Of a stretch of DNA of 64,000 nt, positions 1-64,000 are shown one piece after another. The notes below the pieces were generated by a model that was given only the letters and a program-made list of their open reading frames with translations, was not told where the DNA came from and did no database searches. The position numbers and the translations under genes are program-made. Location: contig MU058065.1 in NCBI GenBank assembly GCA_013265495.1, positions 8,473,819-8,537,818 on the forward strand, written 5' to 3'. Each line of letters starts with the position of its first letter. Positions within the stretch are counted from its first letter, which is position 1. Source of the stretch: Vicugna vicugna. Taxonomy: Eukaryota.

Positions 1-171
1 ACAGAGAAAAAAAAATGTGACAATGAGTGTGTATATGTCCATGAATGAATGACTATTGTGCTGAACACTGGAATTTGACACATTGTAAAATGATTATAAA
101 TCAATAAAAAATGTTAAAAAAAAAAACCTGTCGCCAATTAAAACCTGTCTTTCGTATAAAAAAAAAAAAAA
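1..171 (+). mobile_element. 3' end of a young L1 (same family as 56563-63770), followed by a 31-nt extra segment and a second poly(A)
   Basis: 1-126 aligns by eye to about 63647-63770; 127-157 is unique sequence; 158-171 is an A run. Confidence 0.85.
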
Positions 172-1846
172 CAGAGCTTCCTGGTTACATTTTTCCTACA
201 TATTCTTAGCATGACAGATGTGCATGTCCTGTGTTACATGAAAAAGGGCTTCCGGGGAGCAGAGTATGGCAGACACTTTGGGTTTGCATCAGACTACTGC
301 TGTTTCCATAGCATCAGCCAGGAAGAAAGGATGAATCACATGAAAATGAAGGGTCAGGAAGTTATCCTGAAAAAAGAAGTTACAGTGACAGTTCTTTCCA
401 CCCTGCATTAGACCAGAAATAAACTTTCTCAGTAGTCGGTAGAAGAAACTAAAAACTAGGTCCAAGGGACAAGCCTGCACAGGACACAGTGCTTCTTTGA
501 CCTGTTGGCATTTTTTTAGTCCAACTAGAACAATCAGTCATACGTGGGACTCACCAAACAATAAAACCAAAAACTACCTTGTATACTACAGGTTTGGAGC
601 AAAGGAAGAAGGGCATTATCCAAGAAAAAATACAACTAGTCTAATGACAAGCAAGTGGAAGAAAAGGCTACAGTTCCCTCTTCAGCACTCTGTTGCTCAC
701 ACACTGAAAGTAGCCCTTTCCAACGACATTGACAGAAGTGCAGGATGCTTCAACCACGTAAAGGCATCCAAGATTATGAACGGGGAATAGAAGCCGAGTT
801 GGGCTTTTGAAGTGCTGAGAAACCCTGCACTCAATAAGAAGGGAAGGCTCACTTAAAAAACACTTAATTTCTCTGAAGTACCATCTTAACAAGTATCAGT
901 TCGATGGGTTATTCTGAACTATTTTTCTACAGTTCTGCAGAAAGGAGATGCCCTTCAGCAATCTTAAGAGGTACATACATGCAAGAGAGGTTCTTAATTC
1001 CCCACGGCAGGCATTTTAAAGAAGCCGAAGGCTTACCACTCGAAGCTGAGACTTTTTGGTAGAGATCTAGATCTGAAAAATAAGTGTCCCCAGAAGACTA
1101 ATAATTCAACATTCTATACTATCACTCTGCTTTTACCAAAAATAGGACAAGAAAAAACAGGTTTCAGATGCAGCAGGAAGGATTAATGTCATGAAAAGAA
1201 CTTTCTGTGAGGGATAAAGAAAGCAAATGCCTGGAGGAGAAATTCAAGTTTTTGGGGGAGGAGGGAATCTCTTCCCAACAAACTGAAATAAATGTCCCCC
1301 TAAATTTGTATACTTTATCTGTAAATATTCAAAAGCAAATTATGTTTTATATATGTCTATGTATCCTTTAGATCTGAGAAAGAGTTAAAAATAAGCTTGT
1401 GTTTAAAATGATACCCAAGTTGATATTCCTCCCTATCCTAAAAATATCTACTGTCTTTAAGACACAGCTCTCTAGGCTGTTTAAGGAAAGACACCATCAA
1501 CCTGGTAACTGGGTGAAATCTTCTATGCAGGCATGAGATGAACCGAACGCCCTTAAAAGATTCCACTAATTCCTCAGTTCTGTGAGTCCAAGAACTGCAC
1601 AAATAATCTGCTACTGGGCTGAATTCCGTTTCACTGTGACTCTCATCCCTTTATCAACAAAACTCAGAAGAGTTCCTGGGACACAGACAGTAATCAGTGA
1701 ATGTTGGCTGAGGTCAATAATCTGACAGATTCTGACTCAAGAGCAGAAACAGAAGGTTCCTGGGAGCCAAATGCTCTACGAAGGGTCCCACTCACTGATT
1801 CTCAGAGAACAGGATTTGTCTACAAACGCAATTCTTATGGTCTTAC

Positions 1847-1969
1847 AAGAATTGTAGAGAGATGCCGGATTTCTTCAAGTTATGAATTATAACATCCAGC
1901 TGATCTTTGCTGAACGGGCTGCTGAGGTCAGTGAACACTTCAATATGCTTCTTATTAAACTTCTTTCCT
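1847..1969 (-). CDS. XRCC5: XRCC5 exon 5 ([41 protein letters not shown]); gene continues beyond the window start
   Basis: 123 nt between TTTTTAG and GTAAGA; Ku80-like peptide. Confidence 0.93.
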
Positions 1970-2489
1970 CTAAAAAAGAGAGTTATCACATTAAGAAATC
2001 ATTCTCCGGAATTATTTCCTACAAACTCAAATGTACTTGGTTGCTGAGCTGAAAAAGGGTAAGGAATGAATCTAGCCCTGTTAACAAATGTGATTACATT
2101 CTAGAAGTCCATGTGTTGTTGGTGTTTAGCTAAGTTTCTACTAAGCACGTAATCAACCAAGTGGTAACTCACACTTTCAACTTCTTAGGGAAAATTTCTG
2201 AGCATTATGGAAATATTGCTTCCCCAATTTCATAACTCTAATTTCAGTTAAAGATGTGGTCACTATGATAAAAAAGGATCCCCTTCCATCCTCCACATAC
2301 GCAGAATGTAAACAAGGAATTCTCCCAAGGTATTATAATTACGGCCTTGAAAGGGTTCACTTTTCAAACACCTTTGTCTGATTCCACACACAGGGCTAAT
2401 GGCAGGATTTTGCACAGGATGTACAGAGACTGAGAAATGATAATACAAATTTCAGCCTGAGATTTTAGTACAAATGCTTTTCCTAACAG

Positions 2490-2536
2490 GGTGTGTGTGT
2501 GTGTGTGTGTGTGCGTGCGTGTGTGTGTGCGTGCGT
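2490..2536. repeat. (GT)n/(GCGT) microsatellite
   Basis: Read directly from the sequence. Confidence 0.95.
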
Positions 2537-2923
2537 ATTTGAAGACACATATTTTAAAGGCACAGTAATTAAATAAGTAATAAGTTAGGAAGCTGGCCAG
2601 AGTTACTATGCATTTAATTTCAATACCGTATGGACCATAACACTTAGTATTTTTTACAAGTCCTGGTGGTTAGCTTAAGTCAAAAAGGAAGGAAAAGGAA
2701 ATAAGCCAAACATTAATTTTCCCCAGAGAAGTTCCACGAAGTATAGCCCTTCCTCTTTCTAAACTTTTTAAAAAGAAAGGCTGAACTCTTATCAAATGCC
2801 TTTTTAGCCATGCAAACATGCAACTTGATTAACAATGAATCATACAGTGCACTGTATACACAACAACCTATACAATTCTTGCAGAAAGGCTCATTTCCAA
2901 CTCTCTTCAGCTGAGACACTTAC

Positions 2924-2972
2924 ACGGTTTCTCGTTGAATCAAATCCATGCACACAATGAGGGCATCCAGGA
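2924..2972 (-). CDS. XRCC5: XRCC5 exon 4 (FLDALIVCMDLIQRETV)
   Basis: 49 nt; phase consistent with exons 3 and 5; preceded by a CCTTAAC branch site and AG, followed by GTAAGT. Confidence 0.93.
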
Positions 2973-3107
2973 CTCAGCTAGTTAAGGGCAGAAGGTAACA
3001 CCAAAAAGTCCCTTTATTCCAAGAACATGCAACTTTTTTTCAGTGAAATCCACAGTGCTAGAAATTGTGGACACTGAGCTGACTGTGTAATGATTTAAAA
3101 AGGACTT

Positions 3108-3292
3108 GAAAACAGTAAGGACCTACTGTAGAGCACAGGAAACGATATTCAATATCTTGTAATAGCCTATAATGAAAAAGAATATGAAAAGGAATATATA
3201 TGTGCATAACTGAATCACAAGGCTGTACACCAGAAATTAACACAACACTGTAAACCGACTATACTTCAATTAAAAAAATTAAAAAATTAAAA
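3108..3292 (+). mobile_element. L1 3'-end fragment
   Basis: GGACCTACTGTAGAGCACAGG...ACTATACTTCAATTAAAAAAA. Confidence 0.8.
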
Positions 3293-4044
3293 GTACCTGC
3301 CCAAGTGCCCTTCTTCCAAAGTTTATTTCACTAACATACATTCATATATGCTATATATCAAAGTACACATCTTGAAACATGTAACCAGGAAAAATAAAAG
3401 AAACCAAAAGGTAGTCTAACATGTCCCATTTGACCAAAAATTATGACGCCATTTTACAGAATCTAGAGCCCATGTTTTGTGATTACAGTCTACTCCTAAG
3501 TATGAAGTGAGCCATAATGTAGCATTTGTAAATCACTCCCAGCACAGCAGCACCTCCTAGTGATCAGGGATGGTACTATTGTTTAGAAAAAGGAGAAAAA
3601 TGCCTTAAAATCAGGACACCTATGGAAGAAATTAGAAGTCTTACAGTTTAGGCATCAATGTGATTTTTGACATAAAAATATCTTCCATCCAGAGAGGTTA
3701 GGCAAAAGCTAGTGCTATATTCTTCCCAAAATATCTTCTCTATGTCCAAACATTTCTAAGCATCACCACTACCAAACCCTCCACACATGGTCAATACACA
3801 CATACACCCCCTAGTATCTTCCCCTTCGAAACCTCCCAGCCTCTGTCACTAGCACAGAGAAGGGGCACCCAACCAAACCTAATTAATCGCACATTAGATC
3901 CTGACATACATGACCTCCATGTCCTGGGAGCCAAAAATGTCCATGAAGTCAGAGCTGGGACTCAGAAAACCTCATCAAATTAGATTACTATTCCCCAGAT
4001 TGAAGGAAATTTCTTAAGAGACTTCTCTGGCTGAAAAAGGATAC

Positions 4045-4228
4045 AGTCAGCTTGTTGAGAACCTGGCTGGATTTTGTTTTCAATGTCCTCCAGCAAGTCA
4101 AAATCCGGTAGCATCAGGTGTCTGTGCACTGTGATGTTCTGATACTGATCCTCACCAGCAAGGGCATTCTTTGTGTCGTCTGTACCAAAAAGGACTAACG
4201 CAATCTCATCCTTGCTCTCAGCGAACAC
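4045..4228 (-). CDS. XRCC5: XRCC5 exon 3 ([17 protein letters not shown]...IQPGSQQAD)
   Basis: 184 nt; matches ORF-track entry 3980..4228; ends at a GTATCCTTT (U12-type) donor. Confidence 0.95.
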
Positions 4229-6094
4229 CTAGACAAGGATGATAAAAGGCTGAAAATCATATATTACCACCTAGAAACCAACAGATATTTAACCTTCAGG
4301 GAGCAAGACAACCATACCTCCCTATGGCAGGTCCCTGGGGCCCCTGTCAACAACAGAATTGGGCTAATTGGCCCATAGGACTGATGGACAGTGAAAATTC
4401 CCAGGTTTTAAGACCTCTTCATCGACCATAGGTCCTATCCTTCATTTCAGTACAATCTGTGGTGGAGGAATGGGAGGGTGATGACTTCCCACCCTCTTGA
4501 TGACCTTCACCCAAATCAGACTCTAATTCTCAGTGATGACTAATCATGGATAATTTGAAAAGATTTTCGTCTGTCTTTCTGGAATGACTAGCCAGGGTTT
4601 ACATTTTCCAGAAATTAAAAAAATATATCTGTTGGTTCATATTCTCTATCTCGGCAATTTCACTTACAGGGATAAATACTATGGAGAAATTCTTGCACAT
4701 GTACACAAGGAGACAATGGACAAGAAAGTTCAAGTTTACTTCAGCACCACTTATAACTGGGCAAAACTGGAAACTAACTATCACTCAACCAGAGAATGCA
4801 AAAACACATTGCAAAATATTTATACAATGGAATATTACAGCTCAGTAAAAAAAAAGAAGGAATAAATCTCAAAAACATAAGGTTGAGAAAAAATAAGTTG
4901 TGGAATGATACGTACCACATCATACCATTACATACACTTTTGAGAGCATCATGCAATACGACATAGTATTTATAAAAACACTTACATCCAAAGTATAAAA
5001 TGTATGTGACAATAGGTATGATAATTCTGAGGAAAGAAGAGGGCTGGGGAGGGATACACAAGGGGTTTCAAGTTAATCTGTAATATTTTACATTTTAAGA
5101 AAAAAGGAGAAAAAGAAATCAAACAAATAGAACTTTCAGACTGTAGGGCACTAGACAATGGGAAAATAGCTTTCCATTATATTATTCTCTGTATTTTCCC
5201 CTTTTATGAAACATTTCATAATGAAAACAAAAAATAGTATGTGACACAAAGGGCAGTCCTGTCCCCACCTACTTACTAACAGAAGCCTCTTACATCAGTG
5301 AGGCGAACGCTGTGAGGGCAGAGGACAGAACTGTCATTCTTCACTGCTGCATGGTCTGTTAAATTCCCCAGTCTGGTAACAAGTCCAGCTACAACTGCCA
5401 GTTGTTCATAGGGAAAAGGTCCCAGCTACTGGGGTTCAAACATGGCCAGCACACCAGTGGGGCAGGCCTGCTAGAATTCCATCTGTCTCCTGGACAAGAT
5501 TTCACCTTAGGGCAAGGTGATCTTGCTCAACAACAAAACCTCAGTGAGGGCAAGGAAGGAAGTTTGACTGCAGTGTGGGTTCTGTCTCCCAGCCTTCCAG
5601 AGTCAGACTCCTATGCAAGGAGCAGAATCAAAAAGAAAACCTGAAAGCACTGCTTCTCTTTTTTTAGAAAAGCTATACTACATTGGGGCACAGCAGCACT
5701 ATTCGAATGCACATTACTATAACCAAGAATCGGGTCAGAGGCATCCTCTTCTTCGAGACTTTAAGGACTCCAGATTATCAGAATCTGTTAAACTTCAGGA
5801 TGACCGGTAGGAGGTAACAGTGCCTAGTAGAAAAGGCAACCCCCAGAAGAAGTAGCAGACGTGTCCAGGAGGAGCAGCAGCACCCAGTGAATGAATCAGA
5901 ACTTCGTGGACTAGGCAGTCAGAGCAGGCAGAAAGGGCAGAAATTAATAATAATAATAATAAAACAGAGTGTTTACAATATGTCAAGTACTATTCTAAGC
6001 ATTTTATGTACATTAAGGCTTTTTTTTCTCAAAATAACCCTACGCAAGAGGTATTATTATTTTCCCCTACTTGGCACATGGGACACTGAGGCAG

Positions 6095-6667
6095 TGTGGT
6101 AGAGAGTCTCGAAGATGGTCGCCATCCATTCCTTCTCTCCCTGTATTCGGAGAATATTCCTTAAAACCACAGGGGAGTCTAATTCCTGCCTGCCACTCCC
6201 TGCACCCCTCCCCCAATATGAGCTGGCTGAGTGACTTGCTTGATTAATAGAAGGTGGCAGAAATGGCTTTCTGGGATTAAAGCTAGGTCACAGAAAGCCA
6301 TATTAGCATGTCTCTTAGAAATCCACTCTTGAAACACACTTCCTTAAAATCAGCTGCTATACTGTGAGAATCCTGAGCCACATAAAGAGGCCATGTAAGA
6401 GTTCTGGGGACAGTCCCAGCTGCACTCACAGCCACCAGAAGGCATGCCAGTCATGGGAGTGAGCCATCTCGGACGTAAGTTTGGCCACATGAACCTTCCT
6501 GACTCAGCCCCAGCTGACTGCACCGGCACAAGAGGCCTTAGAGAGAATCACCCAACTGAGCCACCCAGTCATCTCCTAGAACCATGAGACATGAGTTTTT
6601 TAAAATGTCATTTAAGATACTAAGCTTGGGGATAGTCTGTAACCAGGAAACAGTAACTGGAATAACA
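6095..6667 (+). mobile_element. MaLR (MLT1-type) LTR inserted into a MIR (MIR halves about 5950-6094 and 6670-6780)
   Basis: TG...CA ends with MLT1-like text; MIR core motifs on both sides. Boundaries approximate. Confidence 0.6.
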
Positions 6668-7018
6668 CACAGCAGCTGAAAGACTGATTCAAGATCACAA
6701 AGTTAGTAAGGGACGTGGCAGAGCAAGGAGTCAAACCTAGGCCATCTGGCTCCACAAATTATACTTTTAAACATTACTTTACATTGCTTCATGTTTCTGA
6801 GAAAAGCTGTAATATCCAGTGGAGGAGCCAAAATGAGAGAAGAAAAAAATGCCAGGTTCTAGTGGTAGCTTTGCATGTGAGCAGATATAAGAATGACTCC
6901 TCAGATTCCTAACAATACTGAGGGCGAACACTGTAAGGAAGCTGGTATCTGGATTACTAAGTGGAGGCAACAAGCAGTTGACGACGAGTTACAAGCTCAA
7001 GACCAATCCGAAACTTAC

Positions 7019-7132
7019 CTGTCGCTGCACAAACATGGTCATCACCTTCTTTGCTAGTTCAAATGGGGATCCTTCCCCAGGAGAGGAGTTACTCATGGCA
7101 AAGCCCACATCCATACACAGCACCACAGCTGC
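7019..7132 (-). CDS. XRCC5: XRCC5 exon 2 ([38 protein letters not shown])
   Basis: 114 nt between AG and GTAAGT; start of the Ku80 vWA domain. Confidence 0.95.
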
Positions 7133-7845
7133 CTAGAAACAAAGTCCCAGAGTGTGTGAGAAAACATTATTAACGGTCACTAAAAAAAGAAGCAAAAGAG
7201 ATGTCACCCATAGAACTTGCACTGATAGCCAGGAGATGGGTGATAAAGGGAGGGGAAGGTTCTACTCAGATGATGTATGTAAGACATACCGATTTCACCA
7301 TGGAGAAACTTTAAATAGCCCTAATATTTCCTAAAACCTAGAAAGTATCTGTCAGAACAGGTGCATGCTCCAGGTAGCTGCTCCTTTGGCCTGAGCCCAA
7401 GATTAAATCCACAGGACACACATCTGAAAATAACCTGCAGGCCAGAGCTAAGACCAGCCCAGCTGAGCTCAAAATACATCAGCCCAAATGCAGTTTAAGC
7501 ACAAGAATAGATGCTTCTGCTGTAAGCCACTGATTTGAGGTACAGCTTCTTCTCCAGCATTTTTGTGGTAGCAGGTAGGGACTGTCACAATATGTATGTG
7601 TTAAAATAATACACCCAACAATTTGAATCAGTTTGTAAGTTCAGGATCTAAAACAAAGCTAAGACACCAAATCTACTCTAGTTGGGGACACACATATAAA
7701 TAATACCAGCACAATATTCCGTGACAGAGGCATACAGTGGGTGCCATGGCAGCACACATGAGGGGCATCTACCCAAGACCAGTGGAAAAACAGAGGACGG
7801 GTAAGAAGGCAGAAAGACTTCTTGGATATGATCCTTGGGTGGATC

Positions 7846-8013
7846 TTTTTTTTTTTTCATCCAATTAAAAAATTTTATTTTTTCATTTCTAGGGGTTTGG
7901 GGGGTGGTAATTAGGTTTGTTTGTTTGTTTATTTATTTAATGGAGGTAGTGGGGGTTGAACCCTGGACTTCGTGCTAAGTATACACTCTACCACTGAACT
8001 ATATACCCTCCTC
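7846..8013 (-). mobile_element. Camelid tRNA-derived SINE (Vic-1-like); a duplicate lies at about 8321-8476
   Basis: Reverse complement has a GAGGGTATA..TCAGTGGTAGAG head, a GGGTTCAACCCCC B box and a TAAACCTAATTACC tail. Confidence 0.8.
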
Positions 8014-8784
8014 ACCTTGGATGACATGACAGTCATGTGAATGAGGGGAGTTTTAGGCAGAGGGAACCAAATAAGGACACCTAACCATTAGCTAGCAACT
8101 GCGTATGCAGAAGACTAAGGAAACAGGGCAAATATAAACTAAAATATGGATACATGTCAAGTTCTGTACTTGGAATTCAAAATTTAACTGAATATGGGCT
8201 AGAGGAGACCTGAATAAATAGCGACTCACAATTTCAGGGTGGATTATAAACTGACATTTTAAAATGTCACCACTATGACATGGCTACAGTACTACACTCC
8301 CCACACCTACCTTATTGCATCATCCAATTAAAAAATTTTATTTTTTCATTTCTAGGGGTTTGGGGGGTGGTAATTAGGTTTGTTTGTTTGTTTATTTATT
8401 TAATGGAGGTAGTGGGGGTTGAACCCTGGACTTCGTGCTAAGTATACACTCTACCACTGAACTATATACCCTCCTCACCTTGGATGACATGACAGTCATG
8501 TGAATGAGGGGAGTTTTAGGCAGAGGGAACCAAATAAGGACACCTAACCATTAGCTAGCAACTGCGTATGCAGAAGACTAAGGAAACAGGGCAAATATAA
8601 ACTAAAATATGGATACATGTCAAGTTCTGTACTTGGAATTCAAAATTTAACTGAATATGGGCTAGAGGAGACCTGAATAAATAGCGACTCACAATTTCAG
8701 GGTGGATTATAAACTGACATTTTAAAATGTCACCACTATGACATGGCTACAGTACTACACTCCCCACACCTACCTTATTGCATC
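7857..8784. repeat. Perfect head-to-tail tandem duplication, 463-bp unit
   Basis: 7857-8321 matches 8320-8784 with no mismatch seen by eye. Confidence 0.95.
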
Positions 8785-10284
8785 CTCTAAAATATTTCAG
8801 GTTGCATCGATTTTAAGGAAGGAAAAGAAAGGTCTTACGGTGAAAAAAGACTAGCAATATGGAGACCTGGTATCCAGTCATTACCAAGTAGCTGAGCCCT
8901 TGGACATGTCACTTAACCTCACTGTTAATTCATGGAGGCAGGAAGCAGTTGTTGGACTAGATGAGATCTAAGGCCTTTTCCAGAGTTAACGTTCTTTGAT
9001 TCTGACTGACAGTCTCACCTGTGCTTTGTACTGATCAGACCACAACTGACAAATGATGAGCAGTTCTCATTGTCGCATCTTCTGAGAAAGACTAATTACA
9101 AATGAACACAAAATGAGCAGATTAGAATATGTGACATGAAGAACAGGTGGGGAAAACTGGCTATTTGAGCCAGAAGAGCAGCTTTAGGGGAACATGATTG
9201 TTACCCTCATACTGCTCTGCAAGAGAGAGAACAGGCTCCACAGATGGAAGTTATAGGGATACTGGTTTGACTCCATATAAAGGAGAAAAAAAATAATATT
9301 TAGAAGTGATCAATGAAAGAACTACTATTTTCTGAAGGAGTGATTGCCTAACCATCGAATTATCTGAAAAACCTGGATGAGTTCCTATCAGGGATGTTAT
9401 TGATGATTTCCAATTTGGTGGTATCTCAGGCAAGGCAATACATGGCAAAACTATTTAGGTTTTTCCCTAGTTTACCAAGAACGGAGCATAATGCACTTAT
9501 ACTAAGAGATTTCCTGAGTATAAATAACATGTTTGGAGAAAAGGTGATAATAAACAACTATAAAACTTCTTTGATAGCAATAAAATTTACATCCCATAGT
9601 TTCAATGCTCTAAGCATAAGAATCTTAAAAAAGTGAAGTGTCTTCAAATATGCTGCTGCATTTATTTAACACATGTTCATATGAGCCACCTTTAAACCAG
9701 AAAACTCTAAATGAGAGGACTAAAGGCCTTTTGCCAGGAATCTGGTACCCAAAAATAGCATCAAAAGGTTTCACAGCATGGAACTTGTCTGAAAGCAGAA
9801 GAATGGTCTATATAATACTTCAAGCTCCTTTTTGGCTGCAGTAAGAAAACCCAGGAAAAAGAAACTGGGCAATAAAGCAACACTGCATTTATGTATTGAA
9901 GCAATACAGGCTGTCAGAATTTTCCTGCAAGTCCACCTGCCATAAACAGTGGCTCCATTAGAGCAGCAAAGTTTTCAGCAGCTGGAAGAGGAACAAAGGA
10001 GGTGAGTGGCATATGTTCCTAATCATTTTTAATCAACGTTTCCCGACGCGGAACTGAGGGGACTAGGAATCAGTGACTCAAACTTCTATCTTGTTTATCT
10101 GTATATGAGATGCCTAGTAAAATACCTAATGAATGAACCAACTCCCTGGAACACATCTCCCTCTAGTGACCCTTCAAAGACAATTACTCTCTGCCTGTAT
10201 TTTAAAAATCATTGTTAAAATTCATCATAATGTTATTAATCTGGGACAATTAGGGTCATAGATTCCTAGTAACAGAGACATTCT

Positions 10285-10520
10285 CCAGGGCTCTGAAAGC
10301 AGACAGCCTACGTTCAAATCCGTGTTCCACCACTTACAGACTAGGTGAGCTTGAGGTAATCACTTTACTTACTGCCTCACTTTTCTCACCTGTAAACTGG
10401 GGATAACAGTTTTCAACTCATGAGATTGTTGTGAAGAATAAATGAGACAGGAATAAAGTGTTTAAATCAGTGCCTTACCAGAGTTAAGTTTTCAATAAGT
10501 GTGAAACATTTGATTATTAT
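10285..10520 (+). mobile_element. MIR SINE
   Basis: GTTCAAATCC...CCACTTAC...TTCTCACCTGTAAACTGGGGATAA core. Confidence 0.65.
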
Positions 10521-10659
10521 AGAGGTAATAACAGGGCGTTTTATACTTCAAGTTATTTTACTCACAGTCCCTCTCTGAAGTTTTACAAAGCTGTGCGATA
10601 GGTGTTTATCGTGGCTAACTTCCATTCTTACAGATTTTCAAAACCCAGGCTCAGAAGTA

Positions 10660-11240
10660 ACGGAGGAGTCGGAGGAAGCGGGTAGGCTGGGATACGGGTA
10701 CGGAGGGGAGGCGGAGTGGGCTGGAAGGCCGGAGGAGGCCAGTTGGAGAGGAAATGAGAAGATGGGAGGGCTGAGGAGGCGGCGGGGGTGGAGAGTGGGC
10801 GAGGGTCAAGTTCAGGTCTTCAGACTCCAAATCCCCAGCTTCCTCACAGCGCATCCCTGGATCCCGGCCCTCCGGACCCAGGCCACCACCACCATCTCCC
10901 CTCCCCACTCCTGGCCACCGCCGTGATCCCATGATTCCTGCTTCCGAACCACCTTTTCCGGAAGCCCCGGCACAGGCAAGGACCAAGCCAACTTATCTTT
11001 CTACCTTATTCCCCGACCGCGCCATATTGCAGGTCCGCAAGCGCCCGTTCGCCTCTTCCGAGTGGGAACCTGCGGCGCCGAAACTCAGTTCCGCCGGACT
11101 AAGGGCCGGAGGGTCGCAGAAACGGCCTCTTCCCGCCGAGCCTGGAAGGGGAGGGGAAACTGTGCGTGACGCCGTGAGCATGCGCAGATCCCTTGCGTTC
11201 CGAGCTGTTGGAGAAGCTTTCCGGTTTTCCAGCTTCGTCT
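10660..11240 (-). promoter_or_regulatory. XRCC5: XRCC5 CpG-island promoter / first-exon region
   Basis: CpG-dense. NRF1-like TGCGCATGCTCA (11175-11186, minus), E2F-like TTCCCGCC (11130-11137), ETS-like TTCCGGAA near 10956-10963. Confidence 0.75.
11005..11025 (-). CDS. XRCC5: XRCC5 (Ku80) coding exon 1, MARSGNK
   Basis: ATG at 11025-11023, 21 nt, followed by a GT donor (11004-11003). Resembles the Ku80 N-terminus MVRSGNK and lies in a CpG island. Confidence 0.93.
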
Positions 11241-12724
11241 AAGTATCTAGAGCTGCTTTGCTAGGAATCACGTCTCCAAAAGATTCCCTTCCCTTTTCTT
11301 TTACTGAGAATAATACCTACAGCGTTTTGTGTCAGCGATCTGGAGTTAGATTTCCTCGAATATGAGGATGAATCCAGAAAGTCACATAACTTCTCTAAAA
11401 GTCTGTTTCTTCTCGAAAAAGGGAAAACGGAAGACTTAACAGATGTGATGATCTTGGAGCCAAAGCCTGAAGAAAAGGTAGTTTTCCAGACAATCAAAAG
11501 TGGAAAGAGCATACTTCCTTGAAGAGGAAATGGGATGTATAAAAGACCTGGAGGCATGAAACAGCATCTGCTAAGGATCTCCCAGTACTTTGGCGCTAGC
11601 TTGTAAGGGAGGAAGTGAGGTTTAGTTCTAGAAGACAAATCTAGAGATGTTCTAGGAGTGGCAGCTGTCAGTTACAGTGCCCCGACACTTGCCACTCCTT
11701 TTCAAAAGGAAGCTGTCCATCCTGCAGACCTTGGGCCTTTGAGCGAAGTGAGCCTAAACTGAACCTTGCACAGAAAAGGCTACTTAATATACCAGATGAT
11801 CCACAGGCTGACAGCTGATTGGACAGAGGGTCTGGCAACTTGCAGAGTGTCTGCAAACCTCTGCCCAACCTAGGAAATTAAGTCCAATCAGATTCTCTCC
11901 CACTTGAAAGTTGGACCTGGGACAAGCAGAAACTGAAGCTGGAAAAATGAGAAGAGAGGGGTCTTGAGAGAGCCGAACTGCATTTATATAAGTAAATGCA
12001 CTGAAGCAGGGGAGTCAGACACTTTCAGACTGCTCTGAGAGCCAAGAAGTTTCATCAAGCTTTTGATTCAAACTCAAGGAGTTCTTTTAAAGCTGAAATA
12101 TTATTTTTAAAGTATTTTTTATGTGACAGATCAATAGAGTTACTACAGCATCACCATAGTGAAGGAGATTTTCATGCATTATGTCCATGATTTTATCTCG
12201 TATGTAGTCTCTGTTTTCTTCTATTTGTACTCTCCTTCTTCCCCTCTCTTTCTCATACCATGCACCCTTCAGTGCAGATTTGTTTTCTGGGAGAAATTTT
12301 AAAAATTCTGGTACTTGTGCTTGTTTGCATCTCTGCTGTCCTTATAGAAGTCTTTAAAATCATCCACTTCCAGGCAACTAGGCAGCCGTGGTGCTGAGAA
12401 CGAATATGGACTTTAAGCACTGCTTCTCCTGGCAAAAATCTCCATTAATCGAGGGTGAGGGGGCAAGCGTTACTATTGTGACAGGGTAGGTGGCAACTCT
12501 GTTCTTCCTCCACAGCAAAAGGATGCTGGCTTTGTTGGTTCTGTTTCTTCCTGTGAGTTCAGAATCCATTTGTATTTGTGTGATTCAGAATTGGGTGGAA
12601 AGGGGGAGGTTGAGGTGATGGGCTCTGGCTGGTAGGGGAGAAGGGGCTTTTTGGACAGAAAGAGTTGTGCATGGGAACCACTGTGGCATATGAGGGAAAT
12701 GGATGAAATAAGAAAAGGAGAATG

Positions 12725-13625
12725 ATACTGTTATTTTGATGGCCCCCAATAACCATGCTTCCCAGCATTCACTTCCTTATATAGACCCTTCCCCTTGAAT
12801 CTGGGCTGAATTTGGGACCCAGTTTCACCAGTAAAATGTAGTGCAAGTGACACTGAGCCAGTTCTGGGTGAAAGCCTTCAGAGTACCTGGTAGATTTGGT
12901 TTTTTCACTCTAGTAGGAGCCAAATGCCATGTGTAAAGACTGACTACCATGAGACTGCATGCTATGAAAGCCCAACCTAGCCACATGGGAAGCCACATGG
13001 AAGAGCACTATTAAGCACTGACTGTGTTCCTCCCAAGTATATATGTTAAAGTCTTAACACCCAATGTGATGGTATTTGGATATGGGACCTCTGGGAGATA
13101 ATTAAAATTAAAAGAGATAACGAGGGTGGGCCCCCATGATAGGATTAGTGCCATTATAAAAAGAGAGTTTGTGGGCTTGCATTCACATCCCCTGCTTCCC
13201 ACTGGCCATTTGCATCAAGAAGAGATCAGATGAATACACAGAGAAGGCAGCCAGCTACAACCTCATCGTGTTCAACCCAACCATGTTGGCACCCTGATCT
13301 CAGACGTGCAGCCTCTAGAACTGTAAGAAAGTAAATTTCTATTGTGTAAGCCACCCAATCTATGGTATTTGTTATGGCAGCCTTAGTAAATTAATACAAG
13401 TACTGAGCACCAACAGCCCAATGGGTACACCTAGATGACAGCCAGCACCAATTTGGCAGCAGTGTAAGCAAGGCCATCCTCCTACATCTCCAAGGGAGCT
13501 GTCCCAGCATTAGAGACACTGAGTAGAAACCAATCATCTCCACCAAGCTCTGCCCCAATAAGTCAAACGATTGTTACTTTAATCCACTAAGTTTTAGGTG
13601 TTACACAGCAAGAGGTAACTGAAAT
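12725..13625 (+). mobile_element. Nested MaLR LTRs (older MLT1 interrupted by an MLT1A/MST-like copy at about 13008-13398)
   Basis: CCCAATGTGATGGTATTTGGA and GCCTCTAGAACTGTAAGAAA motifs; approximate. Confidence 0.6.
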
Positions 13626-13960
13626 AGGAGGGCTATTTTAAACTCTTGCTGTAGTGTAGACTATGCATCCCTTCAGGGTAGTTAATAAAGGCAAATAAAG
13701 AATTTTGCTTATTTTGAAACTACAGTTTATGTGGCTGGAATGTGTTTTGAGTTTGATATTGCTCTGAGAGTGAATTGTGTAAGTGATGTGTTCATAAGCA
13801 TTATGCAAAATAAAAATGTGCACTTTGTCTCCTGACAGAGGTATGATAATGGTTATATGGACAATTGGAAAAGTTAGATTAAAATCTAATAGGGTACAGA
13901 TATGGAATAAAAATTTATATACCAGAAAGATGTGAATAGTGATGTACCATGTTCTATGCG

Positions 13961-14031
13961 ATTTTATTTTATTTTTTTACATTTTTATTGAGTTACCGTC
14001 ATTTCACAATGTTGTGTCAAATTCCAGTGTA
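13961..14031 (-). mobile_element. Very short 5'-truncated L1 tail of the young family
   Basis: Reverse complement ACACTGGAATTTGACACAACATTGT...CAATAAAAATGT; flanking TCTATG..ATTTTA repeats. Confidence 0.7.
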
Positions 14032-14353
14032 TCTATGTAATTTTAAAATACTATTTTTTAAAAAGTATAAAATGCTTGTTAAAAATGATGAAAGAAGACA
14101 ACTTTGATGATACAGGCAAATGTTATTTAACACTATGAAGCAGACATAGCATTCTTCCATTTAAAGAACTGCAAAATGAGAGAAATGGAGGAAGCTTTTA
14201 TAGGACAATTAATAAGGAACAAGGAAGAGAGAAATAGGAAATATCTGATTGGCTGCAGCCACATAGTCAGCCTTGTTTGGAATGAGAAGAACGAGGAAAT
14301 AAGTTCAGAGCCCAGAATTGGCTTACTGTTTGGGGATTGGCTGACTGAATATA

Positions 14354-14567
14354 CAGTTGGCTCACTGCATCCATGGGTTGGGCATCCCCAGGCTCAACCA
14401 ACTGTGCATAAAATTTAGTTTCTGGTTTGCTGAATTCAAAAATGCAGACCCACAGACACAACGGACCAACTGCACTATGCCATTTTATATAAGGACTTGA
14501 GCATCCATGGATTTTGGTATCCACAGGAGACCTGGAACCAATCCCGTGCGGATGCCAAGGACAATTG
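14354..14567. mobile_element. MER2-like TcMar-Tigger DNA transposon
   Basis: TA TSDs; CAGTTG...CAATTG termini; CCTGGAACCAATCCC motif. Confidence 0.7.
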
Positions 14568-15949
14568 TACTGCATTTCCGGTCAAGCAGAGCATTTATAG
14601 GCACACAGAAGTGGTCTAAGTTGGTTTGCTGACATGGCACCTGGGCAGGAGTGGCTTCATCTTGGGCCTAGAATGTATTTCAGCAGGCTTATGTTAGAAA
14701 TTAAATTCAGGAGGAAAAGACTTATGATGTTGGCCACTAATCTCTTGCAAACCTGTAAAACTTAAGTCCTGGGTGGCCATCAAGGACATGATGAAACTTT
14801 GAAGTCATCTAAAATTAGTTTGGTTAAAGATTTAGAACCTTGTTTTATTGGAAATCATCGAGAACAGGGGTTTTATTCCCCTTGGACGTGAACTGAAATG
14901 AAGGTGCTACTCAATGTCAGTGGACGAGGTGGCTTGGAAACATCGGTATCATCATGCTGGATCAGACATGGTTAACCCAGCTCAGCATATTATGGCTGCA
15001 AAGCAACTGAAAAGCATGGTCCTCCTTTTTGACATTCACCATGAGGATTAGGTAACCATGAGCTAACAGAATGTTCAAGTATGGTACTTAGCGCTCTAGT
15101 TTCTCCTCCAAAATTCTCTAGGTATTTGCTGACATCAAAGATGAGATGACTTTAGGTCTGTTTGGTTAAATTTTCCTTCCCCTAGTCTGAGTATTTACAT
15201 ACCTCGATTAGAGCCCTTTGGAAATGATTTTTTAATGGTAGATCCTGCTGTCTTTATAATGTTTTTTAATCAAAGGAAAACATGCAAAAATAGTACCTTC
15301 ATTTATACCTATCCCTCCTGCTCCTAATTCTGTTCCTAGACCTTTGGAAATGATTTTAATTTATAAGCCCATTTCTTCCACTAGGTGGCAAGCCCAAGTA
15401 GGATGAGGGCTTCATCAACTTCCCCTAGGTATCCCTTGCTCCAGACCCCTCACCCCTACCCTTCACCATTCCACCAGCGCCACCTTACCTGTACCCTAAT
15501 CAAGATTGTTTTTGCCCTTGGCCATTGGTTTCCCTAACCCTAGGGGAAAAAAAAAAAAAACATGTGACAAATATACTTGCAACTTTCTAACATAGGCTTA
15601 GGTAAGTATGTGATTCGTGGAAACAGCCCATTTAAATGGAATCCCCATAAATTAGTGCTACATGGGAACAGTCAAGACACAAGGATCCATATTAAGATCA
15701 TCAGCTTTTTCAAAGACTGCGAAGCTGTGGAGATCCTGGCCAGGACAAGGATGTCAGATCTAATTGTCCTCCTAGTCCTAAGACCCTCTCCCATAGCCCC
15801 TCAACAAAATGGTTTGATTCCACCCCACTCCCCGCCAAAAAAGATCATTATACATAGATAAGACAGTCACCACCCTTTTTCTGAAAACTGTAGCATTCAA
15901 AGCAATTTTGGAGAAACTCAAATACAAAGTGAGCAAATGTTAATCAGAC

Positions 15950-15955
15950 TTTATT
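15950..15955 (-). terminator. Candidate TMEM169 polyadenylation signal (AATAAA), giving a ~1.95 kb 3'UTR
   Basis: TTTATT on the plus strand ~1.94 kb downstream of the stop; function inferred from position only. Confidence 0.45.
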
Positions 15956-16798
15956 TTTATTTTCTTCGTCTTCATTTCAATTGTTTATATCTCTGCAAAA
16001 GCACCAGAGAGCACCAATTTATCTTTTAAAATGTTGAATAGTCTTTTTTCAAACTAATAACAGTTTGTTTTTTTTTCTAATGGTGGGGTTTCCTCTGAAG
16101 GTGGAGTTCAGCACCATACATTAGGCAAATGTCCCTGGCCTTCTGTGGGGCAGCACGTGTGACCCATCCGGTTTGATTCCCAGCAGTTCTTTCACCAGCT
16201 TCTTCCTGAGACGTGAATAGGGGCACCAGCTATTCTTGTTAAGGACCCAAACCTCCAAAACCTGCTTGACCTCTTAGAATTTGATGGGGGTTTTTTTGAC
16301 TTAGAAAGATATCCTTAGGAATTAATTTTTTTTTTAAGTTCAGAATCTGTTAATCTGGATTCATCTGGTTTATACCCCCAGTGGCCAGGAAGACCCAAGC
16401 TTTTCAGCACAGCAAATGTGTTTGTCCCTAAACTCCAGGAACGGCTGAATGAGTGATGCTCTGAGTGAGAGTCTGACAAACAACACAAAGCTATCTCTTT
16501 CTTCCTTGTGCTTAGGGCTACTGACCCTGCTGGGGGGATTCTAACAGATGCAATCCCTCCCTTCCCAGTCTTTCATCTGTACATTAGATTAAATATCACC
16601 ACACAGTCCTACCCTTACTACCAGGGAAAAGTTGTGCTACTATAATTGGATTCTTCCTTTCTAAAAAAAAACCTGAAATCACATGGCATTACAGATATTT
16701 AATTGCAAAGTACATGAGTTGCTAACATCTATGTATGATTTATGCATAGTATATGTAGCTAGTATCTATGTATAAATTCTCCATGTAAGAGTTAGGCC

Positions 16799-16853
<55 letters not shown>

Positions 16854-16878
16854 GTAAATAAGTAAGTAAGTAAGTAAG

Positions 16879-16929
<51 letters not shown>

Positions 16930-16930
16930 A
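16799..16930. repeat. Compound tetranucleotide microsatellite (TAGA)n(TAAG)n(TAAA)n
   Basis: Read directly from the sequence. Confidence 0.97.
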
Positions 16931-17892
16931 ACTACACTCCTAGTTTGGGATTGGAATATATTTAAACGATTACTGTGAGGCAGAGATTCATATTTGCCTA
17001 CCAAAGTAGCCATTGTTTCCTTGTCTCTTACACTAGCAGAACCCAAACATTTACCCTGGAATATAGCTGCCCAGCCAGAAGGCTGTGTTTCCTTGCCTCG
17101 TTTGCTTGTAAGGTCACATGACCAAGGCCTGGCCAATAAGCTTTAAGAGGTGTTGAGCGGACCGTCTAGGAAGCCTCCTTAGCCTGAGAGGGTGTGGTCT
17201 TCTTTGCCCTTTCCTCTGTTCTGCCAGATACATGGACATCATGGCTGGAGATGTAGTCAGCCCTGGGGTGCTGAGGATAAAGGTGATGAGGGTCCCATCC
17301 TACTGATGATAGGTTCCCTGATGGTCTGCCTCCAGACTTCTTCTATACAGGAAAGAAACCGACTTCTATCTTGTTTAAATTACTGATATTTGAATTTAAT
17401 TATATTTAATATCAAAATCAAAATCTAAGTGATCTGCACAAATCTTTACATTCTGCTACACTGAAGTAGCTCTGCTTCCTAAATGTCTCACTTCATTCCT
17501 ACCTATTATCTTATTGGTGGACTTGGTCTCCCTTGAGCCTCCTGAGTCTCTCTGTCACATTTAGTCACATACTCCCTAGGGTTCCAGGCACCAGGGACAC
17601 CTTCAGGCTCCTGAACTGACACAACTGAGCTCCCTGTCCCAGATAAACGGTCATCTTAGGGTAAGGAATGCAGAAGAGCTTATCCACTGGATGGACTATT
17701 TTGCACAAATTGCTTTTCTGTTCCCTGCCCTCCTGGAACCAACAAGATTGTAGGACAGATCAGTGTGGGCTAGAATTTTCCAAAACTTGCATGGGGGGGA
17801 GGGGAGGGAATCATTTAAAGAAAGAATATTCCAGAGTTGAAAGGTGATATACAGGCTACTGAGAGCTGAGAATAAAGTAAGCTGTTGGGACT

Positions 17893-18515
17893 TTAGACAG
17901 TGGACGTTTCTACCTCCTGGGTGGCATCCTTGTTGGACAGATTGCCTGAGATGTTATCAGATTCAAGCAACTCCACAATGGTGTAGGGAGAACAGTCCTC
18001 CAGACCCAGCTTGCTGCACAGCCAGCCACAGAAGCCTTTCTCCATGTCCCGGGCAGCTTGCCACCACGCTCCCCAGGACCACGAGAGCTGGACCACAGCA
18101 GCATAGAGGCCCAGGGAAGAGGCCATGGCCATGATGAGCACTGGATAGAAGAGAATGAGGCAGGGGCAACATGAGATCTTGTGCCAGAAGGTCCTCTCCT
18201 CATTGTACACAAGGAAGATGTTGTACCAGGTGATGGTGCCGTAGTAGAAAGAGACCACAAAGGAGAGGATGAAGACCACAGGCAGGCAGACCAGCGTCCA
18301 GAGGACCACGTGGGGCCCACGGTCTGCTCCCAACTGGCAGGCCTTTCTGCCTCCAGGTATCGTCTCCCTTGACGACACTTTAGGCTTGGTCAGTTCCTGC
18401 AGCTCCTTCTCTGTCAACGTGACATGGATGTCCACCAGCTGCCCCTTTTTCTTCCCTCGTGTGATGGTCCCAGTTAACGTGACATAGCGGCTGTCCGAAG
18501 GCATGTTCCACATAT
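17893..18515 (-). CDS. TMEM169: TMEM169 last coding exon (DMWNMPSDSRYVTLTG...QEVETSTV*), two hydrophobic TM segments
   Basis: 623 nt after TGCAG; 271+623=894 nt = 297 aa plus stop, matching TMEM169 length as recalled. Confidence 0.95.
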
Positions 18516-19399
18516 CTGCAGGGCACAAAGAGGTGAAAGTCAAGATCAGAAGAGTGGACATCTCATCACAACGTCACCCCCTGAGACTGAAGCTGAGTAT
18601 GAGAGGGTCTTTTCAGAGCCTCTGACACGGCGCTGGAGTCAGTGATTCGATGAGGGACTGAACGGGTCTCCCTCAGGTGGGGGACCACTGGGATTGTTGC
18701 CCCCACGACCAACTCTCCTGTCAGGGCCCTGGCAAAAGGGGGAGGCAGGTTCTTCTTGTGTCTCATGTTCTCTCTCCGCTTCTCTGGTCTCGATCTTGTC
18801 ATGTCTGTGATGTGGACGGGAATGAGGAACTCTACCACAGACACCACTTCACAGCGATCGTATTTCTAGTTTACTAGAAGCACTGTGGAAATGCTGTTCG
18901 TGAGTATCAACTACTGTGTGTGCAGGTGGGGCCGTGTGTGTATTACACTGGTGGGCAGCCCACCTCTCTTCTCTTTTCACCCCTGCCTCTGTGCTTCTCC
19001 AAGAGGGGCCTCCTCACATGCCGTGGACATCCTGGCCTTCACATCTAAGTTCTATATGCACAACACACACACCGTCCACACATATACACACACTCACACC
19101 ACACACATTCCCTACACAGACACATCACCGCCACCAAACAGCCCTCTTTGGCCATCCCGGTGGTGAGGTTGCAGGTGTTGAAATAGCAAAGTCCACAGTT
19201 CTTAATCTGTGGGATGTAGTCTGGAAGTGGAGGACGGCGGGTATGCGGGGAGGCCCAAGCTTCCGGGTAGCATGATCCGTAGGCCCTGCGGACTCCTTGC
19301 CCCACGGCTGGAGCCACCTCAAGGCAGGGCCCAGGACCCTGGCAAGGGACTCTGACTGCCCCCATAAAAAGGTTGTACTGTTGCCCCCAGACCAAATGG

Positions 19400-20240
19400 T
19401 TTCAGTCTCTCTCAACTCAGTGAAGGACACCACCACCCATCCTCTCTGCAGTTCCTGTCAAAACCCCAGTAGTCACTGTGGACACCTCTCTTCCCCTCAC
19501 TCCCGACCCCCACCCAGCAGCGAGTTCCAGGTTGCATTCTGAGCCCAGTCTCCCCTCCAGCTCTCCCTCCTGCTGTCGCACTAGTCCAGGCCACTGGGGC
19601 TGCAGTGACGACCATCTCCCCTCAGCCTCCCCTCCTACCCCTCGAAATCCATTCTTTCCAGAGAAGCCAGAGTGGCGGTTTAAAAATGTAAGTGAGATGA
19701 TGTCTCCGCTTTGCTTCAAAGTTCCCCATTGGCTTCCCTCACACTTATTACCAATCCCAAGCTCTTTACTATGATCTGCAGGGTCCAACGTGCCCCGGCC
19801 CCTGCCTGCCTCTCTGGCCTCCTCTCACCTCCTCCCCCTCGTTCTCCAAGCTCCCTGCACAGAAGTAACAGCCTTCCAGGAACAGGCCAGTGGCGCTTCC
19901 ATCCCAGGCCAGGGTTTTTGCCCTTGCTGCCTCCCCTCGTCTAAAAGTTCTGCCCCAGATTTTTTCATGGCTGGCTCCTTCATGTCATTTGTCAAACATC
20001 ACTTCCTCAGAAGCAACCTCTCCCTCCATTGCCTGCTCATCTTCCCATCACCCTGGTTTACTGTCTTTGGAACTCGTATCACTACCTGGAATTCTCTTAT
20101 TTGCTGACTTGTTCAATGTCTGTCTTCCCCAGACTGGAAGGTAAACTGCACGAGAGCAGGGGAGCTGCCCATCTCGTTCACCGTGGGCATAGGTCTTAGA
20201 GATGATCCAGCCGTACAAACACTCCCTCATCCATTGACTG
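19400..20240 (+). mobile_element. LINE-2 3' fragment
   Basis: L2-like CCAGAGTG...TGGCTTCCC and TGTCTTCCCCAGACTGGAAGGTAAACT text; approximate. Confidence 0.55.
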
Positions 20241-20882
20241 CTGCGTCATGATGCTTAATACAGACATGCCAGTTTCATTCACAGCAACAAACATTCTTGC
20301 ACATGCCTCTTTATGCACGTAGGCAGATGTTTGTGATGTAGATACTGAGAATTTCCAGAATATAGGATATTCTATTTAGAATTCTGAATGTAAGTAATAT
20401 TGACAAATTTTCCTAAAAAGTAGTCAAAGCAGACTCCACTTCCTCATGAGGTGTATGAGAATATATCCATTTCCTCACACTGATGTTATCATGTTTTACC
20501 CAGTTTTTGGCCATTCTTCTTTTACAATAACTCATTGTTATAAATCACATTTTCTTGATTATTAAGGAAAGTCAACCATTACTGTTTATCTTACATGTAT
20601 TAAGTAATTAGCACAGTAGGCTTGTATTACTAATTTTTTTGTGTATAAATTGGTCTCTTTCATTACACTAGGAGTTCCAAAAGGGCGGAGATCGCCTCCA
20701 TATCACCTAGAAGAGAACATAATAAATGCTCAATAAATACTGTCAATTTGTTGAGTGAAGACTGAGACATTGCAAGAAGAAATGTATTAACAAGGAGGTC
20801 AGTGAGCCAATGCCTGTCTTCTGGAGTATCCTCATTTGGTTTCCTTCCTATGGCTTTAAGCAGGTGGCCCCGAGGGACTTAC

Positions 20883-21153
20883 CATCATCCCCAGGATAGT
20901 CTAGGAAATCATCTCCCTCCTCCTCTTTAGGCTGGTCTCCACCTTCGAATTCCCCAGGCTCCTCATCCAGTTTGTCACTCTCTGACCTGTAGATGATGAT
21001 AGATTCTGGGCGGGACTCTTTCTTCTTCTTTTTCCTACGACCCATTGTGGATTCCCCATCCAGGGCCAGGGCAGCTGCCACGACCTTCCTCAGAGAGCCC
21101 TGGTGGGGGCTTGGGAGCCGGCCCTCGCCTTCCACTGGTGCCAGCTCTTCCAT
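20883..21153 (-). CDS. TMEM169: TMEM169 first coding exon (MEELAPVEGEG...DFLDYPGDD)
   Basis: 271 nt from ATG to a GTAAGT donor. The exon acceptor lies upstream at 21279-21280, with a tandem AAGTAG alternative. Confidence 0.93.
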
Positions 21154-23086
21154 CCTAGTCTTCAAATCCAGCAATTCCTTGTGAAGAGTCCAATGTACTT
21201 GAGCAAACTCACGATGCACACATCACAGAGCTTGCTTCAGGATGGGGCTATGCAAAGACGTCCCAATGATGAGTTCTACTTAAAAGACAAGAAAGCAAAG
21301 CCATCAGTAGGGAGTGAATAGGGTGAGATGGAGAGGGGTTTGAGAAATGGTCCTCAACTTGGCAGAAGCCTTCCCCTCCCTTTATTTCTCATAATACTTT
21401 ATTTCAGGAGTGCTGTGGAAATACAAGAATGAATTGTGAAAAAAATTTTTGTGTTGCCATATTTTTGTCACTTAAACAAACATGTGTCATGCAAAACCTA
21501 TCAGTCTAGCTGGGAGATTCCAAGTATAAAGAAGTTGGGTGACGAGGACTTACAGAAAGAAGTTAAGGATCATTCTTTTTTTTTTTTTAATATTTTTTCA
21601 AAGGGTCATTCTTCCTCCCACCATAGATGGGGATTCATACAGCTGGGACCAGCACTCCTGGCTTCTGGTTGTGGGTCACACATTACAACTATACTCAAAT
21701 GGATGGATGCACCTTTGAGCAAGCCATCCAAAGGTGGCATACCTTCACCAACCATGTCTTCCCTGGTATTCGAGAAAGGACAACTGTCTCCTGACTTCTT
21801 GTTGACCCAAGATACTAGAGTTACTGGAATTTGTGACACCAGCATCTGGGAGACCAGCGGAAAAGATGCAGGCTTTTCACTCTTAAAGTTTTCTCTCCTT
21901 TTTTTAAAATTCTCCAGGCAAAGAGAGGTGGGAGAGAGGAGAGTCTATATAACATCTTTTAAATAAGAAACCGATTGGACTGTGTTCTTGGTGCATGAAG
22001 CCATTAAGAGGGAAAAAATGCTTTGAATGCTGTTGCTGAAGAGGTGCCAATTAGCAAATATCCAGCCAGTCACATTTAAGCTGGTAGCTGCTTGTTTGCT
22101 TCTAAAGTAACAAAAACCAAAAAAAATAAACACCCCACCAAAAAGCCCCCAACAAACTTGTTATTATGGAAAGTTTCAGACATATGTAAGAGGCGAATCT
22201 TTTGTTATGGAAAGTGGCAAACCTATAAAAAGCAAAGAGAATAATTTTCATAAACCCTAATTGTACCACCAATCACCCAGTTTCAACAATAATCCAAATA
22301 TTCAAAACCAATTTTGTTTCATCTCCACATATTATTTAAAAGCAAATCTCAGACATCATTTTCATTTCATCTGTAACTATTTCAGCATATATCTCTTATA
22401 TGTAAGGACTCTCTTTTTTAAAAAAAGATAATCACAATACCATTATTGCAGCTAATTTTTTAAACAATTCTTTAATATCATCAAATACTCAGTTAGTTCA
22501 AATTGCCCTGTTTAACATTTTAAAGTCCATTTTCTTGAATTAGGATTCAAATAAAGTTTGTATAATGCAAACAGATCGTACACTTTGTCTACAGCAATGC
22601 TGTTCAACAGAGCTTTCTGCCATTGCACCTGAATGAGTCTAACACAACTGAGGAAATGTATTTTAAATTTTATTGAATTCTAATCAATTTAAATTTAAAT
22701 AACCATATGGCTACTTCCGGCCACTATACTGGACAGAACAGGTCTATATGTTCACCCACCAATTTTTTTCCTTCCCCTTTACTTGTTTAAGAAAGGCCAT
22801 TAATCTTGCAGATTCTCGTAGCCTAGATGTTGCTGATTGCATTGCTGTAGTGTGTTCCTCTGAACCATGTATTTTCTATAAATTGGTAGCTAAATAGAGG
22901 CTTGATCAGATTCAGGTTGGAATTCTTTTGGAGGGTTGTTTGTTTAGCAAGACGTTATAGATGGTGTTTTGCATTTCTACCAGAAGGTACTTAACGTCTG
23001 CTTGATTCTTTGTGAAATTAGTAGCCATTGATGACCACTGGCTGGACCCATTTATTCACTAGGGGTTACAAAAATGATGATATTGT

Positions 23087-23545
23087 TGTGGGGAGGAGGG
23101 ATAAATTAGAAGTTTGGGATTACAAGTACATACTACTATATATAAAATAGATAAACAATAAGGTCCTACTGTATAGCACAGGGAACTATATTCAGTATCC
23201 TATAATGAACTATAATGGAAAAGAATCTGAAAAAGAATATATACGTATAACTGAATCTCTTTGCTATACACCAGAAACTAATATCACTTTGTAAATCAAC
23301 TATAATTCAATCAATTAAGAGATTGGGATTAACATATACAAACTAGTATAAATAAAATAAACAAAAAGGACCTACTGTATAGCATAGGGAACTATATTCA
23401 ATATCTTGTAATAATAACCTATGATGGAAAAGAATATGAAAAATATATATGTATATGTATAACTAAATCACTTTGCTGTACACCTGAAACTAATACAACG
23501 TTGTAAATCAACTATACTTCAATAAAAATAAATTTTAAAAAATAC
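23087..23545 (+). mobile_element. Two diverged head-to-tail L1 3'-end fragments
   Basis: CCTACTGTATAGCA(C/T)AGGGAACTATATTCA...GTAAATCAACTATA occurs twice, with substitutions. Confidence 0.8.
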
Positions 23546-23950
23546 AAAACAAGATGCTAGTCTCTTTGTTTTGTTTCTTTTCATTTACTAGCCAGAATAC
23601 TCTCAGGCAGTTTTAACCAATCTGGTTTTAAACTCAGTGGAGGAGCCAAGTGGCCCCATTATTATATATTATTGGCAATTGTACTGTGAAAATACTTGTC
23701 TTAATGACCATGGTGGCAGCTTCTATTGATATGAAAGGTTTCTAAATTATTTACCAAATTTCCTAATTTCCAAATAACTGTACTTAGAGTTGAGAATTGC
23801 AGTGGACTGTGAATAGATTCTAATCACAGTTCTGCCGCCCCAAGGCTCCGGGAGATTGTACACTCTGCAGTTAACTCCAGGGTACCAGCTTTCTGTTACT
23901 TTTGTTGATAATTCTCAAATCCTCATTTTCTTTCAGTGCTCTCTGAGCAC

Positions 23951-24125
23951 TTCTTTTCTTTTCTTTTTAAATTTTTATTTATTTATTTATTCATTCATTT
24001 TTTGGTGGGGGGAGGTAATTAGGTTTCCTTATTTATTTACTATTAGAGGAGGTACTGGGGATTGAACCCAGGACCTCATGCATGCTAAGCATGTGCTCTA
24101 CCACTTGAGCTACACCCTCACCCCC
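23951..24125 (-). mobile_element. Vic-1-like SINE
   Basis: tRNA-like head GGGTGTAGCTCAAGTGGTAGAGCACATGCTTAGCATGCATGAGGTCCTGGGTTCAATCCCC; degenerate TSD ACTTCTTT. Confidence 0.85.
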
Positions 24126-25074
24126 TAGTACTTCTTTCTTTTCAATGCCACATGCACACTTGTTGGTCTCCCTTTTTCCCCCCAATAATGAAGCTAATTC
24201 TCCTCTTATTTGTATTACATGGCCCCAATGTTTAGTGGACTGGCCCAGCCAGGGTTGGGTAGGGAATGGGAGGGAAGAGGATTAAGGTACAGTCAAAAAT
24301 CTAACTAGGCTCTAAATGCCACTCAGTTTGAAGCAAATCCTATGTCTTAAAATTATGCAACTTTGTGGTTATCAGGTACCAAGATCGACTCATCATATTT
24401 CTTCAAATCCCAAAACTCCCCAAAGGCTGAGTGACCTCAGCAGGCAGCTCTCCTCCACTGCCCTCTTACCTAAATTCTTCTCCTTTTCCCTCTAATTGTT
24501 AATTGTCTTATCTGTCTCCCCACTGGATGGCAGGTACTGGGTCTTAACCACCTTTGTATCTAGGGCACATAGCCTGGTGACTGAAAAAAATGAGGCGCTC
24601 AGTGACAGAACTGAAAATGCCCACCGATTGGCAGGAAATGGCAGGTTTCACAAAGTCCTCACAGACTGACTTAGCTTTGGGAGCCTCTGTGAACAGAGTT
24701 AAGTACCATTATCTTCACATCGTAATACATGGAGCTTGTTGGACTATGGAATTCATTTGGTGATGTGTCGTAGAGCACACAATGTTCTAAGAGCAGGAAG
24801 ACCCAGGGTACAGGAGGTACCCTGTGATAAAGTAGGTTTTAGTGTCCTCCTGTGACATTATTAACCTCATCTACTTTAAATAAAGAAGTGAAAGAATTGC
24901 ATTTAAGCCTAACTTGCACAAACTCCAAAGCCCAGAATTTTCCCATCAAGATTTAGAAAAAGTCAAATGTTAGTGGCTGCAGCAGACAGCTGATGTTTTT
25001 TGTTTAGTTGGTTTTTGCTGCCCCACCTCCATTCCTCTTTCCTTTCCTTTCATCTCCTTTTTGTGTGTGGAATA

Positions 25075-25413
25075 TGTGAAAACTTAATAAACAGAAACCT
25101 CAATTAAACAGAGTTGGGAGACCAGAAAGGGGAGCTCTCATGCCCTGTGATGATAGCAAATACCAACAGGAAGCCGAAAAACTCTTCTTTATTGGTAAGA
25201 ACTCAGCCAATGAAGAGCCATGGACTCTCTGTCTACTATAGCCCTCCCAACTTTCTTTTCCCCTCTATAAAAGGGTTTTCCTTCCCTTGCCATTTGAGGA
25301 CTTGAATGTGGCTCCCCATGGTTGTAGACCCCAAACTGCAAGTCTCTGCTGATACTGAATAAACCTATCTTTGCTGGAGAAATATTTGGCAGTTTATTAA
25401 TTAAAGGTCAACA
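25075..25413 (+). mobile_element. ERV solo LTR (ERV1-like)
   Basis: TG...CA ends; 4-bp TSD AATA; CCAAT at 25207, TATAAAA at 25266, AATAAA at 25358. Confidence 0.75.
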
Positions 25414-26799
25414 AATACAACCTTGAAAGTCACCAATGTGACCACAATGACAATTTCACCATTGTTACTTTATTCATCTATACCAGAGCCTTTGATTCTG
25501 CTTATTTCCAAGTCTTTCTTTGACTCCCCTCACCTCCTTTGACTTTCTACCCTCATTTTCTTGCTACCTCTCAAATCCTCCTTCTGTCTCTCTTATTCCC
25601 CTACCTGCCTTCTCTGACCCATAATTGCTAGTGCTTTTCAGAATTCTCAATCTACTGCCCTCTGTTCTCAATAGTACATTCTCTTCCTTCTGTTGAAATA
25701 AAGGGCCTTCCTGCCTACAGCTATAGGACACCTCTATGCCAAGAATACCCAAATCCAGATGTCAAGAGTTAATAGATCATCTAGATGTATTTCCTATAGC
25801 CTAGAGGATATTTTCCACATAAATTATCTCATCATTTCTGGCTAAGCAGGTTCAGACCAAACTCATTATCTTTATTCTCAACAGACTCAATCTTCTAGTG
25901 TTACCAAGAGGATAGGAGAAGGGGGAGGGGAAAGAAGGAAGGGATGGAGAAGGAAACTCTACAAGTGCCTATTTTCATTAAAGATGACACTTACTGATTG
26001 TATAATTTGTTAACTTCTATGTTAGTTGCTTATACATGCATTGCCCCTATTTAATTACACATTAAAAAAATTTTGGAACAATACTGTGTGCCAGGTATTG
26101 TGCAACTGTTCTGGGCACAACAATCTTATGAAACAAGTACTATTTTGCAATGAGGGTATTTGGACTTCTGATTATGAATGGCTTCATGACTTCTCATTGA
26201 CCTCTCCAGGAAACATTATTATAAAATTTTAGAAATCAGAAACTGTCTTATACTTCTTTACTTCTAATGGGAAGACCCTGGTGCTAGAACTGTAGCAGAT
26301 ACTTGCTACATACTTACTGACCTGATAGGACAAAGGGGAAGGGAAAATGCCAACTTGGAAATATGACACGATCAACTGTTAAGAGAGGCTGACTTAATTA
26401 TCTTCCTCATTTTGTATACTTTATTATGCTGTTAGTATTTGATCTGAGAAGCAGGTTCTGAACATTTCTCCTTCCTTTTAGATTTCATAAGAGAGAGGGT
26501 TAAAAGAAAAATCCCTAGTTTCCAAGGCTTTACTCAATAGCATTAAGAGAAGAGACAGGGCTTTGCTCTTTTCCTGGAAGGTAGGCTTTGCCCATCCTCC
26601 ACCTCCACCCCCAGTCCAAATGAATTAATGAATGTGATACTGCAGAGTGTTAACCTCAGTCCACCATTAGCTCTGAATTCTCAGTCATCCTTGGGAGAAA
26701 AATAAGTTTTAAGGTACTGACTCAGACTCTAGAACATATGCATAAAATAACAATAACATTAAGCCACTCTGGAAGGAAATTCTCCAGATAATCCTTAAA

Positions 26800-27510
26800 C
26801 ACATTCTCCACTTTTCCTTAAACACTTCACCACTCTGGTCTAAGAAGCCATCATCTCTTACTATGGTTCTAAAAATGCTCCTTATCTTCTGGCTTCTACT
26901 CTTGCTGTCTTCCAATCAATTCTCCACTTAGCAGTTAGAAAGATCTTTTGATAACATCAATAAAATCATGCCATTTTCTGCTTAAAATGCCTCCAGGGAC
27001 TTCCCATTGGTATAAAATGAAATCCAAACTTCTTGTGTAGCCTAAGGACCTGCATGATCTGGCCCCTCCCCATCCTGCCACCCTAGGCTCTCCCACCTCC
27101 TTCATACACAGCTCCTATGCTTCAATAACACCGTCTGCCTGTGTGGCGCTCAACAATATCAAATGCTTTCCCACTGGTGGTCTTCTTCAATGCTGTCTGC
27201 CTTGCCTGGAATGCTGCTCCACTCTTGCCCCTTCACATGCCTTTATATTCCCCAACCTTCAGGTCAAATGTCACCGCTATAAGGCTTTCCTGACACAAAA
27301 CCTAAAACAAGCTTCTTGCTCTACCTTTCACTATTCTTTATCACAACAGCCCACTTCCTGTATAGCACTTAGCAACATTTACGATTAATTTTTGTTATTT
27401 TATTTCTTTACAGTCTGTCTCCTCTACTAGACTATAAGCTCTATGAACCGGTACCATACGAGAAGGCTAACAAGCAAGTATTCAACAAAATGTCCTTAAG
27501 TGACTAGAAT
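26800..27510 (+). mobile_element. LINE-2 3' fragment
   Basis: CTACTAGACTATAAGCTCTATGA and GCCTGGAATGCT motifs; approximate. Confidence 0.55.
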
Positions 27511-28319
27511 AATGATTTGGATGGAATTGGGAGCTGTTTGAAGTGGATTCACCGGATTGTGTCAGAGACTGACGAAAAGTTTAAGAGACACTGATGAGCT
27601 TCCCTATGCTTATTAAGCCCAGTTATGGCATAATTGCTAAACGTTCCTCCTCTGTTTTCTTCTTTAATAATGAAGATTTCAGTGGTCACAAGACTTCCCC
27701 AGTAAAGGTAACATTTCCCAGCATCCTTTGCAGCTAGATTTGATGATATGACCAATTTCTGGCCAGTGGGATGTGAGTAAATGTGACGTGTTTAACTTCC
27801 ACCTCTGCCCCTCTTCTTCCACTTTTCACCTTCTGGAGAGCTGGAGTGTGAACCTGATAGGCCATCTTCAGCCATGTAGACAAGGGCAACCCCCAAGGAT
27901 GGCAGAGGAATGAGAAGGAAGGAATTAGAGCCCTCCTTACAGCCATAAACACTCTTCCTCTGGACTGTAATATGAGAAAAAGGTGATTATCTAGCTTGTT
28001 TTAATCCAGGACTATTTTATTCTCTTAAGGCAGCTACATAGAAGTCCTACCCAATACACTGGGACTGTCAAGGTTATTTTATGTCTCAACCCTCTGCTGT
28101 GTTCCAATTCATCAGCCCTGGGGAATAGGCTAATATGCATCTCAGAGTTAGAGCATAAAATGGCACCATCCTTGATAATGGCTCATTCAAACAGTTTTGA
28201 CTCTCCAGGGTGGGCCAGGTATTCTGAAACTCAGCTGTCCGGACCAAAGGATATTGCACTGATGCTGGCTCAAGCTCCACCAGAAGCCCACTAGAGATTG
28301 CAATGCACTATATAAGACT

Positions 28320-28688
28320 GTTAAGGACTGAATGTTTTGTTCCCCCAAAATTCATGTTGAAATCTTAACCTCCAATGTGATGGTATTAGGGGGTGGAGTC
28401 TTTGGGAGGTGACAGGTCACAAGTGTGAAGCCTTCATGAATGAGATTAGTGCCCTTACAAAAGAGACCCCAGAGAGCTCTCTTGCTCTTTCTGCCATTTG
28501 AAGACACAGCAAAAAGATGGCCGTCTATGAACTAGGAAGCAGGTCCTCACCACATAATGGATATGCTGGCACCTTGATCTTGGACTTCCCAGCCTCCAGA
28601 AATGTGAGGAAAAAAATGCTTGTTATTTAAGCCATTCAACCTAGGGTATTTTGTCGCAGCAGCCCAAACAGCCAAATGGACTAAGACA
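28320..28688 (+). mobile_element. MLT1A/B-type MaLR LTR
   Basis: CCCCCAAAATTCATGTTGAAATCTTAACC...GGACTTCCCAGCCTCCAGA...CTAAGACA. Confidence 0.75.
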
Positions 28689-31600
28689 GATATCATCCTC
28701 TGCTTGTAATGAGACGGCCAAAACAGTGTTCCATAAGGGAGTTTTATTAGAAGAAAACCAACAGCTCTTAGGCATTCAAAAACCCAAAGACACCACCAAA
28801 TGGACATACCTATAGTGCCTTCGTAGGGCTGAGTCATCAGCAGGAAGTCTGGTCACACTATTCCCCACTGGCCAGTTCCTATCTAGTCAGTCACTCAGTC
28901 ATTAACTCCCACCCCAACCTCCACAGTGGCGGTTCACTGCTGCTTCATGCATCTCTCACCATCAGGCATGATTTCCCTGGACTCTGCTCACAATTCTCTG
29001 AAGTAGAGTTGATTTAGTGCCTTCTCCAAACCCATTCAGATACTCAGCAGAACTTGTGGACTTGGTGAGTGGAGAAGCCAGGAAGCTTTGAAGCCTCTGC
29101 TCTTATATTAATTGCAGGGAACAAGTATATATGGACGGAATGAGGCCGGAAAAGGCTAATAAATGGCAAGGACACTAAGCCTTAGCATCCAGACACAAGG
29201 AGTAGTAGGGGGTATGGTAAAGAGAAGAGCTCAGGTCTTGTCTGAACTAGGAAGTTACTGTTCTCCTCTCTTCCATCCACCAAGCCCAGTGATCAGCCAA
29301 CTGCTGTCCTAGATAAATTCAGGTCCATTTTGTATGGGTTGTCTGAAATTTCACGTGAAAGTTCCTGATTTTAATTGTTGTAATTAGTCCAAGTTTAAAT
29401 AAATTACCATGTGGACAAACAACCCAAACAAATCACAAATAGGCTGCCATTTTGTCATCCTCTGGCTTATAAAGCTTCCAAGTTAGGGTGCCTTGCTCCA
29501 CTGGTTTAAGAACAATCAGGAATTCACTTTTTGTACCTTCACTGATAGAGACACATCTCCTTCTTCCAAGGAGCCTGAACTGGACCCAGGAGGGTAAAGT
29601 ATCATCGTTTTCAGGTTAATTTACAACCACCACAGTGAACTGTGCCCTGCCCTAGTCCTGCTGTTCTTGCCATTCTTTCCTGACTGGCGTATCTGTTGCC
29701 AGGCTACATGCCACCCGTCTGGGGTGGTCAAACTTTCCCACTAGCATCTTGGTTTACCATCATTAGATGTACTAGGCCAACCAGGAAGTAAAATGCTTCC
29801 CACTTTCCCCCTGAAAATTACTATTAGCCCCTCTCAGAGAGACAGTCTCACTAAAAGAAAGACGGAAGGAAATTTGGTTCAGACTGGTGTCAAATGATTG
29901 AAACAAATGATAGGACAGCAGCTTAGAACTCGCAGCCTCCAGCAGGGTGCTGTGAATGGCTGTGAGCAGAGTCAGGCTGCAGCCTGTTTCTCTGTGGTCC
30001 TGTGAGCAGCACCTCCTTTGTCTCCTGGTCCTAAAAAGCTCTCACACTGAGGCTGGTCCATCTTCTGGGGAGCATTGGATTGTATACATAGGAAATAGCT
30101 CCCGGTAGTGAGAGTAGTTAGATAGAAGGAGCCTGAGTATTGTTTTATCATAAGAACTATAAGATCTGGTCTTTACTACCTGAGTTTTTGTTTGCTTTTG
30201 CCCTACCTCTCATAGCACACAAACCCCTTCCACCCCTAACTCCCAACATAAGTACATACTGCAATATAAACTCTACCAAGGCAGAGACACCTAACTGGCC
30301 TATCGACTGTACTGTATCCCCCATGGCTAGAACAGTACCTGGCACATGACAGGTGCTCAGTAAATGTTGGTTGAATATTGTCAGCTGGTTAAGAATCTTA
30401 CTTATATTTGGATCAGGATGGCTTTTATCTCAAGGCAGAGTGGGGCTAGATGCCACACTGACATTCCTTCATCACCAAGATTTTGTGAGTCTCAATGCTG
30501 GGACTCCTACAGGCCCCTGTCAGTCTGAGCCAGCAGCTGCTTTGCTTAGGGGAGAAAATGAAGTTACAAGGCAGATGGGGTGGGGGAGGGGTGGGAAGAT
30601 GGGTGAGCAGCAAGAGCATCTTAAAAGACGCATTGAGTCAGTGCTAATGACAGAGTGGGAGTGTGGAAGGATCATGGCCATGGAGATAACTTTTTTTCCC
30701 CCAGGACAAAGAGGGCAGTGATGCAGAGCTCAGGGCAGCATTTGATTCAGTCAAAGGGGCGGTCAGTGCAGCGTGGTGTGGATGCCCTGAGAAGAGAGGG
30801 CTCAATCTGGAGCCAGAGTTAAAATCTGGAAACAAAGAGCCTCCAAGAGACAGAACTGTTGCTGTGCCCCCAGGCCTTTCGGGGTTAGCAGACATTCAAA
30901 CCCTGACTGAGCGCAGAGGCAGAGGCAGAGGCAGAGAGGACATGCCTTTTCAACAAAAGATCTCTCGAGGAGACTCCACATTCCTCTTGCTCACAGGCAC
31001 TCTTTGGACTATGAAAAGGAGCTTTCTGACTGCTCATAGTGCCACTTCCTTGAGGGTGAGGAATGGTTCCTTGTCATCCTCAGCAGGCAAAACTGGCTTG
31101 AAGCCAGTCCAGTACTTTTTCACCGGAGGACTGCAGAATCCCTGTCTGAGGCACTCAGCCGCCACACAGGGGCTGCAGTATGGCCAGGCCCACAGTGACC
31201 CAACGTGGCAGAGTTCCGTGAATCCACAAATCCAGGTCAGGTCACAAACCACATTAAATTATATCTTCAATAAAAGTATCTTTGAAAGAAATTTGAAGTA
31301 TTCCTTCCTCCCAAGAAAGCCTGGAATTTTCTGGAATAAGAAACCCCTCAGAACTGAGTTAATATTTCTCTACCTGTTAAAAAAAATTCTTTGTCATTGG
31401 GATCAAATCACCAGGAATTCTGTTCTTCTGCACCAGTACTTTGAATTTTCCTCTTTAAATGTACATCTCTTTTAAGAGGTGATGGTATAATTTTTTAAAA
31501 AATTGGTCATAACTACATAACTGACTTCAGTAGTAAAAGCGATCCCTTGAGAAACTATCTATTAAGTAAGAAGCAGAAGAGATTTCTCTCTTTCTTTAAT

Positions 31601-32399
31601 GAGTGCAGACTGGAATCTGTCAGCAACAAAGACAGAGGGCTAAGTGTTTCTCAAAAGGTCAGAGAGCAGGGGGACAGAGGAACAGGAGGAAGTGATGTCT
31701 GATTCCACTCTCAACCAGATCCATTTCCAATTCACTTTGTGAAAATCTAGGTGGTGTGCCCCACAGAGGATGATGGCATTTCTTTCCTTTTACATTATTT
31801 TAATACCTTGCAGGGGAAAATACAGTACTCTCTGAAAACAGACTTAGAAACAGCATCCTGCCTGGAATGTTAACACATTCCCTAGATCTGCCAAATTCTT
31901 AAGTGGAGTTTCACAGAGCCAATCCAGGTGTAATTTTACTATGGTGGGTTAATAGTGCAAAGCAAGATGGAGAATCTAAATAATAAATCACTGTTACTGG
32001 GCACCAAAACACAAATAAGATATTTTCCCCATCCTCAGGAGACTAGCTCCCCTGCATAAGGAATGAACGAGAAGGTAGTCTCTCAAACACACACCTGCAG
32101 ATGCAGGAAGCATACACCCTTCAAGGAAAGATCCTCTTTTGGAATCATCAATTTATGGAGCCCAGCTGAAATGGAGCAAATCTCAAAACTGACAAAGGTT
32201 GCTTCTTCCCTTCTTTCCTGGGTAAGGAGAGGGAGGTGAGGTGAAGGTGGGCTCGAGTTTATTTTAAAAATCATTTATCATCTTGTTTCTGAGGAGAACG
32301 CAACTGTTTTCCCCCCATCCCCCCTCATTACCATCCCTTCAGGAGGTTTCTACCCCCTCAGCTAAGGCTGCCCCTTTCCTTCCCAGCCAGCCGCACATA

Positions 32400-33000
<601 letters not shown>

Positions 33001-35359
33001 CCCAGAGCAAGGGATGTGTAGGTGTAGGTAAAATTAACCGAAAGGGAGAGAGGAGAGAGTTCTTCCTAAGAGGTGGTGGAGAAGCTTTGCCGAATGAAAT
33101 ACTGTATACTAAAGGGAACCTTTTAAGCCAAAGGTTCTGTACCCGAGGTAGGGATTAAGGAGACCTATGGAAAACATGCTGTGGAATTTATTATGGATGT
33201 GGATTTATATTGCCTATAGAGTGATTAAGAAACATGGGAAGACTCCACTTAACTGGAAAAGGTTCTAACATGTATTTCGTATCTCGTAAAAGTTGTTGGA
33301 CGAAGGGAGAACTTTGTAAGTATGTATACAAGGAAAGAAAACACAAAGGGGAAAATAAATAAATTGACCTATATGAAGATGTAAATCCTCACTGAATTAA
33401 AAAAAGCAATATATAGTTTAAAGGCACATGAAAAACACTTACACATACAACAAATGTAGTATATAAAGCACTTTCACAAATAAATAAGGAAAAAAAATTA
33501 ACACACTGATAGAAAAATAGGCTTATGAAGTGGACCAAGTGTTTCAAATAAAGAATCAAAAATAGGCAGTGAATATGTGAGAAAATAGTCAACTTTTTTG
33601 GCAATGAAATGCAAAATATAACAATAAAAAGATGCCATTATTTTTCTAACAAAATTTTAAAACATTGGGGAAAATGAAAGTGTTGATGAGGGGATGAAAA
33701 ATCAGGGAACAATGTAAATTATTACAAGCTTTCTAGAGATAAGTTTGGAAAAAAATGTGTTAACAGATTCATGCTCTATGACCTTGTAATTCCTCTCTCA
33801 GGAATTTACTCTGAGGAAATAATCAGAGACAAGTATAGATTTGTAGTATAAGAATATAGTATTGAGTAGTGAAACATTGTAAAGGAAATAATTAAATCAG
33901 TAACAATGAACTATTATGCTGCTGTTTAAACATCTTGCTGTTGAAGACTTTATGTGGACAAATGCATAGTACGTAATTGAAAAAAGCAGGATTCCAAACA
34001 AAATATAGCATTCCAATTTAATTGTTAATGAAAAAAATATATATGTAGAAAAAGACTGGAAAGAAGTTTATAATATTGTTAACAGCAGCTACTTTTTCTG
34101 GAAATGACTTGAGTTTGGGTAGTTAGAGTGTCCTCATTTTTCAGGTATTTTTAATGAACGTGTAAATTGTCTCTGCTTACCATTATGTTTCTAATGCCTG
34201 GCACATAGTATGGACTTAAAAACATATGTTAAAAAAATGGAACAATATTTTAGAGAGAAAAAAGATGGGAAAGTAACATTTCTGAATCTGGCCCTGGTGT
34301 AGCCTCATCACCATTACTGCCCACTTCACTCCCAACACCATGCTCTATCCCTTTTCAGGAAAATTCATAAGAAAAGTGGACTTGGTTATCATTTTACGTG
34401 AAAGTCAGATACTAGTCTTCATGGCAGATTTGTCAGATCCAGGTTCAATCTTTCAGGACTCTTTATAGGTTTTCATATATTTGAACTTCATTTCTGTTTG
34501 GTAAGTTTGCACTGACCAAATACTGCATGTCAGCTGTGGGGCACAGTGGCAAGCCTTATTTTTATTAGAACACAAGGAAATATTAAGGTGATGATCTTAT
34601 AATTTTTTGGAAACCAGGGATCCTTTTGAGATTCCAATGATTGGGATGGAGCATCTCCCCAGAAAAAAATATTTCATATACTTAAAAAATACATGTAATA
34701 TTATATTATAAGTGGATTTCCTTCAGGAGAGAATATGCCAATAATTTTTACTCTTTCTCAGCTTTCTTTTTTAATGCCAGAATTAATGGCTACTTTCTGA
34801 AAATTGTTATAGAAACCCAAATTGGGCCAATAAAATAAAATGTTAGCCAATTCTATTTCTAGTAAGAAGGCATGGATTACAAGTTGAATTTTCAGGCGTG
34901 TTTTTAAAAATGGTTGTTATCATGTTGTCTTTCACATCCAAATGATTTTGACTGTTCCTTTCCTGAGAGGATGCTGAAAACCCTAGCTCACAAGAGTGAG
35001 ATGTAGTGAACAGAATTGGAACCCTCTTCGTCTGTTTGACAGTTAGACAACGGGAGTCCTGATTCCATCAAGGAACACTGTACCTAAGACCATTCACATT
35101 GAATTCAAGCCAGATCCTCGTCTCTGTCTTCAAGGTTGTCATTGTGACAGTGGTTGCAATGAAAGTAGACATGGGAAGTGGAACTTTTTCTTGGCTCTGG
35201 GACTAGGCTCTTAACACCAGGGGTTAGAAGTCGCTTAATCAATGCAGCACTCCGAGTTAAAGACTGAAAGAAATCAGTATCAACCCAGGCAGGAAAGCAA
35301 TGTACTTTGCTACAAATGCCTCTGATGTGAGAAATAACTCGTTATTTGCAAGTTACTTC

Positions 35360-35630
35360 CTCTTCTTTTTTTTTTTTCCATTGGATTTTGGAGGAGGATA
35401 ATTAGGTTTGTTTATTTATTTATTTATTTATTTAGACAGAAGTACTAGGACTTGAACTTAGGACCTCGTGCATGCTAAGCATGCACTCTACCACTGAGCT
35501 ATACCACCCTTCTTTTTTTTTATTAATTGAAGTATAGATGATTTACAATATTTTGTTAGTTTCAGGTGTACAGCAAAGTGATTTAAATATATACATACTT
35601 TTAATGATTCTTTTCCATTATAGGTTATTA
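35360..35630 (-). mobile_element. Composite: Vic-1-like SINE (about 35365-35510) inserted in the A tail of a short L1 3' fragment (about 35511-35630)
   Basis: Shared flanking TSD GCAAGTTACTTC at 35348-35359 and 35631-35642. Confidence 0.78.
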
Positions 35631-36280
35631 GCAAGTTACTTCTGTACCTGTTTTAACTAAATTTATCAAGCTTTCTGAATTTCTGTAGCAACTCATATAA
35701 AAAACAGAAAATGTCCATCCAAATCATTTAGCATAAGGGTTAGAAGAAGGATGTTATCTAATTATTTTCTAGTTTGTTGTAAGGTAATATAAGAGCACTG
35801 CAGTAAATTCAGGTAGTATAGAAGTATATGAAAGAAAAAAATGAGCTTTCCCTTTCTGCCCTTCTGAATCCCCTTCCTGGCAATTTTCTGTGGGTCATTC
35901 ACATGCATACAAATACACATGTGTGTATTTTGTTATTTACAAAACTGGGATCGGAGGATTCTTACTGCTCGGTAATTTTTCCTTTCCATGCTAATGCATA
36001 TAGTAATATCTCATTCTTCTCAAAGTTATATGATATTCCATTGTATGGATGTGTAATAATTTATTTGGCCATTCCTTTCATGGAAATTTAGGTTTATAGT
36101 TTTACCCAGGATTGCAGTGTTCTTCCTTGTAACACCTTTGCCCTTTAGTTCAAGTTTATATAGCAGTTAAAATAAATAGCCTTTTAAAGTTGTGTTCCAG
36201 TACAACTCTGCTAATATTAGATAACTTTCCTCAAGTCCTCAGGGTTTAGGTAGTAATCAGTGATAATTCAATAAACTTCT

Positions 36281-36624
36281 TTTTTATATTTTTATTGAAG
36301 TATGGTTAGTTTACAATGTTGTGTCATTTCTGGTGTACAGCATAATGCTTCAGTCATACATGAACATGCATATATTCGTTTTCATATTCTTTTTCACCAT
36401 AAGTTACTACAAGATATTGAATATAGTTCCCTGTGCTATACAGTATGAACTTGTTGTTCATTGGATTTTGTGAGAATCCTCCTGTATTTTGAAGCGAGAG
36501 ACACTCTGCCAGAGTTCAGTAGGTGTTCTGTGTGATTCATTGGGTTTGTAGATCTAATTCTTGGTGTTTTTGTGGGAGAGGGCGAGCTGTGAGTCTCTCT
36601 ACTCCACCGTCTTGGCACCTTCCC
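36281..36624 (-). mobile_element. Bipartite mini-L1: 163-nt L1 5' end fused to a 181-nt L1 3' end, with TSD
   Basis: 12-bp TSD CAATAAACTTCT at 36269-36280 and 36625-36636. The 5' part resembles 56563-56723 and the 3' part resembles 63589-63770. Confidence 0.85.
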
Positions 36625-38349
36625 CAATAAACTTCTAGCTAGATAATTCGTATGAATAATCCTATTTATATTTTCACCATATTTCTTATTTGAAGCCTTA
36701 GACAAAGTCAGCATTAATCACCTTAGTATTCCTGAGGATATATATTTATATATATTTTTAATGACGCTTAACTTCTTAATGTAGATTTAGAAAGAGTTTA
36801 AGGTGTCAGATTTCCCTGCCCCATTCAATCTGTGCCCTACTCTGGAAGCTAGAGCAAATTATGCAATAATCTTGCAGGCAAAAAGATTAATGAGGGAAGT
36901 GGGGCAGAGGCAGTGGCTGATCCAGGGGAACGTGTTTCTTCTTTCCATTTTACTGATCAGATTAGTTTTTCCTCCTAACTCAGGGAAGCCTGGCAGAGGG
37001 TTGGACCTGAGCTAGAAGCATATATTTCAGTTCTTTTCCCTCCTGGGAGTAGAAGGCCCCTCCTGGAAACAGGTGAAAGAAATAAGGATTCTCCCTAATA
37101 GTATAAATTATGCTTTGTTGAAAATTATGCATGTATTTTGATAAATTAAATTCTCTTTTAAAGTTAGTCATGTCTTAGAAGGAACTCATAGCAAATCTTT
37201 TTAATATTTGCTTTATAATAAAAGCTCTCAAGTTGCCTGTCAGAATTTCAAAAAGTTGTTTGCATTTGGAGCTCACTAAATTATAACCGAAACTCAAAAA
37301 AATAGTTTTTTAAAGTGCCTTATTTTAATGTGAAGCAGCCATCTCATCATACGCAACTAGAATAGCCCTGGTCAAATGCAGAGTCATTTTACACCTTACC
37401 TTCCCAAGCCTCATTTATCCCATACGTGAATATTGAGTGTGGACTGTATGTGAGTGTAACAGTTACAGTAACGACAGGGTCTCCCTGTCTTCCAGGGGAT
37501 GACAGTGATTGAGGGGAGACAGTTAATTATCATACAACAGAGGCAGGTATGTGAGAGCACGTAGAAGGAGCTGCCAGCCTGCTCTTGGTAAGGGAGAGGA
37601 AGGAGGGTTTTAATATAGTTGTGATTATCAGTATGGTTCGTTTGAAATCTGCCATCCACATCTGGGCTTCCCAGAGCAGGGGCGAGGCTCCTCCCTCTCT
37701 TTGAGGCTGCCTTGGCAAGTATTTCTGCTTTTTATATTTGTGCATGAAAAGAAGGAAGTATTCTCTTCAGGATGAACCAAAACATAAGGCAACAATGAGC
37801 AGTAACATTCAGGATTACTTTGTAAGGTAGATGAATATTCCAGCATCTCAGAGCTTATTATTTTTACTCAAGGAAAACACTGGTAGCAGTGTCCACAACC
37901 CCATGGGTAGCTCTTCCTTTTACAACTCCATTTACATTCAATTCTAATTTCCCTTCCAGTGTTACAATTTTTATTTCTTTGTTGTGTTTCCATCTTTATT
38001 GGCCAGTCACTCTTTCAGTCATCCTTTTTTTTGGTTAAGTGTCATATGTGTTTATCATTGGAAGACAAAGAGGCAACACAGCTGCCTTCTTTGCTGTCTG
38101 TGCGTAGATTGAAGAACAAAAGCACAGTGACCGGTCATTTACAGACATTGAAAGAAGTGACACGATTAGTCACTGATTGTGATGTGCACCTTTATTTGCA
38201 TGATGACTTATGGATTTGTGCTAGCAATGAAGTTTGTGTTTTATGCAGTTGCTCGCAGTTAATATGGCATAGTAACTGAAATCTGAACCATGTTGTTGGG
38301 AGACTGGGGTTATTTAAGCTAATGTAACAGAAATTAGGGTGTATTAGAG

Positions 38350-39720
38350 TTGAGCAAAACAAGAACTGATAGTACTTCTAGTTCACTATTCCTGACCATT
38401 GTATAGCAATTAAATTCTGTTCCCATACATTTTATGTCTACATATGTTATAAATCCTACAATACATTGCTATCATTTTTACTTTAAAGAAGCACAACCTT
38501 TTACAGAGATTTGAAGGAAATACAAGAAGTCTTTATGTTTACTTTATTTACTCACAAAATTACCATTTCTGGTAGATTCAGATTTTCATCTGTATCATAG
38601 CCCTGCTTGAAGGCCTTCCTTTAATCTTACTTGCAGTGCAGGTCTGCTTTAATGAATTCTTCTGGGTATTATGTGTGTGAACAAGTCTTTACTTTGCCAT
38701 CATTTTGAAAGCTGTTTCCACTGGATAGGATTTCTAGATTTCAAAACTCTCCACTGTCTCCTGGCTTTTATTGTTTCTGAAAAGAAGTCTTCTGTCTTCC
38801 TTGTCTTGTTTTGTTCTGTACTTAATGTGTTCTTTCTCTGGCTGCTTTTAATATTTTTCTCCTTATCCCTGGTATATTTAATTGTGTCACCAACACCATT
38901 TCTGGGTCTGTTTTTATTAATTGACTTTTCCCTCATCCTGGCTTCTATTTTCCTTCTCCTTTGTGTGTCTGGTGGTTTTTGTTGGATGCCAGACATCTGA
39001 ATTTTGCCTTGTTGGATGCTGATTATTTTTATATTCTTAAAAATATTATTGAGCTTTGTTCTGTGATACAGTTAAGTTAAGTTGGAAACAGTTTGATATT
39101 TTAAAGAGACTTTCTTTCTGTTACCCGTTGATCTGAACAGCTTTTGGCTTAGGGTTAATTTTGCTTCACTACTGAGGCCATACTCTTCTGAGTACTTTAC
39201 CCAGTGCCCCATAAGAGTTTTTCCTGGTGGGGACACTGACTGTTCCCAGATCTGTGTCAATGTCTGGGTTTGTTTCCTCTGCTTATTTTGGGTGGTTCTT
39301 TCCCGAGCCTCAGATAGTTCCCTTACGTGTACTGATCGGTGCTCAGGTGAAAACTGGAAGGAACTCGACAGATCTCTGGAGCTTTCTCTTGGGGTCCCTC
39401 TTTGCTTCCTGTGCCTTGTGTAATCCAGCCATCTCGGCCTCCCTGGACTCCCACTCCCATCTCCTCTGTCCAGGAGACTGCTGCGCTGTGAATGGTTTCC
39501 TCCCCCCTGTGCTGAAGGCTAGAGACTCTCTCTGAGCAGCAGCCTGGAATAATAATAGGGCTCACGTTGTCTCTTCCCATTCTCTGGGATCACTGTTCTG
39601 TGCTGCCTGATGTCCAATGCCTGAAAATCATTGTTGCACATGTTTTGTTCAGTTTTTAGTTGTCTTGTGCTGGAGGGCAAACTCAGGGTCTATTACTCCA
39701 CCTTGACCATAAGCAGAACT
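38350..39720 (-). mobile_element. Old L1M remnant (ORF1/5' region)
   Basis: Minus-strand peptide TEDFFSETIKARRQWRVLK resembles L1 ORF1; approximate. Confidence 0.55.
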
Positions 39721-39770
39721 TCTAGTTTATCTTTTTTTTTTCTAACAGGATCACACAAAATATTTTCTAA

Positions 39771-40028
<258 letters not shown>

Positions 40029-40508
40029 TAAACCTGACTGTGCTTTGGGTTTTCCTATGGTAGCTGTCTTAGATGAGGTTTACTGAAAGCAGAGCCTGTG
40101 ATGGGGATTCTTGTGTTAATGAGCTATGAGTGAGTGACCTCAGGAGAAGAAGAGGAAGGGAAGCAACATAGAGAAGCTAAGCAAGCACAGTTTCAGCTAG
40201 AGACTACCTTTTGTCCTTGAAGTCATTTCTTAATGTCTATTTCATCACTATCCATCATTCAGGGTTGGTAGCTTACAAATTAAAACAATGGAGGAGTGAT
40301 CCAGGCCCTTGGATAAATCTTGTCATCAAAATTCCAGATTTAGCTTTATGATCCTAAATTTTTCAGGTTTATTCATTGTGACTACATCTCCGTTTATTGT
40401 GGTACTCAAGAGTTACCGTTCACTGGGAGAGACTGTGAGCTCTGTTACTCACCTAGAGCAAGGGATAAAATCCAAGTGGCAAGTTAGATTATTAACCAAT
40501 TCACTTTT

Positions 40509-40832
40509 AAAATTTTATTTATTTATTGAAATATAGTTGATGTACAGTATAGTGATACACAATTTTTGAAGGTTATACTCCATTATAGTTATTATGAGAT
40601 ATTTACTATATTCCCCCATGTTGTACAATACATCCTTGTAGTTTATTTTATACCTAATAGTTTGTACCTCTTAATCCCCTACCCTTATATTGCCCCTCCC
40701 CTCTCCCTACTAATAACCACTAGTTTGTTCTCGATATCTGTGAGTCTGCTTCTTTTCTGTTATATTCACTAGTTTGCTGTATTTTTTGGATTCCACATAA
40801 AAGTGGTATCATATGGTATTTGTCTTTGTCTG
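40509..40832 (-). mobile_element. L1 3'-end fragment (older artiodactyl-type)
   Basis: L1 3'UTR-like text; flanked by TAACC(A/G)ATTCACTTTT repeats. Confidence 0.78.
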
Positions 40833-40848
40833 TAACCGATTCACTTTT

Positions 40849-40939
40849 TTTTTTTTTAAATGGAGGTCCTGAGAGTTGAACCCAGGACCTCGTGCATATT
40901 AGGCATGCGCTCTACCCCTGAGCTATACCCTCCTGCACG
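40849..40939 (-). mobile_element. Short Vic-1-like SINE immediately upstream of PECR exon 3
   Basis: Reverse complement reads GGAGGGTATAGCTCAGGGGTAGAG...GGGTTCAACTC, followed by an A tail. Confidence 0.82.
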
Positions 40940-40970
40940 TAATGGATTCACTTTTAATGTTTTTATTTAG

Positions 40971-41150
<180 letters not shown>

Positions 41151-42495
41151 TAATCCAAAAACTCAAACTGTCTTTATGTAAGGATCATACATAGAGAATC
41201 CTGAAAGAGAAATTGTTAGGGGCTCAGAAGCTTACGTCATCAACATCAACATTTATGGTTCTGATTTAAGTTACATACATCATAGCAATGTAATTCCTAC
41301 ATTTCTGGATAGTAATTTGGCAGTATATATAAAATAGGAATGTTGTTTGATCTTATAATTTTATTTCTAGAATGTTATGAAAAAATTTTCAAGAGTTTGT
41401 ACAAAGATATAGCTACAAAGTGTGTCATAAAATTATAGAAAACAGACTGATTTTGTTTTTGAGAAATGAAACTGTTAATTTTTTTATAAGGATCTGCTGA
41501 TTATTTCAGTCAGATCTTCAGGGAGAATACCAGGCAGAGTCCATATTCTTTCTGACTAATAACAAATTACCACACATGCATAGTCTTTGCATTTCAGGTT
41601 ATGTTTCATAGGTAGTAATATTAAACTCCTGAAGTTGGGTAACTCAAGGATTTCCTTACAAACTATCCAAGACATTTGTATGCTGAAAAATGTAGAATGA
41701 ATTTAATTTTGACCCACAGGATCTTCACCCCAACATGGGTTAGGCTTTATATTCTTAGATCTCTAAATCAAAGGTTTTGCAGGCATTCCCAACCTTCATC
41801 TTTATCTAACTAATGGTATAAAGTGCTGTATTAATTGTGGTATGGGATTGGCTGCTGCAGTGTAGAAGTCCAAAAAAAACCAGGAACTTAAATAAGATAG
41901 TTGAGTTCTCTCTCAACGTAAAAAGTCAGGGGATATAGTCCAGGGATAATATGGTTGTTCCATGATTGTTAGAGATTTAGTGTCTTTGACGTGTGTTTCC
42001 ATCTCATGGTCCAAAGTGGCTGCTTCAGTTCCTGCTGTTGTTTTTTTTGTTTTGTTTTGTTTTGGTTTTTTCAGTTCCTGCTCTTGTAACTGCATTCCAG
42101 ACAGCAGGAATGGGGGAAAATGTAATACTCAGTATTTTTAAGGGCACCATCTGGAAGTAGCACCATTGCATTTACTGATATTCATCAGTTAGAACTCAGA
42201 TAAATGATTGTACCTACCTATAAGGAGACTGAGAAATACAATCTTTAGGTGAGTAGCTATGTGCCTAAATACAAATTCTATTTCTATGCAAGGAGAAGAA
42301 AATGAGCATTAGGAGATAGCTTATAGTCTCTGCATTCATAGCTCAGAGCTTTGACACCTTCTAACATTCAATCAGCAGTCTCTTACTCACCTGAGGTTCC
42401 TTGCTAACAGCTATTAATTAGAAGTCTTCAGAGTCTAGATTCAGTTATGGTTTTTATTAGCCAGAATTGAAGTAAAGAATACAGGGCTTATAGGG

Positions 42496-42641
42496 TTTTT
42501 TTTTTTTTTTTCGGCCGGGATGGGGGTTGGATGGAAGGGAGGTAATTAGGTTTATCTCTTAATGGCGATACTGGAGATTGAATCCAGGACCTTGTGCGTG
42601 CTAAGTACAGTGCTCTACCTCTGAACTACACCCTCCCTTCC
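42496..42641 (-). mobile_element. Vic-1-like SINE
   Basis: tRNA-like head, AAACCTAATTACC tail and poly(A). Confidence 0.8.
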
Positions 42642-43379
42642 AGGGTCTGTAGTTTTGTTTTGTTTAGTTTTGTTTTGTTTTGACTTTAAACAAGGAGGCT
42701 TTTAGCTCTTGGTTTTTAAAACAAGGAATATTAAACTTTTCTGTACCATACTAATAATAGTGAAAAACTGAAAACCACTTAAATACTGTAGACTAAAATA
42801 TCAGTTGAGTGAAGTTTTATAATTTGTAGGGTAGAGTGCTATATAGCCACTGAAAATGCTGGCAAAAGTATGTTTTTCAATATGAAAAGATATTCCCAGA
42901 TATCATTGAGTGAAAAAGCAGGTTATAAAACATACTGTTCAGCATGATTGTATTTCTGCAAAAAAAACTATATATTTGTATGTGAATATATATGAATAGA
43001 AGTAATTCTGAAGGAGTTTATACCAAAATATTGACATATATTATCTCAGGGAGGTAAAATTAGATACCGTTTTTATCTTTTTGCTTATCTACTTTTTCTA
43101 GTTTTTCTAAAATTAACATGTATTGTTTATTTAATTAAAATGATTTAAATTATGACTGCATTGAAGTCCCAGCTTTTTTTCTTCTTGTACTCTTTGACAC
43201 GATATGCTGTTGTTAAAGAATTATGGGAAAATCCACATAAAAATTACTGATGAGTTTGAACTTACCTATGCCTTAAATTATTCATTTTATAATATAGGAA
43301 TTTTTTTCTCCCAATTTATTTTTGGGGAAAATCTTGAATATATATACCAATTAAAGGAATAATACAATGAACTCCTATA

Positions 43380-43503
43380 CAGGCATACTTCATTTGATTA
43401 CACTTTGCTTTATTGTACTTCACATGTACTGCGTTGTTTACAGATTGAGGGTTTGTGGCAACCCTGCATCAAACAAGTCTATCAGCACTGTTTTTTCCAA
43501 CAA
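43380..43503 (+). mobile_element. Tigger1 terminal fragment
   Basis: TA+CAGGCATAC...GGTTTGTGGCAACCCTGCATCAAACAAGTCTATC. Confidence 0.7.
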
Positions 43504-43535
43504 AAAGTACACAAGAGCCATCTTGAATAAGCTTC

Positions 43536-44027
43536 TATAATGATTAATTTTATGTATCAACCTGACAGGGCCACGGAGTGCTAAGATCTTTGGTCAGACT
43601 TTGTTCTGGGTGTTTCTCTGAGGATGTTTTTGGATGAGATTAACATTTAAATCAGTAGACTGAGTAAAATTGGTAGACTGATTGTCCTTCCTAGTTTGGG
43701 TGGTCCTCATCCAATCAGTTAAAAATCCACCCTTCCCTATTACCTTTGAACTGAGACACTGGGTTTTCCTGCCTTTCCATTCACACCAAAACAGACTCTT
43801 CCTGGGTCTAAAGCTTCCAGCCTTCAGACTAGATACAGTTTCTCCTGGTTCTCAGTCTTCTGGACTCAGACTGGATACACATTGGCTCTTCTGGGTCTCC
43901 AGCTTGCTGACTGCAGATGTTGTGACTTTTTAGCTTTCATGTCTGGTAAGCTGATTCCTCATAATAAATCTGTTTCTCTCTTTATAAACATCCTATTGAC
44001 TCTGTTTTTCTGGAGAGCTGTAATACA
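43536..44027 (+). mobile_element. MLT2-type ERVL solo LTR
   Basis: 5-bp TSD GCTTC (43531-43535, 44028-44032); GGATGAGATTAACATTTAAATCAGTAGACTGAGTAAA motif. Confidence 0.8.
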
Positions 44028-44881
44028 GCTTCCATTGGTCAAAAATGGCATTTTTGTGGCATTGATGGCACAAAAATGGCAGTGACATTGATTGATATTG
44101 ATGAGTTATGCTTAAATCCATGAGTTCAAAATTATTCTCAGAAAAAACAATTGGTCATTTTTGGAGGATGCTGAGACCCAACTCAGCCTTTTTATAATTG
44201 CCTTTTTATAATTGCCAAAAGGAGAGAATCAAGAACGTTATCTTCATCATCTTCATTTCCTATACAAAGTGTCCATTGGGGAAACAGAGGAATCATGGTA
44301 AAATGAAGAAAATCCCATCTTCAGCTAATGAGTGAGTGGATCTAGGCAACAATCATCAGTGGCAGATTAACATCACATCACAAAGGAGATAGGCAAACAT
44401 CTTATCCCGGTAATTGAATTATCTATTTTTGATTGGTTCTTTATAGTTTCTAGTTCCTTGTTACAGTGATTTGCATTTCTATCAATAACCTTTCTTAATT
44501 CAGTTAACATTTTTATTACCTGTAATAGTAAACTGGTGAGCTCTGTTTCATAATTTTTTGTTTTATGGGATTTTTCTTATTCTTTTGATTGGGTGTAGTT
44601 CCTCTGACTTTTCATATTGCATAACTTTCTCCATCTCAATGCATACTCTTGAATTATTTTCTTTTTTTTAAGAATTTTATTTAAATTTATAGAATGGTGT
44701 TTATGTCTATTATCTCATTTAATACTCATAATGCCTCCTTGATGTAGGTGGGACAAAAAACATCATATCTGAGCTCAAATTTAGGACATCCAGCCCTAGA
44801 TCACGTAGGGGCAGGCCTCAGACCAAAGTCTTATAAATTTACATCTCTTCTTCAGTATATTGTGCTGCCTCAAAATCCATT

Positions 44882-44921
44882 AGACGAGATCGGGCGTGTT
44901 CAGGGTGGTATGGCCGTAGAC
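44882..44921 (-). pseudogene. 5S rRNA 5' fragment (nt 1-40), tailless retropseudogene
   Basis: Reverse complement reads GTCTACGGCCATACCACCCTGAACACGCCCGATCTCGTCT, the mammalian 5S start with one CpG transition. TSD CCTCAAAATCCATTA at 44868-44882 and 44921-44935. Confidence 0.92.
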
Positions 44922-44964
44922 CTCAAAATCCATTAAACACTAGTAATTTCAAATTTTGTAAAAG

Positions 44965-45185
44965 AAAATGGTGGTTGCAGGAGCTTCAGGGAGAGGAGAA
45001 TGGGGAATTAATGCTTAATGAGAATGGAATTTCAGTTTTGCAAGTTGAAAAAAATTTTTCAAGATGGATGGTGGTAATGGTTACACAACAGTATGAATGT
45101 ACTTAATACCACTGAACTGAACACTTAAAAATGGTCAAGATAATAAATTTTATGTTACATGTCTTTTACCACATTAAAAAAAAAT
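44965..45185 (+). mobile_element. Old L1M(B-type) 3' end
   Basis: GATGGATGGTGGTAATGGTTACACAACA...CACTTAAAAATGGT, followed by an A tail. Confidence 0.7.
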
Positions 45186-46427
45186 TGCAAGGAGAAAAGG
45201 ACCCTTGAGTTATTTTGACCATAGGATTTGTTCCTTAATTTGTACATTGGAAAATTCAACATTCTAGGTTTCTCTAAATTATTTAGTTTTGCAATTGCTG
45301 TGATTCTTATCAGGTTGGTAGTTGCTTGTAAGCTTTTCCTGTTGTTTTAGGAGACTTTCTTCTTGTACATTTGTCTTTCTTCTTACAATTTGTTCTTGGT
45401 GACTGTATAGTTTGATGACTCTCTGAAATATCTTGAAGAAATATCTACAAAATAACCCTAGAAAAGTTTCAGGGGAGAAACACATAGGTGATTTCAGAAC
45501 TCTAAAACTTATGGAAGTATTTAACCAGAAGCAGGCAATCCGTGTAGGTAATTCAAATAAATTTATTCTCCTTTCTTATGCTTGTATCAAACGGTTTTAG
45601 AATTTTAAAACATTTGATATGGTACATACTGCTTTATTTATTATAATTTCCTTGACCATTTATTTTTTGGCTTGGCTATTCTTTACCATTTATTTTTTCA
45701 AATGAATTCTATATTCATATTTCTTTGTCAAAAATCCTGTTGGGGTATTTGATTGGAATTGTGTTAAACTTATTAATAATTTGGAAATGATTAATATGTT
45801 TAAGTATTATTTCCTTATCATAACTTATCTTTTCATCAAGGAACTCTTTTATACCTTTTGACAAAGGTTTGTCATTTTTATCATGTAGATTGCATATATT
45901 TTCTAAGGTCACACCTAAATATTTTTGATGGCTATTGCTATTTTGAATGAGCTCTTTTTCCATTTATTTAGTACTGGGGTATTGTTGGTTTATAGAATAA
46001 TAATTTTAAAAGTATATTTTACAGCTTTTCTAATGATTTGCTGCTCTTTCTACTGGTTTGTCAAATTATTCTCTTGGGTTTTCCAGGTATATAATCATGT
46101 TGTCTTAAAAAATAGCTACTATGTTATTTTATGGAGTCAAAAATACAGTCAATTGTGAAATGCACTGTCATTTTATATATTGTTGCATATGTAAAAACAG
46201 TGCTAATTGTTTTTATCCCTACTTCAGCAGTGTGAAAATAGTGTGAAAAAGTTGTTTTTGATTTAAAAAATATTGTAAGTTATGTTTTCTTTTCTAATGG
46301 TTTTACCTCCTTTTTATGAAAGTCAATATTTTTATAAAAGGAAAATGTGAATTGAAATTTTTAAAATATCAGATAAGTAACATGCTGGCACAGGGGATCA
46401 GGGAAGGATTAGGAGACTACTTAATAG

Positions 46428-46532
<105 letters not shown>

Positions 46533-46710
46533 TAAGCACTTTTCTATTTTTCTTCCCGTATTTTAGAGTTTTGTCCTCTGAAGGGGTTAGTCAGGTAGGG
46601 AAAATTCCTTAAATCAAGATTATTAATCCCTTTAATGAGTTGTTATCTTAATACTTAGTGTTCCCTCTATTGAACTTCAAAATGTACTTCTAAAACATTA
46701 GCATTCATGT

Positions 46711-46885
46711 TAGAGTTACCAGATTCACCAGAAAAATAAAAACAAACAGTGCACCCAGTTAAATAATTTTTTATTATAAGTATGTCCCAAATATCGCATG
46801 GGACATAGTTACGCTAAAAATTATTTGTTGTCTGTCTAGAAATTCAAATTTAACTCTATGTCCTGTATTCTGTCTGGCAACCCTA
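46711..46885. mobile_element. MER53-like palindromic hAT MITE
   Basis: TIRs TAGAGTTACCAGA / TCTGGCAACCCTA; central AGTATGTCCCA...TGGGACATA inverted repeat. Confidence 0.75.
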
Positions 46886-48689
46886 ATTTAGATGTAATTC
46901 ATCTTTTTTGTTAAAGCATAGAAATGAAATTAATCTATGTTAACTTAGATTTGAACACTGTGGATAGTGAATATACCTATTTAGATTTAGATAGAACTGC
47001 TAATAAATTGTTACTCCATAATGGAATTTGACTTATTTGACTCTTGTTCTGATTTTGATAAATTTTTATGTTGGAGACTGATTTTTTTTTAAATAAAGGA
47101 AGTCAATGAACTCATTTAGCCTACTGGCTCAGTAGACTCTTCCATGATAGTCTAAAAGGCCATTCAAACAGAAAAGTTGAAAAACAACAATATACTAGGA
47201 AGCTACCTAGCAGTTAAAAATTTTGATTTTTAAAAAATGAGTTTTGCTGATTTCCTTAGTGCCTTTTATAATTCCTGATTCCTTCCATTTTAAAAAATTT
47301 AAAATTAAAAAAAATTTTTCCAACAATTTCTGTGTTTATGAAGTGGACATATTTTAGTGTTATGAAAGAAATGCATGCTGGTTTAAATAAATAAATAAGT
47401 AGATAGATACATAAAAAATAGTTAAAAGAACTGTATAAGGTGGAAAGTCAAGTCTTCTATACACTTCCACCCCAGAAATAACTAAGGAAGGTAGTGATTT
47501 TAATTCCTTTGTAATTATTAAACAGTCTGTAGGGTGATATTTTGGTACTGTGTTCCTATGCTGTTTGCCATCATGATTTTAGCAACCATTGTTGATCCTT
47601 ACCCGAATCGCTTATTACATTGCGGGTGTGCAAATGTTGATTTTTCTGATTTTGTAATTGCTTCTATATTTTTTAGCTGGTATTCTTATTAAGAGACTTC
47701 TACACCACAACCGTCATGTCTCTCTGCATGTTTGTTACTAACTTTTTTGGTATACTACTGTGGAATCATGGATTTCTTTTCAAATTCATTGTTTCAAATG
47801 CACACATTGTCTCAAATTTAGTAGAACTTTGTGCTGTTTCTGTGTTTTGCTATTCCAAATAATTCTGCGGTGAACACTGTAGGTGTGTGTTTCATGTCTG
47901 TGGAGGTACATCTTCAGGGTTCACCCTGGAAGTTGGATTGCTGGGTGAAGGTAAATGCATACCGTTCAGCATTTCTAGGTTTCTTTCCACTTTGCACTTC
48001 CATCCACGATGAATGAGAGGGCCTGTTCCCCACAGCCTCACTGAAGATATGTCTTGTCAATTTCCAGACAACTCTGATGGAAAAGAAATAGTATTCTCAG
48101 TGGAAAACCCCTCAGGGAGCGAGTAAATGTCTTTTCATTTGTTGAAGGGCCGCTTGAGTATCTCTTGTGTGTATGTTTGAACTGTATTGCTGTTTTTGCA
48201 CATGTTTCTCTGGAGTTCTGATCATTTTCTGACATTTTCAGTGTCATCTAAGACCAGTCCGATTTCCCTGTGCAAGGAAGTTTAGACTGACCTGCTGAGT
48301 TTGGGGGTCATTATCAATAATTACAAGGGTGAGAGATGGACCAAAAAGCAGCTCATATCTCCATGGAGAGATGCTTCATAGGCCAAATGCCCATCAATGA
48401 GTGAATGAATAAACAGATTGTGGTAAATCTGTACAATGGACTAATAATCAGAAGTAGAAAGGAGTGAACTATTTATTCGTGCAACAATGTGAATAAATCT
48501 CAAAATAATTATTCTGAGTAATAGAAGCCAGATAGAAAAGGACATGTATGTATGATTTCATTTATATGTTTAAGTCATAGTAGTATTTAAAAAGTTTTTT
48601 CGTGCTAGGTTCACTGAGATTGGACATCATTCTGCCTCTTATCTGTAAATTAATGGAGAAAAATGAAGCAGTGTGACAGCCTTCAAAGT

Positions 48690-50670
48690 AGTTTATCTCT
48701 TACTTAGTCTGTTACTGCAGACTGTAAGAAGTTTTAAACCACATCTGATACAGAAATAGGGCCTTAGTACTTCAAAACATTTTATCAGTAAAAGAATAGT
48801 AGTGAGACATTATTCAAATGGTAGAATGAAATCTCACTGAACTCATAGTCCAGATAAACGCCCTTCCTTCTCTCTGGACTTTTCCTTTAGAGGAAGAGGA
48901 GCGGGAACAACGCCTCACGTGACATAGGCACCAGCCTGCAGCTTGAACTGCCCGCCATCTGTTCTGTTTTAATGGGGGTCACTTTCCCTTTCTGGAAAGG
49001 GAGTTTTTACAAACTCTGTGATCCATTCAGGCTTCTCATCCACCTGGACTTCCAGGAATGCTAGCCGAGACCAGATCCTTCAGAACCAGGACTCCTGGAT
49101 AAGCCATAAATCTCTCTGGATTCGGGTTAATTCTACTTTTTCTTCATCACTGTCACAGATTTTTTTTTTTTTTAGCCTCAAAGACAAGCAGATTAGGATG
49201 TGCTGTTTCAAAATTCAGAGTGACTTTCACGTTCTGTATAATTTTCTGTGGTGCCAAGTGCTGCAGAGGAAGACCTCATCCTTCCTTCCGTGACTGGAAC
49301 CAACAGAGGTCTGGGGGTCTCAGGCATTCATACCTGTCCTTGCTGGTCTTGACTTCCACCAGCAGTTTCACTTCTGACCTCACACTCTTCTCTGCCAACT
49401 TCTTTAGTCGATCTTTGAGTGTGGAAACGTAGCCTGAAAATGCTACCATGTTTGCCCTGAGTTTCTACTGAACATCCTTCTCTTCATCAGCTGACCTTGG
49501 GAGAACTGTGTAGGGGAGGAGAAGCAGTGTGTTCTCTGCCCTTCTGAGCTCTTAGCTGCAACCACTGTCATAAAAGGCAGATGAGCAAGAGAAAAACAAA
49601 CAGAAGTTTACTGACAGAACTACCTCATGTACACATGGGAGATACCCAGGAAAATGAGTAAGTGCCTGATGTGGCTTAGAATTCAGGATTAAATCCTATC
49701 CTAACAGGGAAAGGGGAGAAGGGACATAGGCCTCTCAGGGCAAGAGTAAATGATTTTTAGGGAAGAAGCATGGGCCCTTTGAAGAATGGATGGGAGGTGT
49801 GGTAGTTTGTGACAAAGTTTGGTTGTGGTGTTGACATCTAGTCTCCTCTCCTGTGACGACAGTCGATCTCCCAATTGATGGGACTCCCAGGGAGGGGGCT
49901 TATGACAATTGAATTCTTTTTGGCGGGTCAGGGGAGTTCAGAGAAAGCCTCTCTCTGCCTTTGCTGGTTTTCAAGTGCCTGCAGCTGAAAATAATCAATG
50001 TACCAGAGCAACGTATTTTGGCGTGGCATGTCCTGAACTCCTACAGTCATTATTTTGGGTGGCATATTCTGCTCCCTTTCAGCTGCCTCTTGCTCACCTT
50101 CAAACGGGTCCAGATGTTCAAATTCAGAGAGTAATTTCTGTTTCTGGAGCCTGCCTCCAGCCTCCTCAGTTCTAGTGGTTTTCTCTCTTGGGTAGCTGTT
50201 AGTTTCTGAACAGCTACCACTTTCTTCTTCAGGGGCTCCATGTAACTGCTGAGCCTCGTTCTGTGATGAGAGGTGACCTCATGTGGTGGCCCTGGTGGTC
50301 AGGGCTGAGTGCAAGGGCACGCGCGCCTCTGGGTCCTCCACACAGAGGAGGATGAGGACTTGACTGTGCTTCCTACAGAAGCACATCTGTTCTGCCCCTG
50401 CCTCTTGCTCCCAGTGGCGTGGAGCAGTGTGTTCACCCTGGTCATCCTGCCCAGTGGGGTGTGGCTCCAGGATGGCCTCTTCTAGGACTGATGGCAACAG
50501 CGCCCGGGAACCTGTCCTGTGAATCCCCCCTAGGACTGTTGGATGCAGTAGCACACAAGTGGGGGCCACACTTGTTGGTGATGAGGTTGCTCAGGTAATC
50601 CTGGCAATTGGAACAACTGGCTTCTATCCGGAGTCCCACCAGGGCTGCCGCAGCCCACACTGGGACTGAC
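48690..50670 (-). pseudogene. Decayed TRIM75/TRIM60-family (RING-Bbox-coiled coil-PRY/SPRY) retrocopy in PECR intron 4
   Basis: Peptide remnants AAALVGLRIEASCSNCQDYL, CIQQS*, CRKHSQVL, EPLKKKVVAVQKLTATQERKPLEL, VTLNFETAHPNLLV, GVYLDYEFSEISFY and LRPYF, with stops and frameshifts. Boundaries approximate. Confidence 0.82.
49509..50081 (-). mobile_element. ERV1 solo LTR (MER34/MER39-like) inserted in the TRIM pseudogene
   Basis: TG...CA ends; degenerate 4-bp TSD ACTG/GCTG; the TRIM reading frame (EQEA|VLPR) resumes across the insertion; GCCAC(C/G)CCAAAATA motif. Confidence 0.75.
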
Positions 50671-51286
50671 GTGGGCTTTCTTCAGGAGAACTGGGCTCTG
50701 AAGGTACTCTCCAGTGTGAGGAGTGGATGCACCCCCGGATCTCACACACTTGGTGCTGAGGACCTTGTAGTTAGAAACTCTAAACCATATTATGTCTCTA
50801 CCTTCTGCCTCTTATGGATACAGACCTAAATATTTTGAACCTCTTCTCTGGAAATATATTAAAATTTATTTAAATTTTGGTACATCTAGAAATTCTGTTA
50901 GTATTATTTCTAGCCTGATGTATGAATTTCACATCCCTTATTATCTAAAATTGATTTCAAAAATAACCACACTTGTAACCCTCAAAATTACCAATCTGTT
51001 TGTTTTCTGCTATAATAAAAAATTCTTCAAAATACTCCTCTTATGCACATGGTGATCTGGGGGATCTTATTTGGGCCTTGACTTACGTGAGATTTGTTTG
51101 ACTGTCAGATTGCTGTGATTTGGCTTTAATGTTGAACGACCTAGTTCTTTCTTAATTGTTCAGACAGGGACTCATAACAGGCATGTTCTTGCGGGGCTCT
51201 GACAGATCGTTGGTGCACTGTCACTTTAGTTAATGAGAGAAATAGGCAACAGAAGCTGATTGTAATGTTGGTGTTTTGTCTTTTAA

Positions 51287-51403
<117 letters not shown>

Positions 51404-52655
51404 TAAAAGCTGTTGACAAATTGTGCTCCTTTGATTCCATTTGTGTGATTGATGGAGGTATTTGTTAATGCACGTGTATACTAGAAAAGACTGGCTTTTA
51501 AAAACAGATAAAAATCACAAAGAAGTATTCTTTGATTTATAACCAGATTGTCAAGAAGGTTAAATTAAGCCAGTGATTCTCAGTCCTGGCTTTATATTGT
51601 CTGTATAATGTTTAAAAAATCATGATGTATAAGCTTGACTCCAAACTGTAGGTTCTAGGCATTGGTATTTTTAAAAGCTGATGCACAGTGAATGAAGTTC
51701 AATGCACAGAAGTTTGAGAACCACTACTTTAGAGAATGAATTTTTCTAGATTGTCTTGTTATTTCTTAGTGTATCATTAACCCTTTGTTAGGAGAGAGAG
51801 AAACTTAAAGTCAAAGTTTAAGAAGGAATTCCCAGTTAAAGATTAACTGTAAGTTGAGGAGAAATTTCTCTGAGACATAAGGTAAATGAGAGGGGAAAAA
51901 AGTCACAATGTGTTCAACTTCAAAAACTATCATATTATGTGAAGTAAGATGTAGCTTAAGCTTCCTTGGGGATTATTTATTGGCTCTGTACTCCAAGAGA
52001 GACATTAAATGAAACAGCTCATGCTTCCTGTAAAACTCGGCTCAAATCCACTTCTCTTGTGATAATTCCTGGTCATTGCTAAGATAGTAATCATCCTTCT
52101 ATCTGAAACCCTGTAACATCTGTGGGTATTATCTATAGGTTTAAATAAAACAATTCTTAAACAATTGAATTTTTAGTTTATTTATATTGGATCCAGATTT
52201 TTTATTTGTGATATCTCTTTAGGTGAAAAGCCATGAAAATATTGTTTTCTCTAAATCTTACTTAACCGTAGTCCAGTTTTCCACTGTAAAGCAGAGAATC
52301 CTCAACTGAAGATAAAACAGCCTCCCTGGGCCCATTTTTCCCAGTCATTGCTTCTCTGACCTACTCATGTGATTGTGCTTTCAGAAAGCAAGTCTTTTAT
52401 GAAAACATCCAGGGCTTGGCTGGTTATTAAGGGAGAGGAGGTCACAAAATGAGCATTCAGATAATCCATTTGTAACAGTGGTTGAACTGTACTTCTAAGA
52501 CCATATTGAGAAAAAATAACATTAGAAATGTTAACTTTTCTATTAAATTCAAACTACTTACTTATTGGTATTGGTTGACAGACTGCCTTGATGTCTTTAC
52601 AATAAAATTTAATTTTATGTACTTTACTTTGCTCTTCTTTTATTTTTAATCATAG

Positions 52656-52823
<168 letters not shown>

Positions 52824-53200
52824 TAACATTTAGGTGTACTTTTTGCGTAGTCTAGTTGGCTAATAGAGAAGATTTCTTTCATGCATCAAACTGTTTCCCC
52901 CGTGCTTCCTGGTTCCTGGGAATCCTATTGCTGGTGGTGCTTTGAATGCTCACAGCAGTGTTTATTCAGGAGTGGATGCAGTGTGGATTAAGAACAGCAT
53001 ATTTTTTACTGTTTCATTTCACTTTTCAAGCTACTTTATTTTATCACAGCATTTGATGGTAAAGAGGACCCCAAGCAGGTCAGTCTATTATGCCAAAATG
53101 AAGTTCCATACACAATTTCTGTAGATGGCCAGATTTAAGTATGTAAAAATCCATAGCTTTCTTAAATGCCAGCAATATCAGTCTTAAAATGTAATTTTTT

Positions 53201-53289
53201 TATGTTCATGTATAACTGAAAAATTGTGCTCTACACTGGAATTTGACACATTGTAAAATGATTATAAATCAATAAAAAATGTTAAAAAA
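53201..53289 (+). mobile_element. Short 5'-truncated L1 tail of the young family
   Basis: Matches about 63678-63770 and the corresponding part of 1-126. Confidence 0.8.
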
Positions 53290-54374
53290 TTATAATTTTT
53301 AAAAAGATCTTTTCCATAATAATAAAAACTAAAACACCTGAGTAAACTTAGCTATAAATGAAAAGTAATTTATTACCAAAGAACAGAAAAAAGACCAGAA
53401 TAGAGACATGTCATATTCCTCAATAGAGAGAGTCAATTTTATTAAAATCAAGTTTCCCTGAATTAATTTATTAATGTAAATTAATAAATTTAGTATAATT
53501 TTTGGAATTAACATATTGATTCTAAAGTTTGTGTAGAAAAATATTTATGCCGAAACAACCAAAAATGTTTTGAAAAAGAGTGAGTGGTTTTGACCTTTCT
53601 GTTATTAAAACCTACTGTAAAGCTATACTTATTTACCATATCCTGTGCTGGTGCTGGAAGAGATTAAAATCAGTGGAACAGAATGGACTCTTGTATACAT
53701 AGGAAATGTATAGGATAAAAGTATTGTTTCAAATCAGGACAGACCATTCAGCCAAAAGTCTTGCAGCAATTGGCTGATCATTTAGAAATAAATTAGACCC
53801 CCTAGCTCACGTCACATACAAAATCATTTTCAGATATATTAAAATGCTAAATGTAAAAGCAAAGCCATAAAGCTCTTAGAGGAAAACATGTTCTCTTCCT
53901 AGAACTTGCTTTCATCATCAGTTTGATGTACGTCTTTCCAGAAATTGACTGTGCATGCACAAAAATATTTCTATTTATTGACTTTTTTAAAAAAATGAGA
54001 TTCTACTGTATGTTATTTTCTGAAACTTTCTGTGGATGTAACATAGTATATTTCATTAGCCCCTATTGTTGCATACTTAGATTCTAGTTATGTATTTTAT
54101 ATTGTAGTAGTTCTGCAGTGAACATTCTTGAATGTAGTCATGCACTCTTGTGTGAAGGGGTAACTTTCTAGAAAGAGAATTCCCGAACTAAGACAGGCTT
54201 GCATATTAAATTTTAGAAGATACTGTTAAATCAAACATTTGATGAGCTATTTTAAATAAGGTGTTTGGACTTTTATATGGAAAACTAAGAGCAATTTTAA
54301 AGAATTTCAATCAAGGGAATGATCTGATTAAATTTTTGTTTTGGAGAGAATACTTGTTCTGTTTACATGAGCTA

Positions 54375-55700
54375 TATGTTATCTATATTTACTGTATTAA
54401 AATTGAAATTGAGAAATTTAAGAAATATTTATAAATTCATTTTTAAAAGGGTAATAAAGACATTATGTGTTATAGATAATATTTTTAATGAAAAATAGCT
54501 ACATTTTAAAAGACAATAGCAAACAGTTTCCTTGCATTTATTTTACATTTTTACAAATCTCTTTAATGTATGGCTTAATAGAAAACAACTGAACTCTCAC
54601 ATCTGCTTCTGCATTCTACCTTTTGCAATATATTATTTTGGGTAAAACAGGTGAAGAAAATCTGCCTTCATGCAGGTGTACAGTTGGAAAAGGAAGGAGA
54701 ATTTTAATAGCCTTTTTGGAGAATCATGGATATTCTTCTTACATTCAACAAGTGGCAATTTCTTAAAGATTAGTTGCCAAATGGAATCTGAAACCATGTT
54801 AGTGAACTTTTTGTACTCTATTACGTTAAAATCCACTGGTCTCTGTTGCACTTTTACTGGATCTTTCACTCATAGGTGATTTTGTAACATCAGGCGTTAG
54901 TCTTTTGGAAAACTTTGGTTCACTGAATCAAAGACATCTTCTCACTGATGGCACACAATTCATTATACTATACCAAAAGATGACATTTGTTAATATCACC
55001 ACTGATCTCTTCAGAAAAATCTTTACATATTAGGAAACTGTCAAGCTCAAGGTGATAAGTACAACTTTTCCAAAATTCTAGTTTTCATTTAAAAACTCAG
55101 ATCTTATCATTGACAGCAAATACTGTCAGTTGTCATCAGCTGCTCGAAGTGGCAGTCACACTTTGTTCATTTTTGAAAAAAAAGAGTCTGCCAAATACCC
55201 AAGGGTTAATAACTGTAGTCTGTCAATCATTCCTGTAAGTTAAAAATGGTGCTTCATTAAAAATGTGACTAGGTCAGTTCGCACTCAAGCACACATTTTT
55301 TTCCTTGAGACAGCCATGCAGCAAAAGGGCTTAAGGTATAATTCCTACTTCATCACACAGGATATTAAAAAAATGTGTACTCAGTAGTTGAGATTAATAT
55401 GATTAATACTTTTTACTGCTTCATCAAGGACACTCTAAAGTGAAACAGCCCCCCGCCCCAATCTGGTGAAGAATATTGTGACTACTAGTATCATGATCAC
55501 AGCTTCCCATTTGTGTTCCTGCTGTGATTTATGCCAAGGCTTCAGCTGATTTTCGCACCATTGCTTTGGTGCCATGAGTACAAGTGTGTCAACACAGTGA
55601 AAAAGACAAAATAACGACTTCGTATGGTTACAGAAACAATTTTGACCTCACAAATCCCCTGAAAATGTCTGAAATGTGCCCAAGGTTTTGCCAACCGTGC
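54375..55700. mobile_element. Charlie1-like hAT transposon remnant
   Basis: CAAATCTCTTTAATGT..GGCTTAATAGAA and CATCTGCTTCTGCATTC motifs; degenerate transposase-like ORF at 54633-54869. Confidence 0.6.
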
Positions 55701-55740
55701 TGCGACTAATATAGGTAATACCTTCAAAAAGTTTGCTTGT

Positions 55741-55871
55741 GGAGGGGAGGGTATAGCTCAGTAGTAGAGCATGTGCTTAGTATGCACAAAGGTTCAATTC
55801 CCAGTACCTCCATTAAATAATAAACAAACAAACCAAATTACCTGACCCCCACCCCAAAAGAAGACCTGATG
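55741..55871 (+). mobile_element. Vic-1-like SINE
   Basis: GGGGAGGGTATAGCTCAGTAGTAGAG head; TSD AAAAAGT(T/G)TGCTTGT at 55726-55740 and 55872-55886. Confidence 0.85.
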
Positions 55872-58221
55872 AAAAAGTGTGCTTGTAAAGGGAAGGAGGG
55901 ATGATGATAGCCATGGTGAGTTGCAAAATAAGGAGAGAGTTTCAGCCTCTGCCTGATAGCTCGTAGCATCCCTAGGCCATGGTTTCCAAGATATTCCGAT
56001 TGCTCCAGCTAATCACCAGTATCCCTTTGGGGACAGAACTTTCACACTAGGCCACTGGTGAACTGCCTAGAGCTGCTTATTGGTGAGTTGCCTTCTTGTA
56101 AGTGAAAGTTCCTGGGATAGAGTCAGGAGGGTCAGAATGTAGCTGTACTTTTAAAAGGAACCACCCAGAGCTCCCACAGTGTCCCTCAACATCTCTGGTG
56201 AAGAGAATGCAGCACTTGGCAGACCCTTCAAAGGCCTTGTGATATACTGTACACTCATTTTACAAATTAAACCAAGAGCCAAAGAGGTTCAGTAATTTGC
56301 CTGAGGCCATGCATAGGTCGTGATACTGGGATACAAACCCAAGTCTACTGATTTAAAATCTCTGTGATCTTTAATAAGCAGAGCTGAAAGTAAACAGATA
56401 ACTGAGCTAAAAGTGGTTGTAACCCACATAGATAAAGCAGATACAAGTTGCTAGTTTCCAATAGTGTTTATTGATTGCTAGAACACCTGTTAATGACTTA
56501 GTACTTCAAGTTCATTCATCAAATGGATTCCGTTAAAATGAAAATTAAGAAGAATCTAAAGAGACTTCCGGGCAAGATGGCGGAGTAGAAGGACTCTTGT
56601 AAGTTACCCTCTCCCACAAATACACCAAGACCCACATCTACAGACCCACTCAGCCAACCAGAGCACCTGCGGAACTCCAACAGATCATCGCCCTCTTCAA
56701 AAGATAAAGACGCCAAAAATCTGGTAGGAGAAAAGGAAAAAAGAAAGAACAAAAGGCAAAGCAGCGCGGGACGGGTCCCGCGGGGAGGGAGCGGCAAAGG
56801 AGGACTGGCGCTTGCTCGCTGGGTCTCCCCTCTCCAACTGAGAGGCCAGCGGGACGGAGGGGGAGCCTCCGAGGCTCGGATCTGTACAGAGCAGCCCTTG
56901 TCTGACAGAACTAAGTTAAACGGGCACAGAGCGTCCCCCCGACACCCAGCCTGAGACGCGGGCCGGCAGCGGCGGGCAGGGCCAGGCTGCACAAGCCGGG
57001 CGGAGGACGGGGGCGGCTGCACGGAGGCAGCTCCGGGGGACTGCAAGGGGCTGGGCGCCGGGGCTGTGGGTGTACAGGACAGAACAACCTGGGCCCTCCA
57101 TAAAACAGCAAGGTTGATGTGCTCTCGGGGGAAGGGTGCATACCCCCATCTCTGAAAACCCGCGGAAACTTTTCAGGGGAAGAGGGGCGGGGCCCAGGCA
57201 GAGCCGCCATATTCTCCGGCGCTTAGCACCCAGGCGGGGGCAGAGGCGAAACCTGCGTCCGCACCGAAGGGCTTAGCAGCCTCAAGGGCCAGACTGAGAC
57301 GGGCCTACAGCCCTGGGCAGATAGGATCCTTCCATTCTGGTCCCCCAGAGAACTTGCTCCACAAAGACAAACAAGCAGCTGGGTCTTGGCTCGGAGCAGG
57401 GACGAGGCTGCCCCTCGGTCTTCCCCGAGCCCACCCGCGGAGCGCGACCAGGGCGGAGCGCCGACCGGGGCGGAGCGCGACCAGGGCGGAGCGCCGGCGC
57501 AGAGCGCGCAGCCGCACAGAGCAGCGGAGCTACCGGCGGCGCAGGCAGGGGGAGAGCGGCCCCCCGCCTGTCGGGCAGGAACACAACCCCTGACCGAGGT
57601 GCTGGGAGGGGGCACGACCCGCCCTCCTGCCTGGCCAGTCTGCAACATCTGACTGCGGCATCCGGAGGGGCAGTGACCCGCCCGCCCGCAGCAGAGGAGA
57701 GCTGCATCTGACCCCGTGTTAGGAGGAGGCGCGATCTGCTTGCCGACAGGTGCTGGGAGCAGCACAGAAGAGGGCGCCAACGGAGGGCCTATGAAAACAA
57801 GCTGAGCTTCCAAAACAGGATGAAGACAGAAGGACATCACATTAAAAGCACACACACTCCAGGAGAACACCGACAACCCCCCCTTTATTTTTTTGCTTGT
57901 TTGTTTTTTTGTTTTTGTTTTTGTTTTTGTTTTGTTTTTTTTTTAATCTGTTTTTACCTGTTCTATTTTCAATTACTCTCTTAATTTTTACTTCTTAATT
58001 CATTTCTATTTCTCTTGGGTTTTGATGTCCTGTTATTGATTAGACACAGGCTTCAAACACATATATTCATCTCCCCCCCCCCCTTTTTTTTTTTAAGGTT
58101 TTAAAAGGACTTCTCCACCCGATTAATACTCTGCTTCAACCCGCTCTTCTATTATTCATTATACATTGTTTTCAAACCCTCTTTCTCCCTTCTTTTAAAA
58201 ATCTTTCTCTCTCTCTTATTC

Positions 58222-58253
<32 letters not shown>

Positions 58254-58348
58254 CCTAAGTTCTATTCCTAAATAGGCATTAGATAGATAAAATCCTTAAG
58301 ATCCAAAATAGACAACTGATACTCCATAAACCACAGTGCCAGAGAGGT

Positions 58349-59251
58349 ATGAGCAAGATGAAGAAGCAGAGAAACCTTTCCCAATTAAAAGAACAAGAGG
58401 AATCCCCTGAAAGAAAGCTCAATGAAATAGACATCGATAGCCTACTAGATCAAGATTTCAAAAAAGGAGTGATCAAATTGCTGAAGGAATTAAAAGAGAT
58501 AATGCTTAGAGAAATAAAATATGTCAAAAATGAAATTGAAGCTATAAAGAAGAGCCAAGCAAAATGGGAAAACTCATTGACAGAGATGAGGAATGATCTA
58601 ACAGCTGTGCAAAGCCGACTAGTTAATGCAGAGGAACGAATTAGTGATCTAGAAGACAGGGCAACAGAAAGCACCCATTCAGAAGAACTACAAGATAAGC
58701 AAATAAAAAATAATGATAATAGCATAAGGGACCTATGGGATAATATAAAGCGTCCCAATCTTCGCATAATAGGGGTCCCAGAAGGGGAAGAAGGATCAAA
58801 GGGGATTGAAAAGGTTTTTGAAGAAATCATGACTGAAAACTTCCCAAACTTAAAGAAGGAATCAGATATCCAAGTACAGGAAGCTCAGAGGGTCCCAAAC
58901 AGGAAGAACCCAAATAGACCCACACCAAGACATATCATAATCAAGATGGCCAGAGTCAAGGATAAAGAAATGATTCTAAAGGCAGCAAGAGAAAAGCAAA
59001 GAGTGAACTACAAGGGAACCCCCATAAGGCTCTCAGCTGATTTCTCTACACAAACACTACAGGCCAGAAGGGAGTGGCAAGATATATTCAAAGCCCTGAA
59101 TGAAAAAAAGATGCAGCCTAGGATACTTTATCCAGCAAGGCTATCCTTTAGGATAGAAGGAGAAATAAAGAGTTTCACAGACAAAAAAAAGCTGCAGGAG
59201 TTTAGCAACACTAAACCCATGCTAAAAGAAATATTGAAAGGGCTATTCTAA
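58349..59251 (+). CDS. L1 ORF1p (300 aa; coiled coil, RRM, CTD)
   Basis: Conserved motifs WDNIKRPNLRIIGVPE, ARREW and YPARLSF. Confidence 0.95.
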   Translation: MSKMKKQRNLSQLKEQEESPERKLNEIDIDSLLDQDFKKGVIKLLKELKEIMLREIKYVKNEIEAIKKSQAKWENSLTEMRNDLTAVQSRLVNAEERISDLEDRATESTHSEELQDKQIKNNDNSIRDLWDNIKRPNLRIIGVPEGEEGSKGIEKVFEEIMTENFPNLKKESDIQVQEAQRVPNRKNPNRPTPRHIIIKMARVKDKEMILKAAREKQRVNYKGTPIRLSADFSTQTLQARREWQDIFKALNEKKMQPRILYPARLSFRIEGEIKSFTDKKKLQEFSNTKPMLKEILKGLF

Positions 59252-59648
59252 ATAGAAAAGCAGCAGGATGCTACAGAAATGAGAAACGTACAACTGGAAA
59301 GGTGATAACTCATGAATTACAAATAAAGAAAACACGAAATTATAAAAGAAGACATACAAATCACTGAGAGTGGGAGAGGGAGGCAGGGAAATATAGAATT
59401 TTTTTTCTTTCTTTTTTAAATTTTTTTAACAGTAGGATGGGTTTGAGATCATGTTATTATCAGTTTATTAAAAACGGGTATAGGTTAATAGATTTACAAA
59501 AAAGGGTAACCACAAGTCAAAAATTTACAAGGGAGTCACAAAAATTAAATAAAATCCATGATAATACAAAGGAAAATTACCAAACCACAAAAGGAAGAAG
59601 AAAGGAACAAAGAGGATATACCAATTCAACTGCAAAGATAAGTTCAAA

Positions 59649-62600
59649 ATGGCAATAAACACACATCTATCATTAATTACTGTAAATGTTAATGGACTAA
59701 ATGCTCCAGTCAAAAGACATAGAGTGGCAGACTGGATAATAAAGCAAGAACCTTCAATATGCTGCATACAAGAGACCCACTTTAGGGAGAAGGACACATA
59801 TAGATTGAGAGTGAAAGGATGGAAAAGGATATTCCATGCAAATGGAAAAGCCAAAAAAGCAGGTGTTGCAGTACTGATTTCAGACAAAATAGACTTTAAA
59901 ACAAAGGCCATAAAGAAAGATAAAGAAGGACATTTTATAATGATTAAAGGAGTGATACAAGATGAAGATATTACACTCGTTAATATATATGCACCCAATA
60001 TAGGAGCACCTAAGTACATACAAGAATTACTAACAGAGATAAAGGGGGATATTGATGGGAATACAATCATAGTTGGAGATTTTAACACTGCATTAACATC
60101 ACTAGACAGATCTTCCAGACAGAAAATAAACAAGGCAACAGAGAAATTAAATACTACAATAGAAAAACTAGATTTGGTGGATATTTTCAGAGCATTACAC
60201 CCCCAAAAAATAGAATATACATTCTTTTCAAGTGCACATGGAACATTTTCCAGGATCGATCATGTACTTGGACACAAAAGAAACCTCAACAAATTTAAGA
60301 AGATAGAAATTATCTCAAGCATCTTTACTGACCACAATGCCATGAAACTGGAAATCAACAACAGAGAAACAAAGGAGAAAAAAAGAAAAGCATGGAGATT
60401 AAACAATATGTTATTGAAAAAACAATGGATCAATGAGGAAATCAAAGCTGAAATTAAAAAATACCTTGAGACAAATGATAATGAAAGCACAACCACTCAA
60501 AACCTATGGGACACAGCAAAGGCAGTGCTAAGAGGGAAGTTTATAGCGATACAGGCCTTCCTCAAAAAAGAAGAACAATCTCAAATAAACAAGTTAACCC
60601 ACCACCTGAATCAATTAGAAAAAGAAGAACAAAAAGCCCCAAAAAGCAGCAGAAGGAAGGAAATAATAAAGATCAGAGAGGAATTAAATACAATAGAGAT
60701 TAACAAGACCATAGAAAAAATCAACCAAACCAAAAGCTGGTTTTTTGAAAAAGTAAATAAAATCGACAAACCTCTGGCCAAACTCACAAAGAAGAAAAAA
60801 GAGAGAGCACAAATTAGCAAAATAAGAAAGGAAAATGGAGAAATTACAACAAACAAAATAGAAATACAGAATATCATACGAGAATATTATGAAAAACTAT
60901 ATGGAACCAAACTGGATAACCTAGAGGAGATGGACAAGTTTCTGGAAACATACTGTCCACCAAAACTGAATCAAGAAGAAACTGAACACTTGAACAATCC
61001 GATCACTAGAAAGGAAATAGAAATAGCAATTAAAAACCTCCCTACAAATAAAAGTCCAGGACCGGACGGCTTCACCGGGGAATTCTACCAAACATACAAA
61101 GAAGAACTCATACCAGTCCTTCTCAAACTCTTCCAGACGATTGAAAAGGAGGGAATACTCCCAAACTCATTCTATGAAGCCACCATCACCCTGATACCAA
61201 AACCAGGCAAAGACACTACAAAAAAAGAGAATTATAGGCCAATATCACTGATGAACATAGACGCCAAAATCCTCACCAAAATTTTAGCAAATAGAATCCA
61301 ACAACACATAAAAAAGATTATACATCATGACCAAGTGGGGTTCATCCCAGGGACACAAGGCTGGTTCAACATACGCAAATCAATCAATGTAATACATCAC
61401 ATCAACAAGAGAAAGGACAAAAACCACATGATCATCTCAATCGATGCAGAAAAAGCATTTGATAAAATTCAACACCCATTTATGATAAAAACTCTCGCCA
61501 AAGTGGGTATAGAGGGAACATATCTCAACATAATAAAAGCTATATATGACAAACCTATAGCCAGCATAGTTCTCAACGGTGAAAAACTCAAAAGCTTCCC
61601 ACTAAAATCTGGGACAAGACAAGGATGCCCACTATCACCACTCCTATTCAATATAGTCCTGGAAGTCCTAGCCACAGCAATCAGGCAAGAGAAAGAAATA
61701 AAAGGGATCCAAATTGGAAAAGAAGAGGTAAAAGTGTCATTATATGCTGACGACATGTTACTATATATAGAAAACCCTAAAAGGTCCACAAAAAAGCTAC
61801 TAGAGCTGATCGAAGAATTCAGCAAGGTAGCAGGTTACAAAATTAATGTTCAAAAATCAGTTGCCTTTCTTTACACTAACGATAAATCAACAGAAAAAGA
61901 AAGTAAAGAAACAATCCCCTTTAAAATAGCACCCAAAGTAATAAAATATCTGGGAATAAATCTAACCAAGGAGGTGAAAGAATTATACACAGAAAACTAT
62001 AAACCATTGATGAAGGAAATTAAAGAAGACTTTAAAAAATGGAAAGATATTCCATGCTCTTGGATTGGAAGAATCAATATTGTTAAAATGGTCACACTGC
62101 CCAAGGCAATCTACAGATTTAATGCAATCCCTATCCAATTACCCAGGACATATTTCACAGAACTAGAACAAATCATAATAAAATTTATATGGAACCATCA
62201 AAGACCTAGAATTGCTAAAGCATTACTGAAGAGAAAGAAAGAGGCTGGAGGAATAACTCTCCCAGACTTCAGACAATACTATAGAGCTACAGTCATCAAG
62301 ACAGCATGGTATTGGTACCAAAACAGACATATAGACCAATGGAACAGAATAGAGAGCCCAGAAATGAACCCACAAACTTTTGGTCAACTCATCTTCGACA
62401 AAGGAGGCAAGAATATACAATGGAATAAAGACAGTCTCTTCAGCAAATGGTGTTGGGAAAACTGGACAGCAGCATGTAAAACAATGAAGCTAGAACACAC
62501 CCTTACACCATATACAAAAATCAACTCAAAATGGATTAAAGACTTAAACATAAGACAAGATACAATAAACCTCCTAGAGGAAAACATAGGCAAAACATTA

Positions 62601-63446
62601 TCTGACATACATTTCAAAAATTTTCTCCTAGAAGAAATAAAAGCAAGAATAAACAAATGGGACCTAATGAAACTTACAAGCTTCTGCAGAGCAAAGGAAA
62701 CCAGAAATAAAACAAGAAGAAAACCTACGGAATGGGAGAAAATTTTTGCAAGTGAAACCGACAAAGGCTTGATCTCCAAAATATATAAGCAGCTCATACG
62801 ACTCAATAAGAAAAAAATAAACAACCCAATCCAAAAATGGGCAGAAGACCTAAACAAGCAATTCTCCAAGGAAGACATACAAATGATCAAAAAGCACATG
62901 AAAAAATGTTCAATATCACTAATTATCAGAGAAATGCAAATCAAAACTACAATGAGGTATCACCTCACACCAGTCAGAATGGCCGTCATTCAAAAATCCA
63001 AAAATGACAAATGCTGGAGAGGCTGTGGAGAAAGGGGAACCCTCCTACACTGCTGGTGGGAATGCAGTTTGGTGCAGCCACTATGGAAAACAGTGTGGAG
63101 ATTCCTCAAAAGACTAGGAATAGACTTACCATATGACCCAGGAATCCCACTCCTGGGCTTGTACCCAGAAGGAAATCTACTTCAGGATGACACCTGCACC
63201 CCAATGTTCATAGCAGCACTATTTACAATAGCCAAAACATGGAAACAACCTAAATGTCCATCAACAGGTGACTGGATAAAGAAGAAGTGGTATATTTATA
63301 CAATGGAATACTACTCAGCCATAAAAACCGACAACATAATGCCATTTGCAGCAACATGGATGCTCCTAGAGAATGTCATTCTAAGTGAAGTAAGCCAGAA
63401 AGAGAAAAAAAAATACCATATGAGATCGCTCATATGTGGAATCTAA
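59649..63446 (+). CDS. L1 ORF2p (1265 aa; APE endonuclease, reverse transcriptase, C-terminal CCHC)
   Basis: EN motifs NVNGLN, QETH, GDFN, TDH; RT motifs QGCPLSP and YADD; C-terminal [18 protein letters not shown]. Confidence 0.97.
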
Positions 63447-64000
63447 AAAACAAAAACAAACAAACAAACAAAAACAAAGCATAAATACAGGACAGAAATA
63501 GACTCATGGACAGAGAATACAGACTTGTGGTTACCGGGGGGATAGAGGGTGGGAAGGGATAGACTGGGATTTCAAAATTGTAGAATAGATAAACAAGATT
63601 ACACTGTATAGCACAGGGAAATATACACAAAATGTTATGATAAATCACAGAGAAAAAAATGTGACAATGAGTGTGTATATGTCCATGAATGACTGAGAAA
63701 TTGTGCTGAACACTGGAATTTGACACAACACTGTAAAAGGATTATGAATCAATAAAAAATGTTAAAAAAAAAGAAGAATCTAAAGAAGTTATAATAGTGT
63801 CTAGTTAATTTGGTAATTATAAAAATTTTAGTAGTTCATTTTACCTCCATGTTGAGCTCCAAAATTAACTCAGGCATCTTGAAGATTTGTGTCTTTTACC
63901 TAGCAGATAGTTTCAGTTCAATTTAGTATTTTTCACGGTGCCTAGTCTGTTGTCAAAAACGCTGTTACTAGGAGCTGGGCAATGCAAAATTCCTTTTTTG

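Follow-up and report, generated by a model that had tools for sequence, protein, structure and literature searches.

A multi-copy 344-nt L1 derivative that lacks both open reading frames and probably arose by splicing between the two untranslated regions

A 344-nt insert in the 64,000-nucleotide stretch of DNA analysed here (the window) consists of the two ends of an L1 element joined directly to each other. This mini-L1 is a real and multi-copy element, and probably splice-born. We consider it likely (probability about 0.7) that an L1 RNA was spliced from its 5′UTR to its 3′UTR, lost both ORFs and was retrotransposed in trans, similar to the spliced integrated retrotransposed elements (SpIREs) of human L1. 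The features discussed are collected in Table 1.

Table 1. Positions of the mini-L1, of the L1 sequences compared with it and of the neighbouring host exons in the window.
Feature	Position	Strand	Remarks
Target-site duplication, tail (3′) side of element	36269..36280		exact 12-mer CAATAAACTTCT
Target-site duplication, 5′ side of element	36625..36636		exact 12-mer CAATAAACTTCT; cut site CT/AGAA on element strand
Start of L1 5′UTR, 163 nt	36462..36624	-	72% to 56573-56702
End of L1 3′UTR, 181 nt, with AATAAA and short degenerate A-tail	36281..36461	-	81% to old tails 23350 and 3111; 73% to young tail
Joint of L1 5′ and 3′ ends	36461..36462	-	1-nt overlap between the two sides; contig alignment
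Younger full-length L1 (reference, not direct parent)	56563..63770	+	16-bp target-site duplication 56547-56562/63771-63786
GT matching 5′ breakpoint of mini-L1	56724..56725	+	6/9 matches to donor consensus
AG matching 3′ breakpoint of mini-L1	63587..63588	+	no pyrimidine tract
Same AG in older L1 tail	23149..23150	+	neighbouring tail copy 23312-23548 without AG
Host exons, peroxisomal trans-2-enoyl-CoA reductase gene	32849..41130	+	about 32.85-32.97 kb and 41.0-41.1 kb; PDB 1yxm, E 2e-13

As a preceding sequence-only reading had noted, the minus-strand insert at 36281-36624 is enclosed by a perfect 12-bp target-site duplication (TSD) with the same 12-mer on both sides; of 20,000 random 344-nt spans of the window, 5 had a repeated 12-mer no more than 5 nt from each end. 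The empty site on the element strand, CT/AGAA, is a variant of the L1 endonuclease site. The proposed composition, 163 nt from the L1 5′ end joined at 36462/36461 to 181 nt of 3′UTR and tail, was also recovered. Nucleotides 11-138 of the insert align with the start of the full-length L1 (56573-56702; 72% over 130 nt, E 9e-15), and the 3′ part matches the tail of the same element (63592-63758) at 73%. Two older L1 tails, at 23350 and 3111, are closer to the 3′ part (81% each), in agreement with the earlier caveat that the insert originated in an older L1 subfamily. AATAAA is present at 36296-36291 and is followed by a short degenerate A-rich tail. Both L1 ORFs are absent, as had been claimed, and the longest stop-free sense stretch covers about 62 codons and comes from UTR sequence. 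The 5′ part contains a motif at 36614-36604 that we take to be YY1-like, which in the 344-nt copy differs from the young L1 at two positions. When the element was folded as RNA, no special structure emerged (z = -1.08; 13 of 100 shuffles were equally good). The copy at 36281-36624 is probably old and dead.

The younger full-length L1 encodes ORF1 (58349-59251, 300 aa) and ORF2 (59649-63446, 1265 aa), both of which are open and have Pfam matches, with L1 ORF1 and endonuclease/reverse-transcriptase domains. Its 5′UTR is long and GC-rich and carries a 16-nt tandem repeat at 57437-57494. At the positions corresponding to the breakpoints of the mini-L1, this element has the dinucleotides expected of an intron, as first read from the sequence: GT at 56724-56725, 161 nt from its start, and AG at 63587-63588, 182 nt from its end. 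By dinucleotide frequency, GT and AG would jointly occur at a fixed breakpoint pair with a chance of about 0.002. The donor GT is known only from this young L1, which is just 72% identical and does not belong to the true parent subfamily; it is not the best donor in the first 600 nt, a stronger site by the donor consensus being located at 56599. The acceptor AG recurs in an older tail at 23149-23150 and is absent from one of the two complete older tails in the window. The region 23151-23548 (+) holds two old L1 tails head to tail, with a period of 212 nt and 81% likeness between them. The earlier caveat that the acceptor lacks a pyrimidine tract remains valid, the pyrimidine fractions before the AG being 0.37 (young L1) and 0.47 (tail at 23149). 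Measured on the young L1, the implied intron would be about 6.9 kb long and would skip many other sites, which counts against splicing.

The weak acceptor and a donor known only from a 72%-identical relative would favour another origin, in which a single internal deletion or a template switch by the reverse transcriptase, without splicing, produced a two-ended L1 that was then amplified as a non-autonomous master, driven either by the initial 163 nt of the internal promoter or by a promoter of the host. Internal deletion is the reported route to ORF-less bipartite LINEs in other clades (PMC5786205), and the sequences upstream of the two breakpoints are imperfectly alike, which could guide a template switch. 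However, the breakpoint sits on GT and AG with an overlap of only 1 nt, the product is not joined at the likeness but keeps the 5′-side bases up to G, and a second GT..AG joint (see below) is hinted at. A single deletion or template switch also needs a master, because the junction is common to the copies. We regard this origin as unlikely. Microhomology at the breakpoints had been named beforehand as an argument against splicing. The two sides overlap by just 1 nt at the junction, which agrees with splicing; an imperfect likeness exists near both breakpoints, between the young L1 tail and the bases just 5′ of the junction (GGATT...AAAAT).

To look for the junction elsewhere, contigs of four public runs (X1, X4, X15 and X20) were aligned to 36151-36750 at 80% likeness. 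X1 and X4 are whole-genome runs and X15 is an RNA run. Among the 32 contig pieces listed, a listing that favours long pieces and is accompanied by 108,374 further ones, 36461/36462 is crossed by six of eight in X1, four of eight in X4, three of eight in X15 and none of eight in X20. Nine of these 13 listed bridging pieces extend 31 letters or more to either side of the junction. The listed bridging pieces show 9-16% divergence from the window, whereas an unrelated continuation past the junction would cost 17 mismatches in 27 nt or 29 in 45 nt; a mismatch so far below that level indicates true homology. Three bridging pieces among those listed (X4 records 27 and 28, X15 record 12) are gapless, and the junction is therefore in exact register; most of the others listed have 1-4 gap letters over 170-200 nt.

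Eight of the listed bridging pieces extend 270-2726 letters beyond the 5′ part of the element and are unlike the window flank, whereas a contig of this very locus matches 36585-36750 with 1-2 differences, which places the bridging pieces at other loci. Some records from different runs look like one locus, so the 13 bridging pieces do not represent 13 loci. In run X1 alone there are at least six junction loci besides that of the window, giving a copy number of at least seven. The junction is thus not unique; uniqueness had been named beforehand as evidence against the proposal. With its TSD, its tail, both L1 ends and a junction present at other loci, the element is well described as a retrotransposed two-ended L1 derivative, as first suggested. 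The recurrence at 9-16% divergence with other flanks leaves little room for a unique accident such as chance adjacency of a 5′ end and a tail, a post-insertion deletion, an assembly error or a segmental duplication. A single TSD encloses both parts, and 0.85-0.88 of the words of 36100-36800 are present in 14 runs under six organism labels. An accident of this kind is favoured by nothing but the listed contigs of the window's own locus, which break inside the element, and we consider it extremely improbable. No empty-site joint was found among the 15 joints listed (41 further ones exist).

The edges of homology at the breakpoint are sharp. Six listed pieces that cover only the 5′ part end at 36461-36464, and four of them continue with 16-225 unlike letters, as longer parental 5′UTRs would. 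Position 36462 is A in the window copy and, on the element strand, G in two-thirds of the pooled depth, while one fifth of the pooled depth at 36463 is T on that strand. These frequencies at 36462/36463 are those of a decayed CpG, so G was the last base of the ancestral 5′ side, as it is in the young L1. On the tail side, the loose ends of 942 X1 contigs at 36458 have a consensus with TAG, on the element strand, ahead of where the 3′ part begins. If the shared base is given to the 5′ side, the removed piece starts with GT in the young L1; it ends with AG there, in the pooled loose ends and in the older tail at 23149-23150. The splicing claim of the sequence-only reading is therefore partly supported: AG occurs in all three of these, whereas the GT is found only in the young L1 and the acceptor is weak.

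Two further joints were noted. One, from 36435 to 36505, was found in one contig each of X1 and X15 and is bounded by GT..AG on the element strand; it could be a second spliced isoform. GT..AG occurs in this one of nine listed skips, which is a weak signal (chance about 0.02), and because joints with fewer than 30 letters on one side call for caution, we treat it only as a hint. The other, from 36445 to 36497 (one contig each in X1 and X4), also bridges the 5′ and 3′ parts and is not GT..AG. Its existence, together with the imperfect likeness near both breakpoints, could argue for recurrent independent deletions at a structural or homology hotspot during L1 insertion, with neither splicing nor a master. 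Such deletions are expected to be ragged, but at least three paralogues are gapless relative to the window copy and most others have 1-4 gap letters per 170-200 nt, and this explanation appears very unlikely.

The summed depth at 36462, about 260-290 single-copy equivalents, is a ceiling for the copy number of the family, to which 5′-only and tail-only pieces may contribute, and the depth over the 5′ part as a whole amounts to about 1000-2700 single-copy equivalents. Depth is an unreliable copy count here, as the value at 36462 (3228) lies near that at 36554 (3595), another site of a private change. The bridging pieces have a mean mismatch of 12.4% and are slightly nearer to the window copy than seven listed pieces covering only the 5′ part (14.0%); the two means lie close together and refer to different regions, and as far as it goes the contrast would fit a separate lineage, as under a deletion or template-switch master. 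About 12% between copies would correspond to about 6% from a common source, suggesting that the mini-L1 family is old. In the RNA runs X15-X20, 0.10-0.28 of the words of 36100-36800 are present. We do not count the bridging contigs of X15 as evidence of transcription, as intronic or DNA copies are inseparable from transcripts in contigs.

Under the spliced-RNA origin, which we prefer, splicing in RNA of an older L1 subfamily would join a donor at nt 163 of the 5′UTR to an acceptor that leaves the last 181 nt ahead of the poly(A) site. Both ORFs would thereby be removed, leaving a capped and polyadenylated RNA of about 0.35 kb unable to encode L1 proteins. The ORF2 protein of other L1s would reverse-transcribe this short RNA in trans, and target-primed reverse transcription would insert it at many sites. 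An RNA this short would nearly always be inserted whole and would thus stand out among 5′ ends even with a rare splice; by escaping 5′ truncation, it would be over-represented among intact 5′ ends. The GT is inferred for the true parent, as are splicing itself and mobilisation in trans. How the copies multiplied is less certain. Repeated splicing of full-length parents is plausible at somewhat less than even odds, and a single spliced copy acting as a master is a tentative option that we hold to be rather doubtful. Whether splice- or deletion-born, the ORF-less 344-nt derivative has just under an even chance of having become a non-autonomous family that propagates itself, with a few hundred copies at most, in which case the first 163 nt of the L1 promoter would drive it.

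The suggestion that the element is SINE-like does not hold in the strict sense. The head of the insert is L1 5′UTR and not a tRNA, 7SL or 5S head, and no ARAGORN or Rfam match overlaps 36281-36624. A degenerate junction pattern gave 13 loci in metagenome contigs, all 13 of which were rejected as chance matches without L1 flanks. Neither the junction pattern in bacterial and archaeal genome contigs nor the tail motif in viral contigs gave any match. One search of protein entries with conceptual translations across the junction returned no candidates; another junction-translation bait gave 246 matches, the best 150 of which were all on the tail side only with no 5′-side residues, and a further bait gave two of four candidates, again tail side only. 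These negatives in contig and protein collections reflect only the lack of host DNA there. At least 246 representative protein entries resemble spurious translations of such L1 3′UTR.

The closest precedent is provided by the SpIREs, identified as 131 of 6,609 full-length L1PA1-6 elements in human (Larson et al., 2018, PMC5860796), in line with the premise that spliced L1 RNAs can be retrotransposed. SpIREs have an internal gap bounded by a donor and an acceptor, with the donor near the 5′ end, as the mini-L1 probably does, and resemble it in having a TSD, an A-tail, an endonuclease site and the same junction at many loci (PMC5860796). In the mini-L1, the corresponding features are a TSD within the range of about 6-25 bp with a 3′ A-tract and an L1 endonuclease-type site, 13 bridging pieces in three runs (six of them in one genome run) for the shared junction, and an acceptor AG in unspliced relatives (the young L1, the tail at 23149-23150 and the pooled ends at 36458; absent at 23312). 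The SpIRE classes described in the accessible parts of PMC5860796 (97/622, 97/790 and 97/976) use a primate L1PA donor at 98-99 and an acceptor in the 5′UTR or ORF1 and keep ORF2, whereas the mini-L1 falls outside these classes, with its acceptor in the 3′UTR and both ORFs gone; both proteins must therefore come in trans. It is also non-primate and 0.34 kb long, while SpIREs are primate elements of about 5-5.5 kb (PMC5860796). SpIREs have been judged dead ends (PMC5860796), with one exception driven by a host promoter (PMC13174262). Human L1 RNA is spliced in tissues from a 5′UTR donor to distant acceptors, for example in SpORF2 (Belancio et al., 2010, PMC2896524); SpORF2-type products keep ORF2, and in the sections of that paper at hand no 3′UTR acceptor appears among them, unlike in the mini-L1.

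Other reduced LINEs show a similar architecture. ORF-less bipartite non-autonomous LINEs include Bov-A, RTESINE, RIME, NARTc and Vingi derivatives (Kojima, 2018, PMC5786205), and the available part of that survey reports them only for RTE, Ingi, Vingi and R2, via internal deletion. The mini-L1 resembles them in having only the 5′ and 3′ LINE ends, no ORF and multiple copies, and differs from the clades reported there in that both of its parts match an element with L1 ORF1/ORF2 domains and that it is probably splice-born. A mammalian non-autonomous reduced L1, HAL1 (half-L1), is known (PMC5786205, PMC13756887, PMC4494074) and represents L1 in the same part of PMC5786205; HAL1 keeps ORF1 and is kilobases long, whereas the mini-L1 has 344 nt and no ORF. 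A literature search, with Repbase, Dfam and most subscription papers outside its scope, returned no 5′UTR-to-3′UTR L1 splice product and no ORF-less two-ended L1 family, and the mini-L1 family may already have a Repbase or Dfam entry. In a survey of camelid transposable elements (PMC8605555), the terms "spliced" and "HAL1" had no matches in the accessible text, its supplements and a possible repeat library being outside the scope.

The mini-L1 lies antisense between two exons of the peroxisomal trans-2-enoyl-CoA reductase gene. A TMEM169 exon at 17893-18561 (-) is arranged head to head with the reductase exons (+), and the sequence at 32-33 kb is CpG-rich. Several other features of the window were noted. 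A perfect two-copy tandem duplication of 463 bp at 7857-8784 (100% identical) represents either a very recent duplication or an assembly artefact. Four tRNA-like matches (24046-24119, 35437-35508, 40861-40933 and 55747-55812) are probably heads of tRNA-derived SINEs, and the one at 35437-35508 comes immediately after an old L1 3′ end and its A-tail. A marginal Rfam match to mir-1302 was found at 46769-46820 (-), with 63.1 bits against a cut-off of 62.

The mini-L1 would extend retrotransposed spliced L1s beyond primates, to an extreme form without either ORF. If its copies descend from short masters, L1 would join the few LINE clades that have spawned ORF-less bipartite parasites, splicing would be one route to such parasites, and the element would define a minimal combination of L1 promoter and tail, of natural origin, that is enough for mobilisation in trans. 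A self-propagating family would be a bipartite element of the L1 clade, of a kind unlisted in the accessible part of the 2018 survey (PMC5786205), and a counter-example to the view of SpIREs as dead ends. If the copies are instead repeated dead-end splices, they would clearly document, as fossils, an unusual L1 splice and the efficiency with which ORF-less L1 RNA is mobilised in trans.
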